Origin: an uncultured Candidatus Micrarchaeota archaeon
GTDB taxonomy: Archaea > Micrarchaeota > Micrarchaeia > Burarchaeales > Fermentimicrarchaeaceae
DNA length: 64,000 nucleotides
Reading direction: 5' to 3'
Assembly (NCBI GenBank): GCA_963760615.1
Contig: CAVXDX010000012.1
Span: 3,338 to 67,337 of the forward strand
Shown here: positions 1 to 64,000 of the stretch, in pieces
Position numbering within the stretch: the stretch's first letter is position 1
How the letters are laid out: the number at the start of each line of letters is the position of its first letter
Program-made: the position numbers and the translations under genes
The notes under the pieces: generated by a model
What the model was told of the DNA's origin: nothing
Database searches by the model: none
The model's input: only the letters and a program-made list of their open reading frames with translations

Positions 1-2
1 CA

Positions 3-857
3 GTGGCAACAATACTGACAACCGCGCTTGGGAGCAGTATACCGATTATAATTGCACCGGCGATGCACCTATCCATAAGCGACAACCCTGTTGTGAGGGG
101 GAACATCAGAAAGCTGAAAGCTCTTGGCGTGGAGTTCGTTGAGCCTGCAGTGAGCGAAGGAAAGGCGAAGATGGCCGACACAAACAGCATAGTTGCGCTT
201 GCCATGAGGATGCTGTATAAAAAAGACCTGGCTGGGAAGAGAGTTCTTGTCACCACCGGTGCCACGCGTGAGTATATTGATGACGTGCGTTTCATCTCCA
301 ACCCAAGCAGCGGGAGGATGGGGGTGGAGCTTGCGAGAGAGGCATATCTGAGGGGTGCGGATGTGCTTCTGCTCTATGCACATGTGGATGTGGAGCTGCC
401 GCCTTGCATAAAAAGCAAGCACGCTGAGACGACGGAGGATATGCACCATGAAGTACTGGCAAACCTCAGAGGGAGCGACATCGTAGTTCTCGCAGCAGCC
501 CCAGCAGATTTTGCTCCGAGGAGGAAGAGGGGCAAGATTTCCTCCACGGCAGCGCTGAAGCTTACGCTACACCCCGTACCTAAGATAAGCGACGCAATAA
601 AGAGAGCCAAGAAGTTTGCGAAACTTATTCTATTCAAGGCAGAGAGTCATGTGAAGGAGTCTGAGCTGAAGAGGATTGCGCTGAAGAAGCTCAGGGCATG
701 CGATGCGGATATGATAGTTGCAAACGACGTTGGGAAGCCTGGCGTTGGATTTGTGTCTGATTTCAACGAGGTCCTGCTGATAAAGCCTGATGGTTCGGTT
801 AAAAAGGAGAAGGGGAAGAAATCAGAGATAGCAAAGCTGGTTTTTGATTCTCTTTAA
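3..857 (+). CDS. coaBC: Phosphopantothenoylcysteine decarboxylase / phosphopantothenate-cysteine ligase (CoaBC), 5' end truncated by the window edge
   Basis: The CoaB ligase region carries the motif [25 protein letters not shown]. It is preceded by the end of a CoaC-like flavoprotein domain. Confidence 0.8.
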
Positions 858-1282
858 CCTTTCCTGAATTTTGCCAATTTCTCCTTCAGCTCCGGCCTGC
901 TAACTGCGAGAATTTCAACTGCAAGTATAGCAGCATTCCTCCCTCCGTCTATTGACACGGTTGCAACAGGCACACCACTGGGCATCTGCATCATGCTGAG
1001 CAGCGCATCCAAGCCCTCAAGCTTAACATCAACAGGAACTCCTATGACTGGCACTATGACTTTTGAAGCAATGACGCCCGGGAGGGCTGCAGAGAGGCCT
1101 GCAATTGCGATTATGACTTTAGCATTGGATTTTTTGATTATCTCCTCCAATTTCTCAGGAGCACGGTGAGCTGAGGCAACTTGAAACTCGCATGAAACTC
1201 CAAACTCCTTCAGTATGGCAACAGCATCATCTGCTATCTTCTTGTCACTGCTGCTTCCTACAATGATTAAAACATCCATCAA
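854..1282 (-). CDS. purE: N5-carboxyaminoimidazole ribonucleotide mutase (PurE)
   Basis: 142 aa. The protein starts [19 protein letters not shown] and has the typical PurE GS(S)SD loop. Its size is right for PurE. Confidence 0.8.
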
Positions 1283-1288
1283 ATCACC

Positions 1289-1984
1289 TCACTCATATCT
1301 TCCGATGTGTCCGTGGGTTATATTCGACTGTCCCGTTACCATATTGGTGTAGTTTATATAAATGTTCAGGCATCCTATGCTCCCAGCTGGCGGTATGGAA
1401 TCATCCTCATTCTTACAGTAGATCTTGTTGTTTGTATCTCCACCAACAATTTGAGCGTATCCGCCAGATCGAATTAATATGGATTTATTTAGAGGTTCAA
1501 TAATGGTCGGGGTAGATGGGTTGGGGGTTTTTGTATTAATACATTCCACACCAGTTATATTTATATCCGTCCCACTGCCTTGCCCTATGATGAGGATTAG
1601 ACCACCCGTGGTATCGATCTTGCTGCTAATGCATGTGAGACCTGCTGGGAAATAGCATGCGGCGGGACATGGGGCTCCGAGAAAAACATCCCATATTGCC
1701 ATAGATAACCAAATTAGCAGTATAACTATCATGAAAAATAATATATTACGGGTGTGGAGTTTAAGCACTAAGTAGATAGCAACCATCACAACTGAAAGGA
1801 CCATGATTATTTCTGTATACTGGGCAAACTTTTGGATCATTGACAGACCTAAACCAGAACAACTATTTATGCAGGGTGGGGTTGTACTTATGTCATAAAA
1901 CAAGAATAAAGTGATAGCTACGATAACAAAGAACGGAAGATATTTTAGAGTCCAGTGCAGATTCGGTTTATCTTCCTTCATCAA
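1289..1984 (-). CDS. Membrane/secreted protein with a pilin-like beta domain, paralogous to the 17141 and 17646 genes
   Basis: N-terminal TM helices. The C-terminal segment INITGVECINTK...GSIGCLNIYINYTNMVTGQSNI parallels ITITQFNCTSN...GKLFVKYNETDTGFVHVLTGNIVVKYE of the 17141 gene. The gene is inserted between purE and purC and overlaps purC by 4 nt. Confidence 0.45.
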   Translation of the reverse strand: MMKEDKPNLHWTLKYLPFFVIVAITLFLFYDISTTPPCINSCSGLGLSMIQKFAQYTEIIMVLSVVMVAIYLVLKLHTRNILFFMIVILLIWLSMAIWDVFLGAPCPAACYFPAGLTCISSKIDTTGGLILIIGQGSGTDINITGVECINTKTPNPSTPTIIEPLNKSILIRSGGYAQIVGGDTNNKIYCKNEDDSIPPAGSIGCLNIYINYTNMVTGQSNITHGHIGRYE

Positions 1985-2889
1985 ACCACCTCAAACTTCT
2001 TCCTGGTTATAATTTCATATGCTTCAATATATCTCTTGCTGGTCCCCTTGACAACCTCAGGAGGCAGAACAGGCGCCGGGGGCTTCTTGTCCCACTTTAT
2101 GGATTCTAGGTAATCTCTCACCGGCTGCTTGTCAAAGCTTTTCTGCGGTCCTCCTGGCGAGTAGGAGTCTGCAGGCCAGAACCTGGAGGAGTCTGGAGTG
2201 AGCAGCTCATCTATAACAAGAAGCTCTCCGTTGAGCATACCAAACTCGAATTTCGTATCCGCAATTATTATGCCGCGCTCCCTTGCCTTTTCAGATGCTT
2301 TCGTGTATATCGTTATGCTTGCCTCCCTGAGCTCCGTGGCCGTGTATTTGCCTACGCTCTTCTCAAGCTCATGCTCAGTTATATTGATATCGTGTCCTTC
2401 CTCTGCTTTTGTTGACGGGGTGAACAGCGGTTCTGGAAGCTTCTCCGATTCCTGCATTCCTTTCGGCAGGGTGATTCCGCAGACCTCCCCGCTCTTCTTG
2501 TAGTCCTTCCACGCAGAGCCAGAGAGGTACCCCCGCACAACGAATTCGGCGCGTATTGGCTGCGTTTTTCTGACAAGCATTGTCCTTCCTTTGAGTATGC
2601 TGGAGAACTTCCTGGCCTCCTCTGGGAATTCATTTACATCTGTTGCGATGAGATGGTTGGGTATGATATCCTTAGTATAATCAAACCAGAATGCAGAAAG
2701 CCGGTTGAGCACTACGCCCTTGTGCGGTATGCCGTTGGGAAGGACAACGTCAAACGCGGATATTCTGTCAGTTGCAATCATCAGCAGTTCATCCCCCGCT
2801 TCATATGTATCGCGCACCTTGCCCCTGCTGAAGAGCTTCAGCCCCTTCAAATCCGTCTTCAGTACAACACCCATATTCCCACCATTCAT
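1981..2889 (-). CDS. purC: Phosphoribosylaminoimidazole-succinocarboxamide synthase (PurC)
   Basis: The protein carries GKVRDTY...LLMIATDRISAFD, the canonical SAICAR synthetase signature. Confidence 0.85.
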   Translation of the reverse strand: MNGGNMGVVLKTDLKGLKLFSRGKVRDTYEAGDELLMIATDRISAFDVVLPNGIPHKGVVLNRLSAFWFDYTKDIIPNHLIATDVNEFPEEARKFSSILKGRTMLVRKTQPIRAEFVVRGYLSGSAWKDYKKSGEVCGITLPKGMQESEKLPEPLFTPSTKAEEGHDINITEHELEKSVGKYTATELREASITIYTKASEKARERGIIIADTKFEFGMLNGELLVIDELLTPDSSRFWPADSYSPGGPQKSFDKQPVRDYLESIKWDKKPPAPVLPPEVVKGTSKRYIEAYEIITRKKFEVV

Positions 2890-3750
2890 TCAATGAAATA
2901 CAACCGCTCCCAGGAACCCCAGAAGAGCTACGAACATTGCAGCAAGGCTCAGGTTCCTGCTGGATTCCATGAATTCTTTTGAAGTCTTTCTAAGTGAATG
3001 GATTGCGATATACGCCAGCGTTATATCGTTGATGGTTACCGGTACCAAATAGAACGGATTTCCTCTGTAAGGGTTGATATATAGGTATGGCACTGCGCTG
3101 AGCGCTATGCTTATGATGTAAAACAGCGATGAGAGGTATAGCGAATTTCTTATTCCTATGAGCATCGGCAACGTCCTTGAGCCCCTGCCTGCCCTGTCAC
3201 CGCGGACATCTCTGGCAGTCCCCATCATCTCTCTTGCCAAACCGCTCATGAATGCTATGGAGCTGAGCAGGAGCACTGGAGCAGGAACATCGCTGGTTAC
3301 GGCCAGGCTCCCGTAAACAAAAGGCACTGCCATTGTTGATGCGATGTATATATTGCCGACAAATGCGATGTCCTTGAGCCTGAAGCTGTAGAGGCACGCC
3401 AATACGGTGAATGAGAGAGTGATTATGAAGCAGTTTAGATTTATGAAAATTGATATGACAATCCCAAGCACAAAGAGGAGCAGCGAGAGCAGAAGGGCAT
3501 GGCGGGGAGTGATTTCACCACTCACCAGGGGCCTGTCCATCCTCTTGTTTATCCTGTCGCTCCTAAGGTCGAAGTAATCGTTTATTGCGAAGCTTGCTGC
3601 GCTGACGAGCATTGGCGGGAGTATACTTAGCAGAAGGGCATTATACTGCGGAATTGCTTGTAGGGCTATGGCTTCTCCTACTACTACCGCAACTGCTAGC
3701 ATGAATGAATGCTCCAGCCGCACAAGCTTCCAGCAGGCATCAATCTTCAT
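2890..3750 (-). CDS. UbiA-family prenyltransferase, likely digeranylgeranylglyceryl phosphate synthase
   Basis: Polytopic membrane protein with a UbiA Asp-rich motif (NDYFDLRSDRINKRMDRPL). Confidence 0.65.
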   Translation of the reverse strand: MKIDACWKLVRLEHSFMLAVAVVVGEAIALQAIPQYNALLLSILPPMLVSAASFAINDYFDLRSDRINKRMDRPLVSGEITPRHALLLSLLLFVLGIVISIFINLNCFIITLSFTVLACLYSFRLKDIAFVGNIYIASTMAVPFVYGSLAVTSDVPAPVLLLSSIAFMSGLAREMMGTARDVRGDRAGRGSRTLPMLIGIRNSLYLSSLFYIISIALSAVPYLYINPYRGNPFYLVPVTINDITLAYIAIHSLRKTSKEFMESSRNLSLAAMFVALLGFLGAVVFH

Positions 3751-3805
3751 CCGCTCCCCTCCTTAGCAATCATGTTTTAATATTCGAGGATATAAATTAT
3801 AAAGC

Positions 3806-4480
3806 ATGGCTAGGATGGTGTTCATTCCCGAGATGGGATGCTCTGGTGACATGATTCTGGGGGCTCTTGCAGACCTTGGGGCTGAGGATGAGATAAAAGA
3901 GGGGGTAAGAACCGCTCTGGGGTATACTCTGTCATTTAAAGATACACTGAAACATGGGGTGCACGCGAAGATTCTTGAGACTAACTTGGATGAGAAGTGC
4001 TCTCCCGCCAGGATGGTGGAGCTGATACGCTCCTCCGCGGATATACTGGAGTTTGACGACTACCAGATGAAGTTTGCGTGGGATACTTTTGAGACAATCC
4101 TTGAGGCAGAAAAAAGCATCAACAAGCTTGATGGAGCACATCTTCACGAGATGGGCAACATCGACACAGTGGTCGACATAGTTGGAGCGGCCATCGGGCT
4201 TGGCGTGCTTGGAGCGTTCAATTCCGATGTGATATCAGGGCCTGTGGCGGTGGGGACCGAGCCGGCGCCGGCAGCCATCCAGATATTGAAGAAGAGGAAG
4301 TTCGCTTTTTACAAGAGGGATATAAAGCACGAGCTGTGCACACCCACAGGGGCGGGCATAATGGTGAACATTGCACAGGGAGTTGGCAAGATGCCTGAAA
4401 TGAAAGCGTACACGGAGGGCTGTGGTGGGGGGAGCAGGGAGTTCCACCTGCCAAATATCCTTAGGCTGAGAATTCTTTAG
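3806..4480 (+). CDS. LarC N-terminal domain (DUF111) protein; the C-terminal LarC half is absent
   Basis: MARMVFIPEMGCSGDMILGALADLG matches the LarC start, followed by HLHEMGNIDTVVDIVGAAIGL and ELCTPTGAGIM. The ORF ends after 224 aa and agmatinase starts 11 nt later. Confidence 0.55.
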   Translation: MARMVFIPEMGCSGDMILGALADLGAEDEIKEGVRTALGYTLSFKDTLKHGVHAKILETNLDEKCSPARMVELIRSSADILEFDDYQMKFAWDTFETILEAEKSINKLDGAHLHEMGNIDTVVDIVGAAIGLGVLGAFNSDVISGPVAVGTEPAPAAIQILKKRKFAFYKRDIKHELCTPTGAGIMVNIAQGVGKMPEMKAYTEGCGGGSREFHLPNILRLRIL

Positions 4481-4490
4481 GGGTGATTTT

Positions 4491-5372
4491 ATGAAACTGC
4501 TGCACTCGCGACCACCGTACAATTTTCCAGGAATTGAACCTGAGCTGTCATCTTTTGAAAAGGCAAAAGTAGTTGTCTTCCCGGTTCCCTACGACTCAAC
4601 AACATGCTACAGGAGCGGCACAAGAAACGGGCCGCATGCAATAATCAGTGCATCAAGGCAGATGGAGCTTTACGATGAGGAGCTTGGCTACGAGCCTGCC
4701 AGGGTTGGAATACACACTCTTGATGAGCTCGAGCCATCCATGAATTCACCTGAGGAAACCATCAAGAGGGTTGAGAAGGTCATCGCCGAGATAATTGAGA
4801 ACAAGAAATTCCCTTTGATGCTTGGAGGGGAGCACTCCGTCTCTCTGGGTGCCGTGAGGGCGCTTGCAAAGACTTATAGAAACATGAGCGTGCTGCAGCT
4901 TGACGCTCATACGGATTTAAGGGAAGAGTTTGAGGGCACGAAGTTTGGACATACTTCAGTGATGAGGAGAATTTGTGGGCTATGTGACACTGTGCAGGTC
5001 GGCATAAGGGACATGAGCCTGGAGGAGGCGGAGTTCGTAAAGAAAAATAAGCTCAAAATATTCTATGCAAGGAATGCGCCAAAGCCGAGCGAGGTTGTCT
5101 CGCATTTGAAGAGAGATGTGTATGTTTCCATAGATTTGGATGTGTTTGACCCTTCCGAGGTTCCTGCAGTGGGAACCCCACAGCCCGGGGGGCTGCACTG
5201 GCATGACGTGATTGCTCTTCTCAGAGAAGTCGCTTCAAAGAGAAACGTTGTTGGATTTGATGTAGTGGAGCTCTGCCCCATAGAAGGAGACATCTCTTCC
5301 GACTTCCTGGCTGCGAGGCTTGCTTACAAGTTTCTGGGCTATCTTTTTAAGCCACGCCCCCAAAGGCTATAG
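4491..5372 (+). CDS. speB: Agmatinase (arginase/ureohydrolase family)
   Basis: The arginase-fold metal-binding segments are present (GGEHSVSL, DAHTDL, SIDLDVFDPS). Confidence 0.8.
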   Translation: MKLLHSRPPYNFPGIEPELSSFEKAKVVVFPVPYDSTTCYRSGTRNGPHAIISASRQMELYDEELGYEPARVGIHTLDELEPSMNSPEETIKRVEKVIAEIIENKKFPLMLGGEHSVSLGAVRALAKTYRNMSVLQLDAHTDLREEFEGTKFGHTSVMRRICGLCDTVQVGIRDMSLEEAEFVKKNKLKIFYARNAPKPSEVVSHLKRDVYVSIDLDVFDPSEVPAVGTPQPGGLHWHDVIALLREVASKRNVVGFDVVELCPIEGDISSDFLAARLAYKFLGYLFKPRPQRL

Positions 5373-5374
5373 TT

Positions 5375-6565
5375 ATGGACTGGGTGGCTGCTTATCAGGA
5401 TGCATTTGCCTATGCTCAGAGGAATATTGTCAGAAACGCCCTTTTTGCTTATAACGTGAATATCGATGCAGTGAAATACCTTAAAGGTGGCGAGAAGTTT
5501 CCTGCAAAAATCGCAAAACTGCTTAAAAGATGTGTCAGGAATGGCAGGGAAAACGAGGTGAAAATAGACCAGAAAACCCTGCAAATTCTTATGAGGAAGG
5601 TGGGCTACGATGAGATGCGGATGGGAGGGCAGGCAGGGAATATGAGCAACGTTGTATCCTCTCTTGGAGTCCTCTGCTACACCCATGTTCCATCAAAATG
5701 CAGGGAGCAGATGAAGCTTTTCGAGCACCCTGGGAACATCCTGATTGCTGACGGCAGTTTCAAAACTCCTGAGAAGATAAACAGGAAGTGCGATGTGCCG
5801 ATTCATTTCGTTATGGAGTTCGGCAAAGGTTATAAATTCCAGAATGCAGAGGCACCGGCTCCAAACAGGCTCATTGCATCCTTTAACCCACCCTGCGCAG
5901 TCTTGGAGATAGATGATGAATTCAGGAGGCTTGCGCCAAGAATCATTGACACCGTAAGCAGGGCGGTCATATCCGGCTTCCACAACCCCACTATTGGAGC
6001 TGACTTCAGGGATAGGATAAAGAACGTCAGGACGAACATGGAGGAGCTGAAAGGGATGAATCACAGTTTAAAGATTCATGTCGAGCTGGGAGACTTTCAG
6101 AACCTCAAAGTTCTGAAGGAGGTCACCGAACAGATTCTGCCAATGTGCGACAGTGTTGGTTTCAACGAGAATGAGCTGGAACAGATTAGAAAGGTTACCG
6201 GGATTAAGGAGGATGCATGGAAAGCGTGCGACAGGATTTGCAGTGAATTCTGCGGTGCCGTCTTCCACCGCCCGCAGTTCTCCTTCCTCGTGACAAAGGA
6301 GGAGAGTTGCGAGAGCCCATTGCTGTTCGGTTCCCTCCTCGCAGCTCACAGGGCAGCAAACGGAAGAAATGCCTCATTCAAAGAACTGGAGGAATTCGCG
6401 AAGAGCGTTAAGGTGAATGCCGAGGGAGTTGAAAAATACAATGAGTTCAAGAAGGTAAAATTCAGGAACAACGCTTATTTTGCTCCTTCTCTGGATATTG
6501 GGGAGCCCAAGATGACAGTGGGATTAGGGGACTGCTTCACGGCTGGTTATTTCCTGACAAAATAG
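5375..6565 (+). CDS. ADP-dependent glucokinase/phosphofructokinase family sugar kinase
   Basis: The family motifs are present: YNVNIDAV (NxNxD), GGQAGNMSN, and a C-terminal GLGDCFTAG catalytic motif. Confidence 0.75.
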   Translation: MDWVAAYQDAFAYAQRNIVRNALFAYNVNIDAVKYLKGGEKFPAKIAKLLKRCVRNGRENEVKIDQKTLQILMRKVGYDEMRMGGQAGNMSNVVSSLGVLCYTHVPSKCREQMKLFEHPGNILIADGSFKTPEKINRKCDVPIHFVMEFGKGYKFQNAEAPAPNRLIASFNPPCAVLEIDDEFRRLAPRIIDTVSRAVISGFHNPTIGADFRDRIKNVRTNMEELKGMNHSLKIHVELGDFQNLKVLKEVTEQILPMCDSVGFNENELEQIRKVTGIKEDAWKACDRICSEFCGAVFHRPQFSFLVTKEESCESPLLFGSLLAAHRAANGRNASFKELEEFAKSVKVNAEGVEKYNEFKKVKFRNNAYFAPSLDIGEPKMTVGLGDCFTAGYFLTK

Positions 6566-6638
6566 TGCGACCGCCGGGATTTGAACCCGGGTCGTTGGCT
6601 TGGAAGGCCAAAGTCCTACCAGGCTAGACTACGATCGC
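6566..6638 (-). tRNA. tRNA-Gly (anticodon UCC)
   Basis: Hand-folded cloverleaf on the reverse complement. Acceptor GCGATCG/CGGTCGC, anticodon stem TTGGC/GCCAA with loop CTTCCAA, and a GGTTCAAATCC T-arm. Confidence 0.8.
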
Positions 6639-6641
6639 AAG

Positions 6642-6791
<150 letters not shown>

Positions 6792-6836
6792 GCGAGATAA
6801 TTGTATCATGTGAATTTAATAATCCTTTTCGTGCGG

Positions 6837-7280
6837 CTAGATTAGGTGGTTGAAGTCCTCCTTCACAACATTCAAGACAAAATGCGTATTTGTCTTCTCA
6901 ACTCCTTTCATACCCAAGAGGTGTTTTACGAATCTGTTCATCTCCTCCCTATTTTTGAATTTGGCGATCACTATGGCGTCACAAGCTCCGGTTGCATCAT
7001 ACACTCCCATCACATGCGGCAGCTGTGCTATCTCCTTCTCCGCCTCAACTAACTTGCCTTTCCTCGCCATAATCTCAATTATTGCTGTGAGTTCATAGCC
7101 TAGTTTTTCATAGTCAAGTAGGATTGAATACCCCTGTATCACACCATTTCTTTCCAATCCCCTGACCTTTTGAATCACAGTTGAGGTTGAGACTCCCAAT
7201 TTTTTCGATAATGCCCTGAAGGATATTCTTGAGTCCTTACTGAGCTCTTGGATTGTCCTCAGACTCATTTCATCAAACAT
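6837..7280 (-). CDS. Lrp/AsnC family transcriptional regulator
   Basis: N-terminal HTH (RISFRALSKKLGVSTSTVIQKV) plus a C-terminal RAM domain, about 147 aa. Confidence 0.8.
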   Translation of the reverse strand: MFDEMSLRTIQELSKDSRISFRALSKKLGVSTSTVIQKVRGLERNGVIQGYSILLDYEKLGYELTAIIEIMARKGKLVEAEKEIAQLPHVMGVYDATGACDAIVIAKFKNREEMNRFVKHLLGMKGVEKTNTHFVLNVVKEDFNHLI

Positions 7281-7347
7281 ATGTTCACCTCTATTTCGTT
7301 TTTATGGTATTTTTTAGATGAATATACTTTAAAAATATGTTATTATG

Positions 7348-7359
7348 GACATTTGTCCT
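7348..7359. promoter_or_regulatory. Palindrome GGACAtttGTCC in the lrp-glnA divergent intergenic region
   Basis: 12-bp inverted repeat about 75 nt upstream of the probable glnA start, within an AT-rich promoter region. Confidence 0.35.
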
Positions 7360-7395
7360 ATTTTTTAGTATAGGAACAAACTTATATATATTTGA

Positions 7396-8769
7396 GTGGC
7401 TAAAACTAGCTACTCATTGGAGGTGAACGCGGTGAGTGAAAATGAGTTGAAGGAAGGGATACTCAAGAATGCAAAAAAGAACGGATTGAAGTTCGTGAGT
7501 CTGCAGTTTGTAGACATCTTTGGCGTTGCCAAAAACTGCGAGATAACCAGGGATAAACTGGAGGATGCACTCAACTCCGGTCTGTGGTTTGACGGCTCCT
7601 CCATTGAAGGGTTTGCTAGGATTCATGAAAGTGACATGCTGCTCAAGCCAGACCTAAAAACCTTCTGTTTTCTCCCGTGGACAGAGAATAAGGTTGCTAG
7701 GATAATGTGCGATGTTTATACAATCGATGAAAAACCTTTTGAAGGGGATCCAAGGGGGAATCTAAAACATTCTTTGAAGAAACTCAAAGAGGAGGGGTTT
7801 GAGTACAAGGTTGGACCTGAGCTTGAGTTCTTCTTTTTTAGGATGACGGACGGCCTTGCTCCGAATCCCGAGCCCCACGATGCTGGAAGCTACTGGGACC
7901 TGAGTCCGCTGGATTTGGCCGTGGATGTAAAAAGAGAGGTTATTGAGCAGATGGACCGCATGGGTTTGAACATAGAGAGAGGCTCACATGAGGTTGCCCC
8001 TGGACAGCATGAGATAGGTCTTGGATATGGTGATGCACTTTCAATAGCAGATAACGTTCTCACGTATAAGAATACTCTTAAGATGATAGCAAAGAAATAT
8101 GGGCTTTTTGCATCCTTCATGCCGAAACCAATTTTTGGGATAAACGGTTCTGGGATGCACACCCACCAGAGCATATGGAAAAACGGTAAGAATGCATTCT
8201 TCGACGCTGATGATAAGTACGGCCTTTCAAAAATTGCGCATCAATTCATCGCAGGCCAGCTCCACCACGCCAGACCGCTGGCTGGTGTTGTCGCACCAAC
8301 AGTCAACTCATACAAGAGGCTTGTTCCAGGCTATGAGGCACCGGTATACATCTGCTGGGCTCGGATAAACAGGTCTGCTTTGATAAGGGTGCCCAAATCG
8401 ATAAAGGGTAAGAGGGAAGCAAGCAGAATAGAGCTCCGATGCCCAGACCCGTCATGCAATCCGTACTTGGCTTTCGCTGCCATGCTCTCTGCAGGTTTTG
8501 ACGGAATCAAAAACAGGATGACTCCACCAGAACCGCTGGAAGAAAACGTATATCATTTTGATGACAAGAAACTGGAAAAACTTCGGATAGGAACGCTGCC
8601 TGCATCCCTCAGTGAAGCAACTACGGAGTTGGGCAGAAGCAGAGTTATGAGAGAAGCACTGGGCGAGTTTATATTTAACAAGCTGATTGAGATTCAGGAG
8701 AAACAGTGGGATGCCTACAGGACGCAGGTAACTCCTTGGGAGATAGAGAGGTATCTACCAATCCTCTGA
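7396..8769 (+). CDS. glnA: Glutamine synthetase type I; probable true start is GTG at 7432, preceded by SD GGAGGTGA
   Basis: FVSLQFVDIFG beta-grasp start and GS catalytic-domain motifs throughout. GGAGGTGA lies 6 nt upstream of GTG 7432. Confidence 0.85.
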   Translation: MAKTSYSLEVNAVSENELKEGILKNAKKNGLKFVSLQFVDIFGVAKNCEITRDKLEDALNSGLWFDGSSIEGFARIHESDMLLKPDLKTFCFLPWTENKVARIMCDVYTIDEKPFEGDPRGNLKHSLKKLKEEGFEYKVGPELEFFFFRMTDGLAPNPEPHDAGSYWDLSPLDLAVDVKREVIEQMDRMGLNIERGSHEVAPGQHEIGLGYGDALSIADNVLTYKNTLKMIAKKYGLFASFMPKPIFGINGSGMHTHQSIWKNGKNAFFDADDKYGLSKIAHQFIAGQLHHARPLAGVVAPTVNSYKRLVPGYEAPVYICWARINRSALIRVPKSIKGKREASRIELRCPDPSCNPYLAFAAMLSAGFDGIKNRMTPPEPLEENVYHFDDKKLEKLRIGTLPASLSEATTELGRSRVMREALGEFIFNKLIEIQEKQWDAYRTQVTPWEIERYLPIL

Positions 8770-8770
8770 G

Positions 8771-8842
8771 TGGGCCCGCCCGGGATCGAACCGGGAGTTT
8801 TCACCGTGTAAGGGTGACGTCTTACCATTCGACCACGAGCCC
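8771..8842 (-). tRNA. tRNA-Val (anticodon UAC)
   Basis: Acceptor GGGCTCG/CGGGCCC, anticodon stem TCACC/GGTGA with loop CTTACAC, T-arm GGTTCGATCC. Confidence 0.8.
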
Positions 8843-8898
8843 GTTAACTGCGGATATTAACGAATTTCAATTTAAAATACGTTTGGCAATTCAGGTGT

Positions 8899-10302
8899 TT
8901 AGGCAACTTCCTTCCCATCTCCTTTCTCAACTCTTCCGTACTCGCTCATGCCCGCCCTCCACAATGAGCCGTACCTCTCGTTCATCTGCTCCTCAATTGT
9001 TTTGCCTCTCTTCACTGCAACCTCAACATGCTTCTTCTCTATGAACTCGCTTCCCTCCACAGAGGCAATGTCTCCTGCAAGCTTTATTATCCCGCTCACT
9101 CCCCTCAGGCGCAGGGTTAATGCAGCAACATCGTCTATTGTTTTGGCCCTCTTCCTCGCCTCGCTTATTATCGCCTGGATTGCGCCTGCATCTGCATGCG
9201 GTATTCTGCCGTCCTTCACTATCTCCTGCGCCACGAACTGCACCATTTTCATCTGGTTCTCTTCAGTGTCATCCATATATGTTTTCAGCAGAACTTCGTA
9301 GCCGTTGCCTGTCATCCTTGACCTCAAGGGCGGGAGCAGCGAAGGCAAATCGCTCATGTTCAATGCAGCAACAAGTATGAAGTCGCATGGAACGGCATCA
9401 ACCCTCACAGATGCTCCTGTGCTCGACTCATTTCTTCCAGTCACTGGGAACTTCTTCTCCTGCATTGCTGTGAGTATGAACCTCTGCAGATAACCAAGAT
9501 TCGCTATTTCATCTACGAAAAGCACTCCCTCATGCGCCTCGTGAATCGCCCCTGGGACAACCCGCATATAGGGCAGCGTGCCTACCTCAGGATGCCCTCC
9601 GTATGGGTCGTGCCTCACGTCTCCGAGCAGCTCAGTCTCTGATGCGCCTGTTGCCTGCACAAATGTCTCCCTCTTTAGGGGCACTATTACCTTCCTAGGT
9701 CTCACTTCTGAATCAATGACCTTTGTGAGCGACTTCTGGTCATACACTCTCACCTTGTCCCCGTCCGCCCTCTCGTATACCATTATCTCCTCCTTCCCAT
9801 CCGGGCATTTCCTCGTTGCATATACACGGTCCTTTGTCTTTGTTGCATTCGTTGAGACAAAATCCTCAAATGGGGATACGCGCTTCATCTGCTTGTCAGA
9901 GCCGCAGTTGGGGCACACCTGAGGGTTCGTGCTGAGCACTCCGCACATTTCGCACCTGCAGCCCAGTTTCTCTGCAATATACTTTGGAATCTTGGAAACG
10001 GGAACTACCACGCCCTCCTCCCTGCTGCCTGAGCATGGCTTGAACTCCCTCACATCCAGCATAGGTCTTTCAGGGTTTGAGAAGTTGTGCAGCACTGCCA
10101 CCTCTTGCTTCGGCGGGGGTATCAGATGGGCCAGAGACTGGGCTATCATGCTCTTTCCGGTTCCCGGAGGGCCAACGAGAAGAAGATGTCTCCTCTGCCT
10201 TGAGGCTATTCTCGCTGCCTCAACTGCGCCACCCTGTCCTATTATCATTTCAAGCGGATCCTTGGGCAGAGCAACGTCTTTTGTGCTCCCCGGTAGGTCC
10301 AT
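8899..10302 (-). CDS. Lon-like AAA+ ATPase without a recognisable protease domain, with an internal Cys4 zinc ribbon
   Basis: IIGQGGAVEAARIASRQRRHLLLVGPPGTGKSM resembles the Lon/LonB Walker A region. LFVDEIANL is Walker B, with a sensor/arginine-finger region after it. A CxxC...CxxC insert is present. The protein ends at 467 aa with no Ser-Lys protease module. Confidence 0.5.
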   Translation of the reverse strand: MDLPGSTKDVALPKDPLEMIIGQGGAVEAARIASRQRRHLLLVGPPGTGKSMIAQSLAHLIPPPKQEVAVLHNFSNPERPMLDVREFKPCSGSREEGVVVPVSKIPKYIAEKLGCRCEMCGVLSTNPQVCPNCGSDKQMKRVSPFEDFVSTNATKTKDRVYATRKCPDGKEEIMVYERADGDKVRVYDQKSLTKVIDSEVRPRKVIVPLKRETFVQATGASETELLGDVRHDPYGGHPEVGTLPYMRVVPGAIHEAHEGVLFVDEIANLGYLQRFILTAMQEKKFPVTGRNESSTGASVRVDAVPCDFILVAALNMSDLPSLLPPLRSRMTGNGYEVLLKTYMDDTEENQMKMVQFVAQEIVKDGRIPHADAGAIQAIISEARKRAKTIDDVAALTLRLRGVSGIIKLAGDIASVEGSEFIEKKHVEVAVKRGKTIEEQMNERYGSLWRAGMSEYGRVEKGDGKEVA

Positions 10303-10359
10303 AGAGTAGCTTTTGATGCTACATTTTTATATTGCTTTTGAAAGGAAAAAAGAAAAAAA

Positions 10360-11694
10360 TCAGAACTTTGTGGATATCAGCATGTCCTCAGGCCTTCGGA
10401 ATATGTTGCCCAACTTCACTCCAAGAAGTATCTTCGCCCCCTTGTTCTCAGCTAAATCAACAAGCCTCTGCGTGATTATCCCATCCAACACAACTGCATA
10501 TATTGGTGCCGTGTCAGTGAGCGCCTTGATCAAATCCCTCACAGGAACTTCAAACTTGAGGGAAAGTTGCTCGTCATATATCCTTGCCCTCAGTGTATTC
10601 TCCAGCTCAGTCAGGCTTGTGAGCAGCATCTGCGGGGGCTCAACCTCTGTGCTTATCTTGGTTATATCTTGCAGGGCAGACTCCTCCACTTTTGGTGGCG
10701 CGGGCTGCATCTCAGGAGGGCGGTACTGCTGCCTCTCTTCCTGTCTTTGTGGATACTGCTCTGGCTTCGGCTGGTACTGCTCCTGCCTAGGCTGGTATGA
10801 AACTTCCTGCTTTGGCTTGGCGTTCTCCGTCACCTGCTCTATTGGAACCTTGCCTCTCAGACATTTTATTATCTCCTTTCTAGTGAGTTCCTCCACCTCC
10901 TTCCCTGCGGGCGCTCTTGCAATGTAGTCAATCTCAGCCACCTGGGAGAGCTCCTTGAGTATGATGTCCCCTCCCCTATCCCCGTCCAAGAAAACAGTGA
11001 CCTCCTTCTCCTTGCACAGTGCTGCAAGAGTTCTAGGCACATTGGCGCCTCCTACTGCAATCACATTGTTTATGTCGTTCTTGAGCAGGTTTATCACATC
11101 TGCTCTTCCCTCAACTATGATTACTGAGTCGTATGTAGTTATGTTTGGACCGGAAGGCAGCTTCTCAGGCCCATACTCGGAAACCTCGGCAGTCTTCACC
11201 TCCTGCCTAACAAGCTGCGAGATCTCCCTGCTCTCAGGTATCTCGGTTGCAAGAAGCGTTTTCAGCAAAGACTTGGCCCTGTCTACAACCACTTTTCTCT
11301 TTGCATTTCTTGTATCTTCTATCTTCTCAACATTCACCCTTGCATCACAGGGGCCCACCCTGTCAACGGTTTCCAGGGCAGCTGCCAGTATGCTCGTCTC
11401 AACCATGTCCAACGAGGATGGAAGCATTATCTTTCCCACGCTCCTGCCTCCCCTCACCTGTATGTCAACCTCTATCCTGCCTATCCTGCCGTTCTTCTGC
11501 AGCTCCCTCAAGTCCAATTCGTCTCCTAGAAGACCTTCAGTCTGTCCGAAGACTGCTCCAACGACATCGGGCTTCTCCACAAGCCCCCCTATCTCAATAT
11601 TCGCGGATATCACATATTTCACAGTGTCAATATACGTCTTAGCCATTTGGATCACCCTCAATTTTCTTTTTGAATTCCTCCAGTTTCCTGTCAA
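10360..11694 (-). CDS. dnaG: Archaeal DnaG primase (Toprim); likely start at MAKTYIDTV (about 11646)
   Basis: KYVISANIEIGGLVEKPDVVGAVFGQTEGLLG matches the archaeal DnaG N-terminus and a Toprim core follows. The C-terminal half includes a Q/P/E-rich low-complexity tract. Confidence 0.8.
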   Translation of the reverse strand: MTGNWRNSKRKLRVIQMAKTYIDTVKYVISANIEIGGLVEKPDVVGAVFGQTEGLLGDELDLRELQKNGRIGRIEVDIQVRGGRSVGKIMLPSSLDMVETSILAAALETVDRVGPCDARVNVEKIEDTRNAKRKVVVDRAKSLLKTLLATEIPESREISQLVRQEVKTAEVSEYGPEKLPSGPNITTYDSVIIVEGRADVINLLKNDINNVIAVGGANVPRTLAALCKEKEVTVFLDGDRGGDIILKELSQVAEIDYIARAPAGKEVEELTRKEIIKCLRGKVPIEQVTENAKPKQEVSYQPRQEQYQPKPEQYPQRQEERQQYRPPEMQPAPPKVEESALQDITKISTEVEPPQMLLTSLTELENTLRARIYDEQLSLKFEVPVRDLIKALTDTAPIYAVVLDGIITQRLVDLAENKGAKILLGVKLGNIFRRPEDMLISTKF

Positions 11695-12115
11695 TCTCCT
11701 CGAAGTTGTACACCCCGAGCAGATACCTCAGTTTCCTCCTTACTTCAGTGTCAGGAAGCACATTGTATGAATACAACGCTTCCTCAACTCTCTTGCACAG
11801 CTTCTCTCCAGTCTCATCGAAATCGGTGAGAACCACCGCCTCGTCAGCAATTTTTGCAACTCTTTTGCACAACTCATCAGGGGTTAGGTTTATCAGGAAT
11901 ATCCTGTTCCTCACCCCTATGCGCTCAAGGGCTGCCTTGTCCCTCTTTCCCTCCACCAGTATCGGCTTTCCGCTTTCCTCCAGCTCCCTCAGAACCCTGC
12001 GGAGCAGCTTCTGCTTCCTCTGAAGCTTCCTCATCCTTAGAGGAGTGAATTTCTTCACTTTCATCACTTGCAACTTTGTAGGTGTAGAGAATAAGAGTAG
12101 AAGTGTACTGTGCAA
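11639..12115 (-). CDS. Small Toprim-domain protein (COG1658-like), immediately upstream of dnaG
   Basis: GKPILVEGKRDKAALERIGV...VVLTDFDETGEKL has the Toprim E...DxD pattern. The probable start is the internal MKVKKF. Confidence 0.55.
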   Translation of the reverse strand: MHSTLLLLFSTPTKLQVMKVKKFTPLRMRKLQRKQKLLRRVLRELEESGKPILVEGKRDKAALERIGVRNRIFLINLTPDELCKRVAKIADEAVVLTDFDETGEKLCKRVEEALYSYNVLPDTEVRRKLRYLLGVYNFEEIDRKLEEFKKKIEGDPNG

Positions 12116-12203
12116 TGTTGACCGAATTTCATTGATCGGCTTTCTCCATCAGCCATCCTTTGCACAGCAGTTATATTTTGAATAAACCCCTATATAAGCT
12201 TGA

Positions 12204-12749
12204 TTAAACTGACTCCTCCTCTACACACTCCTCGCAGGCAAGCTTGCCACCGCTCTTCTTCAGTGTCTCCGAATAGTTGCCGCATATCTCGCAGTTGCCC
12301 GACACAAATTCAGAAGCACCAAAATTTTCCAGCTCTGTTTTCTCGCGTATTATCTCGTAGAGCCCTGGCGATATCCTCACTATGTCCGTCTCTCCTATGA
12401 TGCCTATGAGTTTCCCCTTGTCATTAACCACAGGCAACCTCTTTATCCCCTCATCCCTGAGTATCTCTGCAACCTTCTCTATCATCTCATCAGGCCCTAC
12501 TGTCTTGAGTTTGGAGTGCATAATTTCCTTCATGAGAGTCTCCCTGGGGTCTCTCCCCTCTGCAACCACTTTATAGGTTATATCCCCCTCCGTCACTATT
12601 CCCACTAGAGCGTCATCCTTTAGTATTACTACGGAGCCTATCTTGTTTTCCCTCATAAGCTTCGCTGCTTCCATAGCTGTGTTCTCTTCCTTGAGGGTTA
12701 CAACCTCCCTCTTCATACAGTCTCCTACTCTTATTTCCTTTACCTTCAT
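12204..12749 (-). CDS. CBS-domain pair protein with a C-terminal zinc ribbon
   Basis: Two CBS repeats (VVTLKEENTAMEAAKLMRENKIGSVVIL...; ...KRLPVVNDKGKLIGIIGETDI) and a C-terminal CEICGN...CEEC cluster. Confidence 0.7.
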   Translation of the reverse strand: MKVKEIRVGDCMKREVVTLKEENTAMEAAKLMRENKIGSVVILKDDALVGIVTEGDITYKVVAEGRDPRETLMKEIMHSKLKTVGPDEMIEKVAEILRDEGIKRLPVVNDKGKLIGIIGETDIVRISPGLYEIIREKTELENFGASEFVSGNCEICGNYSETLKKSGGKLACEECVEEESV

Positions 12750-12806
12750 ACACTATGCTTTTGCACTAGTAATTTTATAAAACTTCGCCGAGCAGCTTAT
12801 AATGGT

Positions 12807-13196
12807 GTGGATTTGCTGAGGTATGCAAAGGGTGCACGGGGCGAGAGAGAGCTGATCAACATATTCCATGAGAATGGCTTCTCGGTGATACGGGCAGCCG
12901 GGAGCGGAGTCAGCTCCCTGTGCCCTGACATGCTTGTCTTCAGGAAGGGTTTGCAGTATGCATTCGAATGCAAGGCGTGGAACTCCGGAAGCTTGAGCAT
13001 AGAGAAGGAGAAGTTCAAAGCACTCAAGGAGTGGGAGGACAACACGGGCATAACCACATTCATTGCTTGGAGGATGAACAGGGTGGGCTGGAGGTTCATT
13101 TACCTCAGCGAGCTTGAGGAGAACCCGAGGAGCTACACTGTGACAAGGAGCAGGGCATTGGCAATAGGTAGGGTGCTTGACAAGCTTCTGGGATAG
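12807..13196 (+). CDS. hjc: Holliday junction resolvase Hjc
   Basis: GARGERELINIFHENGFSVIRAAGSG...DMLVF...ECK shows the Hjc nuclease-fold motifs (E, D, ExK) in a 129-aa protein. Confidence 0.8.
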   Translation: MDLLRYAKGARGERELINIFHENGFSVIRAAGSGVSSLCPDMLVFRKGLQYAFECKAWNSGSLSIEKEKFKALKEWEDNTGITTFIAWRMNRVGWRFIYLSELEENPRSYTVTRSRALAIGRVLDKLLG

Positions 13197-13235
13197 GTTT
13201 TTTAATGAAGATAGGCAATATGTAACAGGGGTTCA

Positions 13236-13622
13236 ATGAAGGAGCTTCTTGTACTGGCGAAGGACAGAATAGGGCTTCTGGCTGACTTATCCTACATACT
13301 GGGCCAAGCAGGCATCAACATAGAGTCTATCTCAGCTGATACTCTTGGAGACAAGGCTGTGATACACCTGATTGTTTCCGATGACAAGCAGGGGAAGGAA
13401 TTGCTGGAGAGGGGGGGCTTCATAGTGATGAGCTCGGATGCCATTGTCATAAAGGTGAAGGAGAGGCCTGGCGAGTTTTCAAGGGTCACCAGGGTGCTGG
13501 CAAACGCAAGGATAAACATAAAGAGCACTCAACTGCTCACAAAGGAGGGCGGACTTGCCTTATACACTCTGAGAGTTGATAATGTAAAGAAGGCAGCAGC
13601 CCTACTCAAGGACTATATGTGA
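13236..13622 (+). CDS. ACT-domain protein
   Basis: Two ACT-like segments (LAKDRIGLLADLSYILGQAGINIESISA, and a second around ERPGEFSRVTRVLANARINI). Confidence 0.55.
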   Translation: MKELLVLAKDRIGLLADLSYILGQAGINIESISADTLGDKAVIHLIVSDDKQGKELLERGGFIVMSSDAIVIKVKERPGEFSRVTRVLANARINIKSTQLLTKEGGLALYTLRVDNVKKAAALLKDYM

Positions 13623-13623
13623 T

Positions 13624-14100
13624 TTGATGAGAAAGCTCAAATCCTTCCGCTCTGAAAGCAGGAACTCGCTTCTTAATTGGCATAGAGTGAAGAACCCACT
13701 GAGAGTTTCTCTGAATTTTCTTCTAATATACACTGCAAGATACATGCCTTCACTCAGTGTGAAGAATTTCCTTTACAGGCTTACTGGGATGAAGGTTGGG
13801 AAGGATGTCGCTGTAGGGCTGGGGGCAGTTTTTGATATATTCTTCCCTGAGCTCATAGAGATTGGGGATAACTGCATAATAGGCTACGGGGTGACTGTGC
13901 TGGCACACGAGTTTCTCATCAAGGAGTGGAAGACTGGGAGGGTGAAGATAGGCAGGAATGTCCTCATAGGAGCTAACACAACGGTGCTTGCCGGGGTGAG
14001 CATAGGCGACAACTCAACAGTATCGGCATGCTCTCTGGTGAATGACAGTATACCGGCGGACTCCTTCTACGCAGGAGTCCCGGCAAAAAAGGTGAAGTGA
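13624..14100 (+). CDS. Hexapeptide-repeat (LbH) acyl/acetyltransferase
   Basis: Left-handed beta-helix hexapeptide repeats (IGDNCIIGYGVTVLAHE, IGRNVLIGANTTVLAGVSIGDNSTV). Confidence 0.6.
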   Translation: MMRKLKSFRSESRNSLLNWHRVKNPLRVSLNFLLIYTARYMPSLSVKNFLYRLTGMKVGKDVAVGLGAVFDIFFPELIEIGDNCIIGYGVTVLAHEFLIKEWKTGRVKIGRNVLIGANTTVLAGVSIGDNSTVSACSLVNDSIPADSFYAGVPAKKVK

Positions 14101-14783
14101 GTTTGATGAAGAGGAGTCTTCTTATCATCTCTTTGATAATACTCGTAGACTTGATAGGGATAGCCTATGGGTATTACTACTATGCAGAACAGCTGGGCTC
14201 ATCCCCTCTTTACCTCTGGCTGTTCATACCCGACTGCCCCTTCTATGTCATGGTGTTTACAATTGCACTACTGCTTGCAATCTTTGGATTTGAGAGCAGG
14301 CTCTTCAGCTACATAGCTGCAGTTGGTATGATGGAGTATGGCCTGTGGACTGCAACAGCGCTGGTGCTATTTGGGGATTATTTTTTCTCAAGTAAGCTCT
14401 GGCTGATGTCCTCCGTCCTCTTCATACTCCATATTGGAATGTTCGCGGAAGGCCCGCTGCTCATCCCTAAAAAAATTGGCAGAAGGCACCTGGGTGTAGG
14501 CTTGCTGTGGTTCTTCATAAACGATTACATTGACTACTTCTATGGCTACTTGAACACGGCAGGAGCGTATGTTCTAGGAACGCACCCAATTCTTCCTTCA
14601 GCTGACAGACTTCCTCTCATGATGGTTCTGACCTTCATTCTCACTATACTCTCTAGCTTCTTCGCCTACAGGTGGTCGCAGACCTCCGCAAGCTGGCCTG
14701 CGAGGAAAGAGCTAGAGGAAGTGGAGGGTTACTTTCAGACAGTAAGGAAAACAAGCAGGGGAAGGAGAAGCAGCAGGAAGTAA
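14097..14783 (+). CDS. Polytopic membrane protein of unknown function
   Basis: Several predicted TM helices and no catalytic motif recognised. Confidence 0.4.
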   Translation: MSLMKRSLLIISLIILVDLIGIAYGYYYYAEQLGSSPLYLWLFIPDCPFYVMVFTIALLLAIFGFESRLFSYIAAVGMMEYGLWTATALVLFGDYFFSSKLWLMSSVLFILHIGMFAEGPLLIPKKIGRRHLGVGLLWFFINDYIDYFYGYLNTAGAYVLGTHPILPSADRLPLMMVLTFILTILSSFFAYRWSQTSASWPARKELEEVEGYFQTVRKTSRGRRSSRK

Positions 14784-15415
14784 TCCGCAGGGCTGAATCT
14801 GATGTCGACTGCTACACCTATGTTTTCAGGGTCAAAGCCCCGCGACTCCAGCGATATGGCAAGCTCGCTGGCACGCTTCAGCGATGAGTGTAGGAGAGGC
14901 ACTAGGAGGGGAATGGGAAGTGAGAATGGGGCAAGCTCGTAGCCTCTCACGGCCTGGGATATCCTTATTCTGCCAAGCTTCTCCTGCATGATGGGGAGGA
15001 AGCGTATGGACACTGTGAGCATGAAGGCGAACTCGCTTGGCACCTTGAAGAAGACAAGCGCCTGCAGTATGGATTTGACTTCAGTTGTGTATATGCCTAG
15101 CATGGTGAGGAGTATTATGTTCAGCGTGAAGAGGGAGCCCATGATTCCAGAATACAGGCCATTTCGCGGGTTTATGAGCAGATTAAGGAAGATTGGCAGC
15201 ATGATGAAAAGCCAGCCCGCCCCCAGGTCGCGCAGAGGCTGGGTCAATTGTATGCGGCCCAGCGCATAGAGAAGCAGTGTGAGCAGTGAGCAGAGGATAA
15301 GCACTACGAGGTTCTGCCTTACTATGAGAAGGAGAAATAAGAAGAAGAGGTAGAGTATTTTCACCCTTGCATCAACGCTGTGTATCGGAGAGCTTTGGGG
15401 AATGAACGCTATCAT
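14735..15415 (-). CDS. ecfT: ECF transporter transmembrane (T) component (CbiQ/EcfT family)
   Basis: Polytopic CbiQ-like membrane protein, directly downstream of the ABC ATPase on the same strand. Confidence 0.65.
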   Translation of the reverse strand: MIAFIPQSSPIHSVDARVKILYLFFLFLLLIVRQNLVVLILCSLLTLLLYALGRIQLTQPLRDLGAGWLFIMLPIFLNLLINPRNGLYSGIMGSLFTLNIILLTMLGIYTTEVKSILQALVFFKVPSEFAFMLTVSIRFLPIMQEKLGRIRISQAVRGYELAPFSLPIPLLVPLLHSSLKRASELAISLESRGFDPENIGVAVDIRFSPADYFLLLLLPLLVFLTV

Positions 15416-16272
15416 TCACCCACCTGCAGAGGTTTTTTTAATTTTTTCCTAAGCGGATAGGGAACTTTCAGCCCGTAGCGCTCAATCTTTGGATTTGAGA
15501 GCACGCTCTTCGTAGGACCATCAAGCTCTATCCTGCCACCCTTCACAACCACAACTCTTTCTGCATTATTCAGCAGCATCTCCGTGTCATGCTCAACCAC
15601 AATTATCGTCCTCCCCATCCTGCTTAGGTTTCTCAGCATCCTATAAAGCTCATTAGCACTGCCAAAATCAAGGTTTGAGGAGGGTTCATCCAGCAGTATT
15701 ATCTCAGGCTCCATGGCAAGGGTTGAAGCAACGGTGAGCTTCTGCTTCTGGCCTTCTGATAGGTTGTTCGGGTTCTGGTCCTTCATAGACTCCAGCCCGA
15801 AGAGCCTGAGGTATTTCATAACCCTGGTCTCTATCTCTTCCTTGGGGAGCCTTCTGTTCTCAAGGGCAAATGCAACCTCGTCCCACAGCTTCAGCGAGAA
15901 TATCTGCGAGTTGGGGTCCTGCAGAACTATCCCTATGCCTTTTGAAAGCTCGCTCACGCTGGTTTTTCTGGTATCCCTGCCGCGCACGAGTACCTCACCC
16001 TCAAACTTTCCTTCTATGAGGTGCGGTATGACGCCGTTCATCGTGAAGAGCAGGGTGCTCTTGCCGCTTCCCACAGGCCCTATCACCCCAACAAATTCGC
16101 CCTTGCCAATTGAGAGGTTTAGATTCGACAGGACTTTCTTTTCCCCGTAGGAGAAGCTGAGGTTGCTTATCTGTATAAGCTCTACCATTTCATGTACCTC
16201 TCGATGAACCCAAACCTGAATGCCAGGGTCCATGCTACTGCAACTTCCATGAACCCCTGAAATGCATTCCAC
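15412..16272 (-). CDS. ecfA: ECF transporter ATPase (A) component, ABC ATPase; likely start MVELIQISNL near 16188
   Basis: Walker A GPVGSGKST, LSEGQKQK signature and ILLDEPSSNLD Walker B are all present. Confidence 0.85.
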   Translation of the reverse strand: MECISGVHGSCSSMDPGIQVWVHREVHEMVELIQISNLSFSYGEKKVLSNLNLSIGKGEFVGVIGPVGSGKSTLLFTMNGVIPHLIEGKFEGEVLVRGRDTRKTSVSELSKGIGIVLQDPNSQIFSLKLWDEVAFALENRRLPKEEIETRVMKYLRLFGLESMKDQNPNNLSEGQKQKLTVASTLAMEPEIILLDEPSSNLDFGSANELYRMLRNLSRMGRTIIVVEHDTEMLLNNAERVVVVKGGRIELDGPTKSVLSNPKIERYGLKVPYPLRKKLKKPLQVGE

Positions 16273-17018
16273 AAGAATATCAGGTACCAGGGAACTTCAT
16301 TCATAAAATCGCTGGGCGATATGCGGAAGAAAAGCGGCCCTGCGAAGTAGTAGTTTGAGATTATCATGGCTATGCCGCGGACGATGACGCTCAGGGACGT
16401 GACTATGAGCATTGCATCGGCATTGGAGAAAATGAGGGGACTTACATCCTTGGAGTACCTGCCCCAGAAGTGCAGCACAAGAAGCGAGAATACTGTTATT
16501 GTTGCAATTGGCAGTAAGCCAAGGAGCAGGTCCGATGCTCTGACATTTGTCTGAGTATTATTCAGGTAATTGACGCTGGGGACTGTGTACATTATATCCG
16601 AAGACGGCGGGACATAGGGCTGAGCAGCGAGGTTTGTGTTTATCGACAGGATGAAAAGCATCATGGAGATGAAAAGCGCGAAGAATACATTGATGAGAAG
16701 CTTGCCCAAATCGAAATTCTTCTTTATCGAGAGAAGGTAGAATGCGGGCACGAGGAACATTGGGACTGTAGCAGTGAACTTCATTATGGCGCCAATCCAC
16801 GAGGTGGGGGCAACGAGGGTTATGATGAGCGCGGTAAGGAGGGCTGTGTACATCGCCGCATCGAGCCCGAAGAGTAGGAAGCCAAGCAGAATGGGAACTC
16901 CCACAAGATCAACCGTCATCCCGAAGCCGCTGGGCACCCCTATAACTCCATTGGAAACCTGCAGAATTGCCGCCACGCACGAGAGCATTGCTACTGCGGT
17001 TAGTTTGTATGTTTTCAT
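16182..17018 (-). CDS. Membrane protein, putative ECF substrate-capture (S) component
   Basis: Polytopic membrane protein encoded first in an S-A-T gene order with ecfA and ecfT. At 278 aa it is larger than a typical S component. Confidence 0.35.
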   Translation of the reverse strand: MKTYKLTAVAMLSCVAAILQVSNGVIGVPSGFGMTVDLVGVPILLGFLLFGLDAAMYTALLTALIITLVAPTSWIGAIMKFTATVPMFLVPAFYLLSIKKNFDLGKLLINVFFALFISMMLFILSINTNLAAQPYVPPSSDIMYTVPSVNYLNNTQTNVRASDLLLGLLPIATITVFSLLVLHFWGRYSKDVSPLIFSNADAMLIVTSLSVIVRGIAMIISNYYFAGPLFFRISPSDFMNEVPWYLIFLWNAFQGFMEVAVAWTLAFRFGFIERYMKW

Positions 17019-17140
17019 AGAGAGAGATTTGCTTTTTACTCTTTTAAATGTATTTACTCAAAAATAGTTATTATGAGTAGGCAGCCACTGGTGCCTTGCC
17101 CTAGGGAATATTTTTAAATGAGAGGATAGAAATCTAGAGT

Positions 17141-17617
17141 ATGGGTATGAAAGGACAAAGCGGGGTAGAATACCTGACAATGTATGCCATGGCATTCATG
17201 ATTCTGCTAGTTGTCCTCGCAGGAATTTATTATGTGATGGTGTATTCCACTCCAGTAACTTCTCACTGTGATTTCCCACTGGATTTGCAATGCACTGACT
17301 ATTATATTAATTCTACGGGTAACCTCACCCTAATTATAAAGCAGGAAACGGGCCACCCCATAACAATAACCCAGTTCAACTGCACCAGCAATGACAACCT
17401 CGCTGGGATTACCTCGCCACTGCCAAACCCCGTGAATATCAACAGTGGCATGCAGGATTATTTGTCGAATGGAACCCCCTGCTACAGGCCAAACGGCGAT
17501 GTCGCAAAGGGACGCGTGGGCAGTTACTACACCGGAAAGCTTTTTGTTAAGTACAACGAGACAGACACTGGTTTTGTTCACGTGCTGACGGGAAACATAG
17601 TTGTTAAATATGAATAA
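17141..17617 (+). CDS. Archaeal type IV pilin-like protein (class III signal peptide)
   Basis: The N-terminus MGMKGQSGVEYLTMYAMAFMILLVVLAGIYYV gives a charged residue, Gly, then a hydrophobic helix (prepilin peptidase-type signal). The extracellular beta domain is shared with the neighbouring gene. Confidence 0.6.
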   Translation: MGMKGQSGVEYLTMYAMAFMILLVVLAGIYYVMVYSTPVTSHCDFPLDLQCTDYYINSTGNLTLIIKQETGHPITITQFNCTSNDNLAGITSPLPNPVNINSGMQDYLSNGTPCYRPNGDVAKGRVGSYYTGKLFVKYNETDTGFVHVLTGNIVVKYE

Positions 17618-17645
17618 ATTTATAAAGAGTCCTATGACAAATAGA

Positions 17646-18173
17646 ATGGTGAAGCGGATGAGAAAGGCACAGGCTGCAATGGAATACCTCATAACATATG
17701 GGTGGGCGGTGCTGGTAATGCTGATTGTTGTTGGAGTTCTCTTCTATCTAGGGATATTCAGCCCCCATACAATAATGACATGCACCTTCCAGAATCCGGG
17801 TTTCAGCTGCGCTGCATACAAGCTGACTTCGAATAGTGGGGGTGAAGGCGGCATCATACTTGACCTAGGCCAGTCTACTGGGCGTGACATAAAGGTTGTC
17901 GGTTTCAACTGCACAACCGCCAGCAGCTTCACAGTAATTGATTTTAATGGAGTGACTGCAAACAATGTGACCGTTCCCACTGGAGGTCATGCGCCCCTTA
18001 ATGGGACTGCTGCAGCCATGAAACCCCTTCCATGCTACAAGAACGATGGCAGTATGCTGGGAACTGCGGATGCAGGGAGTTATTACAAAGGGAAGCTCTA
18101 CATCCATTACTGGGATTTGGAGACCAACCTTGACCACAAGGTTACGGGCGACATAGCCGGAACCGTGGAATGA
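17646..18173 (+). CDS. Archaeal type IV pilin-like protein (class III signal peptide)
   Basis: MVKRMRKAQAAMEYLITYGWAVLVMLIVVGVLFYL is the classic KAQxAxEYLxTYGWAxL class III signal. The track ORF starts at 17601 but the signal begins at internal Met 17646. Confidence 0.65.
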   Translation: MVKRMRKAQAAMEYLITYGWAVLVMLIVVGVLFYLGIFSPHTIMTCTFQNPGFSCAAYKLTSNSGGEGGIILDLGQSTGRDIKVVGFNCTTASSFTVIDFNGVTANNVTVPTGGHAPLNGTAAAMKPLPCYKNDGSMLGTADAGSYYKGKLYIHYWDLETNLDHKVTGDIAGTVE

Positions 18174-18201
18174 CTACTTCTTTGCGTTTGAGAGTGATAG
18201 T

Positions 18202-18834
18202 ATGCTGAAATCCAGCTTTTCGGAATTCTGCAACAGAGTAAGCATAAGGCTCGGAATGGTATTCTCAAAGATTCCCATTTCTGCCAATGCCTGGACTATA
18301 CTCTCGCTCCTTCCGGCAGTTGTGGGGTTTGCATTTCTCGTGCAGAGGCAGATGGAGAATGCGCTCGTTCTCTTCGCAATCTCAGCCATCTTGGATGCGG
18401 TAGACGGGGGCGTTGCCCGAGTCACGGGAACGGTTAGCAACCTTGGAGCCTATCTTGATGGCATGATGGACAGAGCAGTTGAGGGGCTCCTCTTGATAGG
18501 GATAATGCTTCACGGGATACCTGACTTGGTTATTTGGGGCTACACAACTCCCGCATTCCTGTGGATTGCGCTCCTGCTGTTTTTTGGTTCTGCCATGGTG
18601 AGCTATTCAAGAGCATACGCAGTTTACAGAAGAGTCCTGAGGGATGATAAGAAAATCTCGAAAATGCCAGGTGTCATGGAGAGGGCTGAAAGGCTCATCC
18701 TTGTGTTTCTCGGCATGCTGCTCTATCCCTTCAACCCGCTCTATCTGACTTGCGCAATAGCTCTCGCTGCTGTGCTTTCGATTGTGACGGTTATGCAGAG
18801 GATGCTTTACACCATAGGAAAGGCGGAGTACTGA
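18202..18834 (+). CDS. CDP-alcohol phosphatidyltransferase family lipid synthase
   Basis: DAVDGGVARVTGTVSNLGAYLDGMMDR matches the DG(x)2AR...G(x)3D(x)3D signature. Polytopic membrane protein. Confidence 0.8.
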   Translation: MLKSSFSEFCNRVSIRLGMVFSKIPISANAWTILSLLPAVVGFAFLVQRQMENALVLFAISAILDAVDGGVARVTGTVSNLGAYLDGMMDRAVEGLLLIGIMLHGIPDLVIWGYTTPAFLWIALLLFFGSAMVSYSRAYAVYRRVLRDDKKISKMPGVMERAERLILVFLGMLLYPFNPLYLTCAIALAAVLSIVTVMQRMLYTIGKAEY

Positions 18835-18838
18835 TTCA

Positions 18839-19486
18839 ATGAAGGTGGACATGCACATCCACACCGTATACTCCGGGGATGCCACATGCAAGCCTTCTGG
18901 AGTTATGGAAGCGGCAAGAAGGAGGGGTCTTGACGGCATTGCTGTGACAGACCACAATACGACTAAAGCATGGAAAGAAACGCTTGCAGAGGGCAGAAAA
19001 CATAGCATAGCAGTAATCCTCGGGGAAGAAATTTTAGTGGAATATAAGGGAAGACAAGTGGGAGAAGTGCTGGGCTATTTCATGAATGAGGAGATAAAAA
19101 GGGGGGATGTATACGAAGTGCTGGATGCAATTGCAAGCCAGGGGGCGCTGGCTGCTCTTTCCCATCCATTCTGCTTCTGGAGGGGCTTGAGGATGGATGC
19201 AGCTGAGTTAGTTGACAAAATTCAGGCAGTTGAGGTTTTCAACTCCAAGATGTATTTTAATTACCACAACCGCAAGGCGCTTGAGTTTGCAAGAAAGCAC
19301 AAACTTGCCGAAGTTGGAGGCAGTGATGCGCATAGCGAGCATGAAGTTGGCGATGCATATACCCTTGCAGAAGCAAGCAGTATAAAGGAATTCAGGAGGG
19401 CAATGGAGAAAAGGAAAACAAAGGCTGAAGGAAATATTTCAGGCTACCTTCCTAGGTTATTTTCAAAGCTTGCTAGTTTGGGATAA
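18839..19486 (+). CDS. PHP-family metal-dependent phosphoesterase
   Basis: MKVDMHIHTVYSGDA...GIAVTDHNT shows the PHP His motifs. Confidence 0.75.
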   Translation: MKVDMHIHTVYSGDATCKPSGVMEAARRRGLDGIAVTDHNTTKAWKETLAEGRKHSIAVILGEEILVEYKGRQVGEVLGYFMNEEIKRGDVYEVLDAIASQGALAALSHPFCFWRGLRMDAAELVDKIQAVEVFNSKMYFNYHNRKALEFARKHKLAEVGGSDAHSEHEVGDAYTLAEASSIKEFRRAMEKRKTKAEGNISGYLPRLFSKLASLG

Positions 19487-22024
19487 TCAGCCTCCTTTCT
19501 TTATAATTGATTTACCTCTTGGTGTGAGTTTGTAGAACACCCACTTCCTACCATCAACTTCTATTTTCTCGACAAGGTCCGCCTCCCGCAGCTTGTCAAG
19601 ATGCTCCACTATTGTTGCTTTGCTCTTGTTGAGCTTTGAGCTTATGTCCGTCGGAGTCCTCTCCCCCTCAAGAAGAGTATTCAGAATCTCCATTCTCGTC
19701 CCTGATGATAGCGCGCGGTACACATCTGCATCACCAGGCTCCTTCTGGGCTGGGGCTCTCCTCAGCATACTCAGGACGACGAAAATGGTAAAAAGAACAA
19801 GAACTACTGCCACTGGTACTATTAAGTTTGAATTCGAAGGCTCGGTTCCAGTTGCTGGAGGTGACTGCTGGTTTGCGTTCTGAGGGGGTGTCTGACCGGT
19901 TGATGCGGGGGTGATTCTTACGACACCTCCCGCATTGCATAACAGCGCATTATCCCCAACAGAGAGGTAGTTTGCAGTTTTTTCATCGCTTATCAGGCTC
20001 AGGTATTCCTGCGAGCCGAACTGAACATTCCTCGTTGGCTCCATGCCATTGCATCCTGTGTCCTCCCATATGCCGCCGACAGAGACGAATGTTTTGTCAC
20101 CGATAACCTTTGTTTCCGGAGCCTGGGAAGTCTGCTCTGCCATGCTGCTTGTTGCCTTGTATGCATTTGCCACTCCGTAGGAACCACCAGCAACAGTTGC
20201 TGCCATTGGAGCTATATCCATATTTCTTCTTATCTCATTCCCCTCTGGTGATTTCACAAGGTAGGATGTGTAAGGGGTAGGTATTCCATATTTTACGGCA
20301 AGTTCAGTAACCTGCTGCTTGAGTTCTGGAGTCTCCCCATCCAGAGTTATCTGGTCAAGCAGATAGCCAACCTTCCTCAGAGCCCATGTTCTCTCCACGA
20401 AACTGTTTGATGAAGTCTGAGGGAAGCTTACATCGTACTTCAGCTCCTTCTGCACCCCACCTACGGAACCTTTCAGCCTGACAGTTGCGTCTCCATAGCC
20501 GCTGTATCTGCCAGCAACTACCAACTGTGTTCCAAGGAATATGTCCGGTATCCTCTTTGGGAGGAGATCATATGTCGAAACTGCACCTTCCACGCCAACG
20601 CATGCTGTGCTACCCATCTCGCATACTACCGGAGCTGAGGAGGGGGTTATGGTGAGCCGCACATCTGAAAGCACCGGAGTTGAAACTCTGTCATAGAAAG
20701 ACTTGAGTGTCATCTCCAAATCCGCTTCATTCTTTATGTATGTGGCTATTCCATCCCCGAATTCGTTTGAAAGCTTGTCGAGAAGCTCAAAATCTACGTC
20801 TTCGCCTACTCCAAACACGAAGAGTTTGAAATTCTTTCCACTTCCGTCTGCGCTGCCAGTCAGGGCCTTTAGTATATCTGTATTGGAGTGCCCCGTGGTG
20901 TCCCTGCCATCTGTGAGTATTATGACTAGGTGCATCCTGCTGTCGTTCTGGAACCATGCGATGGATTGCGCAAGAGGATCCTGTAGGTCTGTTGCGCCTT
21001 CCGCGGACATACCATCGACGAAATTCTTTGCGCCCTGGACTGAGCTTACACTCTGCAGGGTATCCGCATACCTCTTTGTAGTGCTTGAGAATGAGATTAT
21101 GTTGAACCTATCCTCTCCGTTCAGCCTGTCCAGCCCGTACTTGAGAGCACTTTTCACCTGGTCAAGCTTGGTGCCCTCCATGCTTCCGGAGGTGTCAATA
21201 ACGAAAACGACATCCTTCGGAATTGTTGTCTGGTTGACAATGGAGGGGTATATGAAAAGCAGGAAGTAGCCGCTCTCGTTGCTTTTTTGAGCCAGCAGCT
21301 TCACATCGTAATCCCTATTGCTTACACCATAGTAAAGCTGGAAGTCCTTATCCGGCAGTACTTTCTCCTCGTAGTAGGATACGACTGCCTTGCCGGTCTC
21401 TCCTCGCTGCACCGTTATGTTGTGCGTCGGCGAGTATATGAAACCCAAAGTGCCAGGTGCGTTTATGTTTATTGTTATATTCACCGGGTCTATAGGCTTT
21501 GTTGAATACCTCTCAGGGCTTAGGGGGTACATGTAGGTGTATAGCCCTGCGCTGGATGAGATTATCTGTTCGTAGGTTATCACGACCTTGACTGTTTTTC
21601 CTCTTGGGAGCACAATGCTTGAGGAGAAGGCATCCCTTCCGACATACTCCAAGAGAGATGCATCCCTCCTCTCAAGGACATACTGCTGGTAGGTTTTCTT
21701 TGCTTCCTCGCTTCCAAGAAGTGTTCCCTCAAGGGTTTTGCCATCAACTATAAGCTTGACATCCCTCACACCGCCTCCTGGGACTGGGAACATGTATACT
21801 CCTTCCAAATCCCTGTAACCGTCATTCCTGAACTCCTGCTCCACTCTTGTACGGGCGTACGTGTCATTTATTGTTACTGTAACATAGTGATTCAGTATGA
21901 GGGGGTACTGGTCCTCATGATGGATGGGTATGATCACTCCATCTGAATGAACGAAGCCTAGCAATAAGAAAAGCATCAGAATTGCAAACTTTGTCTTCAT
22001 TATATCACCAAGATAGTTAGGCAA
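19487..22024 (-). CDS. Signal peptide + VIT + von Willebrand A extracellular region, single TM helix, C-terminal cytoplasmic ArsR-like winged HTH
   Basis: Sec signal MKTKFAILMLFLLLGFVHS. VIT-like N-domain. vWA MIDAS motif DTSGSM...T...D. TM LIVPVAVVLVLFTIFVVLSMLRR. The wHTH is YRALSSGTRMEILNTLLEGERTPTDISSKLNKSKATIVEHLDKLREADLV. Confidence 0.6.
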   Translation of the reverse strand: MPNYLGDIMKTKFAILMLFLLLGFVHSDGVIIPIHHEDQYPLILNHYVTVTINDTYARTRVEQEFRNDGYRDLEGVYMFPVPGGGVRDVKLIVDGKTLEGTLLGSEEAKKTYQQYVLERRDASLLEYVGRDAFSSSIVLPRGKTVKVVITYEQIISSSAGLYTYMYPLSPERYSTKPIDPVNITININAPGTLGFIYSPTHNITVQRGETGKAVVSYYEEKVLPDKDFQLYYGVSNRDYDVKLLAQKSNESGYFLLFIYPSIVNQTTIPKDVVFVIDTSGSMEGTKLDQVKSALKYGLDRLNGEDRFNIISFSSTTKRYADTLQSVSSVQGAKNFVDGMSAEGATDLQDPLAQSIAWFQNDSRMHLVIILTDGRDTTGHSNTDILKALTGSADGSGKNFKLFVFGVGEDVDFELLDKLSNEFGDGIATYIKNEADLEMTLKSFYDRVSTPVLSDVRLTITPSSAPVVCEMGSTACVGVEGAVSTYDLLPKRIPDIFLGTQLVVAGRYSGYGDATVRLKGSVGGVQKELKYDVSFPQTSSNSFVERTWALRKVGYLLDQITLDGETPELKQQVTELAVKYGIPTPYTSYLVKSPEGNEIRRNMDIAPMAATVAGGSYGVANAYKATSSMAEQTSQAPETKVIGDKTFVSVGGIWEDTGCNGMEPTRNVQFGSQEYLSLISDEKTANYLSVGDNALLCNAGGVVRITPASTGQTPPQNANQQSPPATGTEPSNSNLIVPVAVVLVLFTIFVVLSMLRRAPAQKEPGDADVYRALSSGTRMEILNTLLEGERTPTDISSKLNKSKATIVEHLDKLREADLVEKIEVDGRKWVFYKLTPRGKSIIKKGG

Positions 22025-22130
22025 TGAGGATATTTATAGCCTATTCGTTTTTGTTAGGCGCTTGCCGAACAATTCCCTTACACCTCGTCAATGCGCCTAT
22101 TGAAAGCAAAAACGGTAATGTTAAATAGAA

Positions 22131-23684
22131 TTGCAGTGCAAATGTTCTCCGCAAGAGGAGGTTGAATTGGAAGGCGGTTATTTCAGGTATGACAAGCTGC
22201 AGCCCAGAGAATACCAGCTCAGGATAGCTGAGAACGTTCTGAAAAAGGGCAATTCCCTAGTCATACTGCCAACCGGGCTGGGAAAAACCGCAATAGCACT
22301 GCTCGTTGCTGATAAATATCTCCAGCAGGGTAAGAGAGTGCTCTTCCTCGCACCAACAAGACCCCTGTGCGAGCAGCACAGGAAGAGCTTTGAGGAGCTT
22401 ATGAAGCTCCCGAGTGAGGACATTCTGCTTATAACTGGCAAATTTGGGGCGGGGGAGAGGGAGGATTTGTGGAATACTGCAAAGGTTATTGTCGCAACCC
22501 CGCAGTGCGTGAAGAATGACTTGAAAAAAGGCAAAATGAAACTGGAATTCGGACTTGTTGTGCTTGACGAGGTGCACAGGGCAGTTGGCAATTATGCGTA
22601 TACTTTCGTTGCAGAGGAGTGCAGGAAAGTTGGGCTTCACCTGCTCGGTCTGACTGCATCACCTGGAAGCTCCAAGGAGAAGATTGAGGAGATGAGCAGC
22701 CTTCTTGGAGTTAAGAATATAGAGATACGGGATGAGGCTGATGAAGATGTGAAGGAGTATGTCCAGCCTCTTGACATCCACTGGGAGACCGTTGATTTTC
22801 CAGCTGAGATGGATGAGGTGAGAAAGCTTCTGGAAGATGCAATGGAGGATAGGCTGGAGGTGATGAGGAAGTTCGGGTGGATAAATGCCAAGAGCTTCCG
22901 CTCCCTGGGGAAGAAGGTGCTCCTGCTGGCCAGGAGCAAAATTGAGAGGACTTCAGGAGGAGTAAAGTATATGGGTCTGTCGCAGTATGCCGCGCTGATG
23001 AATCTCACTCACGCGCACGAGCTGCTTGAGACTGAGGGCGCTTCAACTTTCCTGGAGTTTTTCAAGAGAATGGAAGCCCGCGAGCAGAAGAGCAGGGCGG
23101 TTGTCAGAATATTGAAGGATTACAGGGTTGTGCAGGCTTTGGAGAAGGCTAGGCAGCTGAAGATTGACCACCCGAAGCTGGACAAGCTGCGCCAGCTCAT
23201 AGAGGGGAGGAAGGACAGGATATACATAATTTTCGTGCAATTCAGGGACCAGGTTAAGAAAGTGGTTGAGGAGCTAAACAAGATACCTGGAGTGAAGGCT
23301 GAGAGGTTTGTTGGAAAGCGTGATGGTGTAACACAGGAGGAGCAGAAGGATACTATAGAGAGGTTCAGGAACAGGGAGTTCAACATACTTGTGGCAAGCT
23401 CTATAGGGGAGGAAGGGTTGGATATACCTGCCGTGGACTGCGTCATCTTCTACGAGCCAATACCGAGCGAGATAAGGAACATCCAGAGAAGAGGCAGGGC
23501 CGGGAGGACCAGAGCCGGGGAAGTGATAATACTCATAACAAAGGACACGCGGGATGAGGCGTACTACTGGGTTTCAAGAAGCAGGGAGAGGAAGATGAAG
23601 AGGATAGTAAAGGGAATGCAGAACAGGTTCGGAGGAGAAGTTAAAAAAGTAAAGGGGCAGAGCAGGCTATCTGACTTCGGCTGA
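22131..23684 (+). CDS. Hef/FANCM-type superfamily 2 helicase (helicase module only); likely start TTG 22167 after SD GAGGAGGT
   Basis: Motif I LPTGLGKT, motif II DEVH, motifs V/VI (...QRRGRAGR), and an insertion domain between the RecA lobes. No ERCC4 nuclease domain is present. Confidence 0.7.
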   Translation: MQCKCSPQEEVELEGGYFRYDKLQPREYQLRIAENVLKKGNSLVILPTGLGKTAIALLVADKYLQQGKRVLFLAPTRPLCEQHRKSFEELMKLPSEDILLITGKFGAGEREDLWNTAKVIVATPQCVKNDLKKGKMKLEFGLVVLDEVHRAVGNYAYTFVAEECRKVGLHLLGLTASPGSSKEKIEEMSSLLGVKNIEIRDEADEDVKEYVQPLDIHWETVDFPAEMDEVRKLLEDAMEDRLEVMRKFGWINAKSFRSLGKKVLLLARSKIERTSGGVKYMGLSQYAALMNLTHAHELLETEGASTFLEFFKRMEAREQKSRAVVRILKDYRVVQALEKARQLKIDHPKLDKLRQLIEGRKDRIYIIFVQFRDQVKKVVEELNKIPGVKAERFVGKRDGVTQEEQKDTIERFRNREFNILVASSIGEEGLDIPAVDCVIFYEPIPSEIRNIQRRGRAGRTRAGEVIILITKDTRDEAYYWVSRSRERKMKRIVKGMQNRFGGEVKKVKGQSRLSDFG

Positions 23685-23693
23685 GTTCAGGTA

Positions 23694-23996
23694 CTAAAAA
23701 CTGATTTTCACTCCTAAGAGCATTAGGAGGAGTATAGTTGCCAGTCCCGGAAGACCGAATAATGCCACAGGCACTATGGTTGGCCATATGGGGATAGCTT
23801 GTAGGGATTGGATGTGCAAAGATGTCCCTATTATATTGAGTAGGAAGAGGCATACAACCCCCACTATGGAGTTGAGTATGATTGTTAGGAGCCACTTGAA
23901 TCCCACTCTTGCCAGCTTGAAGAAAAGCACTATCCCAATTACTAAAAAGAATATGAATACCAATGAAGTGCAGATTAACGCAATGTCAAATGCCAT
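23694..23996 (-). CDS. Small membrane protein (about 100 aa, 3 TM)
   Basis: Hydrophobic ORF with no motif recognised. Confidence 0.3.
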   Translation of the reverse strand: MAFDIALICTSLVFIFFLVIGIVLFFKLARVGFKWLLTIILNSIVGVVCLFLLNIIGTSLHIQSLQAIPIWPTIVPVALFGLPGLATILLLMLLGVKISF

Positions 23997-24045
23997 AATA
24001 CCACCTAGGAGTTATCTCAGATGGGGTTTAAAAGTTTGACGCATT

Positions 24046-24453
24046 CTATTCAGTTGTTCTGCCGTCAAACTCCTCCGGGCTTGCAATTGCCTCTGCCTTT
24101 GTCTTCCTCACTACTTTGTCTTGGTGCTCGGGAGGGGAGTAAATGGTGTAGAGCTTGAGCTCCGAAGTTTTGGATGTATTGATCACGTTATGCTTTGCGC
24201 CCGCAGGGACTATTACTCCATCCCCATCCTTGACAGGGTATTCATTTCCGTCAATAACCACCTTTCCCTCTCCTGCTTCAAATCTGAAGAACTGATCCCT
24301 ATCCTTGTGCACCTCCATGCCTATCTCTTCCATGGGCTTGAGGTTCATCAAGACCAGCTGGCTGTTCTTCCCGGTGTACAAAACTCTGCGGAAATCTGAG
24401 TTTTTCCTAGTCTCCTTTTCAAGAGCTGTTGCATACCCTTTCATATTCGTCAC
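24046..24453 (-). CDS. Cupin-domain protein
   Basis: The cupin motifs G(x)5HxH(x)3,4E and a second His motif are present (MEVHKDRDQFFRFEAGEG...VPAGAKHNVIN). Confidence 0.6.
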   Translation of the reverse strand: MTNMKGYATALEKETRKNSDFRRVLYTGKNSQLVLMNLKPMEEIGMEVHKDRDQFFRFEAGEGKVVIDGNEYPVKDGDGVIVPAGAKHNVINTSKTSELKLYTIYSPPEHQDKVVRKTKAEAIASPEEFDGRTTE

Positions 24454-24585
24454 CTCTCAGTTACGATTTCAGTTTCAAGGTATATTAATATTGACTATAT
24501 TCGAGTAAAGCTAGCTTGAATATTTAAAAGAGATACATACGCCAGTTTGGGACAGACTCTGTTTCTTTAGGTTTTATAAAGACAA

Positions 24586-24599
24586 AAAGGCATAATTTA
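24586..24599 (+). promoter_or_regulatory. Conserved promoter-proximal 14-mer aaaggcataattta (copy 1) between TATA (24572-24580) and the ATG at 24603
   Basis: An exact 14/14 copy is also present at 25496-25509 and 28933-28946, each 4-5 nt upstream of a leaderless start. Confidence 0.6.
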
Positions 24600-24602
24600 A
24601 CC

Positions 24603-25475
24603 ATGCCAGAAAACGTCAAATTTACGGAAGAGCGAAACTCGGAAGAAAAGGTACCGAGAAGGGAGCACCTCCAGCCTATCAAGGAGATTATCCACCAATT
24701 ACATAAAAAGAAATTTGTCGAGCCAAGTTCAGTGAAAGCTGTGCTGCTGTATATAGAAATGGATTGGGGGAGCGGTGAGCTGCAGAAATGGGCTGATGAG
24801 GTTGAACGGAAAAAAGAGAGACTAGAAAAAAAGTTTAAGGTAAATGAGAAGCTCACCACTGAGATAAAAAGCATAATTGAGAGAGTGGGCACAGGTGTTC
24901 TAAGCGAGGATGAAATGAAAGAGGCTGAGAGGAGATTCAAAGGAGCGAAATATGCGTGGAGCCGCTATTCCATTATCCCTCTTATTGTCAAGGGTGGGCA
25001 AACAGCAGGCCATATTGAGCTGCTTAGAACTGCCCCGTTATTGGATGAGGTAGCGAGTTACGGGATAAAACTTCACGAGTCCGCCCATTTTATTCATCTT
25101 TTCATAGTTGAGAAGCGCCTTGAGAGCGGGGATATCAAAGACCCGATAATGAAAAGGCTTTATGAGTACATGCACGGGAAATATAGCAACGAGATAATTG
25201 ATGCCGCGGTGCGCGGCTATATCGGCCCGCGATATCAGGAGACCGTGGCGGAGGCTCTCATGTACTGCGTGCTGCACAAGGGCGAAACACCTGACAAGCA
25301 CAGGGATTTCAGGGTGGCTGACGAATTCAGGCTGCTCGGACATGACGTCAAGGAGCTGGGAAACCTTTTCAAAAGCAACCCTGAGACATTCAGAAAGCTC
25401 GTGGAAAACCCCTCATGGTGGGTGGAAGCTGGCAGCGTTGAAAAACTTGTTGAAAAGTTGAAGGAACCGGGCTAG
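24603..25475 (+). CDS. Hypothetical protein with an HExxH motif, candidate zincin-like metallopeptidase; first gene of the island promoter family
   Basis: LHESAHFIH, with a downstream ETVAEALMY as a possible third ligand. Leaderless with TATA at -30. The conserved 14-mer aaaggcataattta ends 4 nt before the ATG. Confidence 0.4.
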   Translation: MPENVKFTEERNSEEKVPRREHLQPIKEIIHQLHKKKFVEPSSVKAVLLYIEMDWGSGELQKWADEVERKKERLEKKFKVNEKLTTEIKSIIERVGTGVLSEDEMKEAERRFKGAKYAWSRYSIIPLIVKGGQTAGHIELLRTAPLLDEVASYGIKLHESAHFIHLFIVEKRLESGDIKDPIMKRLYEYMHGKYSNEIIDAAVRGYIGPRYQETVAEALMYCVLHKGETPDKHRDFRVADEFRLLGHDVKELGNLFKSNPETFRKLVENPSWWVEAGSVEKLVEKLKEPG

Positions 25476-25495
25476 TGACAATCTTAAAAAGGAGA

Positions 25496-25509
25496 AAAGG
25501 CATAATTTA
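25496..25509 (+). promoter_or_regulatory. Conserved promoter-proximal 14-mer aaaggcataattta (copy 2)
   Basis: Identical 14-mer. TATA tcttaaaaa at 25482-25490. ATG at 25514. Confidence 0.6.
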
Positions 25510-25513
25510 GGAT

Positions 25514-26479
25514 ATGCCAGCATACAAGAAAGAGAAGGCGGAGGGCATATCAGAAAGCCACCCTGCTTCGAAAGTTGACGTCTTCCCAGACCACCTAAAC
25601 ACCAAGATTGGGGATTACAAAGTTCGCATAGACAAGGATGGGGTAAAAGCAAGGAAGGAAGTAAAGGACCTGACGGTTCAACTTGCGCGGATGGATTATG
25701 AACAGTGGTATTACCCGTCGTTAGGTCCGAATTTTGTAGATAAGAAAGAAATTAAGGTGCCTTCCATTGATCTTGTCGTATCGTTCAGTTTTGAAGACCT
25801 ATCCAGTATAGCCGAGTTGAAGCCTAATGAGCTTAAGGGATATCCTGAAAGGACCTCCCAAAATTGGATAAATGTGAACGTTTCTGCAAAATTCCTTATT
25901 GACGATAGGGAGATGGATATGAAAGGATTCACCAGGGGAGTTGTCAAGCATTCAATGCCTCGTTGGCTTACTGACGCCAAGGAATCCAAGCTTCGTGATG
26001 CCATTATTCTTGATGATGATTTCCGCGGCAAGCTTGCCGGTGACATCAGGATGCTTGCCAGGAAGGTTGACTGGATGCTGAAATTCGACCCAAATGCCTC
26101 TGTGTCATTCAAAGCGCTAATGGCTGCAAAGAAGGCGGGGATAGAAAACTTCGACAGAGAAGTCGAGAGTCTGACAATACAGGTTTTGGAAATATCAGAG
26201 AAATGCGATGTTTTCAAGAACCCGGACGCCCTGCTTCAACTGGCCGTTAAGGCAAGGGAACAGGAAAATGGCGAAGCCATAGTTCTTAAACTTGGCGTCG
26301 ACCTTTTCATGGCAGCCCAATTCATCCGAGATGAAGCTAATAAGACGACTGACCCCGCTGCCAAGGCTTTCCGGGAAAACCAGGCAAAAAAACTGTATGC
26401 GCTTAGCCAGCTATTCCATGATTACGCTCTAAAGGACTTGAATGAAAAGAGAGACAAGAAGTCCAAGAAGGAGTCATAG
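25514..26479 (+). CDS. Hypothetical protein (321 aa, K/E-rich); carries the same conserved promoter-proximal 14-mer
   Basis: Clean ORF starting ATGCCAG with the 14-mer and TATA upstream. No recognisable domain. Confidence 0.4.
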   Translation: MPAYKKEKAEGISESHPASKVDVFPDHLNTKIGDYKVRIDKDGVKARKEVKDLTVQLARMDYEQWYYPSLGPNFVDKKEIKVPSIDLVVSFSFEDLSSIAELKPNELKGYPERTSQNWINVNVSAKFLIDDREMDMKGFTRGVVKHSMPRWLTDAKESKLRDAIILDDDFRGKLAGDIRMLARKVDWMLKFDPNASVSFKALMAAKKAGIENFDREVESLTIQVLEISEKCDVFKNPDALLQLAVKAREQENGEAIVLKLGVDLFMAAQFIRDEANKTTDPAAKAFRENQAKKLYALSQLFHDYALKDLNEKRDKKSKKES

Positions 26480-26530
26480 ACGTTTTTCTGACATTTCTGA
26501 AATCATCTAGGCTTTCTTCTGGTTGAGGTA

Positions 26531-26548
26531 ATGTAACTATGGTTACAC
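26531..26548. promoter_or_regulatory. 18-bp palindrome atGTAACtatgGTTACac (GTAAC-N4-GTTAC), candidate operator
   Basis: One of three near-identical palindromes in island intergenic regions. About 80 nt upstream of the 26612 start. Confidence 0.5.
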
Positions 26549-26611
26549 AAACTACATGGAAAGGAAGTCAGTTTCTTTATGGTTTATAAGCTTAAAACGA
26601 GCAATTTTAGC

Positions 26612-27913
26612 ATGCCAGAAGCGCACAAGAAAGCAGTCTATACGCAGTCCTTGATAGACAACCCTAAGCTTTCAGAAGACAAGGTAACCGGTGAGTTCAA
26701 GGGATTCCCACTAGAATACAGGAACGGCGTGATATACCTAAGCAAGGAATACCACCACATACATGCAATTATAGAGTGGTGGGATGAGGGAACGAAGGAT
26801 TTTATCAAGAGACCGGTGGTATTCGATTCAGTCAAGGTTACTGCGGAATTCAGGGGGAAGGAATTCGCACATGGATTCTACGGGGAGGATATAACAATTG
26901 ACTGCGGTTACGCCACTGCGGAATTCAAGCTTGACGGGAAGAAGTACAAGGTGGATTACGGCATATTTGAAGGCGACAATTCTAGTTGGTATCTGAACTA
27001 CTACTCGGACTTCGACAATGACAAGAAAAGACTGTATTTCATGCGTCATTTCAACAGCAGAGTCATGGATGATTTCGTCCCATTCAGGGACCATGGGCTT
27101 GTGGATGTCCTCAGGTTTGACAAGCATGTTGCTCCGCTCTTCGAAATTGAGCTGGAAACAAGAAAGAAAAAGCATGAACTGGTTGAAGACTTGAAGCTGG
27201 AGGCGCAACAGATTGGCAGGCAATACGACATAGAAAGAAACCCCCTTCCTCTGCAGCCGATATTCAAGAGGGCCAAGGAAGCAGGGGTGGTTGATAAACT
27301 CATAGGCGGACTGAGGAGGTGGGCCATGGACAGAAGAGAGCACATGTCAGATTGGGGAGAGGAGACGAGGTGGGTTTCGATTGAAGAGATTGCAAGCGGA
27401 AGGAGAAGGGAGAGCTTTGAGGACTTGGCAAGGAGGACTCAGGCAGAGAGGCTTGACAAGATAGCAGATGCGCTTCAGAAGTTCAACCAGAAACCCACTA
27501 AACAGCAGGAGAAGGAATCTGCGGAATGGCTTGCCTTCGACAATGCGTTGAAGAAGGTTGATGGAATGATGGCTGAGGAAAAGGACTGGAGCAGGGATAC
27601 TGGTAAATTTGCCGCTCGTGTCATTGAGGAGATAAAGCCCATATGCGAGCCGAGAAAGTTTGCGGAAACCCTGAAAAGACTCATGGAGTTCAAGAAGGAT
27701 GATGGAGTGGTTGAGCAACTCTCTGCACTTTACAGCCCTATGTATTTCAGGAACTTCATCAGAATGATGGGTGGGGATATCAGCAATGAGGAACTTGAGG
27801 AGCTGTTCGGAAAGGGAAAGGAGCGCCTGGGAGAGTATGTGAGAGGCGTGGCTGATGAGACCAAGGGGAGGGAGCTTCTTCTTTTGAGCGAGGAGATTCT
27901 GAAGAGATGCTGA
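26612..27913 (+). CDS. Hypothetical protein (433 aa); start reassigned to the ATGCCAG at 26612, not the track start at 26579
   Basis: The ATGCCAG start context is shared with the two upstream genes. TATA gtttataag sits at -30 relative to 26612. The GTAAC-N4-GTTAC palindrome sits at -80. Confidence 0.4.
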   Translation: MPEAHKKAVYTQSLIDNPKLSEDKVTGEFKGFPLEYRNGVIYLSKEYHHIHAIIEWWDEGTKDFIKRPVVFDSVKVTAEFRGKEFAHGFYGEDITIDCGYATAEFKLDGKKYKVDYGIFEGDNSSWYLNYYSDFDNDKKRLYFMRHFNSRVMDDFVPFRDHGLVDVLRFDKHVAPLFEIELETRKKKHELVEDLKLEAQQIGRQYDIERNPLPLQPIFKRAKEAGVVDKLIGGLRRWAMDRREHMSDWGEETRWVSIEEIASGRRRESFEDLARRTQAERLDKIADALQKFNQKPTKQQEKESAEWLAFDNALKKVDGMMAEEKDWSRDTGKFAARVIEEIKPICEPRKFAETLKRLMEFKKDDGVVEQLSALYSPMYFRNFIRMMGGDISNEELEELFGKGKERLGEYVRGVADETKGRELLLLSEEILKRC

Positions 27914-28034
27914 ACAGCCAGCACACGGGCTCCTGACAGGAAGTTTGGGAGGGGGCAGCAGACGATTAGCGGAAAGTTACCCCTTGCCAATGTTTTTAAA
28001 CGACAAACCTAGTATCAATACAGAGGCGGGGTAA

Positions 28035-28481
28035 TTGGATGTTCTTTTAGATACAAATGTCTACCTGGCGCATATAAAAGGTGAAATGCAGGGCTCTCAT
28101 GCAAAAATTATACTGGAAAGGGTGGCAGCAGGGGAGCTTGCCCTTTGCTACAACGGCATAATCCGGATGGAAATAGAGAGAAAGTATGGGTATTACCTAG
28201 AACCGTTTTGCGCCATACTCGAAGAGCTGAGAAAATTAGGCAGAGTTGTGGATGTTGAAATCACAAATGAGATGAGTGAAAAGGCAATACAACTCGATAG
28301 GAAGCTGATAAAATACAGAAGAGGAAAGGAAGAAAGATTCGGAAAGATTGATTGCTTGCTGATACTTCTTGCAAAGAAACATGGATGCATGCTTGTGACT
28401 ATTGAGAAAGAATTAATTGAAGCCGCAAGAGAAGAGGGAGTCAAGGCAGTCAGTCCAATGGATCTAGCGATGAGTTTCTAG
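28035..28481 (+). CDS. PIN-domain (VapC-like) nuclease, TTG start
   Basis: LLDTNVYL N-terminal acidic motif and further conserved acidic positions in a 148-aa PIN-sized protein. Confidence 0.6.
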   Translation: MDVLLDTNVYLAHIKGEMQGSHAKIILERVAAGELALCYNGIIRMEIERKYGYYLEPFCAILEELRKLGRVVDVEITNEMSEKAIQLDRKLIKYRRGKEERFGKIDCLLILLAKKHGCMLVTIEKELIEAAREEGVKAVSPMDLAMSF

Positions 28482-28793
28482 GTTCGCTTCCTTTATGAGC
28501 ATGCCCAGAGCTTTACGTTCATTGTTATCCGCCCTCTTTAGAAAATCTTTCCACAACGATTTTCTGGCTGCCCTTCCTAGTTTTGCTGCGCTCTTTGCTC
28601 TATCTCGTTTAACACTCCCGAAAGTCTCCTCAATAATCTTTAATGCCCTTTGTCTTAAAAGTTCAGTCTTTCCTAATTTACTCATATCTTTTACGGCCTC
28701 ACTTCTAGAGGTATAGTATCCTTCTTTAACCAGAATATCTATCTCCTCAACGTCTTTTACTGCATACCGAACTGGTACGACAATGGATTTCAT
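28464..28793 (-). CDS. Ribbon-helix-helix (CopG/VapB-like) DNA-binding protein
   Basis: MKSIVVPVRYAVKDVEEIDILVKEGYYTSRSEAVKDM is the RHH beta-strand plus EEID...SRSEA helix pattern. Convergent with the PIN gene and overlapping it by 18 nt. Confidence 0.5.
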   Translation of the reverse strand: MKSIVVPVRYAVKDVEEIDILVKEGYYTSRSEAVKDMSKLGKTELLRQRALKIIEETFGSVKRDRAKSAAKLGRAARKSLWKDFLKRADNNERKALGMLIKEANLETHR

Positions 28794-28895
28794 TGTATAC
28801 TAAAGCGTATACAGTATTTAAAAGCTTTTGCTGTTCGTATTAAGCCGAATTGTTATTTCATCAAGATTGATAGAATGACCAAGAGGGACGGGGGA

Positions 28896-28913
28896 ATGTA
28901 ACCCGGGTTACAA
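28896..28913. promoter_or_regulatory. 18-bp palindrome atGTAACccggGTTACaa, candidate operator
   Basis: In the divergent intergenic region between the RHH gene (28793) and the 28951 gene. Confidence 0.5.
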
Positions 28914-28932
28914 AGCAGGCTTAAATATCGGG

Positions 28933-28946
28933 AAAGGCATAATTTA
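28933..28946 (+). promoter_or_regulatory. Conserved promoter-proximal 14-mer aaaggcataattta (copy 3)
   Basis: Identical 14-mer. TATA gcttaaatat about 28918-28927. ATG at 28951. Confidence 0.55.
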
Positions 28947-28950
28947 AGGC

Positions 28951-29118
28951 ATGACAGAGGCAAAAAAGCCGGCTGCCAGCATGAGAAAAGATATAGAGCG
29001 GCAGCAGGAGAAGATGAGGGAGCTGTTCGACGAGCTCAAAGAAACCGTGAGCAAACCCAAATGGGATGAGAAGCCGAAGGGGTTCTTCACCGCGCTTGAG
29101 AAAAAGCTCGGCAACTAA
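28951..29118 (+). CDS. Small hypothetical protein (55 aa), not in the supplied ORF track
   Basis: Read directly from the + strand: MTEAKKPAASMRKDIERQQEKMRELFDELKETVSKPKWDEKPKGFFTALEKKLGN. Preceded by the conserved aaaggcataattta 14-mer and TATA. Confidence 0.4.
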   Translation: MTEAKKPAASMRKDIERQQEKMRELFDELKETVSKPKWDEKPKGFFTALEKKLGN

Positions 29119-29716
29119 CCTTAAGGCAACGGATATAATACACTTTGTCACGGCGGGTGAATCAAAATGTAACATTATACTGACTTCAGATGATGACTTT
29201 ATTTCAGAAGGTACAAGATTTCTAAAGATGAAAAAAGAAGATGACAAGCTAAAGTTCTGTAAGCCTATCGAAAAGAATGTGCTAGATGCAGTTGATAATC
29301 TCACTAAAAAAGTTCCTTAAAGTATATAGATTTTTGTGTATAATATAGCATCCGTGAATCACTCGAAACCGTCCGGTTTTGCCAGAAAAAGCAAAAAAAG
29401 CGGTAAAATCCGGCAGAACAGGCAGTATCTCTCCAACTTCTTCAAAAATCCTGAAAAGCCAGCCTAGACCGGAGAAGCCGGCTCAGGCGTAAGCCTCTTC
29501 CGGCTGCGCCAAAGCGCAGCAAGTGTTAGTTTGACCGTTTCACGATGAAGAGAAAAAGCAGGTGAAACGGTAACCGATGCTGCTCAGACGTAAGCATATT
29601 CCGAACTGCCTACCGTTTCGACCGATTCTACAGACGTGTTTTATACCCTAGCAGAAATTTGAAAAAAAGCAGAAAGCTTACGCTATACTCGCAGTCAATG
29701 ACTACTGCCCACCTCC

Positions 29717-29917
29717 CTACTTACTCAGAGCTTTTGCTATTACTATCAGAACTGGTGTTATGATTGTCAGTGCTACTGCAGCTGTTATAACTTGTAGTAT
29801 CTGAGAACCTAGTGGATTACTGGTTGTTATTAGATAGAGTGCTGCTAGTACGATGATTGCAACTGTTCCACTTGCAATTCCAATTCCAAATATCTTCAGT
29901 GAACTCATGCCTTTCAC
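29717..29917 (-). CDS. Small membrane protein (66 aa, 2 TM)
   Basis: Hydrophobic small ORF. Confidence 0.3.
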   Translation of the reverse strand: MKGMSSLKIFGIGIASGTVAIIVLAALYLITTSNPLGSQILQVITAAVALTIITPVLIVIAKALSK

Positions 29918-30237
29918 CTCCAGCCCTTACTCGCTAGAAAGGTTTTTAAATCGCCTCTTACAAAACTAGTAACAGTTATGTAAGAGGTGGTAGCGGGAGA
30001 GGTCATGGTTACACGTGTACCCTCCCCCATCTCTTTCTAGTTTTCAAAACTGCTATAATTTTGGAAGTAAAAGTTTTAATAACATATTGTCCAACAAATT
30101 CAGTCGCTCCGACGAGAAGATGCCGGAATGTGAGTTCTGCTGGTTCAATCGAAGTATTTTATACCCGAATTGAAGATGCTGGTTTTTGTGCGAGTTGAGA
30201 GGCAGATATTTAAACCGAAAAATGCATAACTTATTCC

Positions 30238-30479
30238 GAGTGATGAGCCGGCAGCTTTCCCGCAAGGGAGGAAGTTCCACCCATCGCGAAGGCTGAGGGA
30301 ACCTAAGGTTCGGACGGGAACAGAAACGAGACTGGCCGATTCAGATGAGGATGAAGCAATGAGATGGGTCGAGCCGGGTGAAACGCGCCCGTCGCAAAAG
30401 CAGGATGTGCGATGCAAGGCCTTTGAGCCGCTTAGTCCAATGCTGTCTAAAACAAAAGGTGGGCTATGGCTCGTCACTC
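30238..30479 (+). ncRNA. rnpB: RNase P RNA (compact, about 242 nt)
   Basis: P1 is 12 bp: GAGUGAUGAGCC pairs with GGCUCGUCACUC. P2 is GGCAGC/GCUGUC. P3 is a hairpin with a GCAA loop. CR-I is GGAGGAAGUUCCACCC (E. coli has GGAAAGUCCGGGC). CR-V is ACAAAAGGUGGGCUAUGG (E. coli has ACAGAACCCGGCUUAUCGG) with compensatory CCAC/GUGG in P4. A GGGUGAAAC (CR-II) segment and a GCAAGGCC (CR-III) segment are present. TATA atatttaaa sits about 28 nt upstream. Confidence 0.8.
30433..30479 (+). repeat. 47-bp perfect direct repeat, copy 1 (3' end of rnpB); att-like
   Basis: tagtccaatgctgtctaaaacaaaaggtgggctatggctcgtcactc is identical to 31673-31719. Degenerate similarity extends about 20 nt further 5'. Confidence 0.85.
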
Positions 30480-30989
30480 TTTCTGCTTGCTTGGCTTCTT
30501 TATGACAGGTTTTTCCTCTGGCTTTGTTTTCTGTAAAGTAAGCGCAAGCGACCATCCGATGGTTACTCCGCAGACCCACAAAAACCCGAAGATTATAGGA
30601 CTGATGTCGGAATGGTATATCGGGCACGCATCCAAAATTCCAAATAGGGGTTTGTTGTATGGCCTTCCGGAGGTGCAGTGGAAAATGAATGGTATCAGCG
30701 CCAGTATGGCAATGAAGAAAAGGAAAGTGAGAATCCCGCTGGCAATCAGATCTATTGAATCCAGATGGTATATTCTCACCGCAGCGTAGCCGCCGCTGAT
30801 AAAAATGATAAGGACAGCCAGCAGATACCCGAAGTAAAAGTTGCTTCCAAATGCAAATTGAGAGTAGCCCGGGAGAGAATCGTACATGGGCTCGGTTATT
30901 GCGTATATGAGAAATATCAAAGCCACTGGAATAAGCGATGCTTTCAGCATTTTCTTCCATTCCATGAGACCACCCATCAGATATGCCAT
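30474..30989 (-). CDS. Membrane protein (171 aa, about 4 TM) inside the repeat-bounded segment
   Basis: Hydrophobic ORF. Its stop overlaps the rnpB 3' end convergently. Confidence 0.45.
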   Translation of the reverse strand: MAYLMGGLMEWKKMLKASLIPVALIFLIYAITEPMYDSLPGYSQFAFGSNFYFGYLLAVLIIFISGGYAAVRIYHLDSIDLIASGILTFLFFIAILALIPFIFHCTSGRPYNKPLFGILDACPIYHSDISPIIFGFLWVCGVTIGWSLALTLQKTKPEEKPVIKKPSKQKE

Positions 30990-31041
30990 TCCGAGATTTA
31001 TAAAGTTTCACACCGGGGGCTTTTTTTCCAGCAGAATGCGC

Positions 31042-31362
31042 TTATAACTCCGTATGGATTACCTTGAGGAGCAGACCGTCCTTTATCTTTTCGAACAGCA
31101 CAAGGTCCTTGTCATGAATCTTCTCCTCCTCAACCAGCTTCTCAGGCAGTGTGACCACTTTTGAATGCCCCACCACCCTCACCCTCCTGGCCAACGACTT
31201 CCTCCTGCCGGTCAGGACTTCCCACCTCAGCATTTCGCTTGAGGGAAAGAAGGTCTCGGAGCAGCCCTGGCACTTCCATCCTCTAATCCTGACGCCTTCG
31301 CTTACTTCCGTGTATTTTTTCAACGGTCCTTTGCAGATTGCGCATCTTTCCATAAACATCAC
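31042..31362 (-). CDS. Zinc-ribbon plus AbrB/SpoVT-like swapped-hairpin domain protein, putative antitoxin
   Basis: N-terminal CAICKG...CQGC ribbon. The C-terminal VVGHSKVVTLPEKLVEEEKIHDKDLVLFE resembles AbrB/MazE-fold DNA binders. Confidence 0.45.
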   Translation of the reverse strand: MMFMERCAICKGPLKKYTEVSEGVRIRGWKCQGCSETFFPSSEMLRWEVLTGRRKSLARRVRVVGHSKVVTLPEKLVEEEKIHDKDLVLFEKIKDGLLLKVIHTEL

Positions 31363-31613
31363 CTCACAAGCTTCAGATGAATTAATATAATCTCCTTGTC
31401 AGTTTCGGCATAGACAAGCTCCCAAACTCCATTTTTTGCTTTCCTCTCAACCCTTACCTTCTCCTTGGATTCCTTCTCATGCTCTCCTTTCTCCAGGATT
31501 TCCAGAACAAAATCCAGATTTTTCCTGTATATGTTGTAAAGTTCATTCTTGAAATGCCCTGTCTCAATCAAATCTTTGTTCTTGAATCGCAGCTCTTCAG
31601 GCATATATCTCAA
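31359..31613 (-). CDS. RelE/ParE-like small protein (84 aa), putative toxin
   Basis: The C-terminal GVWELVYAETDKEIILIHLKLVR resembles the RelE/ParE beta-sheet region. Overlaps the downstream AbrB-like gene by 4 nt. Confidence 0.4.
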   Translation of the reverse strand: MRYMPEELRFKNKDLIETGHFKNELYNIYRKNLDFVLEILEKGEHEKESKEKVRVERKAKNGVWELVYAETDKEIILIHLKLVR

Positions 31614-31672
31614 CTGAGTAAAGTATATACTCTTGGATATTTATATATCTTTCTATAATTGAGGCTTTGCTG

Positions 31673-31719
31673 TAGTCCAATGCTGTCTAAAACAAAAGGT
31701 GGGCTATGGCTCGTCACTC
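31673..31719 (+). repeat. 47-bp perfect direct repeat, copy 2 (displaced partial rnpB 3' end); att-like
   Basis: Identical 47-mer with a gapped similar 5' extension (ggctttgctgtagtcc versus ggcctttgagccgcttagtcc). Confidence 0.85.
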
Positions 31720-31736
31720 ATTATTGTTTATTGTGT

Positions 31737-32612
31737 TCAGGCGATTCCGTACTGTTTTTTTATCTCCTCGAAAGTAGGCAGGGCAAACTCCTTTCTTGCT
31801 TTTACTACTTCCTGAAAATCCTCAGGATTGACCCCGAGCTTCTTGGCTATGTCCTTCACATCTAACAGCTTAACCTTTGAAAGCTTTACTACTCCGAACC
31901 AGTGCATCGCCCTCACGTCATCCCAGAGAAGCTCGCCATTGGGGTTTTTCGCCAGCTCTTCTATTATCTCCTTCCTGGCTGCATAAATCTTGTCGTCATC
32001 CCCGAGAATCCTGTTGTTGAAAAAAAGAAAGATTTTCGCAAACGTGACTTCCTCCATGTCTTCAGATTTTTTGCTGCCATCTGAAGGTTTGAAATTTCTT
32101 ATTCTCTCTTTTGTTTCCTCAAGTTCGAAGATACGACCTCTGAGTTTCATGTTTTCATCTCCAAACTCGTGCATCACCAAGCTCGTTTCATGGTTATTGC
32201 TCTCATCCCTCAGTAGGACATGCACATCAACATCGCTCCTTGCCCCTGCGGTTCCTTTTGCCCAGCTCCCCATAAATGAAAGTCCTATAAACTTGTCCCC
32301 GTTAATGAATTTTAGCGCTTTCTCAGCTCTCCCCAGCAGCTCTATGAGTTCTTCATAGCGCTGTTTTTCCAAAGCAGTGCCCTTTCTACCTATAAACTCC
32401 GGGTATTCGGCTGACTTGAGGACTTCCGCCCTTGCGGCCTGCTTCAGCTCATTCTTGAATGACTTCGTGAGAAACTTTTCAGCAGCAGCCCTTTCGTCAT
32501 CTGACAGGATGCTTTTCTTCAGGGCTTCCTTGAAGTCTGAGCCTATCTCATCCCTGAGTTTTTGCTCTATCTGCTTGTCCTTTGAAATTTTCTGCATGTC
32601 TAGATTAGGCAT
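31737..32612 (-). CDS. Polymerase-beta-superfamily nucleotidyltransferase domain protein (291 aa)
   Basis: GSWAKGTAGARSDVDVHVLL is the hG[GS]x9-13Dh[DE]h NTase motif. The protein is much longer than a minimal MNT. The GTAAC-N4-GTTAC palindrome sits at -85. Confidence 0.55.
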   Translation of the reverse strand: MPNLDMQKISKDKQIEQKLRDEIGSDFKEALKKSILSDDERAAAEKFLTKSFKNELKQAARAEVLKSAEYPEFIGRKGTALEKQRYEELIELLGRAEKALKFINGDKFIGLSFMGSWAKGTAGARSDVDVHVLLRDESNNHETSLVMHEFGDENMKLRGRIFELEETKERIRNFKPSDGSKKSEDMEEVTFAKIFLFFNNRILGDDDKIYAARKEIIEELAKNPNGELLWDDVRAMHWFGVVKLSKVKLLDVKDIAKKLGVNPEDFQEVVKARKEFALPTFEEIKKQYGIA

Positions 32613-32691
32613 TTCTTTCTATTTAATCTTGCCTCCCCCCCAACAACCAAATTAACCAGTAAGATTTCCCACCGGGGGCTTTTTTCCAGTT

Positions 32692-32709
32692 ATGTAACCA
32701 TGGTTACAT
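32692..32709. promoter_or_regulatory. Perfect 18-bp palindrome atgtaaccatggttacat, candidate operator
   Basis: Perfectly self-complementary. About 85 nt upstream of the nucleotidyltransferase gene start (32612). Confidence 0.55.
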
Positions 32710-32788
32710 TGCCTTGACACGGATTTATTTTGTTACAGTAACAAAAAATGCCTCTTTTCGTGCTGATTTTGTTATAATAACAAATTAA

Positions 32789-33070
32789 CTAGTCCGCCCC
32801 GCACCAGAATCCGCCGTACTTCTTTATGTACTTCTCCTCCTGCTTGAAATGCTTCCTGCAGAGGTAGCTCCATCCCGAGTCCTTTCCGATGTGGTAAACC
32901 TCCTTGAATGGTTCATCGGTGCAGCCCTTATAATCGCAGAAATGCCCCTCCATGTATCTTCTGGCGCATTTCTCGGAGCAGAACTCGCCGTATTTCTTCA
33001 GGGAGACTGCCTTCCTGCCCGTTTTTCCATCGCACCATCTGCACTCTCTTTCTCTACGCATGGTATGCAA
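32789..33070 (-). CDS. Cys/His-rich small zinc-binding protein
   Basis: Multiple CxxC/HxxC pairs in 93 aa (CRWCDG...CSEKCARR...HFCDYKGC...CRKH). Confidence 0.35.
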   Translation of the reverse strand: MHTMRRERECRWCDGKTGRKAVSLKKYGEFCSEKCARRYMEGHFCDYKGCTDEPFKEVYHIGKDSGWSYLCRKHFKQEEKYIKKYGGFWCGAD

Positions 33071-33413
33071 CTGCCTTTATCGATTTCCTATGGGCCGCTC
33101 CTTCACCGACGGATTGTCTTATCAGCGCAAGCTCTATCTTCTTTATTTCTTGCACTATTGGGCTTGCCTCGTTGAGCTGGTAGAGCTTTATCCTGCCAAT
33201 CTGCCTTGTCACTTTCATTATGTTCCTTTCCTCAAGCCTGTCCCAGTATTTGTACAGGGTCGTCCAGCCAACTCCCGAGCCATTTGCTATTTCCTTCTTG
33301 GTGAAATCCCGCAGTCTGTTCTCCAGTAGGAAATCAATTATTCTGAATAATGGCGTGTCCCCGAAAAATTCAAGAAGAAGGGAACTACCACCGCTAGGGT
33401 CGCCAAGACTCAC
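33054..33413 (-). CDS. Winged-helix transcriptional regulator
   Basis: LFRIIDFLLENRLRDFTKKEIANGSGVGWTTLYKYWDRLEERNIMKV shows a wHTH pattern. Divergent from the 33560 gene. Confidence 0.5.
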   Translation of the reverse strand: MSLGDPSGGSSLLLEFFGDTPLFRIIDFLLENRLRDFTKKEIANGSGVGWTTLYKYWDRLEERNIMKVTRQIGRIKLYQLNEASPIVQEIKKIELALIRQSVGEGAAHRKSIKAVAYHA

Positions 33414-33559
33414 TTATATCACCTCTAAGCATTATTATTAACAGTTAATAGTTAACACACAAAAGTATTTAAATGTTCGCTAATAAATATATGAGCATTC
33501 TTCAAAAAGAACAGTTGGAGAGTAGTCTGAGGTGACCGTGACTCCAACGGAGAATACGT

Positions 33560-33850
33560 ATGAGTGAGATTGACAGGGCATATTCAAAAGAAGAGCTTAA
33601 GGCGCACATTCTCTATAAGCTTGCAAGGAGGAGGATGTGGGGAGGCAAACACCTCCCGATTATGTATGTCCGTTCTGGAATTCCTCAGAAATATTTGAGT
33701 CAGTTAGATGAGATTGCGAAGGAACTTATAAATGAAGGACTTCTCATTCAAGCTCCGAAAACAGGCCAGCTTCATGTCTCACTCAATCCGCGTATGAAGA
33801 GGGAAATAATTGAGCTGATTGAAAGACATTTCGGAAAAGTTTACTGGTGA
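33560..33850 (+). CDS. Hypothetical small protein (96 aa), possible wHTH
   Basis: Clean ORF with no strong motif. Confidence 0.3.
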   Translation: MSEIDRAYSKEELKAHILYKLARRRMWGGKHLPIMYVRSGIPQKYLSQLDEIAKELINEGLLIQAPKTGQLHVSLNPRMKREIIELIERHFGKVYW

Positions 33851-33903
33851 AACACGAGCCACTCACCCTTTTAAATTTTCTATTTCACAACTAATACGCC
33901 AAG

Positions 33904-34027
33904 GCCAAGGTAGCTCAGCTTGGTTAGAGCACCAGACTCATAAGCTCAGCTTCATGAGTGATGAGCGCTATGCGCGATGATATGCTGCGTAATCTGGGTG
34001 TCGCGAGTTCAAATCTCGCCCTTGGCA
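33904..34027 (+). tRNA. tRNA-Met (anticodon CAU) with a 49-nt intron (33943-33991) at the canonical 37/38 position
   Basis: Acceptor GCCAAGG/CCTTGGC, D-arm GCTC...GAGC, anticodon stem CCAGA/TCTGG, loop CTCATAA, T-arm GCGAGTTCAAATCTCGC. Intron segment AUGAGU pairs with ACUCAU of the anticodon region (BHB-type helix). No CCA is encoded. Confidence 0.75.
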
Positions 34028-35269
34028 CTATTTCTTCTGTGAATGAGACTCCAGCCAGTCATTGAACTCCTTCTCCAAGTCCTCATGCACCTCTGGAGGA
34101 GCTGCTGGCGGCTGGGCTGGCGGGGCTGGAGGAGGCGGCTTGGGTGCTTCCTCCTTTCTGGGCTGCCTCTTTACAAACGGCAACGCAACAATAACCAACG
34201 CGACAATAACGAGCAGGACAACGAACGCGCCTCCAAGGACAAGGAGGGTGTTATCGCCTCCTGAAGAAGTCTGGTTTGAGGAGGAGTTCGTTGAATTATT
34301 TTTAACAGGTATGATGACTGATTTATTAGGTGCACTGACTGGGCACTTCCCAATGGAGTTCACCGATGAGTGTATTGAGCTGTTGGCATCTCTGAGCTTT
34401 GAGAATGCGACTGTATAGTCATCCGAAGCCAGAGCCTGCGCTGCCTCACTGACAGATTCATTGGCGCTGCTGAGCTGCGACTCTGAGAGGGTGACATTTG
34501 AGCCGCATTTCCTACCCTCTAGGATGACTTTCGCGACAGACGCAATTCTGAGCGCAGTGTCGTTTATGAGGGATACCACAGCGCTGCAGTTTTTCTTCAA
34601 CAGCATGAGAGACTCATTTGCAGCGTGAATTGAATTGGATGCGTCTATCATGTAACTCCATGAGGAGGAGAGCTGGCATTGCCTGAGGGAGGTATTCGCT
34701 GCGGAGAGGTTCTGCAATGCACTTCCAAGGTAACCCTTCACTGGAAGCATGCCGCAGCATGAGCTGCCGTAGCAAATTCCCCCAAGCGCATTGCTCACCT
34801 GTTTGAAACCATCTTCCGTGCTCTGCATTCTGGAGAGAACATTCATTTCATAGGGCGAGGTATGATAGCTCATAAAGATATCAAAAGATGTCGTGTAGTT
34901 ATAACCCCCATTACTGCCGATGACTATCACGTTTGTGGGTGAGGAGCCGTTCAGGCCTCCCATCATGGTGTATACCCTCAGCGTGCATGAAGCTGTGCTG
35001 GATGATGGCAGTACATTGTTGGTGCCTATGCACCTAATCAAGCCACCATCCCTGTAGAAGCCGATGCTAGGGTCGTACCACTCATAGGAGAGTGTGAGGG
35101 GGCGCGAGGAAGGATTTATGACTGCTATGCTGAATTCCACAGGATTGGGGTTGCCGTCTCCCCTGCAGTTGCAGCCGCTGAATGATACTGTGCCTGTCTG
35201 GTAGGCAATAAGCTGCTGCGCACTAGCCATGCCTATGAAAGCCAGCAGGATAATCAGCTTTAACTTCAT
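34028..35269 (-). CDS. Secreted/surface protein with a C-terminal TM anchor and a Pro-rich cytoplasmic tail
   Basis: Sec signal [19 protein letters not shown], many N-glycosylation sequons, a C-terminal TM helix, and a [14 protein letters not shown] tail. Confidence 0.45.
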
Positions 35270-35331
35270 CAGTTCACCACTATAAATTTTGGGCGGGAGA
35301 GTATTTAAGGTTTATTTTTCATATCACTAGC

Positions 35332-36060
35332 GTGATACCCGAGAACCACCCGAGGAGGAAATCCCTCCTTTTGAGGGAGAAGCTTATTGAGGGGTACAAG
35401 AAAGGGCTAGTATCCGATGAGGGGCTCATAGCCCATGGTAGGGGGGAGGCTTTTTATTACCTTCTCGGAGAGAGAACGAGGGAACCTGCTAAGAGAGCAA
35501 TAAGGGCAGCTGCGGCAGCGCTGCTTCTCGCAAAGAATCCTGTGATTTCTGTGAACGGCAACGTTGCTGCGCTTGCAGCAGAGAGCGTCGCCGAGCTTGC
35601 AAGGGAGATTAATGGCAAGATTGAGGTGAACCTATTCTACAGAACGCGGGAGAGGGCGGAGAGGATAGGGGGACGCCTCAAGCATGCGGGTGCTGAGAAT
35701 GTTCTGGGCGTGAATGACGCCTATGCTCGGATACCGGAGCTGTTCAGCGAGAGAAGAAAGGTGAGCGTGGAGGGGATTTACCTTGCAGACTGCGTGCTCA
35801 TCCCTCTTGAGGATGGGGACAGGTGCGAGGCGCTTGTGAAGATGGGGAAGAGGACTATTGCCATAGACTTGAACCCTCTTTCAAGAACCGCAGTAAAGGC
35901 ACACATAACAATAGTTGATGAACTGACAATGGCCCTGCCCTTGCTTATCAAGGAGGTTAAGAACCTTAGGGTGAAGGATGATGCTTATTTGGAATCGATT
36001 CTTAAGAGCTACAACAACAAGAAAGTGCTTGCGGATATGAGGAAGCTGATAAATCTATAG
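35332..36060 (+). CDS. Putative archaeal 4-phosphopantoate-beta-alanine ligase (phosphopantothenate synthetase, COG1701-like)
   Basis: The N-terminal pattern [44 protein letters not shown] is recalled from archaeal PPS. The assignment is from memory of the family, not from a search. Confidence 0.45.
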
Positions 36061-36077
36061 TCTGCAAATGTCCGCTA

Positions 36078-37370
36078 TCAATAAATCTTTGACTGCATGG
36101 GCTGGCTGTACACTATTTTTCCTCTTGAGATTGTCATCACAGGCACTCCAACAGTCTGGAAGCCTTCGAAAGGAGTCCACTTGCACTTTGTGTACAACTC
36201 CTTGGCATGTATCTCCCGCTTCTTGTTCAAGTCAACAACCACTATGTCCGCATCACTCCCCTCTGCAAGCACCCCTTTCTGTGGATACAAGCCCATCCTC
36301 TTTGCAGGGTTGATGCTGAGCAACTTTGTAAGCTTATAGAGGTTTATCCACCTCCTTTTCACAGCAGTCAGCATGAGAGGAAGCATCGTCTCTATGCCCG
36401 GAACTCCTGCGGGAGCCTCCCAGTAGGGCTTCTTCTTCTCATCCTTGGTGTGGGGTGCATGGTCGCTTGCAACAATGTCAACAACACCTGTTTTTATGCC
36501 CTTCCAGAGAGCAGCCTGGTCCTCCCTGCTTCTGAGAGGAGGGTTCATCTTACCGAAGTTCCCAAGCTCCTTCATATTCTCTTCGGTGAGGAATAGGTGG
36601 TGTGGCGTGACGTCGCATGTCACATCCATCATCCGCTTCATGCTTCTCACAAGCCTCAGAGACTCCTTTGTTGAGAGGTGAGTGAGGTGCAGCTTGACAC
36701 CCGCAGCCATTCCGAGCTGCAGTGCAGTTGCAACTGCAACAGATTCTGAGAGCGGCGGGCGTGCTGCCGGATGCAGGAGAGGGTCGTTCCTCTTCTTCAG
36801 CTTCTCCCTGAAATATGAGTTTATATCCGCATCCTCAGCATGCGTTATGGCAACCTTCCCAGTCTTTGTTATCTCCTCATAGGCCTCAAGGAGCTCATTC
36901 TTGCTAACCTGCAGCTCCCCGAAGGACTCGCACATGAATATCTCGCCGAAAGCCCCTACTGCATTGGCCATGCCTGCAAGCTCGTGTATATTGCCCTTCC
37001 TCACTCCTCCGCATATTCTGTAGTCTATCACGCATTTTGAGCTTGCCAGCCTGCTCTTCTCCTGAATCCTCTGCAGGGTGGTTGTAGGTGGCATGGTATT
37101 CGGCATTTCAAAAACTAGAGTTACACCTCCGTGGGCAGCAGCTTTGCTGCCGTTCTCCCAGTCCTCCTTGTACTCCATCCCTGGCTCGCGGAAGTGCGCG
37201 TGTATGTCAATCACGCCAGGCAGCATCACCTCCTTCTTGAAGACAAATGTCTTCTCAGCTTCCTCGAGGTGCCTGCCAACCTTAGCTATTTTCCCCTCGC
37301 TTATTCCAAGCTCGCATTCCACAAGCCTCCTATTCAGCAATGCGTGCCCGGCAAGCTTTAGCTCGTACAT
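36078..37370 (-). CDS. pyrC: Dihydroorotase / cyclic amidohydrolase family
   Basis: Metal-binding DIHAHFREPG near the N-terminus, an amidohydrolase fold, and a later VASDHAPH motif. Confidence 0.75.
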   Translation of the reverse strand: MYELKLAGHALLNRRLVECELGISEGKIAKVGRHLEEAEKTFVFKKEVMLPGVIDIHAHFREPGMEYKEDWENGSKAAAHGGVTLVFEMPNTMPPTTTLQRIQEKSRLASSKCVIDYRICGGVRKGNIHELAGMANAVGAFGEIFMCESFGELQVSKNELLEAYEEITKTGKVAITHAEDADINSYFREKLKKRNDPLLHPAARPPLSESVAVATALQLGMAAGVKLHLTHLSTKESLRLVRSMKRMMDVTCDVTPHHLFLTEENMKELGNFGKMNPPLRSREDQAALWKGIKTGVVDIVASDHAPHTKDEKKKPYWEAPAGVPGIETMLPLMLTAVKRRWINLYKLTKLLSINPAKRMGLYPQKGVLAEGSDADIVVVDLNKKREIHAKELYTKCKWTPFEGFQTVGVPVMTISRGKIVYSQPMQSKIY

Positions 37371-37407
37371 ACGACCACTAATTTATTAATGGCACCCATT
37401 TAAATTT

Positions 37408-37932
37408 ATGGATGTTGCCACGGCACTTGGAGTCGCAAGCAATGCAATGGGTCCTGTAACAAGCTTCATGGCCAGCCAGAATATCGGCATTCTCACTACA
37501 TTTTCACTCTTCGCAGACCAGTACACCTACGCAGTGCTGCCTGCATTGATTATAGTTTTCTACAAGAAGCTTGGGAGGAGAAGGGTGGCATCTCTTGCAC
37601 TGTGCATGCTACTGCTTTACATATCCGTAACATCCCTCAAAATATTTTTCCACGAGCCAAGGCCATGCAATGAATACCTCAAGACAAGCTGCCCTGAGGA
37701 TTACTCCCTTCCGAGTGGGCATGCGTCGGTTGCTTTCGCGTTTGCATTCTTCTCTGTCGGCACGGTTGCCTTCCCATTCTATTATGTGAGCGCCTTCCTT
37801 ATTGCACTGAGCAGAATCTACCTGGGGGTGCATACGCTCAATGATGTTGCGGGCGGAGCAGTTGTAGGCATTTTCAGTTATTTTGTTTCCGAAAAGGTGG
37901 TTGGAGCATGCTTGAGATACGTAGGAGGTTAA
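37408..37932 (+). CDS. PAP2-family (type 2 phosphatidic acid phosphatase) membrane phosphatase
   Basis: The three PAP2 motifs are present: KIFFHEPRP, PSGHAS, SRIYLGVHTLNDV. Confidence 0.8.
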   Translation: MDVATALGVASNAMGPVTSFMASQNIGILTTFSLFADQYTYAVLPALIIVFYKKLGRRRVASLALCMLLLYISVTSLKIFFHEPRPCNEYLKTSCPEDYSLPSGHASVAFAFAFFSVGTVAFPFYYVSAFLIALSRIYLGVHTLNDVAGGAVVGIFSYFVSEKVVGACLRYVGG

Positions 37933-38468
37933 TCCACATATCGGTTGGGTTGTTTATTATAGCAGCTCTCTCTATCTGGGGGGCTGGCTACTATGAATAC
38001 GTAGAGGGAACACTTTTTGCGATGTTCCTTGTTGGGCTGTGGATAACTGACCAGAAGCTGAAGAGGAGGAAGCTGCCTGTTGTGGATTACATGCTTGAGA
38101 TGTTTGAGAGACCGCATGCTCTCCCAACTTATGGGGCTTTCTGGTATGGGATGGGCGTGCTGCTGTTGTTTTCATTCATGAAGGACTTGAACTACATACA
38201 AGCAGGAATAGGCATTCTGGCCATAGGGGATGGCATAGCAACATTGGTTGGCAGGAGCGGGAATATAAGAATTTTCTACAACCCGAACAAAACCATTGAG
38301 GGGACTGCTGCTTTCTTCATTGCCAGCTCCCTTGTTGCATATATTTTCCTTGGAAGCGCAGGAGTTATGCTCTCCCTGCTCTGCTCGCTTGCGGAGAGTG
38401 TGGACTGGGGAGTGGATGACAATTTCATCATTCCTTTAACATGCGTGCTGTTCTATCTTTTAGTATAG
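37908..38468 (+). CDS. Membrane protein of the dolichol kinase / CTP-dependent polyprenol kinase-like family
   Basis: The polytopic protein has GDGIATLVGRSGNIRIF...KTIEGTAAFF, resembling the cytidylyltransferase-like kinase motif. Confidence 0.45.
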   Translation: MLEIRRRLIHISVGLFIIAALSIWGAGYYEYVEGTLFAMFLVGLWITDQKLKRRKLPVVDYMLEMFERPHALPTYGAFWYGMGVLLLFSFMKDLNYIQAGIGILAIGDGIATLVGRSGNIRIFYNPNKTIEGTAAFFIASSLVAYIFLGSAGVMLSLLCSLAESVDWGVDDNFIIPLTCVLFYLLV

Positions 38469-38493
38469 AAACTATGCAGTTTTACAGTATACT

Positions 38494-41400
38494 TTAGCAA
38501 GCACAGTATAAAGTACTACACGCGGTAACGCATTGGTAGTCGGTTCCCGTGTGGCAGAAGTTATCGCAGTTGCAACAGACCTGAGACCCAGGACAAGTAC
38601 CAGTTGGATGTGCGTTATCACAAGCGCCAGCTGCTGACTGACATGTTCCTCCGCTGCATGTACCTGATTGGCATACTCCAGGGCATAGGCATGCTTGCCC
38701 GTTTGCTAAAGAACCTGCGGTTATGCAGTATGAAGCACCTGTACCTCCTCCCTTGCACATATTGGCGCACTTATAGTTGTTGGTTGCGCCGCATGCTACT
38801 GCATTGCAACTGTTTGAACTGCAGGTACCACAGACTGCACAGGCAGCTGTTGATGAAACTGCAGTGCATGATGGGGTTGATGTGGTGGTAGTGCAGCCTA
38901 CTGTTGGGAAATAGTGGGTTGCGTCGCAGTTTGTGATTGGGTTGGATGAGCAGGTGGCGAGAGTGCCAAAGTAATAGCCGCAGAGACTGGGTGTATTTGC
39001 GTAGTATCCTTGGCATACGCCGGGGTTACCCGAACATGCTCCTGAAGTGCACATTCCAGCGCAGTAGCAGGTTGCTCCTGTTCCGCCTTTGGCTACGCAG
39101 TTTCCTCCACCTGTTCCTAGACCATTGCATACACTGGGACTAGTACAGCCATAGCCGTTTGTTGTACCGCATGATTTTGTACCGCAGGTATCACCAGTGC
39201 CGGTGCAGTCTCCGCATACCGCGCAATAGCCTGAAACACATGATAGCTGAGCGCCTAGTATGCAGGTTGGTTGTGATGCGCTGACTTTATAGCCTGATGC
39301 GCAGAATGCATTTGCGGGTCCGCATGAGGCAGAATTTCCATAGTAATAGCCGCAGAGATTTGGTAATGACTGGTAATAGCGTGAGCATTTATGGGTGGTG
39401 GTATTGCAGACCAGCCCACCTGTGCACATTTCAGGACAGTAACAGTCAGCTCCCTCAGTGCTGGATGGGGGTACGCAGTTTCCTCCACCTGTTCCTAGAC
39501 CATTGCATACACTGGGACTAGTACAGCCATAGCCGTTTGTTGTACCGCATGATTTTGTACCGCAGGTATCACCAGTGCCGGTGCAGTCTCCGCATACCGC
39601 GCAATAGCCTGAAACACATGATAGCTGAGCGCCTAGTATGCAGGTTGGTTGTGATGCGCTGACTTTATAGCCTGATGCGCAGAATGCATTTGCGGGTCCG
39701 CATGAGGCAGAATTTCCATAGTAATAGCCGCAGAGATTTGGTAATGACTGGTAATAGCGTGAGCATTTATGGGTGGTGGTATTGCAGACCAGCCCACCTG
39801 TGCACATTTCAGGACAGTAACAGTCAGCTCCCTCAGTGCTGGATGGGGGTACGCAGTTTCCTCCACCTGTTCCTAGACCATTGCATACACTGGGACTAGT
39901 ACAGCCATAGCCGTTTGTTGTACCGCATGATTTTGTACCGCAGGTATCACCAGTGCCGGTGCAGTCTCCGCATACCGCGCAATAGCCTGAAACACATGAT
40001 AGCTGAGCGCCTAGTATGCAGGTTGGTTGTGATGCGCTGACTTTCTTGCTTGCTGGACAACTTGTGATTGGGTTGGAGGAGCAGGTGGAAGAAGTTCCAT
40101 TGTAATAGGCGCAGAGATTTGGTAATGACTGGTAATAGCGTGAGCATTTATGGGTGGTGGTATTGCAGACCAGCCCACCTGTGCACATTTCAGGACAGTA
40201 ACAGTCAGCTCCTTCGATGCTGGATGGAGCAGCACAGTGGCTTGCTCCGGTTCCCACTCCATCGCAGACATTACCACTTGTTGAGCATCCATATGTAGTT
40301 CCACAAGCAGCAATCCCGCAGGTATCCGTCCCATCACCAACACAGTCTCCGCAAGTTGCACATGAACCAGATGAAGTTTCTGGCTGGCAGAATTTATAGC
40401 CTGATGATAAACAGTCTTGAATTGGGAAGTACTTTCCTGAACTGCAGTAGGTTGTAGTAAGTCCAGAACCGCATCCACCCGTTGTTGTTGACTGATAACC
40501 ACAGAGGTTGGTGGTGTTCCGGTAGAAGTAAGTTTGTGCTGTGCAGATACCACCCACGCATGTCGTTCCACCGGTGCAGACATTGCCGCAGTATCCGCAG
40601 TTGCTGTCGTTTGTATTCAGGTCAGGAACCTCGCATGCATCTGATGAATCATTATTGCAGTTTACAGAGGTGCCAGGGCAGTTAGTATAAATTCCGCCAG
40701 TGCAGTAGAACATATTTCCACAGTCATCTATTGATCCTGTGCAGCATTGAATCTGGTAGTTGATTCTGCCATCGCTGCCGCCTGTTGAGTTTGAGCATAT
40801 ACGGGTGCCTTTTGAGATTTTATCACATGCCGGCCAGAATGTTAGGGTATTGGGAGGACAGCCATTTTGACCTAAGCAGGATGCATTGCATATGCCGTTA
40901 AATGTGCAGGCTGCATTGCAGGCAGCAATGCATTGGCCTCCCTGACATGCAGTTCCCATCGGGCAGACATTGCCGCAGTGTCCGCAGTTGCTGTTGTTTG
41001 TAAGCAGATTCACCTCGCATGCATCTGATGAATTATAATTGCAGTTTGCAAACCCAATTGAACAACCAGTGCAACTGCCACTGCTGCAGTATGATGTGTT
41101 CCCGCAGCTTGTTATCGCCCCGTTGCAGCATGAAACATTGTAGTTGATTGTGCCTGTTGTTCCACCTGACGAGTCTGTACACAGTTGAACATTGGCACCA
41201 ACATTGCCATTGCAGGCTGGGAATATTGAGGAACAGCCGGAACAGGTTGCATTGCATTTGTTGTTAAATGTGCAGTCTGGCATGCATGTGTTGGTGCACG
41301 CAGCGCAGTCACTTGGGCAGTTGACGCAGCTTTCTCCATTCGCAGTATCGCAGTGGGTATCTCCGCACCAGCCAATTGTTGTTGATGTATCCTGATAACA

Positions 41401-42645
41401 CCTGTAACCTGGAGGTGCTGTGCCTCCTGTTGAATTTGGAAGGGACCTTGGCGCCCCGAGGCAGCATGTAACATAATAGTTGAGGAGAGGAGGAGTGCCT
41501 TCGGGTGCTGTGCCTCCTATTGAATTTGTGCATTTCTGGGAGTTTAGAGTATATGTATCGCAGACAGGCTGCGGGAACTGGTTCCACGCCCCGCAACCGG
41601 AAGAGCTGCAGGAAGAATTGCACGGCAGGTTGGGATTGCCAGTTACACCAAAAGTACAGTCTGAGAAGCAGTGCGGGATGCCAGTACACGGTGGGCAGTC
41701 AGCTGGGCAGTTGCTGCAGTTCTTTCCATGCACCTGGGCATTAGCACTGCAGTCGCCATCCCCGCAGTAGCCAATAGTTATTGGGGTGTTCTGGTTGTTC
41801 TGGTAGCAGTTTGTAGCATTGTTCAGTGCTCCATTGCAGCATTGAACATAGTAGTTCAACGCACCGGATATAGCCCCTGACGAGTCTGCGCACACCTGAG
41901 ATTTGTTAGAATTGCCATTGCAGGCTGTTTGGAAGCCTAAGCAACCATTAACCCCTATGCAGGATTGGTTGCATACACCATTAATTGAGCAGTCCGAAAG
42001 GCATACTGGACCGGCGCATGGACCGCAGTCAGCAGGACAGCTGCTGCATGTCTCCCCTGCTGTGCACACCCCATCCCCGCAATAGGATGGCGTGCCAGCT
42101 GGGCGCGCCTCAAAGGTGGCGGTGATTGCTCCATGGGAAGTCCTGTTCAACCCTCCAACGCAGCTGTTTGGGTAGTTTGGAGAAGTTTCGCAATCAACAT
42201 AGTTCAGAGCCACATCAAATTTGACATTCTTGTTTATTGATGGAATCACATCAGTGTCTGTTATATTGAAGGAGCAGTATACAGTGTCACCCTCCCTTAC
42301 GATGGTTCCAGTGCCCCAGCAGTATCCGGCGTAGCTGTTCGTTCCTGTCTTGCCGACATTTGTGACGTTTACTGTCTGGGTTCCATTGAAGGTTATTACC
42401 TTCCCCATGCCGTTGTTCAGCTGGAATACAAGCCTCATCCCTCCGCTGCTGTTTTTGAAGAACTTGAAGGTCTGGCAGGGCATACCAACCCCGAAGTTGC
42501 ACTGGGGCGCAGGCTGCTGCGAAGAGAGGTAGTAGAATGCCACAAAGGCTACGAGAAGAATAAGCAGGAAGGCCCAGCTGTAAGCGGTTATAAACTCAAT
42601 AGCCGACTGTGCCTTCTGGACCACCATAAAATAGGGTTTTGGCAA
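38494..42645 (-). CDS. Giant (1383 aa) cysteine-rich secreted protein with a class III signal peptide and internal perfect tandem repeats
   Basis: N-terminus MPKPYFMVVQKAQSAIEFITAYSWAFLLILLVAFVAFYYL. The protein is extremely rich in Cys/Gly/Thr/Ser/Asn with recurring CGDGxC...E..C..CP.DC modules. A 126-aa unit is repeated with 100% DNA identity. Confidence 0.7.
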   Translation of the reverse strand: MPKPYFMVVQKAQSAIEFITAYSWAFLLILLVAFVAFYYLSSQQPAPQCNFGVGMPCQTFKFFKNSSGGMRLVFQLNNGMGKVITFNGTQTVNVTNVGKTGTNSYAGYCWGTGTIVREGDTVYCSFNITDTDVIPSINKNVKFDVALNYVDCETSPNYPNSCVGGLNRTSHGAITATFEARPAGTPSYCGDGVCTAGETCSSCPADCGPCAGPVCLSDCSINGVCNQSCIGVNGCLGFQTACNGNSNKSQVCADSSGAISGALNYYVQCCNGALNNATNCYQNNQNTPITIGYCGDGDCSANAQVHGKNCSNCPADCPPCTGIPHCFSDCTFGVTGNPNLPCNSSCSSSGCGAWNQFPQPVCDTYTLNSQKCTNSIGGTAPEGTPPLLNYYVTCCLGAPRSLPNSTGGTAPPGYRCYQDTSTTIGWCGDTHCDTANGESCVNCPSDCAACTNTCMPDCTFNNKCNATCSGCSSIFPACNGNVGANVQLCTDSSGGTTGTINYNVSCCNGAITSCGNTSYCSSGSCTGCSIGFANCNYNSSDACEVNLLTNNSNCGHCGNVCPMGTACQGGQCIAACNAACTFNGICNASCLGQNGCPPNTLTFWPACDKISKGTRICSNSTGGSDGRINYQIQCCTGSIDDCGNMFYCTGGIYTNCPGTSVNCNNDSSDACEVPDLNTNDSNCGYCGNVCTGGTTCVGGICTAQTYFYRNTTNLCGYQSTTTGGCGSGLTTTYCSSGKYFPIQDCLSSGYKFCQPETSSGSCATCGDCVGDGTDTCGIAACGTTYGCSTSGNVCDGVGTGASHCAAPSSIEGADCYCPEMCTGGLVCNTTTHKCSRYYQSLPNLCAYYNGTSSTCSSNPITSCPASKKVSASQPTCILGAQLSCVSGYCAVCGDCTGTGDTCGTKSCGTTNGYGCTSPSVCNGLGTGGGNCVPPSSTEGADCYCPEMCTGGLVCNTTTHKCSRYYQSLPNLCGYYYGNSASCGPANAFCASGYKVSASQPTCILGAQLSCVSGYCAVCGDCTGTGDTCGTKSCGTTNGYGCTSPSVCNGLGTGGGNCVPPSSTEGADCYCPEMCTGGLVCNTTTHKCSRYYQSLPNLCGYYYGNSASCGPANAFCASGYKVSASQPTCILGAQLSCVSGYCAVCGDCTGTGDTCGTKSCGTTNGYGCTSPSVCNGLGTGGGNCVAKGGTGATCYCAGMCTSGACSGNPGVCQGYYANTPSLCGYYFGTLATCSSNPITNCDATHYFPTVGCTTTTSTPSCTAVSSTAACAVCGTCSSNSCNAVACGATNNYKCANMCKGGGTGASYCITAGSLANGQACLCPGVCQSGTCSGGTCQSAAGACDNAHPTGTCPGSQVCCNCDNFCHTGTDYQCVTACSTLYCAC
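39096..40040. repeat. Tandem 378-bp repeat (about 2.5 perfect copies) inside the giant Cys-rich gene
   Basis: Copies begin at 39096, 39474 and 39852 with identical sequence acgcagtttcctccacctgttcctagaccattgcatac... The third copy diverges at about 40040. The mirror-image duplicated antisense ORFs in the track confirm the 378-nt period. Confidence 0.9.
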
Positions 42646-42848
42646 GGGAATATATAAAACTATAGCTATTTCTCCCTCAAAACAACAAGGGGTATGACTC
42701 CCTTTTCAAACTCCATGTAGGCAATTTTAACTGGATTTATCAGCTTTTCAGGCAATTCTATGATTGGGGGTGCGCCTGATGCAAGCTGCAATGCTCGCGC
42801 ACCGATGACTCTTGCTTTCTCAAACCTGGTCAATTCCATTATATCACC

Positions 42849-44051
42849 TTATACTAATGCACCCAGAACCTTTAATAGCTGAGGCCTCTTAAGCAGAACC
42901 TTCTGGACAACTGGCTTGTAGTCGCCCTTTATGAGCTCATCCAAATCCTTGTCAGTGAGGTTCTCAAAAATTGCATTGAAGTCGTCATCATCAAGCTTCT
43001 CAAGCACCTTCCTCAAACGCAGCCTCCTCATGAGCTTTGGCTCCACCTTCCTCCTCCACCTGCTCTCATACTCATAGAGGCTCTTCCTGTCTGCCTTCCC
43101 CTCAGCTGCGCACTTTGCTGCAACCTCGCCTGCCATACCCCCTGCCTCCATGGCAAGAGCCATCCCACCCCCGTGGATTGGGTCAACTTGGTGCGCTGCA
43201 GTCCCAACAATCATCAGCCCATCTGCAACAAGCTCCTTCAAAGGCTCTCCAACTGGTATCAGACCTCCTTTTATTGCAACTGTCTGAGCTCCTTGGAAAC
43301 GCTCGTTGTTCTTTATGAACCTATCCAAGTATTCAACCGCATTGCCCTTCTCCAAGCCGCCTATGCCCACTCCCACATTGGCAACATCCTTGCCCTTCGG
43401 AAACACCCACACATATCCTCTGGGGGCTGCACTCTTGCTGAAGTATATCTCAATCAAATCCCGGCATTCTACATTCACCATCTCGTACTCTATGCCGAAG
43501 TCCGTATCGTAAAGAGTAGCAGTTGAATCCACTCCTGCCATTCTCGCAATTGTGGACTCCCCTCCATCTGCAGCTATGAGCACCTTGCAGTTTGCCTCAA
43601 ACTTCTCCCCAGCGCAGTTTGCTTTCACCCCGCAAACCTTTCCATCCTTCTTCATGACCTCATAAACTTCTGTCTTGGCAATGACTTCTGCTCCAGACCT
43701 TCCTGCATCAATTGCCAAATCCTTGTCGAAGACCTTCCTGTCAATAACATACCCCCTTGTCTCCGGGTTCTGTATCTTGACCTCCCTCTTCATATTGGGC
43801 GAGTATAAAACTGAGCCGCTTATTTCAGCTGATATTGCTTTTGGTGATATTTTCAAGCCAAGCTCATCCAGCCAGTGGGAACCAAGTCCCTCACCGCAGC
43901 GGACTGGAGCTCCGAGCTCCTTTCTCCTGTCAATAAGCAAAACTGAAGCACCTGCTTGGGCAGCTTTCTTTGCGGCAAAACTGCCTCCAGGTCCTGCTCC
44001 AACAACTATGACATCATAATCTGTTTTCACACAATCACTTCCTGAACTCAA
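42849..44051 (-). CDS. Geranylgeranyl reductase family flavoprotein (digeranylgeranylglycerophospholipid reductase); probable start GTG at 44030
   Basis: The FAD-binding fold DYDVIVVGAGPGGSFAAKKAAQAGASVLLIDRR and C-terminal GGR motifs are present. The track start at 44051 is TTG and would overlap the ferredoxin gene by 17 nt. Confidence 0.8.
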   Translation of the reverse strand: MSSGSDCVKTDYDVIVVGAGPGGSFAAKKAAQAGASVLLIDRRKELGAPVRCGEGLGSHWLDELGLKISPKAISAEISGSVLYSPNMKREVKIQNPETRGYVIDRKVFDKDLAIDAGRSGAEVIAKTEVYEVMKKDGKVCGVKANCAGEKFEANCKVLIAADGGESTIARMAGVDSTATLYDTDFGIEYEMVNVECRDLIEIYFSKSAAPRGYVWVFPKGKDVANVGVGIGGLEKGNAVEYLDRFIKNNERFQGAQTVAIKGGLIPVGEPLKELVADGLMIVGTAAHQVDPIHGGGMALAMEAGGMAGEVAAKCAAEGKADRKSLYEYESRWRRKVEPKLMRRLRLRKVLEKLDDDDFNAIFENLTDKDLDELIKGDYKPVVQKVLLKRPQLLKVLGALV

Positions 44052-44214
44052 TAGCCTTCATGGGACACGCTTTGGCGCACACACCGCAGTTTATGCACTT
44101 CTTCTCATCGTACTCTATGAAAGTTTCCTTAAGAATAAGAGCAAGTTTTGGGCACACGCCCACACACGCCCCGCAGTAGATGCACCTGTGCCTGTCTATC
44201 TTTATCAAACTCAC
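44035..44214 (-). CDS. 2x[4Fe-4S] ferredoxin (59 aa), GTG start, not in the ORF track
   Basis: Translated by hand: (V)SLIKIDRHRCIYCGACVGVCPKLALILKETFIEYDEKKCINCGVCAKACPMKAIEFRK. Two CxxCxxCxxxCP motifs. Immediately upstream of the GGR gene on the same strand. Confidence 0.6.
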   Translation of the reverse strand: MSLIKIDRHRCIYCGACVGVCPKLALILKETFIEYDEKKCINCGVCAKACPMKAIEFRK

Positions 44215-44283
44215 ACCTTTGGCTCTTGAATTATAGCACTAAGCTAATAAAAAACTAACTGAAGCCTGACATACAGTTTATTC

Positions 44284-44571
44284 CTAGCAAACTGATAAAA
44301 TGGTAGTGGCCAGGAGTGCTGCTAGAATTATAACTAACGGTAGAGAAAGAATTGGATTTTGGGATGATACGATAATGAGAGTTATAAACATGTAAAAGAT
44401 TATGATGTAATATAATTGTGGAGTTGCACAGTGATTGGGTTCCGCATAAGCCATAAAAAGAAATCCCAAAATAAGTATTGTTGTCAAAATTTGGAGCAGT
44501 AGCCTATACTTCCTTTGATTATCTGGTTTATTTAATTCACCTTTCTTTGCCATCCAACCACCCATCACCAC
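44284..44571 (-). CDS. Small membrane protein (95 aa)
   Basis: Hydrophobic ORF. Confidence 0.3.
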   Translation of the reverse strand: MVMGGWMAKKGELNKPDNQRKYRLLLQILTTILILGFLFMAYAEPNHCATPQLYYIIIFYMFITLIIVSSQNPILSLPLVIILAALLATTILSVC

Positions 44572-45125
44572 TCATTATACTCAGTATCATTGAACTCATA
44601 AACAATTTTGTTCTCCTCATCCTTCTCCGTTGATATCTGGGCTTCCAGAATCTCCTTGCTGCCTGCAAGGTTTATGTCATGCACCGGGTCAAAGAGGTAA
44701 TACCTGCTGCCGAAGCTGAACATGACGAAGGCGTGCTTCAAGCCTCCCTTCGTCTCCACAACCACCTTTGCGCTTCTATTGCCGAGAGCTATGAGCAAGG
44801 AACACAGCAGTATTGCCTTGTCCATCTCGTCAGCTGCACTCAGCTCGAGTATGTCCCTCGGGCTGAGCCAGAACTCTATGTTGACGTGCTCATTCTTAAT
44901 CTCATCCTTCACAAACTCGAAAGACTTCTGGGAAGCAGCGAGGAAATCCCTCTCATAATCATAGGGCTTGAACTCCCTCGTCAGCTTGTCCCTCAGCTCT
45001 ATAACCGCAGAGCTCTGCGGCTTCACCAGGCTTCTCAGCTCAGGGATGGATTTGCTCTCCCCTGCTTCTATGAGCTCCCTGTAGCGCTCTATTATCTTCT
45101 TGTAGATTAGTTCGCGCCTCTTCAA
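44565..45125 (-). CDS. Hypothetical protein; the in-frame ORF continues upstream to an ATA triplet run near 45230
   Basis: The ORF is open for about 35 additional codons upstream (IIIFAANIIPFLRKREAPEPKPEPDEAAKECESELEV) with no ATG/GTG/TTG before the TTG at 45125. Confidence 0.4.
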   Translation of the reverse strand: MKRRELIYKKIIERYRELIEAGESKSIPELRSLVKPQSSAVIELRDKLTREFKPYDYERDFLAASQKSFEFVKDEIKNEHVNIEFWLSPRDILELSAADEMDKAILLCSLLIALGNRSAKVVVETKGGLKHAFVMFSFGSRYYLFDPVHDINLAGSKEILEAQISTEKDEENKIVYEFNDTEYNEW

Positions 45126-45300
45126 AACCTCGAGCTCAGATTCGCATTCTTTGGCCGCCTCATCAGGCTCTGGCTTGGGCTCTGGCGCCTCCCTCTTCCT
45201 GAGGAATGGGATGATGTTGGCGGCAAATATTATTATATATACCCACTATGTATCTACTTATGACGAATTGTTAATAAATGGTTAAGGTGATTTAACGAAT

Positions 45301-46593
45301 ATAACTTTTTTTGGCGGTGCTGGTGAGGTCGGAAGGAACTGTATACTGGTTGAGGATGGAAGGTCAAATCTTCTGCTTGATGCCGGCGTGAAGCTGGGGG
45401 AAACTGACGAATACCCGCTCATACGCGATGAAGAGGTAAGGACGCTGCACAGGATAGCAATAAGCCACACTCACTTGGACCACATGGGCTATCTGCCTTA
45501 CATGTACGCAAGGGGGTGCAGGGCGACAGTATACTCGACAAAACCAACTCATGACCTGAGCCAGCTGCTGCTCGCGGATTACCAGAGGATAAACAGGGGT
45601 ATGAAGTTCAGCAATAATGACATAATAAAGGCAATGAAGATGTGGAAGATGGTCGAGTACGGGGAGGTTGTCGGCGAAGGGCTAAAGTTCTCCTTCCACA
45701 AATCAGGTCATATACTTGGCAGCTCCATGGTGCTTGTGCAGGGCGACAGCAGACTGCTCTTCAGCTCTGATGTCAACGATAGGGAGACCAAGCTGCTCGA
45801 CCCGGCAGAGAGGAACATTGTTGCAGAGAACCTCATAATTGAGAGCACTTACGGGGCTCCTGGGGATGAGCACCCTACTCTTAAGAACGCATCAAAGATG
45901 CTGTGCGACAGCATAAACAGGACAATCAAGAAAGGGGGAAAGGTTATCATACCGAGCTTTGCTGTGGGGAGGGCGCAGGACATACTTTTCGTCCTTGAGA
46001 GCTACATGAGTTCCGGAGTACTAGAGCATGTGCCGATATTTGTTGACGGGATGATACTGAAGGCAAACAGGATATACAGGCAGAATGTGATATATGCCAG
46101 AGATGAGATACAGAAAAGGATACTCATGAGCGATGACGACCCGTTCAAGAGCAAGTTCTTCCACACTCCGCACACAAAGGACAGGAGCGATGTGATTGAG
46201 AGAGGTAGCGCAATAATTGTATCCACCTCAGGAATGCTTACAGGAGGTCCTGTGCTGCACTATATGGAGAAGCTTGCAGGGGATAGCAGGAATTTGCTCA
46301 TCTTCGTTGGCTACCAAGCAGAAGGAACTCTGGGGAGGAAGCTGGTTGAGGGGCAGAAGCATATGACCATAGACGGCAAGGAAGTTGAGATTAAGATGGG
46401 GGTTGAGCAGCTGTCTTTCAGCGCCCACGCGGACTATAAGGGTCTGCTTGACATAGTGAGGAGCACAAAGAAGCTGAAGAGGGTTTTCGTCATACACGGG
46501 GAGGGGGACAAGCCGAGGGAGCTTGGAGAGGCCATAGGGAAGATGGGATATGAGGTTGTTATACCCAGGAATGGAGAGAGCTTCAGGATTTAA
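45301..46593 (+). CDS. Beta-CASP metallo-beta-lactamase nuclease (aCPSF2/RNase J-like); conserved N-terminus begins at an in-frame ATA 45301, first ATG is at 45388
   Basis: (I)TFFGGAGEVGRNCILVEDGRSNLLLDAG is the canonical MBL first strand and lies upstream of the first ATG. HTHLDH is the HxHxDH motif, and beta-CASP motifs follow. GGTGA SD-like sits 10 nt upstream of ATA. Confidence 0.6.
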   Translation: MTFFGGAGEVGRNCILVEDGRSNLLLDAGVKLGETDEYPLIRDEEVRTLHRIAISHTHLDHMGYLPYMYARGCRATVYSTKPTHDLSQLLLADYQRINRGMKFSNNDIIKAMKMWKMVEYGEVVGEGLKFSFHKSGHILGSSMVLVQGDSRLLFSSDVNDRETKLLDPAERNIVAENLIIESTYGAPGDEHPTLKNASKMLCDSINRTIKKGGKVIIPSFAVGRAQDILFVLESYMSSGVLEHVPIFVDGMILKANRIYRQNVIYARDEIQKRILMSDDDPFKSKFFHTPHTKDRSDVIERGSAIIVSTSGMLTGGPVLHYMEKLAGDSRNLLIFVGYQAEGTLGRKLVEGQKHMTIDGKEVEIKMGVEQLSFSAHADYKGLLDIVRSTKKLKRVFVIHGEGDKPRELGEAIGKMGYEVVIPRNGESFRI

Positions 46594-46624
46594 TATTTAA
46601 ATTAAGGGATGCAATTCTAATTGT

Positions 46625-47941
46625 ATGGAATCCGCTTTTCTCAAGAGGTGCCAGGAAGTCAGAAAATGCATAGAGAGCTTCAGCAAGCCCCTTATTGTGC
46701 ACCACTACGATGCAGATGGAATGGCAGCGGGCGCGCTGGTTGCAAAGGCGCTGAGGAAGAGGGGAATTATGTATAACATGCTGACTCTGCGCAAGCTGGA
46801 AGAGAGAAACGAGATAAAGGAGGCAAAAGAGCTGATTTTTGTCGATTTTGGCGGGGTTGAGGAGGCGCTGGGGGAGGCGCTGAAGGGGAAGAAAGCTGTC
46901 ATAATAGACCACCACCCGGGGGGAGAGGGCAGTTTTCTGCAGGCCAACCCGCACCTCTTCGGGTTTGACGGGGGAAGCGACATAAGCTCAGCAGGCACAG
47001 CTTACATGGTGTTTGGAGATGTTGAATTTGTTGATTTGGCTCTTGTTGGCGCTGTCGGGGACATGCAGTTCCCCCTGAAAAGCTTGAACAGGGAGATTCT
47101 CAGGGAAGGGATAAAGAATGGAATTGCCAGGTGCGATATTGATTTGGGCATCTTCGGGAGGGTTAGCAGGCCTCTTGTCTGGTTCCTCTCCTACTGCACA
47201 GAGCCCTTCCTGCCAGGTCTAACTGGGAATGAAAAGAGCTGCTACAGGTTTCTTAGCGAGGCGAGCATAGAGTTGAAGCAGGAAAATAGATGGAGGAAGT
47301 ATTTTGAGCTCAGCATGGAGGAGAGAGTGAGGCTCATCTCGGCTCTTGTTGCCTACCTTTACTCAAAAGGAATTGGAGAAGTTGCCAGCGAGCTCATTGG
47401 GGAGGTTTACATTCTTACAAAACAGCCTGAGGGAAGCGAGCTGAGCGATGCCAAGGAGTACAGCACTTTACTTAATGCATGCGGGAGGCATGACAGGCCT
47501 GACATAGGCATAAGAGTATGCCTTGGGGAGGAGGGGGCTCTGGAGGAGTCCAGAAAACTGCTCTATGAGCACAGGAGGCAGCTGAGGGAGGGGATGTTCT
47601 ACGCAATATCCAAGTACGAAAACTACGGGAAATTCTATTTCCTTGATGGGAGAGACCACATAGAAGACGGCATCATAGGCATAATCGCAGGCATGCTTTA
47701 CGGCGGGGCTCTTGCCAGCGACAAGCCGATAGTTGGGATTGCAAATGATAGGGGAGGAAAGATAAAAATTTCCGCAAGGGCGACCAAAAAGCTTGTTGAG
47801 AGAGGGATGAATCTTGGTGAGGCTCTTGGGAATGCATGCAGAGGGATAGGAGCAGGAGGGGGGCACAACATAGCTGCAGGCGCAACAATAGAAAGCAACA
47901 AGCTCAATGAATTTTTAATAAACTTCGCAAAAGAGCTATAG
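46625..47941 (+). CDS. DHH-family phosphoesterase (RecJ/GAN-like or nanoRNase-like)
   Basis: DHH motifs are present (HHYDADG; AVIIDHHPGG). A DHHA1-like C-terminal Gly-rich region (GGGHNIAAG) follows. Confidence 0.55.
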   Translation: MESAFLKRCQEVRKCIESFSKPLIVHHYDADGMAAGALVAKALRKRGIMYNMLTLRKLEERNEIKEAKELIFVDFGGVEEALGEALKGKKAVIIDHHPGGEGSFLQANPHLFGFDGGSDISSAGTAYMVFGDVEFVDLALVGAVGDMQFPLKSLNREILREGIKNGIARCDIDLGIFGRVSRPLVWFLSYCTEPFLPGLTGNEKSCYRFLSEASIELKQENRWRKYFELSMEERVRLISALVAYLYSKGIGEVASELIGEVYILTKQPEGSELSDAKEYSTLLNACGRHDRPDIGIRVCLGEEGALEESRKLLYEHRRQLREGMFYAISKYENYGKFYFLDGRDHIEDGIIGIIAGMLYGGALASDKPIVGIANDRGGKIKISARATKKLVERGMNLGEALGNACRGIGAGGGHNIAAGATIESNKLNEFLINFAKEL

Positions 47942-48823
47942 TATTCTACATCCTACTATTTCGAATAAGGCCATGAGGATGAATTGCGCCACAAGATTGG
48001 CTACCATGGGCAGCACGGCAGTTGCACCAAAAAGTTTTAGTACTATGGCGAAGGACAGCATGGCATTCTTGACGCTGGTTGCAACGAAAAACGTCACTGC
48101 TGACTTCTTTCCATACCTCTTACCAAATAGGTAGGCCAGCACACCACCAAAAAGAAGCATGAAGAAAATTATGACAGTCTGCTGGAGGAACATCTGCTCA
48201 TTTCCCGCTATGACTCCATAGCTCACACCAATTATGCTTGAAGCGAGGAGGAACATGACAACAAGCTGGTAATCCTTGTGTGTGTTTATGCTTTCAACCA
48301 GTTTTTTGAAGAGTTTTTTTGAAAGTAGAGCTACGAGTATTGGGATTACTATGACTTCTATGAGAATTGTGAAAATTTTATTATTGTCAATTGAGCCTGA
48401 AGCTCCACCCAGCAGGTATACGGTAAGAGGAAGCGTGACTATTGAAAGAAGCGATGCTATGAAGGATATTGCAACTCCGAGTGCAATATCCCCTCCCAGA
48501 AATGATGTGAAGAATGCTGTTGCCGCTGCGCTCGGTGACGCCAGTGCGAAAAGCACCCCTAAGAAAGTCATGGAGTCTGAAAGCTTGAACGGCAAGGCAA
48601 GCAGAGGCATCAAAACAAAGACAAAAAGCAGAAGGACCAGCAGCTGCCTTGGGTTGGCCTTTTCCAAATCTTTCTTTTCCACCCTCAGCGCAGAGAAAAA
48701 CATCAGGAGGGCAAGAAGGAAGTTCTGGTAATCCTTCCAAAGCAGTGTAATATTTGGGAACAGTAGTCCGCATGCTATTGAGAGAAATATTACAATTGAA
48801 AATAGGTATCTACTCATCCGCAT
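47936..48823 (-). CDS. Bile acid:sodium symporter (BASS/AEC-like) family transporter
   Basis: Polytopic membrane protein, 295 aa, with BASS-like helices. Confidence 0.45.
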   Translation of the reverse strand: MRMSRYLFSIVIFLSIACGLLFPNITLLWKDYQNFLLALLMFFSALRVEKKDLEKANPRQLLVLLLFVFVLMPLLALPFKLSDSMTFLGVLFALASPSAAATAFFTSFLGGDIALGVAISFIASLLSIVTLPLTVYLLGGASGSIDNNKIFTILIEVIVIPILVALLSKKLFKKLVESINTHKDYQLVVMFLLASSIIGVSYGVIAGNEQMFLQQTVIIFFMLLFGGVLAYLFGKRYGKKSAVTFFVATSVKNAMLSFAIVLKLFGATAVLPMVANLVAQFILMALFEIVGCRIL

Positions 48824-49466
48824 CGAACTCGCTCAGCTTCCTCTGCTTCAGCTTGTCAATTGTTTCCCATTCCTTCCTTATGTACTTGTGAATTTCCGGC
48901 CTGTGGAAGTTCTTCTTCAGAAAATCTATCGTCCTGTCATCGGAGCTGTAGCCGCTCCCAAAATTGCAGCAGAGCTCCTTCTTTATCTCCTCAATTACTG
49001 CATCCCTCTCCACCTTTGCTATGATGGATGCAGCCGAGCATATGGGGTAGTTGAAGTCCGCCTTGTGCTCGCAGATGAGCTGCTCATCGCCAAGGTGGTA
49101 TTTCCTTATCCTCGTGCAGAACCTATTGGCAACAGTATCCGGCGAGTCTATGTAAACAACCTCTGGAGGAGTTTTTAGGAGGGAGAGGGCTTTCCCAAGC
49201 TCCATGGCCTCAATTTCATTCAGGCTGTGCTTCTTCATCTCCTCATTCAGCGAGTTTGCGGTCGTCTTCATAACCACAAACTCTCTGCATAGGGAGGTCA
49301 TCTTTCCGTAGAGGTGCTCCCTCTTTTTAGGTGTGAGGAGCTTTGAGTCCTTCACGCCAATCTTCCTGAGCTCCTCCTCCTTCTCCTTTTCGATGGTTGC
49401 AAGGCATATGACAAGCGGGCCGAGCACGCACCCCCTGCCAGCCTCGTCTGCCCCTCCTATGAGTAT
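48810..49466 (-). CDS. rnhB: Ribonuclease HII; conserved N-terminus extends upstream of the GTG at 49427 to an in-frame ATA
   Basis: ILIGGADEAGRGCVLGPLVICL is the RNase HII GIDEAGRGP active-site motif and lies upstream of the track start. ...GVKDSKLLTPKKRE follows. An in-frame TAA lies 4 codons before the ATA. GAGGTGG SD-like sits 4 nt before ATA. Confidence 0.65.
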   Translation of the reverse strand: MLIGGADEAGRGCVLGPLVICLATIEKEKEEELRKIGVKDSKLLTPKKREHLYGKMTSLCREFVVMKTTANSLNEEMKKHSLNEIEAMELGKALSLLKTPPEVVYIDSPDTVANRFCTRIRKYHLGDEQLICEHKADFNYPICSAASIIAKVERDAVIEEIKKELCCNFGSGYSSDDRTIDFLKKNFHRPEIHKYIRKEWETIDKLKQRKLSEFDADE

Positions 49467-49513
49467 GGTACCACCTCTTTAAACTAAAGAAACAGAATGA
49501 GAAAGGGTAAAAA

Positions 49514-49774
49514 TCAAAGCACTTTCTTGTCAAGTATTATGTGGTCCGAAACAGCGAGCACTGCAGAGTATGGGATGAGGAGCATTCCCTCCTCTCTCTT
49601 CATCTTTCTCACCGTCGGGTTGTCCACATTGGGCTCAACAATCAGCGACTCTATCTTTCCAGTGACCTCGCTGACGTAGGCATCAACGAATTTCCCTATC
49701 TCTTCCCCGTCATTTGTTATCAGCTTCTTGCCAGCCAGCTGTTTCGCAATAACGAATTTTCCCATCGATACCAC
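49514..49774 (-). CDS. PRC-barrel domain protein
   Basis: 86-aa beta-rich protein with a PRC-like pattern. Assignment is weak. Confidence 0.3.
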   Translation of the reverse strand: MVSMGKFVIAKQLAGKKLITNDGEEIGKFVDAYVSEVTGKIESLIVEPNVDNPTVRKMKREEGMLLIPYSAVLAVSDHIILDKKVL

Positions 49775-49810
49775 CTTTCAATCTCAAGAGACTTTTATCT
49801 TCTAGGTTAT

Positions 49811-50284
49811 TTAAATAGCTTTCGTATAGTCGCGCCAGAAGAGCGGAATTAGACCTGCGATGAAAGCTAAGGTGACGATTATTCTAACTTGTTTTTCATC
49901 GCTAATGCCGAAGTATAACATGCCAAATACAGCTGCCAGCACAATTATGAGCATTATAATCAGCTCCTTGAAAGGCGGGTGCAAAATATGATGTAGAGGT
50001 GTCCCTAGGATATCACGTGTCTTTTCTGCCTCTTCTCTAGATATCTTAGATTCTTTGATTTTTTTATCAAGTTCATTCCCTCTGTGGTATAAATATGGGA
50101 AGACAAGTATTGCTCCGATAAGAAAAGCTACCCAAGGATTAACATTAAAAATAACGGATAGGGTAAGTGTTATTGCAACGAAAACGAACCCTCCTACATA
50201 TTGTATTTTTTTAAGCTCTTTCGCAAAACTTTCTATTTTCCTTCTTTCTGCTTGGCTCAAACAACCACCTAGGGCTGCTCCCAC
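49811..50284 (-). CDS. Membrane protein (157 aa)
   Basis: Hydrophobic ORF. Confidence 0.3.
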   Translation of the reverse strand: MGAALGGCLSQAERRKIESFAKELKKIQYVGGFVFVAITLTLSVIFNVNPWVAFLIGAILVFPYLYHRGNELDKKIKESKISREEAEKTRDILGTPLHHILHPPFKELIIMLIIVLAAVFGMLYFGISDEKQVRIIVTLAFIAGLIPLFWRDYTKAI

Positions 50285-51438
50285 TCAATCTCGTAATACT
50301 CGTACTTGCTTCCCGGCAGCTCTATCCTCCTCACCCTGTAGTATGTTACAGAGGTTTCCCTATCGCTTATTGCAAGAATCAAATCCAACCCCAGCTTCTT
50401 TGCACTTTCAATTGCCTCTGCCAGCTCAGCACCGCCAATCTGCTCCTCCTCGCTGAGTGACAACATAATAAAGCTAGGGTCATCCTTGCCGGGAACTTCC
50501 ACCCCTCCATTTTTTCTGTGGTAGAGCAGAAAATCCAGCTTCGCCTTTGCCTTCCTCTTCGCACCGGGTATGGCAAGTATGAATGTCTTCCTCACGCTGT
50601 GCGCCACCCTTATTGCCCTGGCCCACTCAGAAATTAACATTCTGCTGCTTCTTGGAAATACATGTATGACATGCTTGGAGTGCACCCACTCCTCACCAGT
50701 CTTAGTTGGAGATGCCTTTGGGAAGTACACTCTGAAATGCGTGCCGAATTTGAAGCCCGTCTTGAGTATGAAACCCCTCAGCCTCCAGTCCTCGTATACA
50801 TCATACATGTAGTGCAAATCAGGCCTGCTCTTCTTTGCGTATGCCTTAACCCTCCTCTCGCTTGAATTTTTCAAATGCAGCCCGCAGTGCTCCAGCATGA
50901 AAAGAGTTTCGTAAACATCCAACTTTGAGAGCTTGCCCCTCTGCTCTGCCTTGTAGCTGCCAAACTGCCCCAGCCAGTAGTTTTCATACAGTTCCCTTCC
51001 AACCTCCTCATCATCAATGATTGTAATCAAATCGTCCGGAAAGAACAATCCTTCAATGCTGTATTTCGGGGATGTGAATTTTCCTGAGGGGTATTTCTTT
51101 ATTGGGCTCTTTCCATAACTCCCCCTTGCCTCTTCAATATTCCTCACCATGAGGCCCCTGTCCCTCCAGTCTTTATAGGTGAAATACCTTGCCATGAGCT
51201 TCTTTGAGTATAAGAAATGCGAGAGGTCATTGAATCTCAGCTCGTTGCCCTTCTCATCATAACATTTGGCATTCCTTATGTCCATGAAGTATAACGCCTC
51301 TTCAGGGAAAAGGTAAACAACTCCTTTTCTCATCACTCCATAATGACCGTTCTGCAAAGAGCTGACAGACTCTGGCTCGCTAACTGTGAGCTCCTTGCTC
51401 TGAATGTTGAATGAAATTGTCACTGGCATCTGTTTCAC
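50269..51438 (-). CDS. endA: tRNA-splicing endonuclease (EndA), long single-chain form (389 aa)
   Basis: Catalytic-domain signature GFKFGTHFRVY...HSKH matches the EndA Tyr/His/Lys catalytic region. The 389-aa length implies multiple fused repeat units. Confidence 0.6.
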   Translation of the reverse strand: MKQMPVTISFNIQSKELTVSEPESVSSLQNGHYGVMRKGVVYLFPEEALYFMDIRNAKCYDEKGNELRFNDLSHFLYSKKLMARYFTYKDWRDRGLMVRNIEEARGSYGKSPIKKYPSGKFTSPKYSIEGLFFPDDLITIIDDEEVGRELYENYWLGQFGSYKAEQRGKLSKLDVYETLFMLEHCGLHLKNSSERRVKAYAKKSRPDLHYMYDVYEDWRLRGFILKTGFKFGTHFRVYFPKASPTKTGEEWVHSKHVIHVFPRSSRMLISEWARAIRVAHSVRKTFILAIPGAKRKAKAKLDFLLYHRKNGGVEVPGKDDPSFIMLSLSEEEQIGGAELAEAIESAKKLGLDLILAISDRETSVTYYRVRRIELPGSKYEYYEIEWEQP

Positions 51439-51481
51439 TGAATATAAATATGTCTATATATAAATTTAAATTGGTACCACA

Positions 51482-52453
51482 ATGCCATACATACCTGAAG
51501 CTCTTGCAATTCAGCTGAGGAAGCAGCAGTATCATATTGTTGGCAGCCATTCCGCTGTGAAGAGCTGCAAGTATCTGAAGGAGGGCATACTGGGAAAGAG
51601 GCTGTGCTACAAGAACACATTCTACGGGATAGACAGCTGGAGGTGCCTGCAGTGCTCCACCATGGTGAGCTGCAACCTCTCCTGCCGCTTCTGCTGGAGG
51701 ATATCCCCCGAGGATGTGGGGTTAAGCTGGAACGAGATGAGCACTCCTGAATGGGATGCTCCCGAGCTGCTTGCTGACGGGTTTCTTAAAGAGCAGAGGA
51801 GGATAGTCTCAGGTTATAAGGGGAATCCCAAGGTTGACAGGAAGAGGTGGGAGGAGGCGAACACGCCTGCCCATGTCGCAATAAGCCTTGTTGGTGAGGT
51901 GACGATGTATCCCTTCCTCTCAGAACTCATGGATATATTCCACCAGAAGGGTATGAGTACTTTCATTGTGACAAACGGCACGCTTCCCGAGAAGCTCAGC
52001 AGCCTGAAGACATTGCCGACGCAGCTCTACATGTCCCTTGAGGCACCAGATGAGGAAACATACCTCAAGACATGCAGGCCAAAGGTGAAAGACGCCTGGG
52101 AAAGCGTGAACAGGACTCTTGAGCTCTTTCCCTCTCTTAAAACAAGAAGAGTTCTAAGGCTCACCCTTGTCAGGAGATTGAACATGTTCAAGCCTGAGAA
52201 GTATGCAAAGCTCATTCTCAAGTCAGAGCCGGATTATGTTGAGCCCAAGAGCTTTGTTTTTGTGGGCGGCGCAAGGTATAACAGGGGCTTGGAGCTCGGG
52301 GACATGCCGAGCCATGACGATATAAGGGAGTTCGCAAAGAAACTTTCTGAGGAGACGGGCTACATAATATCTGATGAAAGGACTGACAGCAGGGTTGTGC
52401 TTCTCTGCAAGGATAAGGGTGCTGAGAAGAAAAGGTTCATTCAGAAGAAGTAG
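51482..52453 (+). CDS. taw1: Radical SAM tRNA 4-demethylwyosine synthase (Taw1/TYW1)
   Basis: GSHSAVKSCKYLKEGILGKRLCYKNTFYGIDSWRCLQCS...CNLSCRFCWR matches the TYW1 N-terminal Cys motif plus radical-SAM CxxxCxxC. Confidence 0.7.
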   Translation: MPYIPEALAIQLRKQQYHIVGSHSAVKSCKYLKEGILGKRLCYKNTFYGIDSWRCLQCSTMVSCNLSCRFCWRISPEDVGLSWNEMSTPEWDAPELLADGFLKEQRRIVSGYKGNPKVDRKRWEEANTPAHVAISLVGEVTMYPFLSELMDIFHQKGMSTFIVTNGTLPEKLSSLKTLPTQLYMSLEAPDEETYLKTCRPKVKDAWESVNRTLELFPSLKTRRVLRLTLVRRLNMFKPEKYAKLILKSEPDYVEPKSFVFVGGARYNRGLELGDMPSHDDIREFAKKLSEETGYIISDERTDSRVVLLCKDKGAEKKRFIQKK

Positions 52454-52737
52454 GTATTCCTGTCCCGCTCCTTTGCTTTCACTTCCAAGACTGCGCTCTT
52501 CAGCTCATTCTGGGTTGGAACACCTACAAAGGTTAACCTGCCATTTATCAGTATCGCAGGAGTTGATTCCAGGCTTAATTCATCTGCCCTTGCCTGCCCC
52601 TCCTCTGTGATTATGCTTGACTCATGGACTATGACGGGGAACTTGCATTTTGAAACGAAGGTACTGGCAACTCTCAATGCCTTTGGTGAATGAGGGCAGT
52701 TTGGAGAGGTTATAACTTCGATGTATATTGGGTCCAT
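52441..52737 (-). CDS. Small thioredoxin/glutaredoxin-fold protein
   Basis: EVITSPNCPHSPKA shows a CxxS-type Trx-fold motif in a 98-aa protein. Confidence 0.45.
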   Translation of the reverse strand: MDPIYIEVITSPNCPHSPKALRVASTFVSKCKFPVIVHESSIITEEGQARADELSLESTPAILINGRLTFVGVPTQNELKSAVLEVKAKERDRNTYFF

Positions 52738-52781
52738 GATTATTTTTTGTTGCTCGTTATATAAAAACCCCTAGTAAAAGG

Positions 52782-53489
52782 TTAGGCGGGTCTGAGAAGC
52801 CCAAGTTTTCTCTCACTCCTGAAAATCCTGATTTTTGAATTCGGCTTGACTCCGTGAATGAACTGCCCGTCTATGACGAGGTCTGCATTGCCTGCAGTGA
52901 CGCTCATCTCGCATCTTGCTGAGTCTGGAAGCACCACAGGCTTGAATTCCCTCCTGTGGGGTGCTATTGGAACAACCTCATATCTCCTTGCCAGCGGGCT
53001 GAGCTGCGGCGCACCTGCGGAATATGCATACGCACTTGAACCGGTTGGAGTTGAGAAGAGCACCCCGTCTGCCCTGAATTTCCTGCTTCTGCCGCTGAAA
53101 GAAAGTGAAACGTCAATGACTCTGTGGTCTCTGCTCCTGATGCATATTTCATTCAGGGCATTTTCGTAAACTCTGCCAGAAATGCTGCAGCGGAGCATGC
53201 TCCTCCACTCAATTCTTGAGCTGCGCAGCACTGCGGAGAGCATCTTCCTCCAGTTCTTGAAGTTTGACTGGCAGATGAAGCTTCTTTCACTTCCGATTCC
53301 AAAAATAGGCTGCGTGTATCTGTCCTTGTTGTACAACATTGTCCCGTCCCCGCCGATGGTTATTAGGACGTCCCCTCCTCTTTTTAACTCAACCCCATGC
53401 TTCTCAAGGAAGCCCTCAACTTCTTTTTTGAGCTCAACGGCTATTCGTTTATCCGGATTCGGGGTGACAAAGGCGCTTCTTATCTTCAT
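52782..53489 (-). CDS. nadK: NAD kinase
   Basis: The GGDGT motif (ITIGGDGTML) and conserved NAD kinase C-terminal region are present. Confidence 0.7.
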   Translation of the reverse strand: MKIRSAFVTPNPDKRIAVELKKEVEGFLEKHGVELKRGGDVLITIGGDGTMLYNKDRYTQPIFGIGSERSFICQSNFKNWRKMLSAVLRSSRIEWRSMLRCSISGRVYENALNEICIRSRDHRVIDVSLSFSGRSRKFRADGVLFSTPTGSSAYAYSAGAPQLSPLARRYEVVPIAPHRREFKPVVLPDSARCEMSVTAGNADLVIDGQFIHGVKPNSKIRIFRSERKLGLLRPA

Positions 53490-53493
53490 CCAA

Positions 53494-53913
53494 TCACTGA
53501 GATTTTAGTATACTTATTACTATCTCCCTGTCCGACCTCGGCCCATCAAGCTCGCAGAACATTATCCTCTGCCATGTGCCAAGTGCAAGCTTACCCTCCT
53601 CTATGGGTATTGTCCTCCCGCTCCCGAGCATACCACTGAGCAGGTGGGCGCGTGCATTATTGTCTATGTGGTCGTGCGAATAATCCATTTGGGGCAGCAT
53701 TTTTTCAAAAACCTGCTCAAAGTCTCGCTGGAGGTTTGGTTCAAACTCATTTAGGACTATTGCAACGGTTGCATGGGGCGCATGCACCACGCATGCTCCA
53801 AATTTCACACCGCTTTTCTCTACGGCATACTCAATCTGGCTGGTTATGTCGACCAGCTCAATCTTCTTCTTTGTCGATATGGAAAACCTCATTACATCAC
53901 CCTCATCCTGCAA
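53494..53913 (-). CDS. YjbQ/UPF0047 family protein
   Basis: HAPHATVAI...HDHIDNNARAHLLSGMLG is the UPF0047 signature. Confidence 0.65.
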   Translation of the reverse strand: MQDEGDVMRFSISTKKKIELVDITSQIEYAVEKSGVKFGACVVHAPHATVAIVLNEFEPNLQRDFEQVFEKMLPQMDYSHDHIDNNARAHLLSGMLGSGRTIPIEEGKLALGTWQRIMFCELDGPRSDREIVISILKSQ

Positions 53914-54251
53914 AGTTCGGCAGTATCATTATCCTGAATAAGCCTGCATACAAGTGAGCTGTTGACCTTCAGGCCCATCACGACATGCACGCACTGTTCC
54001 CTGAGGGAGGTTTCAGCTGCACAGTCCGACTCAGAAAGTGTTGAAATTGCTACTCTCATCACGCAATACTCCCGCAAGGTGGCATTCTGAACCTCCGCGC
54101 ACGTTGTGGTATTGCCATCCCTCAAAGCCAGTGTGGAGAAGCAGCTGTCCCTCACACCTGCATCCAGGGAATTCTCGCATATGGTGCGCATATCGGTTAG
54201 ATTGGAGCATCCAAGCAGCAGAATGGACAGCAGAAGGATTTTGAAATTCAT
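53892..54251 (-). CDS. Small secreted Cys-containing protein (lipoprotein-like signal)
   Basis: MNFKILLLSILLLGCSNL signal with a lipobox-like Cys. Confidence 0.3.
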   Translation of the reverse strand: MNFKILLLSILLLGCSNLTDMRTICENSLDAGVRDSCFSTLALRDGNTTTCAEVQNATLREYCVMRVAISTLSESDCAAETSLREQCVHVVMGLKVNSSLVCRLIQDNDTAELCRMRVM

Positions 54252-54343
54252 ATAGAGTATAATGCAGCTGAATTATTTAAAGCCTATAGCGCTATTTGGT
54301 ATTGAGAAGGAGTCCAGATTTTCACTGGCAAGCATGTCACAGG

Positions 54344-55084
54344 CTATATGAAACGCTGTAGCGCTTCCTCCTCCATGAAGTGGAGCTTGCCCGGTATCAC
54401 CAGTATGAAAGGCGGCTTCCCAAGCTGCTTTTTAGTAAGTTCCTCCGGCTTTCCATATGTTATCTTCTGCCCCTTGCTCCCAACCCTACTCAGCACTACT
54501 GCATGGAATTCACCAAGCCTCTTTTTTTCTTTCTCAATTGCAAGCAGTTGCTGGAGCGCTTCTGATGCCTCCATGCACCTCTCCTTGATATCGAGGAAGA
54601 CAACAGAATGCAGCCCCCTCTCCCTGTTCTCGGCTATAACCTCATAGCTGCTTGTGGGCTCATAGCCCTTGCTCCAGAGGGCGATGGTGCACGGCTTTCC
54701 AAGCTTATATGCCTGGAGGCCGCACTCGCCAATTGCAGCTGTGAGTATGGATGAGGAGTGCACCACGGCGGTTTCTATTCCTCTCTTCTCCGCGGAGAGC
54801 TTCAGCGATATGTGAGTTGTTGAGATAAGAGGATCGCCAGGAACAAGGAGTGCAACCTTCTTTGAGAGAGCCTCACTCAGTATCCTATCCTCCCCCTCAA
54901 CCTCCTCCCTGTTGAGGATGGTTATTTTCCTGCCCACAAGCTTCTCCAGCCTCTTGAGCGAGCCCTTCTCTCTGCTGCCAGTGTACTGCTCTGCAAATAC
55001 AACGTCGCAGCCCTTCAGCTCCTCCAGTCCCCTGAGGCTGACGTCTTTCTCGTCCCATATCCCCATTCCAATGAGCAGCAACAT
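54344..55084 (-). CDS. dph5: Diphthine synthase
   Basis: MLLLIGMGIWDEKDVSLRGLEELKGCDVVF...LVPGDPL is a tetrapyrrole-methylase fold with the Dph5 N-terminus. Confidence 0.8.
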   Translation of the reverse strand: MLLLIGMGIWDEKDVSLRGLEELKGCDVVFAEQYTGSREKGSLKRLEKLVGRKITILNREEVEGEDRILSEALSKKVALLVPGDPLISTTHISLKLSAEKRGIETAVVHSSSILTAAIGECGLQAYKLGKPCTIALWSKGYEPTSSYEVIAENRERGLHSVVFLDIKERCMEASEALQQLLAIEKEKKRLGEFHAVVLSRVGSKGQKITYGKPEELTKKQLGKPPFILVIPGKLHFMEEEALQRFI

Positions 55085-55963
55085 TCACACACCAGCAAGC
55101 AGCCTCAGGGCATCCCTCACCCCTGGTGCCAGACCGAATATTATGAGTAGAAGCAGGATATAGATTTTCTCATCCCTCTGGTCATCTGAGGTTTCGACAA
55201 CCCAAACGGCAAGGGTTGAGAAGAGCACCTTCACAACATAGAATGCGAACATCGTCCCGAAGACTGTCCCCAGTGCCCCGCTGACGACATGCTGCTCAAA
55301 ATAGTTTCCGTTGAAAAGGTCTATCGCCACGTAGGAAGCAGCACCATCAAGCGAGTGGGAGAATATGACGAGAAGCTGCGACAGGCCAGCCTTCAGCTTC
55401 ACCCTTTCCAGTAGGAGCTTGCCGGAAAACAGGCCGATAAGAGAGAGCACAACAATGAGCAGGAAGTGCAGCCAGTTTTTCATGAGCGGCATGAGAAGTA
55501 TGATGTGCGGAAGGAGCAGCACCAGCGCAAACAGCGGGAGGAGGTCCATCCTCTTTATTCTGTTGAAGAAGATTATTGAGAGAAATGTCAGCACACCTAT
55601 GACAACGTATATGCCTGGAGTTGCAGTGAGAAAGCCGTAGTCGTATACATGCAACCCGCCAACAAACCCGTACAGGCCAAAAAGTGCCGAGCTGTTCTGC
55701 AGGAACTGATTTGGAAGGCCTGAGAAGACTCCCCCAGTTGCATCGGTTACTACTCTCACAACAGAGCCAAGGATTATGAATGGTATGACGCGGAGGACAA
55801 ATCTATCATCCAGCTTGACTTTCTCCCTCTTGAGGATTTTGAAGAAGATGAACGCAAAGAACAGCGCAATGACTGCATAAACTAGAGTGTTGATTACATT
55901 GTAGCCAGTCCTGTCGTAAACCGGCTTTATGAAATATGAGTCAATGAATTCTACTACATCCAT
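55085..55963 (-). CDS. Polytopic membrane protein of unknown function
   Basis: About 8 predicted TM helices. Confidence 0.35.
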   Translation of the reverse strand: MDVVEFIDSYFIKPVYDRTGYNVINTLVYAVIALFFAFIFFKILKREKVKLDDRFVLRVIPFIILGSVVRVVTDATGGVFSGLPNQFLQNSSALFGLYGFVGGLHVYDYGFLTATPGIYVVIGVLTFLSIIFFNRIKRMDLLPLFALVLLLPHIILLMPLMKNWLHFLLIVVLSLIGLFSGKLLLERVKLKAGLSQLLVIFSHSLDGAASYVAIDLFNGNYFEQHVVSGALGTVFGTMFAFYVVKVLFSTLAVWVVETSDDQRDEKIYILLLLIIFGLAPGVRDALRLLAGV

Positions 55964-55964
55964 A

Positions 55965-56477
55965 TCATCGCTCCCACATCTCTATGAACCTATCCACTAT
56001 TGCATCAAGGAAACTGGTGCGGTAGGTGATTATCGCCTTTGCAATCTCATCTGGCTTCGCGAGGGAGTACAATACCTCCTTTCCAATTCTTTTCTTCCTT
56101 GCAAGTTTTGACTCCAGCATCTTGTCAAGGTACCAGGAGGTGGTAGCGGGTGAACGCTTGAGCTCTTCTGCTATTCTCTTGTGGTTGAGCTCTTTGTCTG
56201 TAAGAAGCATAATTGCAATATGTCGTATGGGTTTCTGCCTCAGGAGAGAGAGGAGCATCTTTTCCCTTTCTGTGAAAATTCCTATGGCATAATACCGCAC
56301 ATACTCCCCATCCTTCTTCTGGATTACCATGCTATCGTGGAGGAGGTTGGTGAGGTGGTACTGCAGCGTGCCCACAGGTAGCTTTAGATGCCGCTGTATT
56401 TCCCTGAAATGGCTTCCTGGGAAATGCAGGACGTGCTCATATATCTGCTGACGCTGCTCCAGACCCTGAACTCTCAT
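55965..56477 (-). CDS. Winged-helix transcriptional regulator (two wHTH-like halves)
   Basis: YEHVLHFPGSHFREIQRHLKLPVGTLQYHLTNL, and a second ...KPIRHIAIMLLTDKELNHKRIAEELKRSPATTSWYLDKM. Confidence 0.5.
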   Translation of the reverse strand: MRVQGLEQRQQIYEHVLHFPGSHFREIQRHLKLPVGTLQYHLTNLLHDSMVIQKKDGEYVRYYAIGIFTEREKMLLSLLRQKPIRHIAIMLLTDKELNHKRIAEELKRSPATTSWYLDKMLESKLARKKRIGKEVLYSLAKPDEIAKAIITYRTSFLDAIVDRFIEMWER

Positions 56478-56480
56478 ACT

Positions 56481-56750
56481 CTACTCCCTCACCACAGCAG
56501 AGAATATCAGGGCCAGCGTCAGAAAATCGAGTAGATTGGAAAGCAACATTGCGAATATGGACTGCTCACTTGTCAGTTTTATTAGGGTTCTTGCGAAATA
56601 GGCAACAAAAGCAAGCGAGACAAACAGTATAGTCCTCCTCCTGTTCTTCCTGTATGCCAGAAGTGATATGACAGCCAGCCCAAGGGCAAAGATGACTGTT
56701 GATACCTCCACCAGCAGGTTAAAGCCAGTTATGTATTCTTCCATATTCAT
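56481..56750 (-). CDS. Small membrane protein (89 aa)
   Basis: Hydrophobic ORF. Confidence 0.3.
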   Translation of the reverse strand: MNMEEYITGFNLLVEVSTVIFALGLAVISLLAYRKNRRRTILFVSLAFVAYFARTLIKLTSEQSIFAMLLSNLLDFLTLALIFSAVVRE

Positions 56751-56774
56751 CCCTCCAAAACGTTAACAATTTCC

Positions 56775-58208
56775 TCACTCAAACTTCCAGCTCGTTCCCT
56801 CCTTTTCATCGTTGAGGGCCACTCCCGCCTTCTTGAGCTCAGCTCTTATTTCATCTGAAGCCTTCCATTCCCCTTTCTTTCTGAGCTCCTCCCTTGCCTT
56901 TATGAGGATTGCCATCATCTTTTCAACCAGCTCTCCCCCAGCCCTCTTCTCCTCTGTGAGCTTCAGCCCGAGAATTCCGCCAAGCTCCTCAAACATCTTC
57001 AGAATCTTTTCCTTCAGCTCAGGACTCATTGAATCATTCTTTGATGTGAATGAATTCAGTTTTGTTGAGAACTCGAAAAGAGAGGCCAGCGCACTTGGTG
57101 TGTTGAAGTCGTCATCCATTGCCCTCTCAAACTCCTCTCTTATCTTTTTAATAAGCTTTTCTAACTCCTCACTCGCTGTTTTTGAAGGCTTGAGCCTCTT
57201 AAGAAGCAGGATGGAATTCTTCAAGCTCTCCAAGCTCCTCCTTGCCTGCTCCAGGTTCTTCTCGCTGTAGTCTATTGGGCTCCTGTAGTGCGTTGATGTG
57301 AAGAAGAAGCGCAAAGTATCCGCGTCATATTTCTCAAGCGCCTGGCGCAGCGTCACATAGTTACCCAGCGACTTGGACATCTTCTCTCCATTTATTGTGA
57401 GGAATTCGGTGTGGAGCCAGTACTTAACAAAGGGTTTCTTCCCAGTAAGTGCTTCTGCCTGCGCTATTTCATTCTCATGGTGCGGGAACTTCAAATCCCT
57501 CCCCCCTCCATGAATGTCAAGCTGCTCCCCGATGTACTTTGCAGACATCACTGAGCATTCAATATGCCAGCCTGGGAAGCCCTCCCCCCATGGGCTGGGC
57601 CACTTGAATGGGTCACTTTCCCTGGCTTTTTTCCACAGTGCGAAATCCTCTGGGTTTCTCTTGCCGGGATGCACCTCAAACCTCGTCCCTGCAGCCATCT
57701 CCCCCGGGTTTATCTTTGAGAGTTTCCCATAATCCTTGAACTTGGAGACATCGAAGAAGACATTGCCGTCAACCTCGTAGGCATACCCTTTCTCAATGAG
57801 CTTCTGCACTGCCTGAATCATGTCTATGATGTGCCCAGTCGCCCTCGGCGAGATGTCCGGCCTGATGACACCAAGGCTGTCCATATCCTTGAAATACTCC
57901 CGTATGTACTTTTCAACAAGCGCCATTGGCTGAATTTTCTCTTCGGTGGATTTCTTCCCGATTTTATCCTCTCCAGTATCCTCCCTCAGGTGGCCTACAT
58001 CTGTTATATTCTGTATATATGTAACTGAGAATCCCCTGTGCTTGAGCCAGCGCAGGATTATGTCAAACGCTATGTACGTTCTTGCGTGTCCTAGATGCGC
58101 CCAGTCATAGACTGTGGGGCCGCATACATACATCCCAACCCTTCCCTTCCTGAGAGGTATGAACTCCTCCAACTTTCCACTTAGGCTATTGTGCACTTTC
58201 AACGGCAT
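56775..58208 (-). CDS. cysS: Cysteinyl-tRNA synthetase; start at MPLKVHNSL (58208), not the track start
   Basis: HIGH motif ([10 protein letters not shown]), KMSKS (KMSKSLGN), and a Zn-binding Cys ([10 protein letters not shown]). Confidence 0.85.
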
Positions 58209-58220
58209 CTGCTCACCCAG

Positions 58221-58291
58221 AGCCAGGAAGGGGAATCGAACCCCTCTATGCCGGTCTGCAGCCGGCCACATGGCCACTCTGTCATCCTGGC
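58221..58291 (-). tRNA. tRNA-Cys (anticodon GCA), 12 nt upstream of cysS on the same strand
   Basis: Acceptor GCCAGGA/TCCTGGC, anticodon stem GCCGG/CCGGC with loop CTGCAGA, T-arm GGGGTTCGATTCCCC. Confidence 0.75.
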
Positions 58292-58323
58292 GCGGAGTAT
58301 ATTTTGGTTAATTTGTTATTTAA

Positions 58324-59613
58324 TTACGTGCCCTCCTCCCAGGAGCGCGCATACCTCTCCTGCTCCTTGCTGGGCTTGGAGAGTTTTATTCCCTTTGCTG
58401 CGAGGGCAAGCTCCGCAACTACGTCGTCTATGCTTCTGGGAACCGAGATTACCTTTGCAGGAAGCTTTTTTTTCAATATGAACTCCAGGCTCAATGCCTG
58501 AATTGCGAAGCTTCCATCCATTATTTCTATTGGGTGGCCCTGCCCTGAAGGCCTTGCAAGGTTGACGAGCCTTCCCTCAGAAAGCAGGTACAGCTTCTTT
58601 CCATTCTTCAGGGTGAAGCGCTCCACGTTCTCCTTAACTCTCTCCCTCTTTTCAGAGAGCTGCTCCAGCCCCTTTAGGTCTATCTCATTGTTGAAATGCC
58701 CTGCGTTTGCGAGTATTGCGCCATCCTGCATCTTCTCGAAATGCTTCTTGGTTATGACATCTACATTTCCAGTTGAAGTTATGAAGAGCTCTCCCTCTCC
58801 CGCTGCCTCATCTAGGTTCATCACCCTGAAGCCACTGTAAAGAGCTTCAAGAGCCTTGTGCTGCCCTGCGGGACCCTCCTCTTTTCCAAGCCTGCCAGAA
58901 ACTTCAACAACTATAACATTTGCGCCGAGGCCTCTCATCCTTTCGCTTATGCCTCTTCCGCACCACCCAAAGCCAATCACGACAACAGTTTTTCCTGCCA
59001 CTAGCTTGTTAGTTGCGCGCATTATTGCATCAGCTGTGCTCTGGGCTGTGCCAAACCTATTGTCAAAAAGGAATTTTGAGTAAGCGTCATTCACTGCAAC
59101 AACTGGAAGCTTCAGTTTGCCCTCCCTCTCCATTGCCCTGAGGCGTGTCACCCCAGTTGTAGTCTCCTCGCAGGCACCCCTGATCCTCCCAAGCAGCTCC
59201 TTCCTCTTTGTGTGCACCATGAATATCTGGTCGCACCCATCATCAATCAACAGGTCGGGCTTGCGGTCAAGCACGCTGTTTATATTTTCGTAGTATTCCT
59301 TCTCATTTTCACCAGCCCATGCATAGACATGCATGCCTTCCCCAGCAAGCGCAGCAGCCACTCTGTCGTCAGTAGTCAGCGGATTGCAGCTTGCCGCAGC
59401 TATGCTTGCACCTCCTTCCTTGAGAGTTTCAAGTAGCACGCCCGTCTTCTTCTCAAGGTGCAGGCACACCCCTATGGTGATTCCCTTGAATGGCTTCTCC
59501 CTCTCAAACTTCTTCCCTATAATTGAAAGGAGAGGCATGTTCTCTCTGGCCCACTCCAGCTCCTCCCTGCCTTCCTTTGAAAGCTTCGCATCTTTTATTC
59601 TGCTCATATCCAC
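58324..59613 (-). CDS. ahcY: Adenosylhomocysteinase (SAH hydrolase)
   Basis: Conserved N-terminus (...EGREELEWARENMPLL...), NAD-binding GFGWCGRGISERMRGLGANVIVVE, and overall AhcY architecture. Confidence 0.8.
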   Translation of the reverse strand: MDMSRIKDAKLSKEGREELEWARENMPLLSIIGKKFEREKPFKGITIGVCLHLEKKTGVLLETLKEGGASIAAASCNPLTTDDRVAAALAGEGMHVYAWAGENEKEYYENINSVLDRKPDLLIDDGCDQIFMVHTKRKELLGRIRGACEETTTGVTRLRAMEREGKLKLPVVAVNDAYSKFLFDNRFGTAQSTADAIMRATNKLVAGKTVVVIGFGWCGRGISERMRGLGANVIVVEVSGRLGKEEGPAGQHKALEALYSGFRVMNLDEAAGEGELFITSTGNVDVITKKHFEKMQDGAILANAGHFNNEIDLKGLEQLSEKRERVKENVERFTLKNGKKLYLLSEGRLVNLARPSGQGHPIEIMDGSFAIQALSLEFILKKKLPAKVISVPRSIDDVVAELALAAKGIKLSKPSKEQERYARSWEEGT

Positions 59614-59712
59614 CCTCCAATATGTTTATACGTTCTATTCTAAAAACTTCTCTCTCACTATAGACAATGTTATATACTAGCTCAAATATAACCGAGTTTT
59701 ATTTAAAACTGT

Positions 59713-60117
59713 TTGTTCAAAAATAACTTGGGTGACCCTATGATGATGCCATGCGAGGTTATAGTGCGCTACTACCTGCCTGCGATGAGGTACAGAATAG
59801 CTGATGAGCTTATGGAGAACTACGGCTGGACGCAGGTTGAGGTTTCTGAGAGGCTGAGGATAACGCAGGCTGCAGTGAGCAAGTACATGGGAGGGAAGCT
59901 CGATGAGAAGGCAAAGGAATTCTCCGAGATGAAGGAAGTGAAAGATGCAGCCAGGAGAATTGCAAAGGGGATTGCAGAAGAGAAACATAGGTCTGACTCC
60001 ATAGCAGAGCTTTGTATTGTATGCGGCAACCTGAGAAGAGAGGGGAAGCTGTGCAAGATGCATCTTAGCATGAAGAAGTTGAAGGAGTGCAACTGTAATA
60101 TATGCATTAGCAGGTGA
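59713..60117 (+). CDS. Predicted transcriptional regulator: HTH plus C-terminal Cys cluster
   Basis: HTH-like GWTQVEVSERLRITQAAVSKY. C-terminal CIVCGN...CKMH...CNCNIC. Confidence 0.4.
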   Translation: MFKNNLGDPMMMPCEVIVRYYLPAMRYRIADELMENYGWTQVEVSERLRITQAAVSKYMGGKLDEKAKEFSEMKEVKDAARRIAKGIAEEKHRSDSIAELCIVCGNLRREGKLCKMHLSMKKLKECNCNICISR

Positions 60118-60121
60118 ATGC

Positions 60122-60991
60122 TTGAAGCGCAAAAAGGATGGCAGTGAGGTTCTGGGGCTGGTATTTCACATATGCTTCTTCCTAGTTTCTGTATATCTAT
60201 TGCTGGTGCTACTCTCTCCGCTGCTCATCCAGTCAGACAACAGAATTCTCCTTGGGATGGGCGCAGTGAGCTACATCTCCAATGTTTTGATGTGCCACCA
60301 ACTCCCAGAGAGGAGCTTTGAGCTCTTCGGGCAGTACATGCCAATATGCTCAAGGGATATAGGTCTTTTCCTCGGGGTGTTTGTAGCATGCATCGTATCA
60401 TTTGCCAGCAAGCTTCCAAACTTCCTGAAAAGCAGCTGGCTCGCCATCCTAAGCGTAGTTCCTCTCGGCATTGACGGAGTGATGCAGCTCCTCGGCTTCT
60501 GGGAGAGCACAAACGAAATTAGACTCGCAACCGGGCTCCTTGCAGGCTTCTGCATCTCTTACTATGCAATAAAAGTTTTCATTGGCCAGCCCACGTGGGA
60601 TAGGGGCGCATTCACCGCACTACTGCTGCTCCTGCCTTTCCTTGCCATTCTGCTTGGAGCATCAATCTATATTGGGGGCAACTACCGAACAAAAGCGGAA
60701 ATATTATCTAGAGCAAAAGCAATAAATAACGCTACGGACATAAATATATTCTACATCGCGCCGAGAGCTTTCAGCTCCAGCATAGCCAGGGATGAGTACC
60801 TGAGAGGGTACAACGACACTGTGCTGGGCGATGTTGCAAGGATGAGAGGCGGCTCAAACCCGCAAGGGGTGTGGGTTGCAGTTGCTTCAAGCACCAGCAG
60901 TAACGGGAGGTATGTTTTCGCATCTGGGAACGGAAGCAATTATTTTTATGATGCTATGAGTGGGGAGCTCATAGCAGAATTTGAACATTGA
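60122..60991 (+). CDS. DUF2085-like membrane protein
   Basis: The CHQLPERSF motif is recalled as the DUF2085 signature. Polytopic. Confidence 0.45.
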   Translation: MKRKKDGSEVLGLVFHICFFLVSVYLLLVLLSPLLIQSDNRILLGMGAVSYISNVLMCHQLPERSFELFGQYMPICSRDIGLFLGVFVACIVSFASKLPNFLKSSWLAILSVVPLGIDGVMQLLGFWESTNEIRLATGLLAGFCISYYAIKVFIGQPTWDRGAFTALLLLLPFLAILLGASIYIGGNYRTKAEILSRAKAINNATDINIFYIAPRAFSSSIARDEYLRGYNDTVLGDVARMRGGSNPQGVWVAVASSTSSNGRYVFASGNGSNYFYDAMSGELIAEFEH

Positions 60992-61000
60992 GGTGAAAAT

Positions 61001-62623
61001 ATGAAGTATAAGAAGGGAACACATGAGAAACATGTTAAGCACGCAGCTAAGGAGATGCCTGTTGAACAGACCGCTCCAAAGAGTATGTTTGGGGAGCCTG
61101 TGACACTTGCATTGATTCTGGTTATAGTGGCATTGCTGTTGTACATAGGCTACAATGACTGGAGTAAACAACAAATACCCCCTGGCGGAAACAATACGGG
61201 CATCACGAATCAGACCCAACTCTCCAGGAAGGCAAATGTCACGCTTGAGCTCTTCGTAATGAGCAAATGCCCATACGGAGTACAGGCTGAGAGCACTGCG
61301 AAGAAAGTTATTGATGAGTTTGGCGGTGAGGTAAACCTTAGCCTGCACTTCATTGCAAGCAAGAATGCGGATGGGACATTCTCAAGTCTGCATGGAGACA
61401 CTGAGGTGCAGGAGGATTTGAGGCAGGTCTGCATAATCAAGTACTACCCAGACAGCATTGTCAATTATACCGCATGCGTCGCCAATGGATACCCGAATAT
61501 TGAGAATGTTTGGGAGAGCTGCGCATCGCAGAATGGCATTGATGCGAGTAAAATAAAAAGTTGCAGCACCAGCAATGAGGCGCTGGGGTTGCTTGGGGAT
61601 AACATAAAGAGAACGGACGAGCTGAATGTCCAATCCTCTCCAACAATCTACCTCAACGGCAAGCTGTATAACGGCGCCGCAAGCGAGGGGTCGCTCACCA
61701 AGGGCGTATGCACGGTTATACCAGGAAGCAACACATGCAAGAACCTTCCGCCCGAAGTTGCAGTGGGGCTTACTATTGTGAATGATAAAAACTGCATTGT
61801 CTGCGACACAAGTCAGATAGTTGGAGTGCTTCAGAGCAGATTTGAGATGAGCAATCTAACAGTTACAAATGTGGATTACTCAAGCGATGAGGGAAAGGCA
61901 TTGGTGCAGCAATTCAACCTCACAGGTGTCCCCGCCTATATTTTCAATGCCTCCATTGCAAGTCATAGCAGTTACAGCAGCCTGAGCCAGTACTTGCACA
62001 ATGTGGACTCTTCATATGTCCTCCTGGTGCAACCCGTCAAGCTTGTGAACGTGGTTGAGAGCAACAACACCCTCTCGCTATTCGTAATGAGCTGGTGTCC
62101 TTACGGCAATCTTGCGGAGAACGCAACGAAGGAGCTGCTCAGCGCAATACCAGATTTGAAGTTCACTGGCCTGTACTTCATTGCAAGCGAGAGCGGCAAC
62201 GGGACCTTCACGAGCCTGCACGGGCAGGGTGAGGTTGAGGAGGATTTGAGGCAGGTCTGCGTGATTAAGTACTACAACAGCAAGCTGTTCGACTACCTGA
62301 TGTGCATAGATGTATCCTCAACTAATTCGGCAAGCATCTGGCAGAAATGCGCCACAGACAATGGCATTGATGCAGCGAAGATTGGAAACTGCTCCACCAG
62401 TGACGAGGGTGTTGCTCTCCTAAAGGACAACATAAAGCTCTCAAACTCCATGGGCATCTACTCCTCGCCAACGCTGATACTGAACAACAGCACCATATTC
62501 AACTCGGTATCTGCGGAGCAGATGAGGCAGGTGGTGTGCGGCTACAACCCAGCTTTAACGGGCTGCAACAAGACGTTGAGCGGCCAAGGGAATACAGCGA
62601 CCCCAAGCGCTGGTTGCGGCTAG
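61001..62623 (+). CDS. N-terminally membrane-anchored exported protein with two tandem thioredoxin-fold (DsbA/Grx-like) domains
   Basis: Duplicated about 260-aa units, each with L(E/S)LFVMS(K/W)CPYG and LRQVC(I/V)IKYY plus conserved extra Cys pairs. TM helix near the N-terminus. Confidence 0.45.
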   Translation: MKYKKGTHEKHVKHAAKEMPVEQTAPKSMFGEPVTLALILVIVALLLYIGYNDWSKQQIPPGGNNTGITNQTQLSRKANVTLELFVMSKCPYGVQAESTAKKVIDEFGGEVNLSLHFIASKNADGTFSSLHGDTEVQEDLRQVCIIKYYPDSIVNYTACVANGYPNIENVWESCASQNGIDASKIKSCSTSNEALGLLGDNIKRTDELNVQSSPTIYLNGKLYNGAASEGSLTKGVCTVIPGSNTCKNLPPEVAVGLTIVNDKNCIVCDTSQIVGVLQSRFEMSNLTVTNVDYSSDEGKALVQQFNLTGVPAYIFNASIASHSSYSSLSQYLHNVDSSYVLLVQPVKLVNVVESNNTLSLFVMSWCPYGNLAENATKELLSAIPDLKFTGLYFIASESGNGTFTSLHGQGEVEEDLRQVCVIKYYNSKLFDYLMCIDVSSTNSASIWQKCATDNGIDAAKIGNCSTSDEGVALLKDNIKLSNSMGIYSSPTLILNNSTIFNSVSAEQMRQVVCGYNPALTGCNKTLSGQGNTATPSAGCG

Positions 62624-63442
62624 TCAGTCTATTGCCTCCTCAATCTCGCTATCTACTTTTATTTTTTTATTGAACTTCTCCAGAGTGAGCTTTGCTGCCT
62701 TCACGCCGCTTATGAGCATCGCTCCGTACAGCGGGCCCATTCTAGGCAGACCGCCAATTGAGTTGGAAGCCATCCCGCAGACAATCAATCCCGGGTAGAC
62801 TTCCCTCGTATTCTTTATTGTTGCCTTCTCAGCTTCCGCAGCCCACATGGAACCCTCCTTGGGGAATGGAATCTGTAGGTTGAGCTTCTCCCTCGCAATC
62901 CTCGCAACCTCCGCTCTGTGTCCAGTTGCATCTATGACCACCTTTGATTTCAGGGCAAGCGGGTCGACGCATGTTATGAAGTCTGGAAGCATGCTCACTG
63001 CATGCCAGTTCACCACGACTCCGTTTATGCCGTTCTCCCTGTATATTACATCCTTCACTTCCATCGAATTGAAACACTTGGCTCCTGCATCAAGGGCCGC
63101 CGCCAGCAACTTAAGTGAAACATGGGGCGAATCACTGACATAGACTCCTTTCTCATACTCCTCCATCTTAAAGCCGGTTTCCTCAACAAGCTTATGCGCT
63201 GGAGCTTCCACAACCATCTTGGGGAAGAGCATTCCTCCCTGCCACATCCCTCCACCCATCATTATGTTCCTCTCAATAATGAGCGTCTTCAAACCTCCTT
63301 TTGCAAGGTACCTTGCAGCGGTGATTCCGGCGGGACCGGAGCCAACAACTATCACATCGGATTCAACATATTTCAGAAAATCCTTCATGAATTCTCCAGC
63401 AATAGCTCGAGTTATCGTGGACTCGTCTACTTCTTTCATCAC
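62624..63442 (-). CDS. thi4: Thi4-family thiazole biosynthesis protein
   Basis: FAD/NAD-binding DVIVVGSGPAGITAARYLAKGGLKTLIIER and Thi4 fold. Confidence 0.75.
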   Translation of the reverse strand: MMKEVDESTITRAIAGEFMKDFLKYVESDVIVVGSGPAGITAARYLAKGGLKTLIIERNIMMGGGMWQGGMLFPKMVVEAPAHKLVEETGFKMEEYEKGVYVSDSPHVSLKLLAAALDAGAKCFNSMEVKDVIYRENGINGVVVNWHAVSMLPDFITCVDPLALKSKVVIDATGHRAEVARIAREKLNLQIPFPKEGSMWAAEAEKATIKNTREVYPGLIVCGMASNSIGGLPRMGPLYGAMLISGVKAAKLTLEKFNKKIKVDSEIEEAID

Positions 63443-63464
63443 AGTCTCACCTCCAATGAGAACT

Positions 63465-63692
63465 CTATAAGCTTATCGCGTGCACAGGGCAGTTGTCAGC
63501 TGCCGCCTTACAATCGCATTTCTTGCATCCCTTTGGGTTGTATGCTTCGGACTTGCCATCGCTGCCAATTCGGAATACATCTGGGCAAAGCGAGACGCAA
63601 GCTCCGCAGCCTATGCATGTTTCCTTGTCAACTTTCACTGCCATCGGATTACCTCCATATTTAAATATAACTGAGTTATATATATCTGACAA
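63465..63692 (-). CDS. 4Fe-4S ferredoxin (75 aa)
   Basis: CIGCGACVSLCP and C..C..C...CP motifs are present. Confidence 0.65.
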   Translation of the reverse strand: MSDIYNSVIFKYGGNPMAVKVDKETCIGCGACVSLCPDVFRIGSDGKSEAYNPKGCKKCDCKAAADNCPVHAISL

Positions 63693-63741
63693 TATTTCTT
63701 ATGGATGAATGTTTTTAAAAGGATTGGTGGGAAGTGAGCTT

Positions 63742-64000
63742 ATGAAAAGAATATATCTGGACCATTCGGCAACGAGTCCGCTTGACAAGGATGTTTTTGA
63801 AGAGATGAAGCCCTACTTCAGCTTGAAGTTCGGCAACGCGTCAAGCCTCCACTCATTTGGGAGGGAAGCATACGAAGCGGTTGAGCAAGGGAGGGAGAGA
63901 GTTGCAAAAGTTCTGAACTGCAAGCCAGGTGAGGTTTTCTTCACATCAGGCGGCACGGAGGCTGATAACTGGGCACTGAAGGGTGCTGCTCTGGCAAGCA
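63742..64000 (+). CDS. Cysteine desulfurase (IscS/NifS family), 3' end beyond the window
   Basis: MKRIYLDHSATSPLDKDVFEEM...FGNASSLHSFGREA is the class V aminotransferase N-terminus. Confidence 0.75.
   Translation, partial: MKRIYLDHSATSPLDKDVFEEMKPYFSLKFGNASSLHSFGREAYEAVEQGRERVAKVLNCKPGEVFFTSGGTEADNWALKGAALAS

Follow-up and report, generated by a model that had tools for sequence, protein, structure and literature searches.

DNA-binding regulators that act from the membrane are known in bacteria, where ToxR, TcpP and CadC use oligomerisation as the signal (PMC7888679, PMC6320335, PMC11856585), and in archaea, with the membrane-bound one-component activators ArnR and ArnR1 of Sulfolobus acidocaldarius (Lassak et al., 2013, and Bischof et al., 2019, both cited in PMC13286277). 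The gene studied here lies in a 64,000-nucleotide stretch of Micrarchaeota DNA that was analysed as a whole (the window), and its product had been predicted from the sequence to join extracellular VIT and vWA domains, through one transmembrane (TM) helix, to a cytoplasmic ArsR-like winged helix (wHTH). Members of the ArsR/SmtB family typically bind, as homodimers, to an inverted-repeat operator in their own promoter, and ITIH1, a VIT-VWA protein, has been described as integrin-like. DPANN archaea have tiny genomes and few regulators, and their lifestyle is thought to depend on surface contacts; to our knowledge, almost nothing is known of their signal transduction.

The open reading frame on the minus strand (19487..22024) spans 845 aa, the length originally predicted, which we corrected to 837 aa. 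The ATG at 22000, giving the N-terminus MKTKFAIL..., is also the start of an identical database protein (P0001, 837 aa) and has a GGTGAT element ahead of it; the upstream TTG at 22024 was rejected because it lies only ~7 nt past the conserved TATA box, so that ATG 22000 is almost certainly the true start (Table 1). Pfam searches with the 845-aa frame recovered VIT (45-151, E 1e-22), VWA (271-437, E 1e-17) and HTH_5 (PF01022; 776-820, E 8.4e-13, 48.4 bits for a cut-off of 22), and a hydropathy scan detected exactly two hydrophobic segments, the N-terminal signal and one TM helix, in agreement with the domain order of the original prediction. Its "long beta-rich region" did not hold as one unit and was resolved into an ITIH-like fold, a small domain and a disordered stalk.

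Table 1. Features of the gene, its predicted product and its promoter (positions in the window; residues in 837-aa numbering).
Feature	Residues	Positions	Strand	Basis
Whole gene, 837-aa VIT-VWA-TM-ArsR(wHTH) protein		19487..22000	-	stop codon 19487-19489; ATG 21998-22000
Candidate operator, inverted repeat TTGTTCGG-CAAGCG-CCTAACAA		22051..22072	-	comparative promoter alignment
Purine-rich BRE-like stretch AAACGAATAGGC and TATA box TATAAATA (22031-22038)		22031..22050	-	conserved in relatives
GGTGAT, Shine-Dalgarno-like element		22004..22009	-	3 nt before ATG; first base 7 nt from ATG
Predicted Sec-type signal peptide (MKTK / FAILMLFLLLGFV / HS, then DG)	1-19	21944..22000	-	hydropathy
VIT domain	37-143	21572-21892	-	Pfam
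ITIH-like ectodomain core	43-590	20231..21874	-	ITIH4 E 5e-44; ITIH1 Foldseek E 5e-33
VWA domain	263-429	20714-21214	-	Pfam; complete MIDAS
Small conserved juxtamembrane ectodomain	629-697	19910..20116	-	alignment
P/T/S/Q-rich disordered stalk	698-725	19826..19909	-	pLDDT <50; pairwise identity 19%
Single TM helix, then RR	726-746	19763..19825	-	hydropathy
Short variable cytoplasmic linker, ~10 aa	747-758	19727..19762	-	model and identity profile
Cytoplasmic ArsR/SmtB-type winged helix	759-837	19490..19726	-	Pfam, Foldseek, alignment

In the hydropathy scan, the h-region of the signal was AILMLFLLLGFV, followed by VHS and the cleavage site, after which D-G is almost invariant in the homolog alignment. 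The DTSGSM motif of the intact MIDAS noted in the original prediction was present, and all five MIDAS positions (D269, S271, S273, T337 and D364) were invariant in 40 aligned homologs. The small domain at residues 629-697 has six invariant residues (K636, F638, W645, D647, S663, Y666) as well as C650 and C688, and was found too in non-fused bacterial and archaeal VIT-VWA homologs. The score against TIGR03788 was 252 bits, well below the cut-off of 551.65. A sortase or archaeosortase sorting signal at the C-terminal TM helix was rejected, as the helix is followed by a folded 91-residue tail and not by a short basic one. K and R are absent from the 15 residues preceding the TM helix (LIVPVAVVLVLFTIFVVLS), RR comes immediately after it, and every fused homolog combines this N-out, C-in charge pattern with a signal peptide and a single TM helix. 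A predicted N-out, C-in, type I topology follows from the signal peptide, the one TM helix and the charge distribution, with the winged helix on the cytoplasmic side, as the original prediction had assumed; it holds in all fused homologs.

The tail comprises helices at 767-776 and 783-790, a recognition helix at 794-806 (KSKATIVEHLDKL), a wing at 810-825 and alpha5 at 827-835, its most invariant residues being those of the recognition helix and the wing. Its structural model (pLDDT 83; H16-24, H27-36, H43-50, H54-66, E70-74, E81-85, H87-95) matched CzrA, HlyU, SqrR, SmtB, NolR and BigR in Foldseek with TM-scores of 0.72-0.79 and rmsd of 1.5-2.2 A over ~85 residues, alpha5 included. As modelled, the tail has the alpha1-alpha2-alpha3-alphaR-beta1-beta2-alpha5 order of a full ArsR/SmtB fold and is more than a minimal winged helix; its ArsR-like nature, claimed originally, is backed by both the sequence profile (HTH_5) and the predicted fold, the narrower NCBIfam model HTH_metalloreg scoring 47.9, below its cut-off of 55. 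All orthologs inspected have no Cys and a single His in the tail, the latter in the recognition helix. A metal-sensing ArsR protein was ruled out, as the tail has neither the alpha3N Cys pair nor the alpha5 His/Asp/Glu cluster, and since the classical metal and thiol sites of ArsR are missing, either the membrane or the ectodomain must supply the input.

A continuous VWA + HTH_5 fusion was recovered in 35 protein clusters (P0001-P0035, 45-100% identity) from independent assemblies, covering several Micrarchaeota orders and including Ca. Gugararchaeum and the complete genome of Ca. Fermentimicrarchaeum limneticum Sv326. The search for the same fusion in related genomes, suggested with the original prediction, was therefore positive, and these clusters together with 8 genome loci with a continuous ORF rule out a frameshift, a mis-assembly or a fusion artefact. 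Among orthologs below 60% overall identity, the winged helix was the best-conserved region, with a mean pairwise identity of 63% versus 60 for VIT, 54 for VWA, 27 for the TM helix and 18 for the linker. At only 27%, the TM helix does not point to any specific mechanism for signalling across the membrane. The VIT-VWA version of the receptor is restricted to Micrarchaeota. The architecture had been called unusual; this calls for a qualification, as the protein belongs to a wider DPANN class in which the TM-wHTH tail is shared and the ectodomains differ. This class is apparently undescribed; literature searches for the architecture and for membrane-bound regulators in DPANN retrieved nothing relevant.

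The promoter of the gene contains a 22-bp candidate operator (TTGTTCGGCAAGCGCCTAACAA), centred ~27 nt upstream of the TATA centre, at ~-53 and just upstream of the BRE. The consensus, T(T/C)GTTCGG-N6-CC(G/T)AACAA, has an 8-N6-8 layout. In 15 of the 16 readable ortholog promoters, TTGTTCGG-N6-CC(G/T)AACAA abuts the BRE/TATA, the palindrome preceding the TATA box by 9-12 nt in orthologs down to 46% identity, and in the remaining one (L028) both arms correspond to the symmetric variant ATTCGG...CCGAAT. The operator arms are invariant among close relatives while the spacer varies; in some lineages the TATA-proximal arm is degenerate (CCTAAC, CCTAGC, CCGAAT). The genes upstream vary among the ortholog loci (Hef-like helicase, CDP-OH_P_transf, ParA-like, glycosyltransferase, histone or unknown). 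Co-variation between recognition helix and operator was discarded as evidence, the two suggestive cases being too few and inconsistent: KDKSTVHEH goes with GTTGGG in P0174, and KNAST/KSSPT with ATTCGG/CCGAAT or CCTAGC variants in the P0030-32 group.

When metagenomes were scanned with nothing but the DNA motif (TYGTTCGG-N6-CCGAACAAAA), 80 loci totalling 561 kb were retrieved. The tail HMM recognised 30 ORFs at these loci with E<=1, 27 of them with E<=1e-5; all 30 were located at most 200 nt from the motif and none elsewhere in the 561 kb. The motif-adjacent wHTH genes belong to at least four unrelated groups, one of which has an N-terminal winged helix with 1-2 TM helices (E ~1e-22) and the same palindrome-BRE-TATA layout; groups C and D were weaker (E ~1e-6) and consist of general ArsR-family proteins, not members of the subfamily of the tail. 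The ArsR-type winged helix was the sole feature common to motif-adjacent genes across archaeal and bacterial groups. Given the own-promoter palindrome in all lineages examined and this DNA-only search, sequence-specific DNA binding and autoregulation of the window gene are the most economical reading.

Relatives with other ectodomains carry similar sites. The operator is TGGTTCGG-N6-CCGAACAA in Iainarchaeum P0131 and a symmetric variant, TTGTTGGG-N6-CCCAACAA, in Gugararchaeum P0174; in P0140 and P0156, a pair of CCGAAC half-sites lies at a distance of 11 bp from each other. With only the tail as query, a word-indexed protein search gave a single match (P0121), and an exhaustive representative search was needed. 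A TM helix is predicted on the membrane side of the winged helix in ~140 of the best 150 relatives (74/78 of those with an N-terminal and 64/65 of those with a C-terminal winged helix). This wHTH subtype is, as a rule, predicted to be tethered to the membrane. Pfam assigned no family to 64 other ectodomains of the class, apart from one CarboxypepD_reg match.

Topology, ArsR fold and the cognate-looking operator in the own promoter support the original reading of a membrane-tethered one-component transcription factor. We estimate at about 0.62 the probability that the window protein acts as a type-I membrane-tethered, autoregulating factor of this kind. It would be exported via Sec and kept anchored by its single C-terminal TM helix, with an integrin/ITIH-like VIT-VWA head, bearing an intact metal-ion-dependent adhesion site, outside on a flexible stalk, and the ArsR/SmtB domain kept within ~10 residues of the inner membrane face. 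Comparative genomics suggests that this domain binds the inverted repeat in its own promoter, most likely as a dimer, and thereby autoregulates the gene; ligand binding to the ectodomain, or its clustering, might change how the two tails dimerise or are oriented and so alter operator occupancy.

With a linker of ~10 residues, which pins the ArsR domain to the membrane, tethered action needs promoter DNA to be brought to the membrane, and this favours a proteolytic release. According to this alternative, which we consider unlikely, the protein would be an inactive membrane-held precursor, and ligand binding or ectodomain shedding would trigger an intramembrane or juxtamembrane cleavage freeing the ArsR domain for the operator, much as with Notch, SREBP or anti-sigma factors. 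In nearly all orthologs, the outer end of the TM helix carries a Pro, often followed by a Gly, and a gene for a BofA-like membrane protein lies 1.7 kb away (23694-23996); BofA of Bacillus regulates an intramembrane protease. However, the BofA-like gene is linked, in syntenic position, in the close group only, no protease gene is conserved beside the receptor in distant orthologs, and the TM helix and linker, the least conserved parts of the protein, contain no conserved cleavage motif. Moreover, bacterial factors of the ToxR/CadC type show that DNA can be bound from the tethered state (PMC7888679, PMC6320335).

The operator was found once in the 64-kb window, even at 3 mismatches, and once per ortholog locus; the only further operator-like sites in the window were weak 2-mismatch ones at 15910 (in a gene), 28833 (intergenic) and 31735, which are unconvincing. 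This single site does not point to a regulon reaching further than the gene, and a pure feedback function would fit as well as signalling. It would also suit a self-limiting adhesin, in which the VIT-VWA head is structural or adhesive and the tail only feeds back on synthesis of the protein, neither sensing the environment nor acting on other targets. Autorepression is the classical mode of action of ArsR proteins, and non-fused homologs such as P0039 of Altiarchaeota, with a bare C-terminal TM anchor, indicate that the ectodomain works without the signalling tail. We nevertheless regard this explanation as distinctly improbable: the same tail occurs on many unrelated ectodomains and small extracellular loops, a pattern typical of modular sensors, and the position just upstream of the BRE is atypical for a repressor, being more typical of archaeal activators.

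A paralogous or soluble ArsR protein, and not the window protein, might occupy the operator. That the palindrome is the site of another regulator (a soluble ArsR or PadR paralog), the winged helix serving in protein-protein contact or non-specific nucleoid-membrane tethering, is very improbable: four ortholog loci have PadR genes within a few kb, and paralogous receptors of the same genome, with near-identical recognition helices, could cross-bind, but PadR is absent near the window gene and at several loci, the ArsR-type winged helix alone accompanies the motif across groups, its recognition helix and wing are the most invariant part of the tail, and two Gugararchaeum paralogs bear distinct, symmetrically changed operators.

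The gene neighbourhood was considered as a clue to a regulon. Synteny among close relatives is complete and therefore uninformative; in distant orthologs, only CDP-OH_P_transf (with inositol genes, PHP and the Hef-like helicase) stays nearby. The PHP/CDP-OH_P_transf genes are convergent with the receptor gene. No operator was found at CDP-OH_P_transf itself, and a terminator scan of the convergent gene junction found none. DPANN receptors with the same TM-wHTH tail and operator but unrelated ectodomains are often located beside CDP-alcohol phosphatidyltransferase/inositol genes. We tentatively advance, as a rather doubtful extension, that DPANN archaea may possess modular type-I receptors, spanning Micrarchaeota, Iainarchaeota and relatives, in which ectodomains are swapped on a TM-linker-ArsR chassis with a GTTCGG-N6-CCGAAC operator; the VIT-VWA member would be an integrin-like contact sensor turning surface-ligand binding straight into transcription from the membrane and, as its lasting position beside PHP/CDP-alcohol phosphatidyltransferase/inositol-phosphate genes suggests, coupling surface contact to membrane head-group remodelling. 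If true, an integrin-like adhesion module would be linked to a promoter in one protein, the shortest conceivable outside-in route. The analysis supplies a defined 22-bp candidate operator and a soluble domain of ~90 residues, offers a functional annotation for hundreds of database proteins labelled "VIT/VWA domain-containing" or "hypothetical", and, with a swappable-ectodomain chassis, would place natural receptor variants at hand, possibly as a scaffold for engineered sensors.

Compared with known systems, the ITIH1/ITIH4 and TIGR03788 proteins share with the window protein the VIT, the VWA/MIDAS and the following beta/helical region (~550 residues aligned), but ITIH1/ITIH4 are secreted, the marine proteobacterial TIGR03788 proteins end in a sortase signal, and none has a cytoplasmic DNA-binding domain. 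Notch, too, is a type-I receptor that acts on transcription through its intracellular C-terminal part; however, Notch, SREBP and ATF6 need regulated proteolysis and nuclear transport and have no homology to the window protein. The ArsR/SmtB repressors (CzrA, SmtB, HlyU, SqrR, BigR, NolR) have the same fold, including alpha1 and alpha5, but are soluble dimers with metal or thiol sites, whereas the domain is here attached to a TM helix and a 700-aa ectodomain. ArnR and ArnR1 are also archaeal membrane-anchored HTH factors binding upstream of a promoter, but ArnR has an N-terminal HTH, two C-terminal TM helices and no large ectodomain, the opposite order to that of the window protein. The NCBIfam ArnR model NF041016 gave E 0.052 and 12.9 bits for a cut-off of 400, and ArnR is closer to the relatives with an N-terminal winged helix (P0121, group A) than to the window protein. 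Like ToxR, TcpP and CadC, the window protein combines in one polypeptide an extracytoplasmic domain, one TM helix and a cytoplasmic winged helix. In contrast to their N-terminal cytoplasmic DNA-binding domain and type II orientation, it has a signal peptide, an N-terminal ectodomain and a C-terminal DNA-binding domain; their winged helix is of the OmpR/PhoB type, whereas that of the window protein is of the ArsR/SmtB type with no Trans_reg_C match, its linker is much shorter, and its host is an archaeon with a TATA/BRE promoter. The principle is known from ToxR and ArnR; on the best reading, the window protein adds a new form of it that, if true, would mirror the ToxR/CadC design of bacteria.

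The fusion of a VIT-VWA ectodomain to a winged helix, the core of the original prediction, is real and under selection, and it recurs in related genomes. VWA and HTH_5 were both present in 35/35 of the best protein clusters (P0001-P0035, down to 45% identity), whose named members belong to Candidatus Micrarchaeota/Micrarchaeia and Ca. Gugararchaeum. In a genome scan, the fused gene turned up in eight genomes of Micrarchaeota, among them the complete Ca. Fermentimicrarchaeum limneticum Sv326 genome; matches from bacteria were limited to the ectodomain. The HTH was absent from P0036 onward (Altiarchaeota, Chloroflexota, Planctomycetota, others), and the Altiarchaeota homolog P0039 stops after a bare TM anchor. 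Conservation among the orthologs with less than 60% overall identity was highest in the wHTH (63%), followed by VIT (60%) and VWA (54%), with 18-27% for the TM helix, linker and stalk. The closest non-fused homologs, P0036 and P0037 (43% identity), are VIT-VWA proteins devoid of TM helix and wHTH, with an insertion of about 100 residues after the ITIH-like core and a short amphipathic C-terminal segment (...LLDAILDFFRGLFNFQ).

An open reading frame of 845 aa does exist when read from TTG. We nevertheless adopted the 837-aa numbering from the ATG at 22000, which is the start of the 100% identical database copy P0001 and is preceded by GGTGAT; the conserved TATA box lies only ~7 nt ahead of the TTG, making it very unlikely that this codon is within the transcript. 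Pfam recovered the expected VIT and VWA domains and a C-terminal ArsR-type domain (see the table), in agreement with NCBIfam, in which the ectodomain was akin to the "marine proteobacterial sortase target" family with a score far under the cut-off. All five MIDAS residues were invariant in 40 homologs. The "long beta-rich region" stood only in part: an ITIH-like core, alignable with human ITIH4 (E 5e-44) and ITIH1, extends to residue 590, and what follows is a separate linker, a small domain and a disordered stalk. The full-length AlphaFold model (mean pLDDT 73) had ITIH1 as its top structural match (Foldseek E 5e-33).

Features of the window, of the encoded protein and of operator loci
Feature	Position or loci	Strand	Details
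Pilin-like gene 1	17141-17617	+	N-terminus ...GQSGVEYL...
Pilin-like gene 2	17601-18173	+	N-terminus ...AQAAMEYL...
CDP-alcohol phosphatidyltransferase gene	18202-18834
Conserved adjacency regions	18202-19486; 22131-23684
Receptor gene, ATG start	19487-22000	-	837 aa
Receptor ORF, TTG start	19487-22024	-	845 aa
TATA box	22031-22038
Candidate operator	22051-22072		T(T/C)GTTCGG-N6-CC(G/T)AACAA
BofA-like gene	23694-23996	-	100-aa membrane protein; Pfam BofA E 4e-8, over cut-off
Ribbon-helix-helix-like gene	28464-28793	-
Weak operator-like site	28833-28850		GTTCGTATTAAGCCGAAT; 2 mismatches; intergenic
Unannotated ORF	28921-29304	-	127 aa
VIT	45-151 (845-aa numbering)		Pfam E 1e-22
VWA	271-437 (845-aa numbering)		Pfam E 1e-17
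HTH_5	776-820 (845-aa numbering)		Pfam E 8e-13, 48 bits (cut-off 22)
ITIH-alignable region	43-590
Linker	directly after ITIH-like core		low confidence in model
Small domain	629-697		conserved in non-fused homologs too
Stalk	698-725		disordered
TM helix	727-746		from model
Linker	between TM helix and winged helix		10 residues; low confidence in model
Winged helix	C-terminal, after 10-residue linker		pLDDT 76-90 in full-length model
Operator arms	L008, L009		TTGTTCGG...CCGAACAA
Operator arms	L001, L002, L027		TCGTTCGG...CCGAACAA
Operator arms	L026		TAGTTCGG...CCGAACAA
Operator arms	L029		TTGTTCGG...CCGAACGA
Operator arms	L028		ATTCGG/CCGAAT
Operator arms	L031		GTTCGG/CCGAAT
Operator arms	L030		GTTCGG/CCTAGC
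Motif-adjacent group A	8 loci, GC 26-36%		N-terminal wHTH, 1-2 predicted TM helices (two in 7/8 loci); E ~1e-22
Motif-adjacent group B	1 locus		168-aa wHTH, two TM helices
Motif-adjacent group C	2 loci, GC 64%		soluble
Motif-adjacent group D	L039, L045, L046, L051, L053, L062, L069, L071, L079, L082, L089, L099, L103, L106, L107, L112		16 near-identical loci, E<=1e-5; soluble ArsR-like protein, 228-229 aa in 15/16, 123 aa in L039

The hydropathy scan showed hydrophobic segments at exactly two places: the foreseen N-terminal signal and the foreseen single TM helix, which is followed immediately by RR and preceded by 15 residues lacking K/R. A cleaved signal peptide with a single TM helix implies an N-out, C-in topology, leaving a cytoplasmic tail of 88-102 residues in all fused homologs. 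The assignment of this tail to the ArsR-like winged helices held: it matched ArsR-family PDB entries by sequence (E 2.5e-5), and its isolated model (pLDDT 83) superposed on CzrA, HlyU, SqrR, SmtB, NolR and BigR (TM-score 0.72-0.79, rmsd 1.5-2.2 A over ~85 residues), including the alpha5 helix, which is part of the dimer interface in the ArsR/SmtB family. The tail contains no Cys and a single His, thus the classical metal/thiol sites are absent. From the sequence, we predict an exported protein anchored by a single TM pass, which would hold an ITIH-like MIDAS head outside the cell and an ArsR fold inside.

The upstream alignment of close relatives comprised a TATA box and a purine-rich BRE-like stretch abutting TTGTTCGG-N6-CCTAACAA, with invariant arms and a variable spacer. 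This inverted repeat recurs in distant orthologs, 9-12 nt ahead of the TATA box, despite a different upstream gene each time (Hef-like helicase, CDP-OH_P_transf, ParA-like, glycosyltransferase, histone or unknown). ArsR proteins are usually repressors. The operator is centred ~27 nt before the middle of the TATA box (~-53), a position resembling sites of archaeal activators such as EarA, whose site is upstream of the promoter (summarised in PMC13286277). We found a single operator match in the window, even with three mismatches allowed, and one per ortholog locus, which would also fit a less probable alternative, pure feedback control of an adhesin. A weak operator-like site between a ribbon-helix-helix-like gene and an unannotated ORF may be due to chance.

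Comparative genomics supports specific recognition of the own-promoter palindrome by the tail, and hence autoregulation, probably by a dimer; together with the predicted topology and ArsR fold, this agrees with the proposed membrane-tethered one-component transcription factor. Ligand binding or clustering of the ectodomains would then control the pairing of the tails. The tail could alternatively be released by proteolysis, as the short linker and the BofA-like gene would allow, but we found neither a conserved protease nor a cleavage motif. Sensing of host contact, attractive for DPANN, is speculative, as a host-independent life has been argued to be possible for the orders with this gene (PMC8561730).

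Using nothing but the DNA pattern (TYGTTCGG-N6-CCGAACAAAA), we scanned a metagenome collection, obtained at least 80 loci (561 kb), and ran an HMM built from the tails on the ORFs of the 80 listed loci. It recovered 30 ORFs at E<=1 (27 at E<=1e-5), all 30 located less than 200 nt from the motif and none elsewhere in these loci. They formed at least four unrelated groups (A-D), completed by three weaker ORFs (L067, L076, L033). Group A had an identical promoter layout, palindrome-AAACAAAT-TATA. In group D, probably of bacterial source (GC ~50%, many assemblies), TTGTTCGG-N6-CCGAACAA stands 20 nt ahead of the start codon of the ArsR-like protein (MMTKRYFSESAPD...). Groups C and D were only general ArsR relatives by the tail HMM (E ~1e-6); the recognition-helix signature [AS]-T-x-x-E-H-[LV] was present in group D and not in group C (QNVHHHL). 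Binding of the palindrome by a different protein is the weakest alternative, the ArsR-type wHTH being the sole feature common to the window gene and all motif-adjacent genes. The most economical explanation is that this wHTH lineage has the palindrome as its cognate site, with autoregulation of the genes concerned. The soluble group D protein with the same palindrome suggests that the operator/recognition-helix pair is older than the tethered forms.

The 97-aa tail, searched exhaustively, retrieved 1678 representatives at E<1e-3 (282 at E<1e-10). Among the best 150, the wHTH was at the extreme C-terminus in 65, directly preceded by a TM helix in 64 of them and accompanied by an N-terminal hydrophobic segment, as in the window protein, in 54; it was N-terminal in 78, followed by at least one predicted TM helix in 74 (1-2 in 71), and about 10 of the 150 lacked a predicted TM helix. 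In the C-terminal class, the ectodomains matched no Pfam family except for one CarboxypepD_reg hit, and the named members are Micrarchaeota, Ca. Iainarchaeum and Ca. Gugararchaeum, the last having a paralog of 433 aa (P0174) alongside its VIT-VWA member (P0033). For the receptors P0140 and P0131, similarity to the window protein is limited to the TM helix and the tail (43-46% identity over 112-139 aa). The P0131 promoter carries TGGTTCGG-N6-CCGAACAA, that of P0174 a symmetric variant, TTGTTGGG-N6-CCCAACAA, and those of P0140 and P0156 two CCGAAC half-sites 11 bp apart adjoining the TATA box. In Ca. Gugararchaeum adminiculabundum, the operators of two paralogs differ symmetrically in both arms (GTTGGG/CCCAAC at L153 2926-2947 versus GTTCGG/CCGAAC at L001 7938-7959), as do their recognition helices (KDKSTVHEH versus KSKSTVVEH), which may insulate them from each other. 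The top-scoring tail relative, the metagenome protein P0122 (1135 aa), had 17 separate wHTH matches in an apparent tandem array.

The whole neighbourhood is common to close relatives and therefore uninformative. In distant lineages, the one persistent neighbour was a CDP-alcohol phosphatidyltransferase gene, frequently accompanied by inositol-1-phosphate synthase or inositol monophosphatase, PHP phosphoesterase and Hef-like helicase genes. It was found in the window, in five other loci (L001, L002, L009, L026, L029) and beside receptors with other ectodomains (P0140 in L032, P0131 in L154, P0156 in L155), across Micrarchaeota orders and Ca. Iainarchaeum. This hints at a link in function with the synthesis of inositol-lipid head groups; we detected no operator at the CDP-OH_P_transf, inositol or PHP neighbour genes. 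The Iainarchaeum locus L154 has the window order (divergent helicase, receptor, convergent PHP and CDP-OH_P_transf) with a different, 200-aa ectodomain, suggesting that the TM-wHTH gene has long been at this locus and that its ectodomains were exchanged. In the window and most close relatives, 0-2 nt or a small overlap separates the stop codons of the receptor and the convergent PHP/CDP-OH genes (11 nt overlap in L154), so that the transcript 3' ends probably overlap. The BofA-like gene is syntenic in close relatives only, with two copies in L007; in Bacillus, BofA controls the intramembrane protease for pro-sigma-K processing. Two adjacent small proteins without Pfam family, whose N-termini resemble the class III (type IV pilin-like) signal peptides of archaea, are encoded immediately upstream of CDP-OH_P_transf, in a constant order among all close relatives.

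In our searches of open-access papers and preprints, neither type-I receptors with an ArsR domain at the C-terminus nor the DPANN tail class and its operator were described. The window protein belongs to the ITIH-like VIT-VWA family and, by its tail, to the ArsR/SmtB fold family, although without the sensing sites of the latter. The bacterial ToxR/CadC/TcpP transmembrane regulators and the archaeal ArnR/ArnR1 are alike in function but differ from it in wHTH family, domain order and orientation. We regard the window protein as a variant of the membrane-integrated one-component transcription factors that is real, conserved and open to testing, and new by the open-access literature.

Follow-up and report, generated by a model that had tools for sequence, protein, structure and literature searches.

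The stretch of DNA analysed here (from here: the window) spans 64 kb and comes from Candidatus Micrarchaeota. Micrarchaeota are tiny symbiotic archaea of the DPANN group. The 14-mer AAAGGCATAATTTA occurs in the window in three exact copies, at positions 24586-24599, 25496-25509 and 28933-28946, all on the + strand. These are the same sites at which a preliminary description of this DNA had placed an identical 14-mer in front of three genes. The 14-mer is the promoter-proximal part, from about -17 to -4, of a cassette of ~55 bp that consists of the BRE-like purine-rich stretch AAGCAAGC, the TATA box TTAAATAT, 4–5 variable nt, the sequence AAA-NN-CATAAT-TTA, a further 3–5 nt and the start context ATG-NCN-GAR. 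The following features were annotated in the window:

24561..24611, +, cassette c1: TATA box 24573-24580, 14-mer 24586-24599, ATG 24603; model score 28.9 bits; left copy of a duplicated cassette bordering a 2-kb insertion
24603..25475, +, gene for a 290-aa protein (MPENVKF...) of an orphan family
25475..25522, +, cassette c2: TATA box 25484-25491, 14-mer 25496-25509, ATG 25514; model score 40.6 bits; begins directly at the 290-aa gene's stop codon
25514..26479, +, gene for a 321-aa protein (MPAYKKE...), N-terminal domain distantly paralogous to that of the 433-aa family
26532..26547, no strand, 16-bp palindrome TGTAAC-N4-GTTACA, after the 321-aa stop codon and before cassette c4
26570..26620, +, cassette c4 (variant B): TATA box 26583-26590, AAAACGAGCAATTTTA at 26594-26609, ATG 26612; right copy of the duplicated cassette
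26612..27913, +, gene for a 433-aa protein (MPEAHKK...)
28897..28912, no strand, 16-bp palindrome TGTAACCCGGGTTACA, adjoining the BRE/TATA region of c3 on its upstream side
28913..28959, +, cassette c3: TATA box 28921-28928, 14-mer 28933-28946, ATG 28951; 48.4 bits, the best match to the family model
28951..29118, +, gene for a 55-aa protein (MTEAKKP...), corresponding to part of the interior of a 329-aa relative
30207..30237, +, RNase P RNA promoter: TATA box 30207-30214, AAATGCATAACTTA at 30220-30233 (12/14 matches to the 14-mer), then TTCC
30238..30479, +, gene for archaeal RNase P RNA, a housekeeping function of the host, behind a relative of the cassette
32597..32640, -, degenerate cassette of a nucleotidyltransferase gene: TATA box 32619-32626, AAATGCCTAATCTA at 32601-32614 (11/14 matches); 12.7 bits

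The nucleotidyltransferase gene probably has a leaderless ATG at 32597 (MQKISKD), and its alternative upstream ATG at 32612 lies inside the cassette. For the gene at 26612, the preliminary description had seen the start context ATGCCAG as the only part retained; this context is present, but so is the variant AAAACGAGCAATTTTA, which recurs elsewhere. Its reassignment of the start to 26612 is supported by homologues whose sequences start at this position with MPEAHKK. The shared ATGCCAG start holds for three genes, whereas the gene at 28951 starts with ATGACAG.

Allowing up to two mismatches, the 14-mer was matched five times in the window compared to 0.56 expected matches, and none of 100 shuffled sequences reached five. 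The looser core AAANN[CA]ATAAT was found five times (1.6 expected), three of these within cassettes. An nhmmer model of the cassette detected the three strong copies and the weak nucleotidyltransferase copy in the window, and no others.

The 290-aa protein belongs to a family with 7 members among 5.8e9 proteins. The 433-aa protein combines an N-terminal beta domain with a helical C-terminal part and has no recognisable family or fold. The proteins of the island had been described as mutually dissimilar, which is contradicted by the distant paralogy of the 321-aa and 433-aa proteins: the intermediates L172_3602 and L126_12983 match both, with E-values of 1e-11 to 1e-18. The 55-aa product corresponds to residues 118–177 of its 329-aa relative at 53% identity. 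Many cassette genes form one mosaic paralogue network with the common N-terminus M-x-E-[AY]-[HK]-K. In addition, RHH, wHTH and AbrB-like proteins are encoded in the island.

Geometry and conservation of the cassette

In the exact copies of the window, the 14-mer lies 5–6 nt past the TATA box and 3–4 nt ahead of the ATG. The three TATA boxes are centred 26.5 nt before the first letter of the start codon (24603, 25514 and 28951); across the cassettes, this distance, measured to the ATG or to the 5′ end of RNase P RNA, is 25.5–27.5 nt. No Shine-Dalgarno sequence was found before the ATGs of the three genes with the exact 14-mer. This geometry fits leaderless transcripts, with +1 predicted from the TATA-to-ATG distance alone, and bears out the promoter order of TATA box, motif and leaderless ATG given previously. 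The cassette also occurs with a ~35-nt leader, in front of an M23 peptidase gene (L249 15633), and in front of a non-coding RNA gene; therefore it is a transcription signal rather than a translation signal.

A hairpin between GGCAT in the 14-mer region and ATGCC at the start codon had also been suggested. This stem is confined to two window copies, with DNA folding energies of -3.5 and -4.5 kcal/mol versus -0.2 and -0.9 kcal/mol in the other two, and the predicted transcript would start downstream of its 5′ arm. Given this inconsistency among copies, the hairpin is not supported.

The information profile was calculated from 24 cassettes that were not found via the exact 14-mer, but this set was gathered in part with a model trained on exact copies, leaving some ascertainment bias. 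Positions A1–A3 reached 1.4–1.7 bits, C6–T11 1.5–1.9 bits and the TATA box 1.0–1.7 bits, compared to ~0 in the spacers. AAA and CATAAT (-12 to -7) are kept at 92–100%, while the flanking spacers are randomised. Conserved G/C positions are C6 and a preference for GG at positions 4–5. The protein-ascertained subsets are small (n = 5 for the 290-aa homologues, n = 4 for the RNase P promoters). The five 290-aa homologues, found by protein similarity alone, share 46–65% identity and come from four different contexts. AAA, ATAATT, the start CATG and a few isolated columns are invariant in the 70 nt before their ATG. The RNase P promoters of four genomes, which are orthologous, keep TTTAAAC, AAA, CATAA, TA and TTCC, whereas the spacers and positions 4–5 and 11–12 drift. 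Hence, the earlier proposal that the 14-mer is under selection is upheld, with recurrence in at least 15 contigs, a core conserved like the TATA box and random spacers.

Distribution among relatives and candidate readers of the element

The cassette is not private to the island. Related Micrarchaeota contigs totalling ~254 kb contained 51 matches to the nhmmer model at a threshold of >=12 bits, each on the same strand as the gene that follows it, and the same geometry recurs in at least 15 of the related contigs. A genome scan gave single chance-level matches, almost all of them bacterial, with the exception of four matches, all showing the full architecture, that came from the Micrarchaeota genomes Sv326 and Sv368. 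P0012 is also assigned to Candidatus Micrarchaeota by its source. Besides the paralogue network, the cassette precedes unrelated genes such as an Eco57I-type restriction-modification enzyme (L122 12348, exact copy), a methyltransferase (L246 6908), a peptidase, a nucleotidyltransferase and orphan families. In four genomes it also precedes the gene for RNase P RNA, and it is found before genes in conserved host contexts. The host tRNA promoters of the window do not have the element, and neither do most leaderless host genes at the related loci. About one gene in eight carries it. The element therefore marks one promoter class and not a general optimum.

The preliminary description had interpreted the 14-mer as a repressor or activator site, for example of a viral or plasmid regulon. 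The viral or plasmid part of this proposal was not substantiated, as there were no PHROG matches and the cassette was absent from IMG/VR. A dedicated operator between TATA box and start, controlling accessory and defence genes, would account for sequence-specific conservation that includes G/C positions and exceeds mere A/T-richness. It would also suit the restriction of the element to about one gene in eight, mostly accessory ones in variable regions (restriction-modification, nucleotidyltransferase and orphan paralogue genes). Candidate regulators exist in the RHH, wHTH and AbrB-like proteins, and the conserved palindrome TGTAAC-N4-GTTACA beside many cassettes resembles the operator of a dimer. 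Archaeal repressors such as MDR1, Phr, the TrmB family and viral RHH regulators do bind between TATA box and start, where a bound protein would block polymerase recruitment, as it would at the element described here. However, such operators are usually dyad-symmetric, vary in position between promoters and are linked to a regulator gene. In contrast, the 14-mer has no dyad symmetry and no linked regulator. It behaves like a core element in that neither its orientation nor its distance from the TATA box varies; the 16-bp palindrome fits an operator better. About half of the copies lack the GGCAT/ATGCC dyad, which depends on the variable second codon. Moreover, the element heads housekeeping RNase P RNA and genes in conserved host contexts, and the small regulators of the window were not found beside cassettes elsewhere, except for a syntenic wHTH cluster in L122. 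We therefore regard an operator as rather unlikely.

Alternatively, the cassette promoters might be read by a sigma-like alternative initiation factor, i.e. a one-repeat TBP or a paralogue of TFB or TFE. If true, the flexible genome would have its own transcription channel. A class-specific factor would fit the one-in-eight distribution just as well, since the element is found in a subset of promoters only. In L128 and Sv326 (L152), cassette genes are immediately preceded by intact genes for one-repeat TBPs (103–116 aa, ~100 bits to PF00352, 85–92% identity between genomes), and another such gene is located in the L249 island. Apparently functional single-domain TBP proteins exist in some archaea (PMC3597702). 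Nevertheless, we consider this explanation improbable: the gene is absent from the 64-kb window, the distinctive part of the cassette lies downstream of the TATA box and outside the TBP contact, and adjacency in two or three loci may reflect a coincidence of island content.

Gene gain and loss between cassettes

Comparison with relatives showed the region to be variable. In the syntenic relative L122, a single cassette (9959-10009) aligns to both 24561-24611 and 26572-26620 of the window. The 2.0 kb between the duplicated cassettes, with the 290-aa and 321-aa genes, are missing from L122 at this site. The close relatives L232, L122 and L128 have different gene sets behind the same cassettes, and L126 contains an array of ten consecutive genes with one cassette before each. 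Genes are thus gained and lost between cassettes.

Promoter duplication had been named as the alternative to regulation, and c1 and c4 are indeed a duplicated pair around the 2-kb insertion. Recent duplication or gene conversion among paralogous genes, with no function of the sequence itself, would also agree with the paralogue network and with exact identity reaching the weakly constrained positions 4, 5, 13 and 14. As the whole explanation it is very doubtful, because the core stands at 92–100% between randomised spacers, because the element is retained before homologues of 45–65% protein identity in unrelated contexts and before non-homologous genes (restriction-modification enzyme, methyltransferase, peptidase), and because four genomes retain it in their orthologous RNase P promoters, where neighbouring positions drift.

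The single-gene arrays, the indels bordered by cassettes and the palindromes at cassette borders could also indicate an integron-like site of site-specific recombination, or the terminus of a small mobile element or of an integrated virus, with promoter activity being secondary. As in integron arrays, single-gene cassettes vary in content between strains. Integron cassettes, however, are promoterless, end in attC and are recombined by IntI, whereas here each cassette has its own promoter and neither an integrase nor an attC-like structure is present. No integrase, transposase or virus hallmark was found at any of the loci, the IMG/VR search likewise argues against a virus, and a 50-bp homology patch suffices for ordinary homologous recombination. 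This explanation is most improbable.

Proposed function and relation to known systems

From the observed conservation pattern, fixed geometry, distribution and cassette-bounded indel we conclude, with moderate confidence, that the cassette is a lineage-specific extended core promoter class of a Micrarchaeota (DPANN) clade for leaderless transcripts and, at the same time, a homology patch. Compared to the preliminary description, geometry, selection and variability are retained in this interpretation, while the viral regulon, the operator, the hairpin and the unrelatedness of the proteins are not. TBP and TFB would bind the TATA box and the BRE-like stretch, and the A-tract with CATAAT would form the upstream edge of the melting region, recognised by the basal transcription apparatus (TFB linker, TFE, RNA polymerase) or else required for melting. 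The start, presumably strong, would be set exactly at the A of the ATG, giving leaderless mRNAs; in the RNase P gene the same fixing would define the 5′ end of the RNA. The cassette may act as a homology patch because many neighbouring genes are preceded by the same 50-bp block, and recombination between cassettes would insert, delete and swap gene cassettes in hypervariable regions.

The bacterial -10 hexamer TATAAT, at -12 to -7, is read by sigma factors. CATAAT is nearly identical and occupies the same position at the upstream edge of the melted region. To our knowledge, archaea have no sigma factors, and the likeness is probably due to a common requirement for easy melting and not to homology.

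The cassette resembles archaeal core promoters in its purine-rich stretch, an 8-bp TATA box centred ~26–27 nt upstream of the start, A/T-richness at about -10 and a pyrimidine-purine step at -1/+1. A/T-rich promoter-proximal elements (PPE) near -10 are an established archaeal feature, mapped for example in Thermococcus onnurineus, and are known at -10 from the start codon of leaderless genes (PMC5316973). These PPEs were described as merely A/T-rich or with one preferred A, and as modulators of promoter strength (PMC5316973). In contrast, the element described here has a specific sequence, AAA-NN-CATAAT, that carries as much information as the TATA box, is found at only some of the promoters and is often identical at 14/14 positions between genes and genomes.

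PeSLs are mobile cassettes found in the hyperplastic regions of T4-type phage genomes and composed of an early promoter and a stem-loop (Arbiol et al. 2010, PMC2839356). Both systems place near-identical short promoter cassettes before many unrelated, mostly orphan genes in hypervariable regions, with a small palindrome or stem-loop beside the promoter, and in both, insertions, deletions and replacements between close relatives are bordered by cassettes. The terminator role of the palindrome and the mini-circles are not part of this likeness. Unlike PeSLs, the cassettes described here reside in a cellular archaeal chromosome, contain a TATA/TFB promoter and include the leaderless start codon and the first codons.

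The three identical window copies probably result from purifying selection on the core combined with recent recombination or duplication at the less constrained positions. Identity at 14 of 14 positions, including the weakly constrained positions 4, 5, 13 and 14, goes beyond selection on the core alone.

Geometry of the promoter cassette

The 14-mer AAAGGCATAATTTA, the promoter-proximal part of a cassette of about 55 bp, occurs in the window in three exact copies (24586, 25496 and 28933), all on the forward strand. Allowing up to two mismatches, five matches were observed versus 0.56 expected, which bears out the exact 14-mer between TATA box and ATG reported in the preliminary description. 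A fifth promoter relative was recognized by repeat finding.

24573-24580, 25484-25491 and 28921-28928, forward strand: TATA boxes of the exact copies, 5-6 nt upstream of the 14-mer
24603, 25514 and 28951, forward strand: ATG codons behind the exact copies, 3-4 nt downstream of the 14-mer
30208-30233: fifth promoter relative, ATTTAAACCGAAAAATGCATAACTTA
30238-30479: archaeal RNase P RNA gene (RF00373, 86.3 bits), 4 nt downstream of the fifth promoter relative

In the exact copies, 26.5 nt separate the TATA-box centre from the first base of the start codon, and Shine-Dalgarno sequences are absent. This geometry points to leaderless archaeal transcripts with predicted start sites. Across all four genes, that at 26612 included, and the RNase P RNA, whose 5′ end was taken from Rfam, the distance is 25.5-27.5 nt. 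In all four cassettes the base before the ATG is a pyrimidine (cA, tA, cA and cA), the G of the RNase P RNA likewise follows a C, and a C stands directly before the ATG in 75% of a set of 24 cassettes. Immediately upstream of the TATA box, where a core promoter would have its purine-rich BRE, the consensus is aAGCAaGc, with one A conserved at 96% and the remaining positions weak.

The gene at 26612, encoding a 433-aa protein, is preceded by the variant block AAAACGAGCAATTTTA. Its reassigned start was accepted because the homologues begin with MPEAHKK at the same position. This block, at 26594-26609, represents a second version of the -10 block, AAA(A/T)GAGC(A/T)AATTT(T)A, which occupies the same cassette position and recurs in the related contigs L126 (at 6710, 11631 and 14884 (minus strand)) and L249 (12750, 14581 and 15603); it may constitute a second promoter subclass.

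The GGCAT...ATGCC hairpin noted previously is present in two of the four window copies, with folding energies of -3.5 and -4.5 kcal/mol compared to -0.2 and -0.9 kcal/mol in the other two, and in about half of all cassette copies. As an RNA structure it was rejected, since the predicted transcript would begin only after its 5′ arm, and the stem is missing from the other two window copies.

Distribution of the element and conservation of its core

A cassette profile spanning -34 to +26 around the 14-mer was searched against ~254 kb of related contigs and yielded 51 matches at a cut-off of at least 12 bits, each oriented toward a downstream gene. Within the 64-kb window its matches were limited to the exact copies, at 28.9, 40.6 and 48.4 bits, plus one degenerate copy; the variant at 26612 and the RNase P copy scored near zero.

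Minus strand: degenerate cassette before the nucleotidyltransferase gene (12.7 bits)

This degenerate cassette implies a leaderless start at 32597. No further cassette was found in the other ~54 kb of the window, and the element is absent from the host tRNA promoters there. Most host genes in the related loci lack it as well; some of these are preceded by a Shine-Dalgarno sequence, GGTGAT, and the others are leaderless but have different -10 sequences. Roughly one gene in eight carries the element. Because tRNA promoters and most host genes do without it, the element is not the generic start context of this organism, and an ordinary initiator context was rejected for the window. Nevertheless, the motif is not private to the island: it is a clade-wide promoter class, real and more general than the preliminary description had supposed. 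In related contigs it precedes a 437-aa orthologue (one mismatch) and an Eco57I-type restriction-modification gene (exact), and in L126 about ten consecutive genes each stand behind their own cTTAAATAt-N5-AAAGGCATAATTTA-like-N3-4-ATG.

For wider scans the 14-mer followed by N{3,4}ATGNC was used; for the 14-mer alone, the matches listed from IMG/VR were single, random and uninformative. Across one genome per species, 45 stretches matched, roughly the chance level, as single matches and nearly all in bacteria. Two Micrarchaeota genomes were the exception: Ca. Fermentimicrarchaeum limneticum Sv326 (CP058998) and isolate Sv368 together have four matches, each showing the full architecture. Among 70 metagenomic stretches, 10 (GC 0.41-0.48) showed the architecture, several of these with further copies. 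One homologue was named Candidatus Micrarchaeota by its source. The two IMG/VR matches to the motif-plus-ATG pattern both lacked the architecture, and a check for hallmark genes (capsid, terminase, replication or integrase) gave no convincing PHROG match. A viral or plasmid origin thus found no support, and the viral or plasmid regulon initially suggested is not upheld.

The 24 cassettes, none of which was recovered via an exact 14-mer match, gave an information profile in which A1-A3 and C6-A7-T8-A9-A10-T11 of the 14-mer carry 1.4-1.9 bits each, compared to 1.0-1.7 bits for the TATA box. CATAAT, at -12 to -7 from the ATG, reaches 1.5-1.9 bits per position, the spacers on both sides are at ~0 bits, and positions 4, 5, 13 and 14 at ~0.6 bits. 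Searching only at the protein level recovered homologues of the 290-aa protein encoded at 24603 (46-65% identity); the cassette heads every one of them, in four contexts: behind an L1-L10-L12 operon, in the gap between ABC transporter and glucose-6-phosphate isomerase genes (two genomes) and in another island. Within the 70 nt upstream of their ATG the few invariant positions are AAA, ATAATT, CATG at the start and isolated columns. Likewise, when the RNase P promoter is aligned as an orthologous set from four genomes, TTTAAAC, AAA, CATAA, TA and TTCC stay unchanged, and the spacers vary, as do positions 4-5 and 11-12. Together, these patterns are a footprint of purifying selection on AAA-NN-CATAA(T), the housekeeping promoter included.

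Core promoter, operator or dedicated initiation factor

The cassette matches the archaeal core promoter (BRE/TATA/PPE/Inr) in its TATA distance, in CATAAT near -10 and in the pyrimidine/purine initiator. The block is asymmetric and stands in a single orientation at a single distance from the TATA box throughout; moreover, it heads a non-coding RNA gene and also a gene with a leader of ~35 nt (L249, 15633). This is how a core promoter element behaves. Our preferred reading, held with somewhat better than even confidence, is that the cassette is a lineage-specific extended core promoter, which would direct the predicted leaderless start at the ATG, and that the repeated cassettes would serve in addition as a patch for recombination. 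For CATAAT, the comparison used the definition of the promoter-proximal element in PMC5316973.

The preliminary description had favoured a regulatory site, for instance a repressor or activator site overlapping the initiator. That the element is under selection agrees with the results, and its confinement to a subset of promoters would suit a dedicated factor. Nevertheless, an operator is unlikely: the 14-mer has neither a dyad nor repeated half-sites, and the GGCAT-N9-10-ATGCC dyad is inconstant among the copies. The element is not island-restricted, as it heads the RNase P RNA in four genomes and genes in conserved host contexts in the contigs L246, L248 and L251. A regulator gene travelling with the cassettes was sought in 20 related loci and none was found linked to the sites; the RHH, AbrB-like and other small proteins of the window have no homologues beside cassettes in these loci. 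The sole shared regulator neighbourhood is a syntenic wHTH cluster in the related contig L122. In the island, the RHH protein is encoded at 28464-28793, the wHTH protein at 33054-33413 and the AbrB-like protein at 31042-31362.

That an alternative initiation factor recognizes the cassettes as a promoter class is improbable, although single-domain TBP proteins are known (PMC3597702) and the following intact single-repeat TBP-domain genes of 103-116 aa (~100 bits to PF00352) were found.

L128, 9574-9924: intact single-repeat TBP gene adjoining a cassette gene
L152 (Sv326), 209-538: intact single-repeat TBP gene adjoining a cassette gene
L249, 17466-17777, minus strand: single-repeat TBP gene within an island

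These genes are 85-92% identical between genomes and two lie directly upstream of cassette genes; the window has none. Just upstream of the L128 gene, a tandem duplication of ~730 bp (8376-8537 and 9109-9270) holds identical ORFs of 53 aa, which have a promoter of their own, ggttaatatactgaaaaatctaac. A broader proposal, which we regard as doubtful, is that Micrarchaeota might possess a second, bacterial -10-like layer of promoter specificity, with AAA-NN-CATAAT (-17 to -7) read by a dedicated initiation factor. Candidates for it are a variant of TFB/TFE and the conserved single-repeat TBP whose gene neighbours cassette genes. In that case the flexible genome, with its defence genes and families of orphan paralogues, would have a transcription channel of its own, and portable promoter-plus-start-codon cassettes would drive shuffling and could even convert internal domains to separate leaderless genes.

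The usual picture of an archaeal promoter is a BRE and a TATA box followed by only a loose A/T-rich region near -10. Here the -10 region is a defined sequence, conserved like the TATA box, in one promoter class only of a DPANN lineage. To our knowledge, transcription in this uncultivated lineage is unstudied, and no account of the element for Micrarchaeota or Fermentimicrarchaeum was found in the literature searched. It offers a concrete element for the in vitro study of promoter melting and start-site choice. For annotation, the cassette would mark true leaderless start codons, correcting the starts at 26612 and 32597, and it provides a handle on the reshuffling of accessory genes in small symbiont genomes.

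Cassette genes, gene shuffling and the RNase P RNA region

All-against-all BLASTP showed a mosaic paralogue network among the cassette genes. The N-terminal domain of the 433-aa family is shared with proteins of 249-262 aa, which in turn match the 321-aa protein encoded at 25514 (E 5e-11 and 1e-17). The C-terminal part of this family corresponds to the N-terminal part of a 463-aa protein, and the 55-aa product of the gene at 28951 corresponds to residues 118-177 of a 329-aa protein. Hence, the earlier statement that the encoded proteins show no obvious similarity to each other does not hold for all of them. The 290-aa family, for which profile comparison with the 433-aa family revealed no relationship, carries the cassette outside the network, as do the restriction-modification enzyme, a methyltransferase and the nucleotidyltransferase. 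Many network members begin with M-x-E-[AY]-[HK]-K, which accounts for part of the conservation of ATGCCAGAA. The 290-, 321- and 433-aa proteins gave no Pfam, PADLOC or PHROG match; among 5.8 billion sequences, the family of the 290-aa protein comprises 7 and those of the 433- and 321-aa proteins 5 and 3, and a profile of the 433-aa superfamily recovered 15 representatives among 1.84 billion. An AlphaFold model of the 290-aa family was unusable (pLDDT 40).

The homologue-bearing contigs are partly syntenic with the window, with different genes between the backbones. The left backbone (VIT/VWA protein, helicase and cupin) is common to L122, the right one (PPS and a 413-aa protein) to L128, and L122, L128 and L232 carry different genes, the region being variable between relatives. 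The single cassette of L122 (9959-10009) aligns to window positions 24561-24611 and 26572-26620; its upstream side follows the first exact cassette and its downstream side the 433-aa gene. The 2.0 kb with the 290- and 321-aa genes between 24611 and 26572 are missing from L122, which on this alignment is a cassette-bounded insertion in the window or a deletion in L122. Either is the expected product of recombination between repeated cassettes. The alternative of recent promoter duplication gains from these two flanking copies, single in L122; as a whole account, neutral duplication or gene conversion has only a very slight chance. In the close relative L232, the 321-aa gene matches the window exactly in its 5′ coding end and in the 14-mer, but its TATA box and spacers differ, and other genes follow it.

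The recombination-patch component resembles PeSL mobile regulatory cassettes in that near-identical promoter cassettes stand in hypervariable regions before unrelated, mostly orphan genes (families of 3-15 members) and in that indels between relatives are bounded by cassettes, as in the 2.0-kb insertion relative to L122. Promoter cassettes of T4-type phages mediate shuffling, and here a similar pattern is seen in a cellular genome. That the element is itself a site-specific recombination or mobile-element site is very improbable; regarding integrons, no integrase domain was detected in any locus, and an attC-like imperfect long inverted repeat is absent.

A 16-bp palindrome, TGTAAC-N4-GTTACA, often TGTAACCATGGTTACA, accompanies the cassettes with 14 sites (at most one mismatch) in 254 kb, compared to ~0.015 exact sites expected by chance. 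Nearly all lie in the gap separating a stop codon from the cassette that follows, some cassettes lack it, and it may be an operator or a terminator-like element.

26532-26547, 28897-28912 and 32693-32708: palindrome sites in the window, with 11 more in related loci

The window is archaeal, as seen from an archaeal-type phosphopantothenate synthetase and a tRNA-Met (CAT) with a 51-nt intron (33904-34027; Rfam 57.6 bits, missed by ARAGORN), located at the right-hand boundary of the variable region. The 3′-terminal 47 nt of the RNase P RNA gene (30433-30479) are repeated 1.2 kb downstream at 31673-31719, and 25-nt copies of the RNase P 3′ end occur downstream of RNase P in L232 (6559-6583) and L212 (3989-4013). 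These repeats look like an att-site duplication, and the RNase P RNA 3′ end may be an integration target, which would be unusual. Relative to L122, the window has a 1.6-kb insertion (31026-32664) bounded by a direct repeat of ~20 nt, CACCGGGGGCTTTTTT, at 31001-31026 and 32660-32685; besides the nucleotidyltransferase gene and the 3′ fragment of RNase P, it contains genes for an AbrB/MazE-like protein and for an 84-aa product. The segment 32725-32788, with the short inverted repeats TTTTGTTACAGTAACAAAA and TTTTGTTATAATAACAAA, is 91% conserved in L232 and L212, where it adjoins their partial copies of RNase P, and may be the end of the inserted element.

A PIN gene (28035-28481) converges on the minus-strand RHH gene (28464-28793), and its 3′ end shares 18 nt with the latter. 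Upstream of the RHH gene, at 28794-28830, two GTATAC hexamers (gtatacgctttagtatac, minus strand) are located between its TATA box and ATG and are a plausible candidate for an autoregulation operator.

Follow-up and report, generated by a model that had tools for sequence, protein, structure and literature searches.

A conserved ATGTAAC-N4-GTTACA palindrome upstream of TATA boxes in a hypervariable island of a likely Micrarchaeota genome

In archaea, sites lying upstream of the TATA box are more typical of activators or dual regulators. Upstream factor sites of this kind include those of Ptr2 in Methanocaldococcus jannaschii and TFB-RF1 in Pyrococcus furiosus, as well as the TGM and SurR sites of dual regulators in the Thermococcales. 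A sequence very similar to the motif described here is occupied by a winged-HTH (wHTH) dimer in a solved structure, that of the B. subtilis PadR operator ATGTAAatagTTACAT; the padC operator of B. subtilis reads AACATGTAAATAGTTACATGAT (PMC5728393). Here we describe a palindrome with the consensus ATGTAAC-YMKR-GTTACA (18 bp) that occurs three times in a 64-kb stretch of DNA (the window) from a genome that is likely that of a Micrarchaeota (DPANN) member. All three copies lie in a hypervariable region that spans the RNase P RNA gene, is bounded by a cupin gene and tRNA-Met, and is rich in toxin-antitoxin (TA) and defence-type genes. We favour, with a probability of about 0.6, the reading that the three palindromes are cis-regulatory sites, most likely of one two-fold symmetric dimeric protein co-regulating several unrelated genes.

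An invariant motif in the window and in related loci

Exact matches to GTAACNNNNGTTAC were found at 26533-26546, 28898-28911 and 32694-32707 (n=3); 100 dinucleotide-preserving shuffles contained none (mean 0.00, maximum 0). The first-pass annotation, which had reported three near-identical GTAAC-N4-GTTAC palindromes, is thereby borne out, and the extended forms read as it had described them: those of sites 1 and 2 are near-palindromes, and that of site 3 is perfectly self-complementary (Table 1). No GTAAC/GTTAC pair at any other spacing (0-12 scanned) is present in the window, and tolerating two mismatches adds a single weak site at 13220, within chance expectation.

Table 1. Coordinates of the palindromes and neighbouring features in the window
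Feature	Position	Strand	Remarks
Palindrome site 1, ATGTAACTATGGTTACAC	26531..26548	.	exact pattern search
TATA box of the 433-aa gene, TTTATAA	26583..26589	+	its centre is 26 nt 5' of the start codon (ATG, 26612)
433-aa orphan protein	26612..27913	+	downstream of site 1
Palindrome site 2, ATGTAACCCGGGTTACAA	28896..28913	.	exact pattern search
TATA box of the 55-aa ORF promoter, TTAAATAT	28921..28928	+	followed by AAAGGCATAATTTA and the ATG at 28951; repeat families D1, D7
55-aa ORF	28951..29118	+	downstream of site 2; homologous to an internal part of a 329-aa L025 protein
PIN C-terminal fragment	29066-29320		after the 55-aa ORF
MntA-like nucleotidyltransferase gene	31737..32597	-	Pfam NTP_transf_2; 286-aa gene call
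TATA box of the nucleotidyltransferase gene, ATTAAATA (minus strand)	32620..32627	-	
GC element, AAAAAAGCCCCCGGTGGGAAATCTTA	32660..32685	-	directly promoter-side of site 3; repeat family D11
Palindrome site 3, perfect 18-mer ATGTAACCATGGTTACAT	32692..32709	.	exact pattern search
93-aa Cys-rich (FCS/TRASH-like) Zn-finger protein	32789..33070	-	stop codon before site 3
119-aa wHTH protein	33054..33413	-	conserved core gene; candidate binder
96-aa conserved protein	33560..33850	+	divergent from the wHTH gene

Related loci contain further copies at L011:1890 and L021:18932 (counted once), L025:5825 and 9140, and L031:11314. These four additional unique sites bring the total to seven in ~194 kb, compared with ~0.2 occurrences of GTAAC-N4-GTTAC expected by a uniform-base estimate from DNA length; a search for the gene beside site 1 had led to three of the site-bearing relatives, which is an ascertainment bias. 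The first-pass annotation had pointed to the islands of relatives as a place to look for the same sites, and they are present there with invariant arms. All 13 specified arm positions (arms of 7 and 6 nt) are identical in the seven unique sites, each of which matches the specified positions perfectly, with no degenerate copies among them. The spacer is always 4 nt long and variable in sequence (TATG, CCGG, CATG or TATA), and the outer flanks differ, the distal ones being unrelated. The arms stay the same even between lineages with protein identities of just 50-70%. All seven sites are intergenic (coding overlap, 0 out of 7), in DNA with a coding fraction of ~90%. When palindromes with perfect 7-nt arms that recur in related loci were enumerated without bias, only three families emerged, the ATGTAAC-N4-GTTACA motif among them.

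Invariant arms combined with a variable spacer and variable flanks fit recognition by a sequence-specific dimeric DNA-binding protein. An inverted repeat with conserved arms and a fixed-length, sequence-tolerant spacer, found at promoters rather than in coding sequence, above chance, and conserved in relatives while its flanks diverge, has the attributes of a dimeric transcription-factor site. Moreover, 11 bp, or approximately one helical turn, separate the centres of the two 7-nt arms, so that a dimer could reach into consecutive major grooves from the same side of the helix. Genuine regulons usually contain degenerate sites, and the perfection of every copy could alternatively mean that a sequence module has spread recently or that an enzyme recognises the site.

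The motif precedes at least five unrelated genes and is tied to no single module or gene family. Among orthologous promoters it is present in some and missing from others, as is expected of an optional regulatory module.

Position relative to genes and promoters

Site 1 is located 52 nt 3' of the stop codon of a 321-aa gene, and 34 nt separate the palindrome from the downstream TATA box of the 433-aa gene. The centre of the site is at approximately -73 relative to the leaderless start and its end 63 nt from the ATG; it lies just outside a block homologous to L021 and L025 that starts at 26572. The 433-aa protein has an N-terminal domain rich in beta structure, a C-terminal domain that is helical, and homologs at 59-70% identity; no matches were found in Pfam, NCBIfam or PADLOC, nor in the PDB for its AlphaFold2 model (pLDDT 72). 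Site 2 precedes the TATA box of the 55-aa ORF by 7 nt (centre approximately -46), 37 nt separating its end from the ORF, which is probably a gene remnant because of its homology to an internal part of a longer protein. Its centre lies approximately -111 from the divergent RHH start, which is 102 nt from the beginning of the palindrome. The same arrangement of palindrome plus promoter occurs at L025:5825 and L031:11314, and the sequence GTTACAA-agcaNg-CT(T/G)AAAT is common to site 2, L031 and the L025 site designated L025a; the palindrome and its downstream promoter move as one unit before non-homologous genes. Site 3 is flanked by the 93-aa Zn-finger gene and the nucleotidyltransferase gene, and precedes the TATA box of the latter by 64 nt; it is 79 nt from that gene's first ATG and 94 nt from its probable true start (Met-6 at 32597, giving 286 aa), where the alignment with the L005 homolog begins. 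This TATA box is contained in a conserved promoter, GGAGGCAAGATTAAATA, common to L018 and L005. The 48-bp block 32665-32712, comprising the GC element as well as the palindrome, shows 92% identity to L021 and L011, and a second copy of the GC element (31001-31026) is without a palindrome. In L021 and L011 the palindrome begins 11 nt after the stop codon of the 93-aa gene homolog, and in L025 and L031 it is directly 3' of the 433-aa homolog, 12 and 4 nt past its stop codon, respectively. The distances of 50-90 nt upstream of gene starts given in the first-pass annotation were therefore roughly right (63, 37/102 and 79/94 nt as measured here).

All seven sites are upstream of a TATA box, at gaps of 6-64 nt. 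TATA calls were calibrated on the RNase P RNA promoter, in which the TATA centre is ~27 nt before the RNA 5' end, and on the peak of TATA-like 8-mers between -33 and -25 relative to starts; the transcripts have short leaders or none. The gap is not constant (7, 8, 25, 27, 34 and 64 nt, the L031 TATA box being uncertain), and the site centres, from approximately -46 to -103, fall upstream of BRE/TATA in two placements: (i) abutting BRE/TATA (7-8 nt gap, centre approximately -46); (ii) 27-64 nt upstream (centres approximately -64 to -103). Each site is the outermost element of its promoter module, and in all five asymmetric sites out of the seven the invariant ATG arm is distal to the TATA box. 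None of the seven overlaps a TATA box or start site, and even the nearest (site 2 and L025a) abut the BRE region without covering the TATA box. A classical archaeal repressor operator overlaps BRE/TATA or the start and occludes TBP/TFB or RNA polymerase, which is not the arrangement seen here. Of the dimeric repressor regulon proposed in the first-pass annotation, the notion of a dimeric-protein site shared by several promoters is upheld by the invariant arms, variable spacer, intergenic location and conservation, and the word repressor is not, given the lack of overlap with TATA box or start. Judged by position, an activating or modulatory role fits better than classical repression. A bound protein would probably leave the TATA box and start site accessible and probably act from upstream, recruiting or modulating TBP/TFB; alternatively, it might insulate the promoter from read-through.

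Candidate binding proteins and competing explanations

Three regulators encoded in the island, namely the wHTH at 33054, the RHH at 28464 and the Zn-ribbon-AbrB at 31042, had been put forward as cognate binders, and it is unlikely that the sites are operators through which any of these shuts off the accessory genes as a repressor. A steric repressor site would overlap the TATA box or start, and co-occurrence across loci links no binding protein to the motif. The RHH does not qualify: homology of its module stops at 28831 (~38 nt upstream of the RHH start codon) and the palindrome starts at 28896. The RHH-PIN module occurs in five other contexts, all without GTAAC-N4-GTTAC, and has its own conserved operator-like palindrome, TGTATAC-N6-GTATACA. 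The site neither lies within this module nor travels with it, in disagreement with an autoregulatory operator of an RHH antitoxin. Nor is the Zn-ribbon-AbrB supported as the binder: its gene is part of a 1.24-kb insertion with no homolog in eight related loci (the motif-bearing L021 and L025 included, L031 not). The wHTH is a genuine small HTH protein with generic ArsR/IscR/MarR-like similarity from a large, uncurated family (~110-120-aa proteins, 877 clusters); its gene is co-transcribed with the 93-aa Zn-finger gene, and the end of this operon adjoins the palindrome in the window, L011 and L021. However, it is a conserved core gene beside tRNA-Met and not an island gene, and its presence does not track the motif. 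It is found in L013, L018, L019 (80-91% identity in these three) and L005, none of which has a site within 6-13 kb, and some copies adjoin promoters without the motif. Conversely, it was not found in the 18-19 kb around the L025 and L031 sites, and its own promoter lacks a GTAAC palindrome. The 96-aa protein encoded divergently from it is possibly a small DNA-binding protein and a second candidate binder.

It is decidedly doubtful that the palindrome serves as a movable tag, for regulation or for recombination, of cassettes exchanged horizontally in hypervariable (defence-type) islands of DPANN archaea. If so, a short module would travel with cassettes between distant Micrarchaeota and plug newcomers into one host regulator; alternatively, the palindrome would be a junction signal for cassette insertion, an archaeal counterpart of attC/pdif boundaries with no linked integrase.

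We see little likelihood that the palindrome is without function of its own, as a still undiverged piece of a promoter fragment that was duplicated and spread horizontally. The sites do form three flank classes resembling homologous promoter modules, and neighbouring genes show evidence of recent horizontal transfer. Nevertheless, divergence within each class has affected the distal flank, the spacer and much of the proximal flank but none of the 13 arm positions, and the arms have stayed identical at the protein divergence noted above.

Equally slight is the likelihood that the palindromes act at the DNA level as junction or recombination signals at cassette ends, serving the insertion or exchange of cassettes in the manner of integron attC or plasmid pdif. 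The island is indeed a mosaic. Relative to L021, a 1.96-kb insertion carrying the 290-aa and 321-aa genes ends just past site 1; an inserted RHH-PIN module separates the 433-aa gene from site 2, whereas in L025 and L031 the palindrome abuts the 433-aa homolog; and duplicated copies of both the RNase P 3' end and the GC element surround alternative cassettes. Furthermore, the sites are perfect copies, and a cassette gene shows 87% identity between lineages that are ~24% identical in the sole core gene compared. Mobile palindromes or recombination sites (REP/RAYT, MITE, attC and dif-like) would be expected to come with a transposase or recombinase, with breakpoints at the site, and with a longer imperfect palindrome or a crossover spacer of 6-8 nt. 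In the loci compared, rearrangement breakpoints are 25-65 nt from sites 1 and 2, near the palindromes but not at them (26572 versus 26548, and 28831 versus 28896). A palindrome is missing from the majority of cassette junctions, the 18-bp length with a 4-nt spacer is below that of a tyrosine-recombinase core or attC site, and no recombinase, integrase or Xer gene was found near the sites; the only such gene seen is an IS transposase, in L013, a locus without a site.

It is very improbable that the element works as a hairpin in the RNA, at the 3' terminus of the upstream transcript (a terminator, processing site or stabiliser): six out of seven sites follow a co-directional stop codon at 4-80 nt, but the hairpin is weak (-4.2 to -4.7 kcal/mol), a T-run is absent after six of the seven, site 2 lies between divergent genes with no co-directional gene end beside it, the arms show strict sequence identity and no compensatory changes, and a covariance-model search placed no Rfam family at the sites, so that neither an intrinsic terminator nor a structured RNA is indicated. 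In these compact intergenic regions, the proximity to stop codons may nevertheless reflect a 3'-end or cassette-boundary role.

Comparison with known systems

With integron attC sites and the pdif boundaries of Acinetobacter, the motif shares its location between co-directional accessory cassettes in a recombining region. However, it differs in its much smaller length and perfect symmetry, in its absence from most junctions, and in that every gene comes with a promoter of its own. As with the autoregulatory operators of TA systems (RHH and AbrB antitoxins), the palindromes lie beside genes for small DNA-binding proteins in a TA-rich island. The island has two module-bound palindrome families, the one carried with the RHH and TTTGTTA-N3-TAACAAA carried with nucleotidyltransferase genes; the GTAAC palindrome, in contrast, is bound to no single module and stands outside the boundary of the RHH module.

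The half-sites are nearly identical to those of the PadR operator (ATGTAA / TTACAT, with a 4-nt centre). Nevertheless, the arms here have one extra base pair each, giving ATGT-N10-ACAT instead of the 8 nt (N8) of PadR, and the motif does not conserve the C that PadR reads in CATG. No PadR-family protein (PF03551) was detected among the 30 window proteins under ~190 aa that were scanned, and no PadR match was obtained for 60 scanned members of the wHTH family. The motif is thus not assigned to the PadR type.

The archaeal upstream factor sites provide a parallel to the reading preferred here, that of cis-regulatory sites for a dimeric protein: a short palindrome upstream of BRE/TATA at several promoters, with a presumed dimeric (w)HTH binder that would act on TBP/TFB recruitment. 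The differences lie in the sequence, ATGTAAC-N4-GTTACA, in the DPANN lineage, and in the targets, which are orphan and defence-like cassettes. On this comparison, the motif would represent a common type of element in a lineage that has been little studied.

The GTAAC-N4-GTTAC palindrome in the window and in related islands

The first-pass annotation had described three palindromes as candidate operators of a dimeric repressor, and the palindromes themselves are real: GTAACNNNNGTTAC matches the window exactly three times (at 26533, 28898 and 32694) and yielded zero matches over 100 dinucleotide-preserving shuffles. Extended, the sites read ATGTAACTATGGTTACAC, ATGTAACCCGGGTTACAA and, as a perfect 18-mer, ATGTAACCATGGTTACAT. 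Paired GTAAC and GTTAC pentamers at any other spacing are absent from the window, and allowing two mismatches adds a single weak site (13220), which is within chance expectation. GTAAC pairs 64 nt apart (17255, 21815 and 41404) were rejected as a further family, their sequences being unrelated.

Relatives of the island were collected through searches with neighbouring proteins, which supplied ~130 kb of extra unique DNA (loci designated L). The motif, ATGTAAC-N4-GTTACA, was found in L011/L021, L025 (two copies) and L031, as the first-pass annotation had proposed to check. The seven unique sites agree at all 13 specified arm positions; the spacer is TATG, CCGG, CATG or TATA, the base following GTTACA is variable, and the distal flanks are unrelated. 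All seven are intergenic, although ~90% of the DNA is coding, and in each of the five asymmetric sites the invariant ATG arm faces away from the downstream gene. A scan of IMG/VR for the 17-mer returned four contigs, about the chance number and none archaeal: two belong to bacterial lambdoid phage and two are low-GC contigs without homology to island proteins.

An unbiased count of recurrent perfect palindromes with 7-nt arms in these loci gave only three families, of which the GTAAC motif is one. The second, TGTATAC-N6-GTATACA, lies at every RHH promoter, overlaps the leaderless RHH start in the window and is kept in five of five RHH-PIN modules, whose two genes converge with an 18-nt overlap, an unusual arrangement for a toxin-antitoxin pair. 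The third, TTTGTTA-N3-TAACAAA, lies upstream of nucleotidyltransferase genes, is conserved in five lineages and is often paired (~39 nt apart); it may be an operator or a hairpin pair of MntA-like nucleotidyltransferase modules.

Positions of palindromes, promoter elements and island features
Feature	Window position	Related loci	Basis or remark
Site 1	26531-26548
Site 2	28896-28913
Site 3	32692-32709
TATA box, 433-aa gene	26583-26589
TATA box, 55-aa ORF	28921-28928
TATA box, nucleotidyltransferase	32620-32627		start taken at Met-6
Shared AAGGCATAATTTA promoter architecture	24574-24599, 25484-25509, 28921-28946, 30208-30233	L007, L021, L025, L031
TGTATAC-N6-GTATACA	28794-28813	L003, L005, L007, L008
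TTTGTTA-N3-TAACAAA	32729-32745, 32768-32784	L005:9536/9572, L013:9598, L018:10356/10395, L019:4273
Orphan-family genes (290, 321, 433 aa)	24603-27913	L021, L025, L031
RHH module	27964-28831
RNase P RNA gene	30238-30479		covariance search
RNase P RNA gene, final 47 nt and copy	30433-30479, 31673-31719
26-nt GC element (AAAAAAGCCCCCGGTGGGAAA, minus strand)	31001-31026, 32660-32685
119-aa wHTH gene	33054-33413
GTTGGAG...CTCCAAC repeat	33516-33555
tRNA gene, anticodon CAT, intron-containing, read as tRNA-Met	33904-34027		covariance search (Rfam); missed by ARAGORN
Lrp/AsnC gene	6837-7280

Promoter context of the sites

TATA-like octamers peak at -33 to -25 from starts across the window. The TATA box of the RNase P RNA gene is centred ~27 nt before the 5' end, and the same geometry, with the box 26 nt before the ATG, is seen for the 433-aa gene, the 55-aa ORF, the RHH gene and the nucleotidyltransferase, whose true start is probably Met-6 (32597). 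Because of this peak and geometry, the transcripts are taken to be leaderless or short-leadered. Each palindrome in the window lies upstream of its TATA box, with centres at approximately -73 (site 1), -46 (site 2; -111 from the RHH gene) and -103 (site 3). In L011 and L021, the motif starts 11 nt after the stop of the 93-aa gene, and the TATA box of a membrane-protein gene follows 27 nt beyond it. The first copy in L025 is 8 nt ahead of a TATA box, the second is 12 nt after a 433-aa homolog, with a paralog's TATA box ~25 nt further on, and the L031 copy is 4 nt after a 433-aa homolog. Site 2, L025:5825 and L031:11314 have a common continuation, GTTACAA-agcaNg-CT(T/G)AAAT, before genes that are non-homologous; given this continuation and the upstream placement, the palindrome behaves as the most distal element in a promoter module. 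It is an optional element, since the orthologous promoters in L013, L019, L018 and L005 are without it.

Several island genes are driven by a common promoter architecture (TTAAATA/TTATAAA, ~10 nt, (A)AAGGCATAATTTA, 3-4 nt, ATG) that resembles the RNase P RNA promoter. Ahead of the 96-aa gene (33560-33850), the leader contains a conserved inverted repeat, GTTGGAG...CTCCAAC, which overlaps the Shine-Dalgarno-like GGAG/GAGGTGA and could be a translational control hairpin.

Gene content of the variable island

The sites lie in a variable stretch (~24.5-33.9 kb) bounded on both sides by conserved core genes: VIT-VWA-HTH, helicase, BofA and cupin on one flank, and tRNA-Met, a 413-aa membrane protein, phosphopantothenate synthetase and dihydroorotase on the other. 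The DNA is archaeal. In the cluster of at least 90% identity around this dihydroorotase, one member is named 'Candidatus Micrarchaeota archaeon', and the window sequence is also present in Logan assemblies of ERR10755944. Gene content of the stretch differs in every related contig. In the window it comprises three orphan genes, the convergent RHH/PIN pair, gene fragments, a membrane protein, a Zn-ribbon-AbrB/84-aa pair and the MntA-like nucleotidyltransferase; the same place in relatives holds an Eco57I-like restriction enzyme, GmrSD, more nucleotidyltransferase pairs and an IS element. PADLOC and NCBIfam gave weak hints only, for the nucleotidyltransferase (MntA-like and PDC-S09) and the wHTH (PDC-M05A). 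No relatives were found among GTDB representative genomes queried with the 433-aa protein and the 93-aa alignment, or in IMG/VR queried with the nucleotidyltransferase, the 433-aa protein and the wHTH.

The orphan genes form one family, paralogous by domain: an N-terminal domain is common to the 433-aa, 321-aa and L025 249-aa proteins, and the C-terminal domain also occurs in the L025 463-aa and 226-aa proteins. The family had no match in Pfam, NCBIfam or PADLOC, and an AlphaFold2 model of the 433-aa protein (pLDDT 72) no fold match in the PDB. In L031 a 116-aa ORF (9574-9924) inside the variable island, directly upstream of the 433-aa homolog, encodes just one TBP repeat (Pfam TBP, E=1e-28).

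A second copy of the final 47 nt of the RNase P RNA gene lies 1.24 kb downstream. Together with the two GC elements, these copies make up two tandem units, each consisting of an RNase P 3' end, a minus-strand gene and a GC element; the gene is that of a 171-aa membrane protein in one unit and the nucleotidyltransferase in the other, and the Zn-ribbon-AbrB/84-aa pair sits between the units. Among the relatives compared, the membrane cassette alone follows RNase P in L021, L005 has only the nucleotidyltransferase cassette, and the RNase P end in L018 is reduced to a 15-nt remnant. The RNase P 3' end has the look of a hotspot for cassette insertion. Upstream of RNase P, a region of some 0.8 kb (29320-30145) is poor in ORFs, its only one being a 66-aa hydrophobic ORF (29717-29917, minus strand), and contains three copies of AGAAAAAGCA..GGTAA-like repeats; neither an Rfam family nor any DNA of the fetched relatives matched it. 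The adjoining part of the island (28951-29320) is decaying: its 55-aa ORF corresponds by homology to an internal stretch of a 329-aa protein in L025, and an overlapping 84-aa ORF is a C-terminal fragment of a PIN domain.

Interpretation and comparison with known systems

The best explanation of the palindrome, at a probability that we put at roughly 0.6, is a protein-binding site shared by the promoters of a small regulon; an ordinary, predicted transcription-factor site is a plausible description of the motif as it stands. Its properties fit recognition by a dimeric, sequence-specific DNA-binding protein, and the arm centres, 11 bp or about one helical turn apart, would suit an HTH or wHTH dimer. 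The designation as a repressor is not supported: all sites lie upstream of the TATA box and none covers a TATA box or start, so an occluding repressor is not the best fit, and upstream activation or TBP/TFB modulation appears, from position, to be more likely.

Three regulators had been proposed from the island itself. RHH is excluded, as five further genomic contexts have its module but not the motif; in the window the module ends 65 nt before site 2 and has its own palindrome over the start. The Zn-ribbon-AbrB gene is located in a 1.24-kb insertion flanked by the RNase P 3' duplication and has no homolog in the eight related loci searched, L021 and L025 included. The wHTH is genuinely a small HTH protein, from a family that is large (877 clusters), uncurated and generically ArsR/IscR/MarR-like; PDB sequence searches returned only generic ArsR/IscR/MarR/TetR-like HTH proteins, and a single-sequence AlphaFold2 model (pLDDT 44) was too low for use. 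Its gene, like the 93-aa and 96-aa ones, is part of the conserved core next to tRNA-Met. It adjoins the palindrome in the window, L011 and L021, has no site nearby in L013, L018, L019 and L005, and does not occur in the parts of L025 and L031 that were fetched. Possibly L031 and L005 represent the two ends of a single genome's island, which leaves this evidence short of decisive. The three proposed regulators are not supported. Other DNA-binding proteins of the window are Lrp/AsnC and the 845-aa VIT-VWA-HTH.

There is some support for the palindromes being cassette-junction or recombination signals, in which case they would reveal how islands are assembled. In the window, an insertion of 1.96 kb relative to L021 (290-aa and 321-aa genes) ends just past site 1; the RHH-PIN module parts the 433-aa gene from site 2, and the palindrome directly follows the homolog in L025 and L031; and two cassettes that are alternatives in relatives, the membrane and the nucleotidyltransferase one, occur together in the window, with duplicated flanks on either side. 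Moreover, one cassette gene, of the orphan family, is 87% identical between L021 and L025, versus ~24% identity to the window's copy for the 413-aa membrane-protein homolog, the sole core gene compared between these lineages, a contrast that points to horizontal transfer. However, there is no recombinase in the vicinity, the breakpoints fall close to the palindromes and not on them, and most junctions lack the motif. Action as an RNA hairpin is unlikely for a structure this weak (-4.2 to -4.7 kcal/mol), with no T-run after six of seven sites and with site 2 between divergent genes. Neutral hitch-hiking is contradicted by arms that stayed invariant while the flanks diverged. Also rejected were ORB repeats of a replication origin (ORB is not palindromic, and no orc1/cdc6 was among the proteins scanned), a restriction-modification target (which leaves the promoter-only location unaccounted for) and an 'ATG-TAA' start-stop mini-ORF (the sites are upstream of TATA boxes).

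Small DPANN genomes encode few regulators and, to our knowledge, almost nothing is known about transcription regulation in these archaea; the value of the finding lies mainly in this unexplored field. Since the motif is strictly conserved and, within a hypervariable island, precedes the promoters of orphan and defence-like genes that are unrelated to one another, it offers a concrete, cheap handle for tracing a DPANN regulator and its regulon, and it could also show how horizontally acquired cassettes get wired into host control.

The dyad of the predicted transcription-factor site has counterparts in bacteria. In the lambdoid phage contigs (L027:2076-2093 and 2831-2848; L028) the identical 18-mer ATGTAACCATGGTTACAT adjoins the downstream end of a cI-like (S24 peptidase) repressor gene, and the related ATGTAACCAATGTTACG is found in the cI/cro intergenic region; these phage are unrelated to the archaeon, and the dyad is used there independently, likely as a repressor operator. 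No PadR-family protein was detected among the proteins scanned; Bacillus subtilis PadR clasps ATGTAAatagTTACAT in a solved structure (PMC5728393), and the spacing of our motif is two base pairs longer than that of the PadR operator. The Acinetobacter UmuDAb box shares ATGTAAC and GTTACAT with the motif but differs in spacing.
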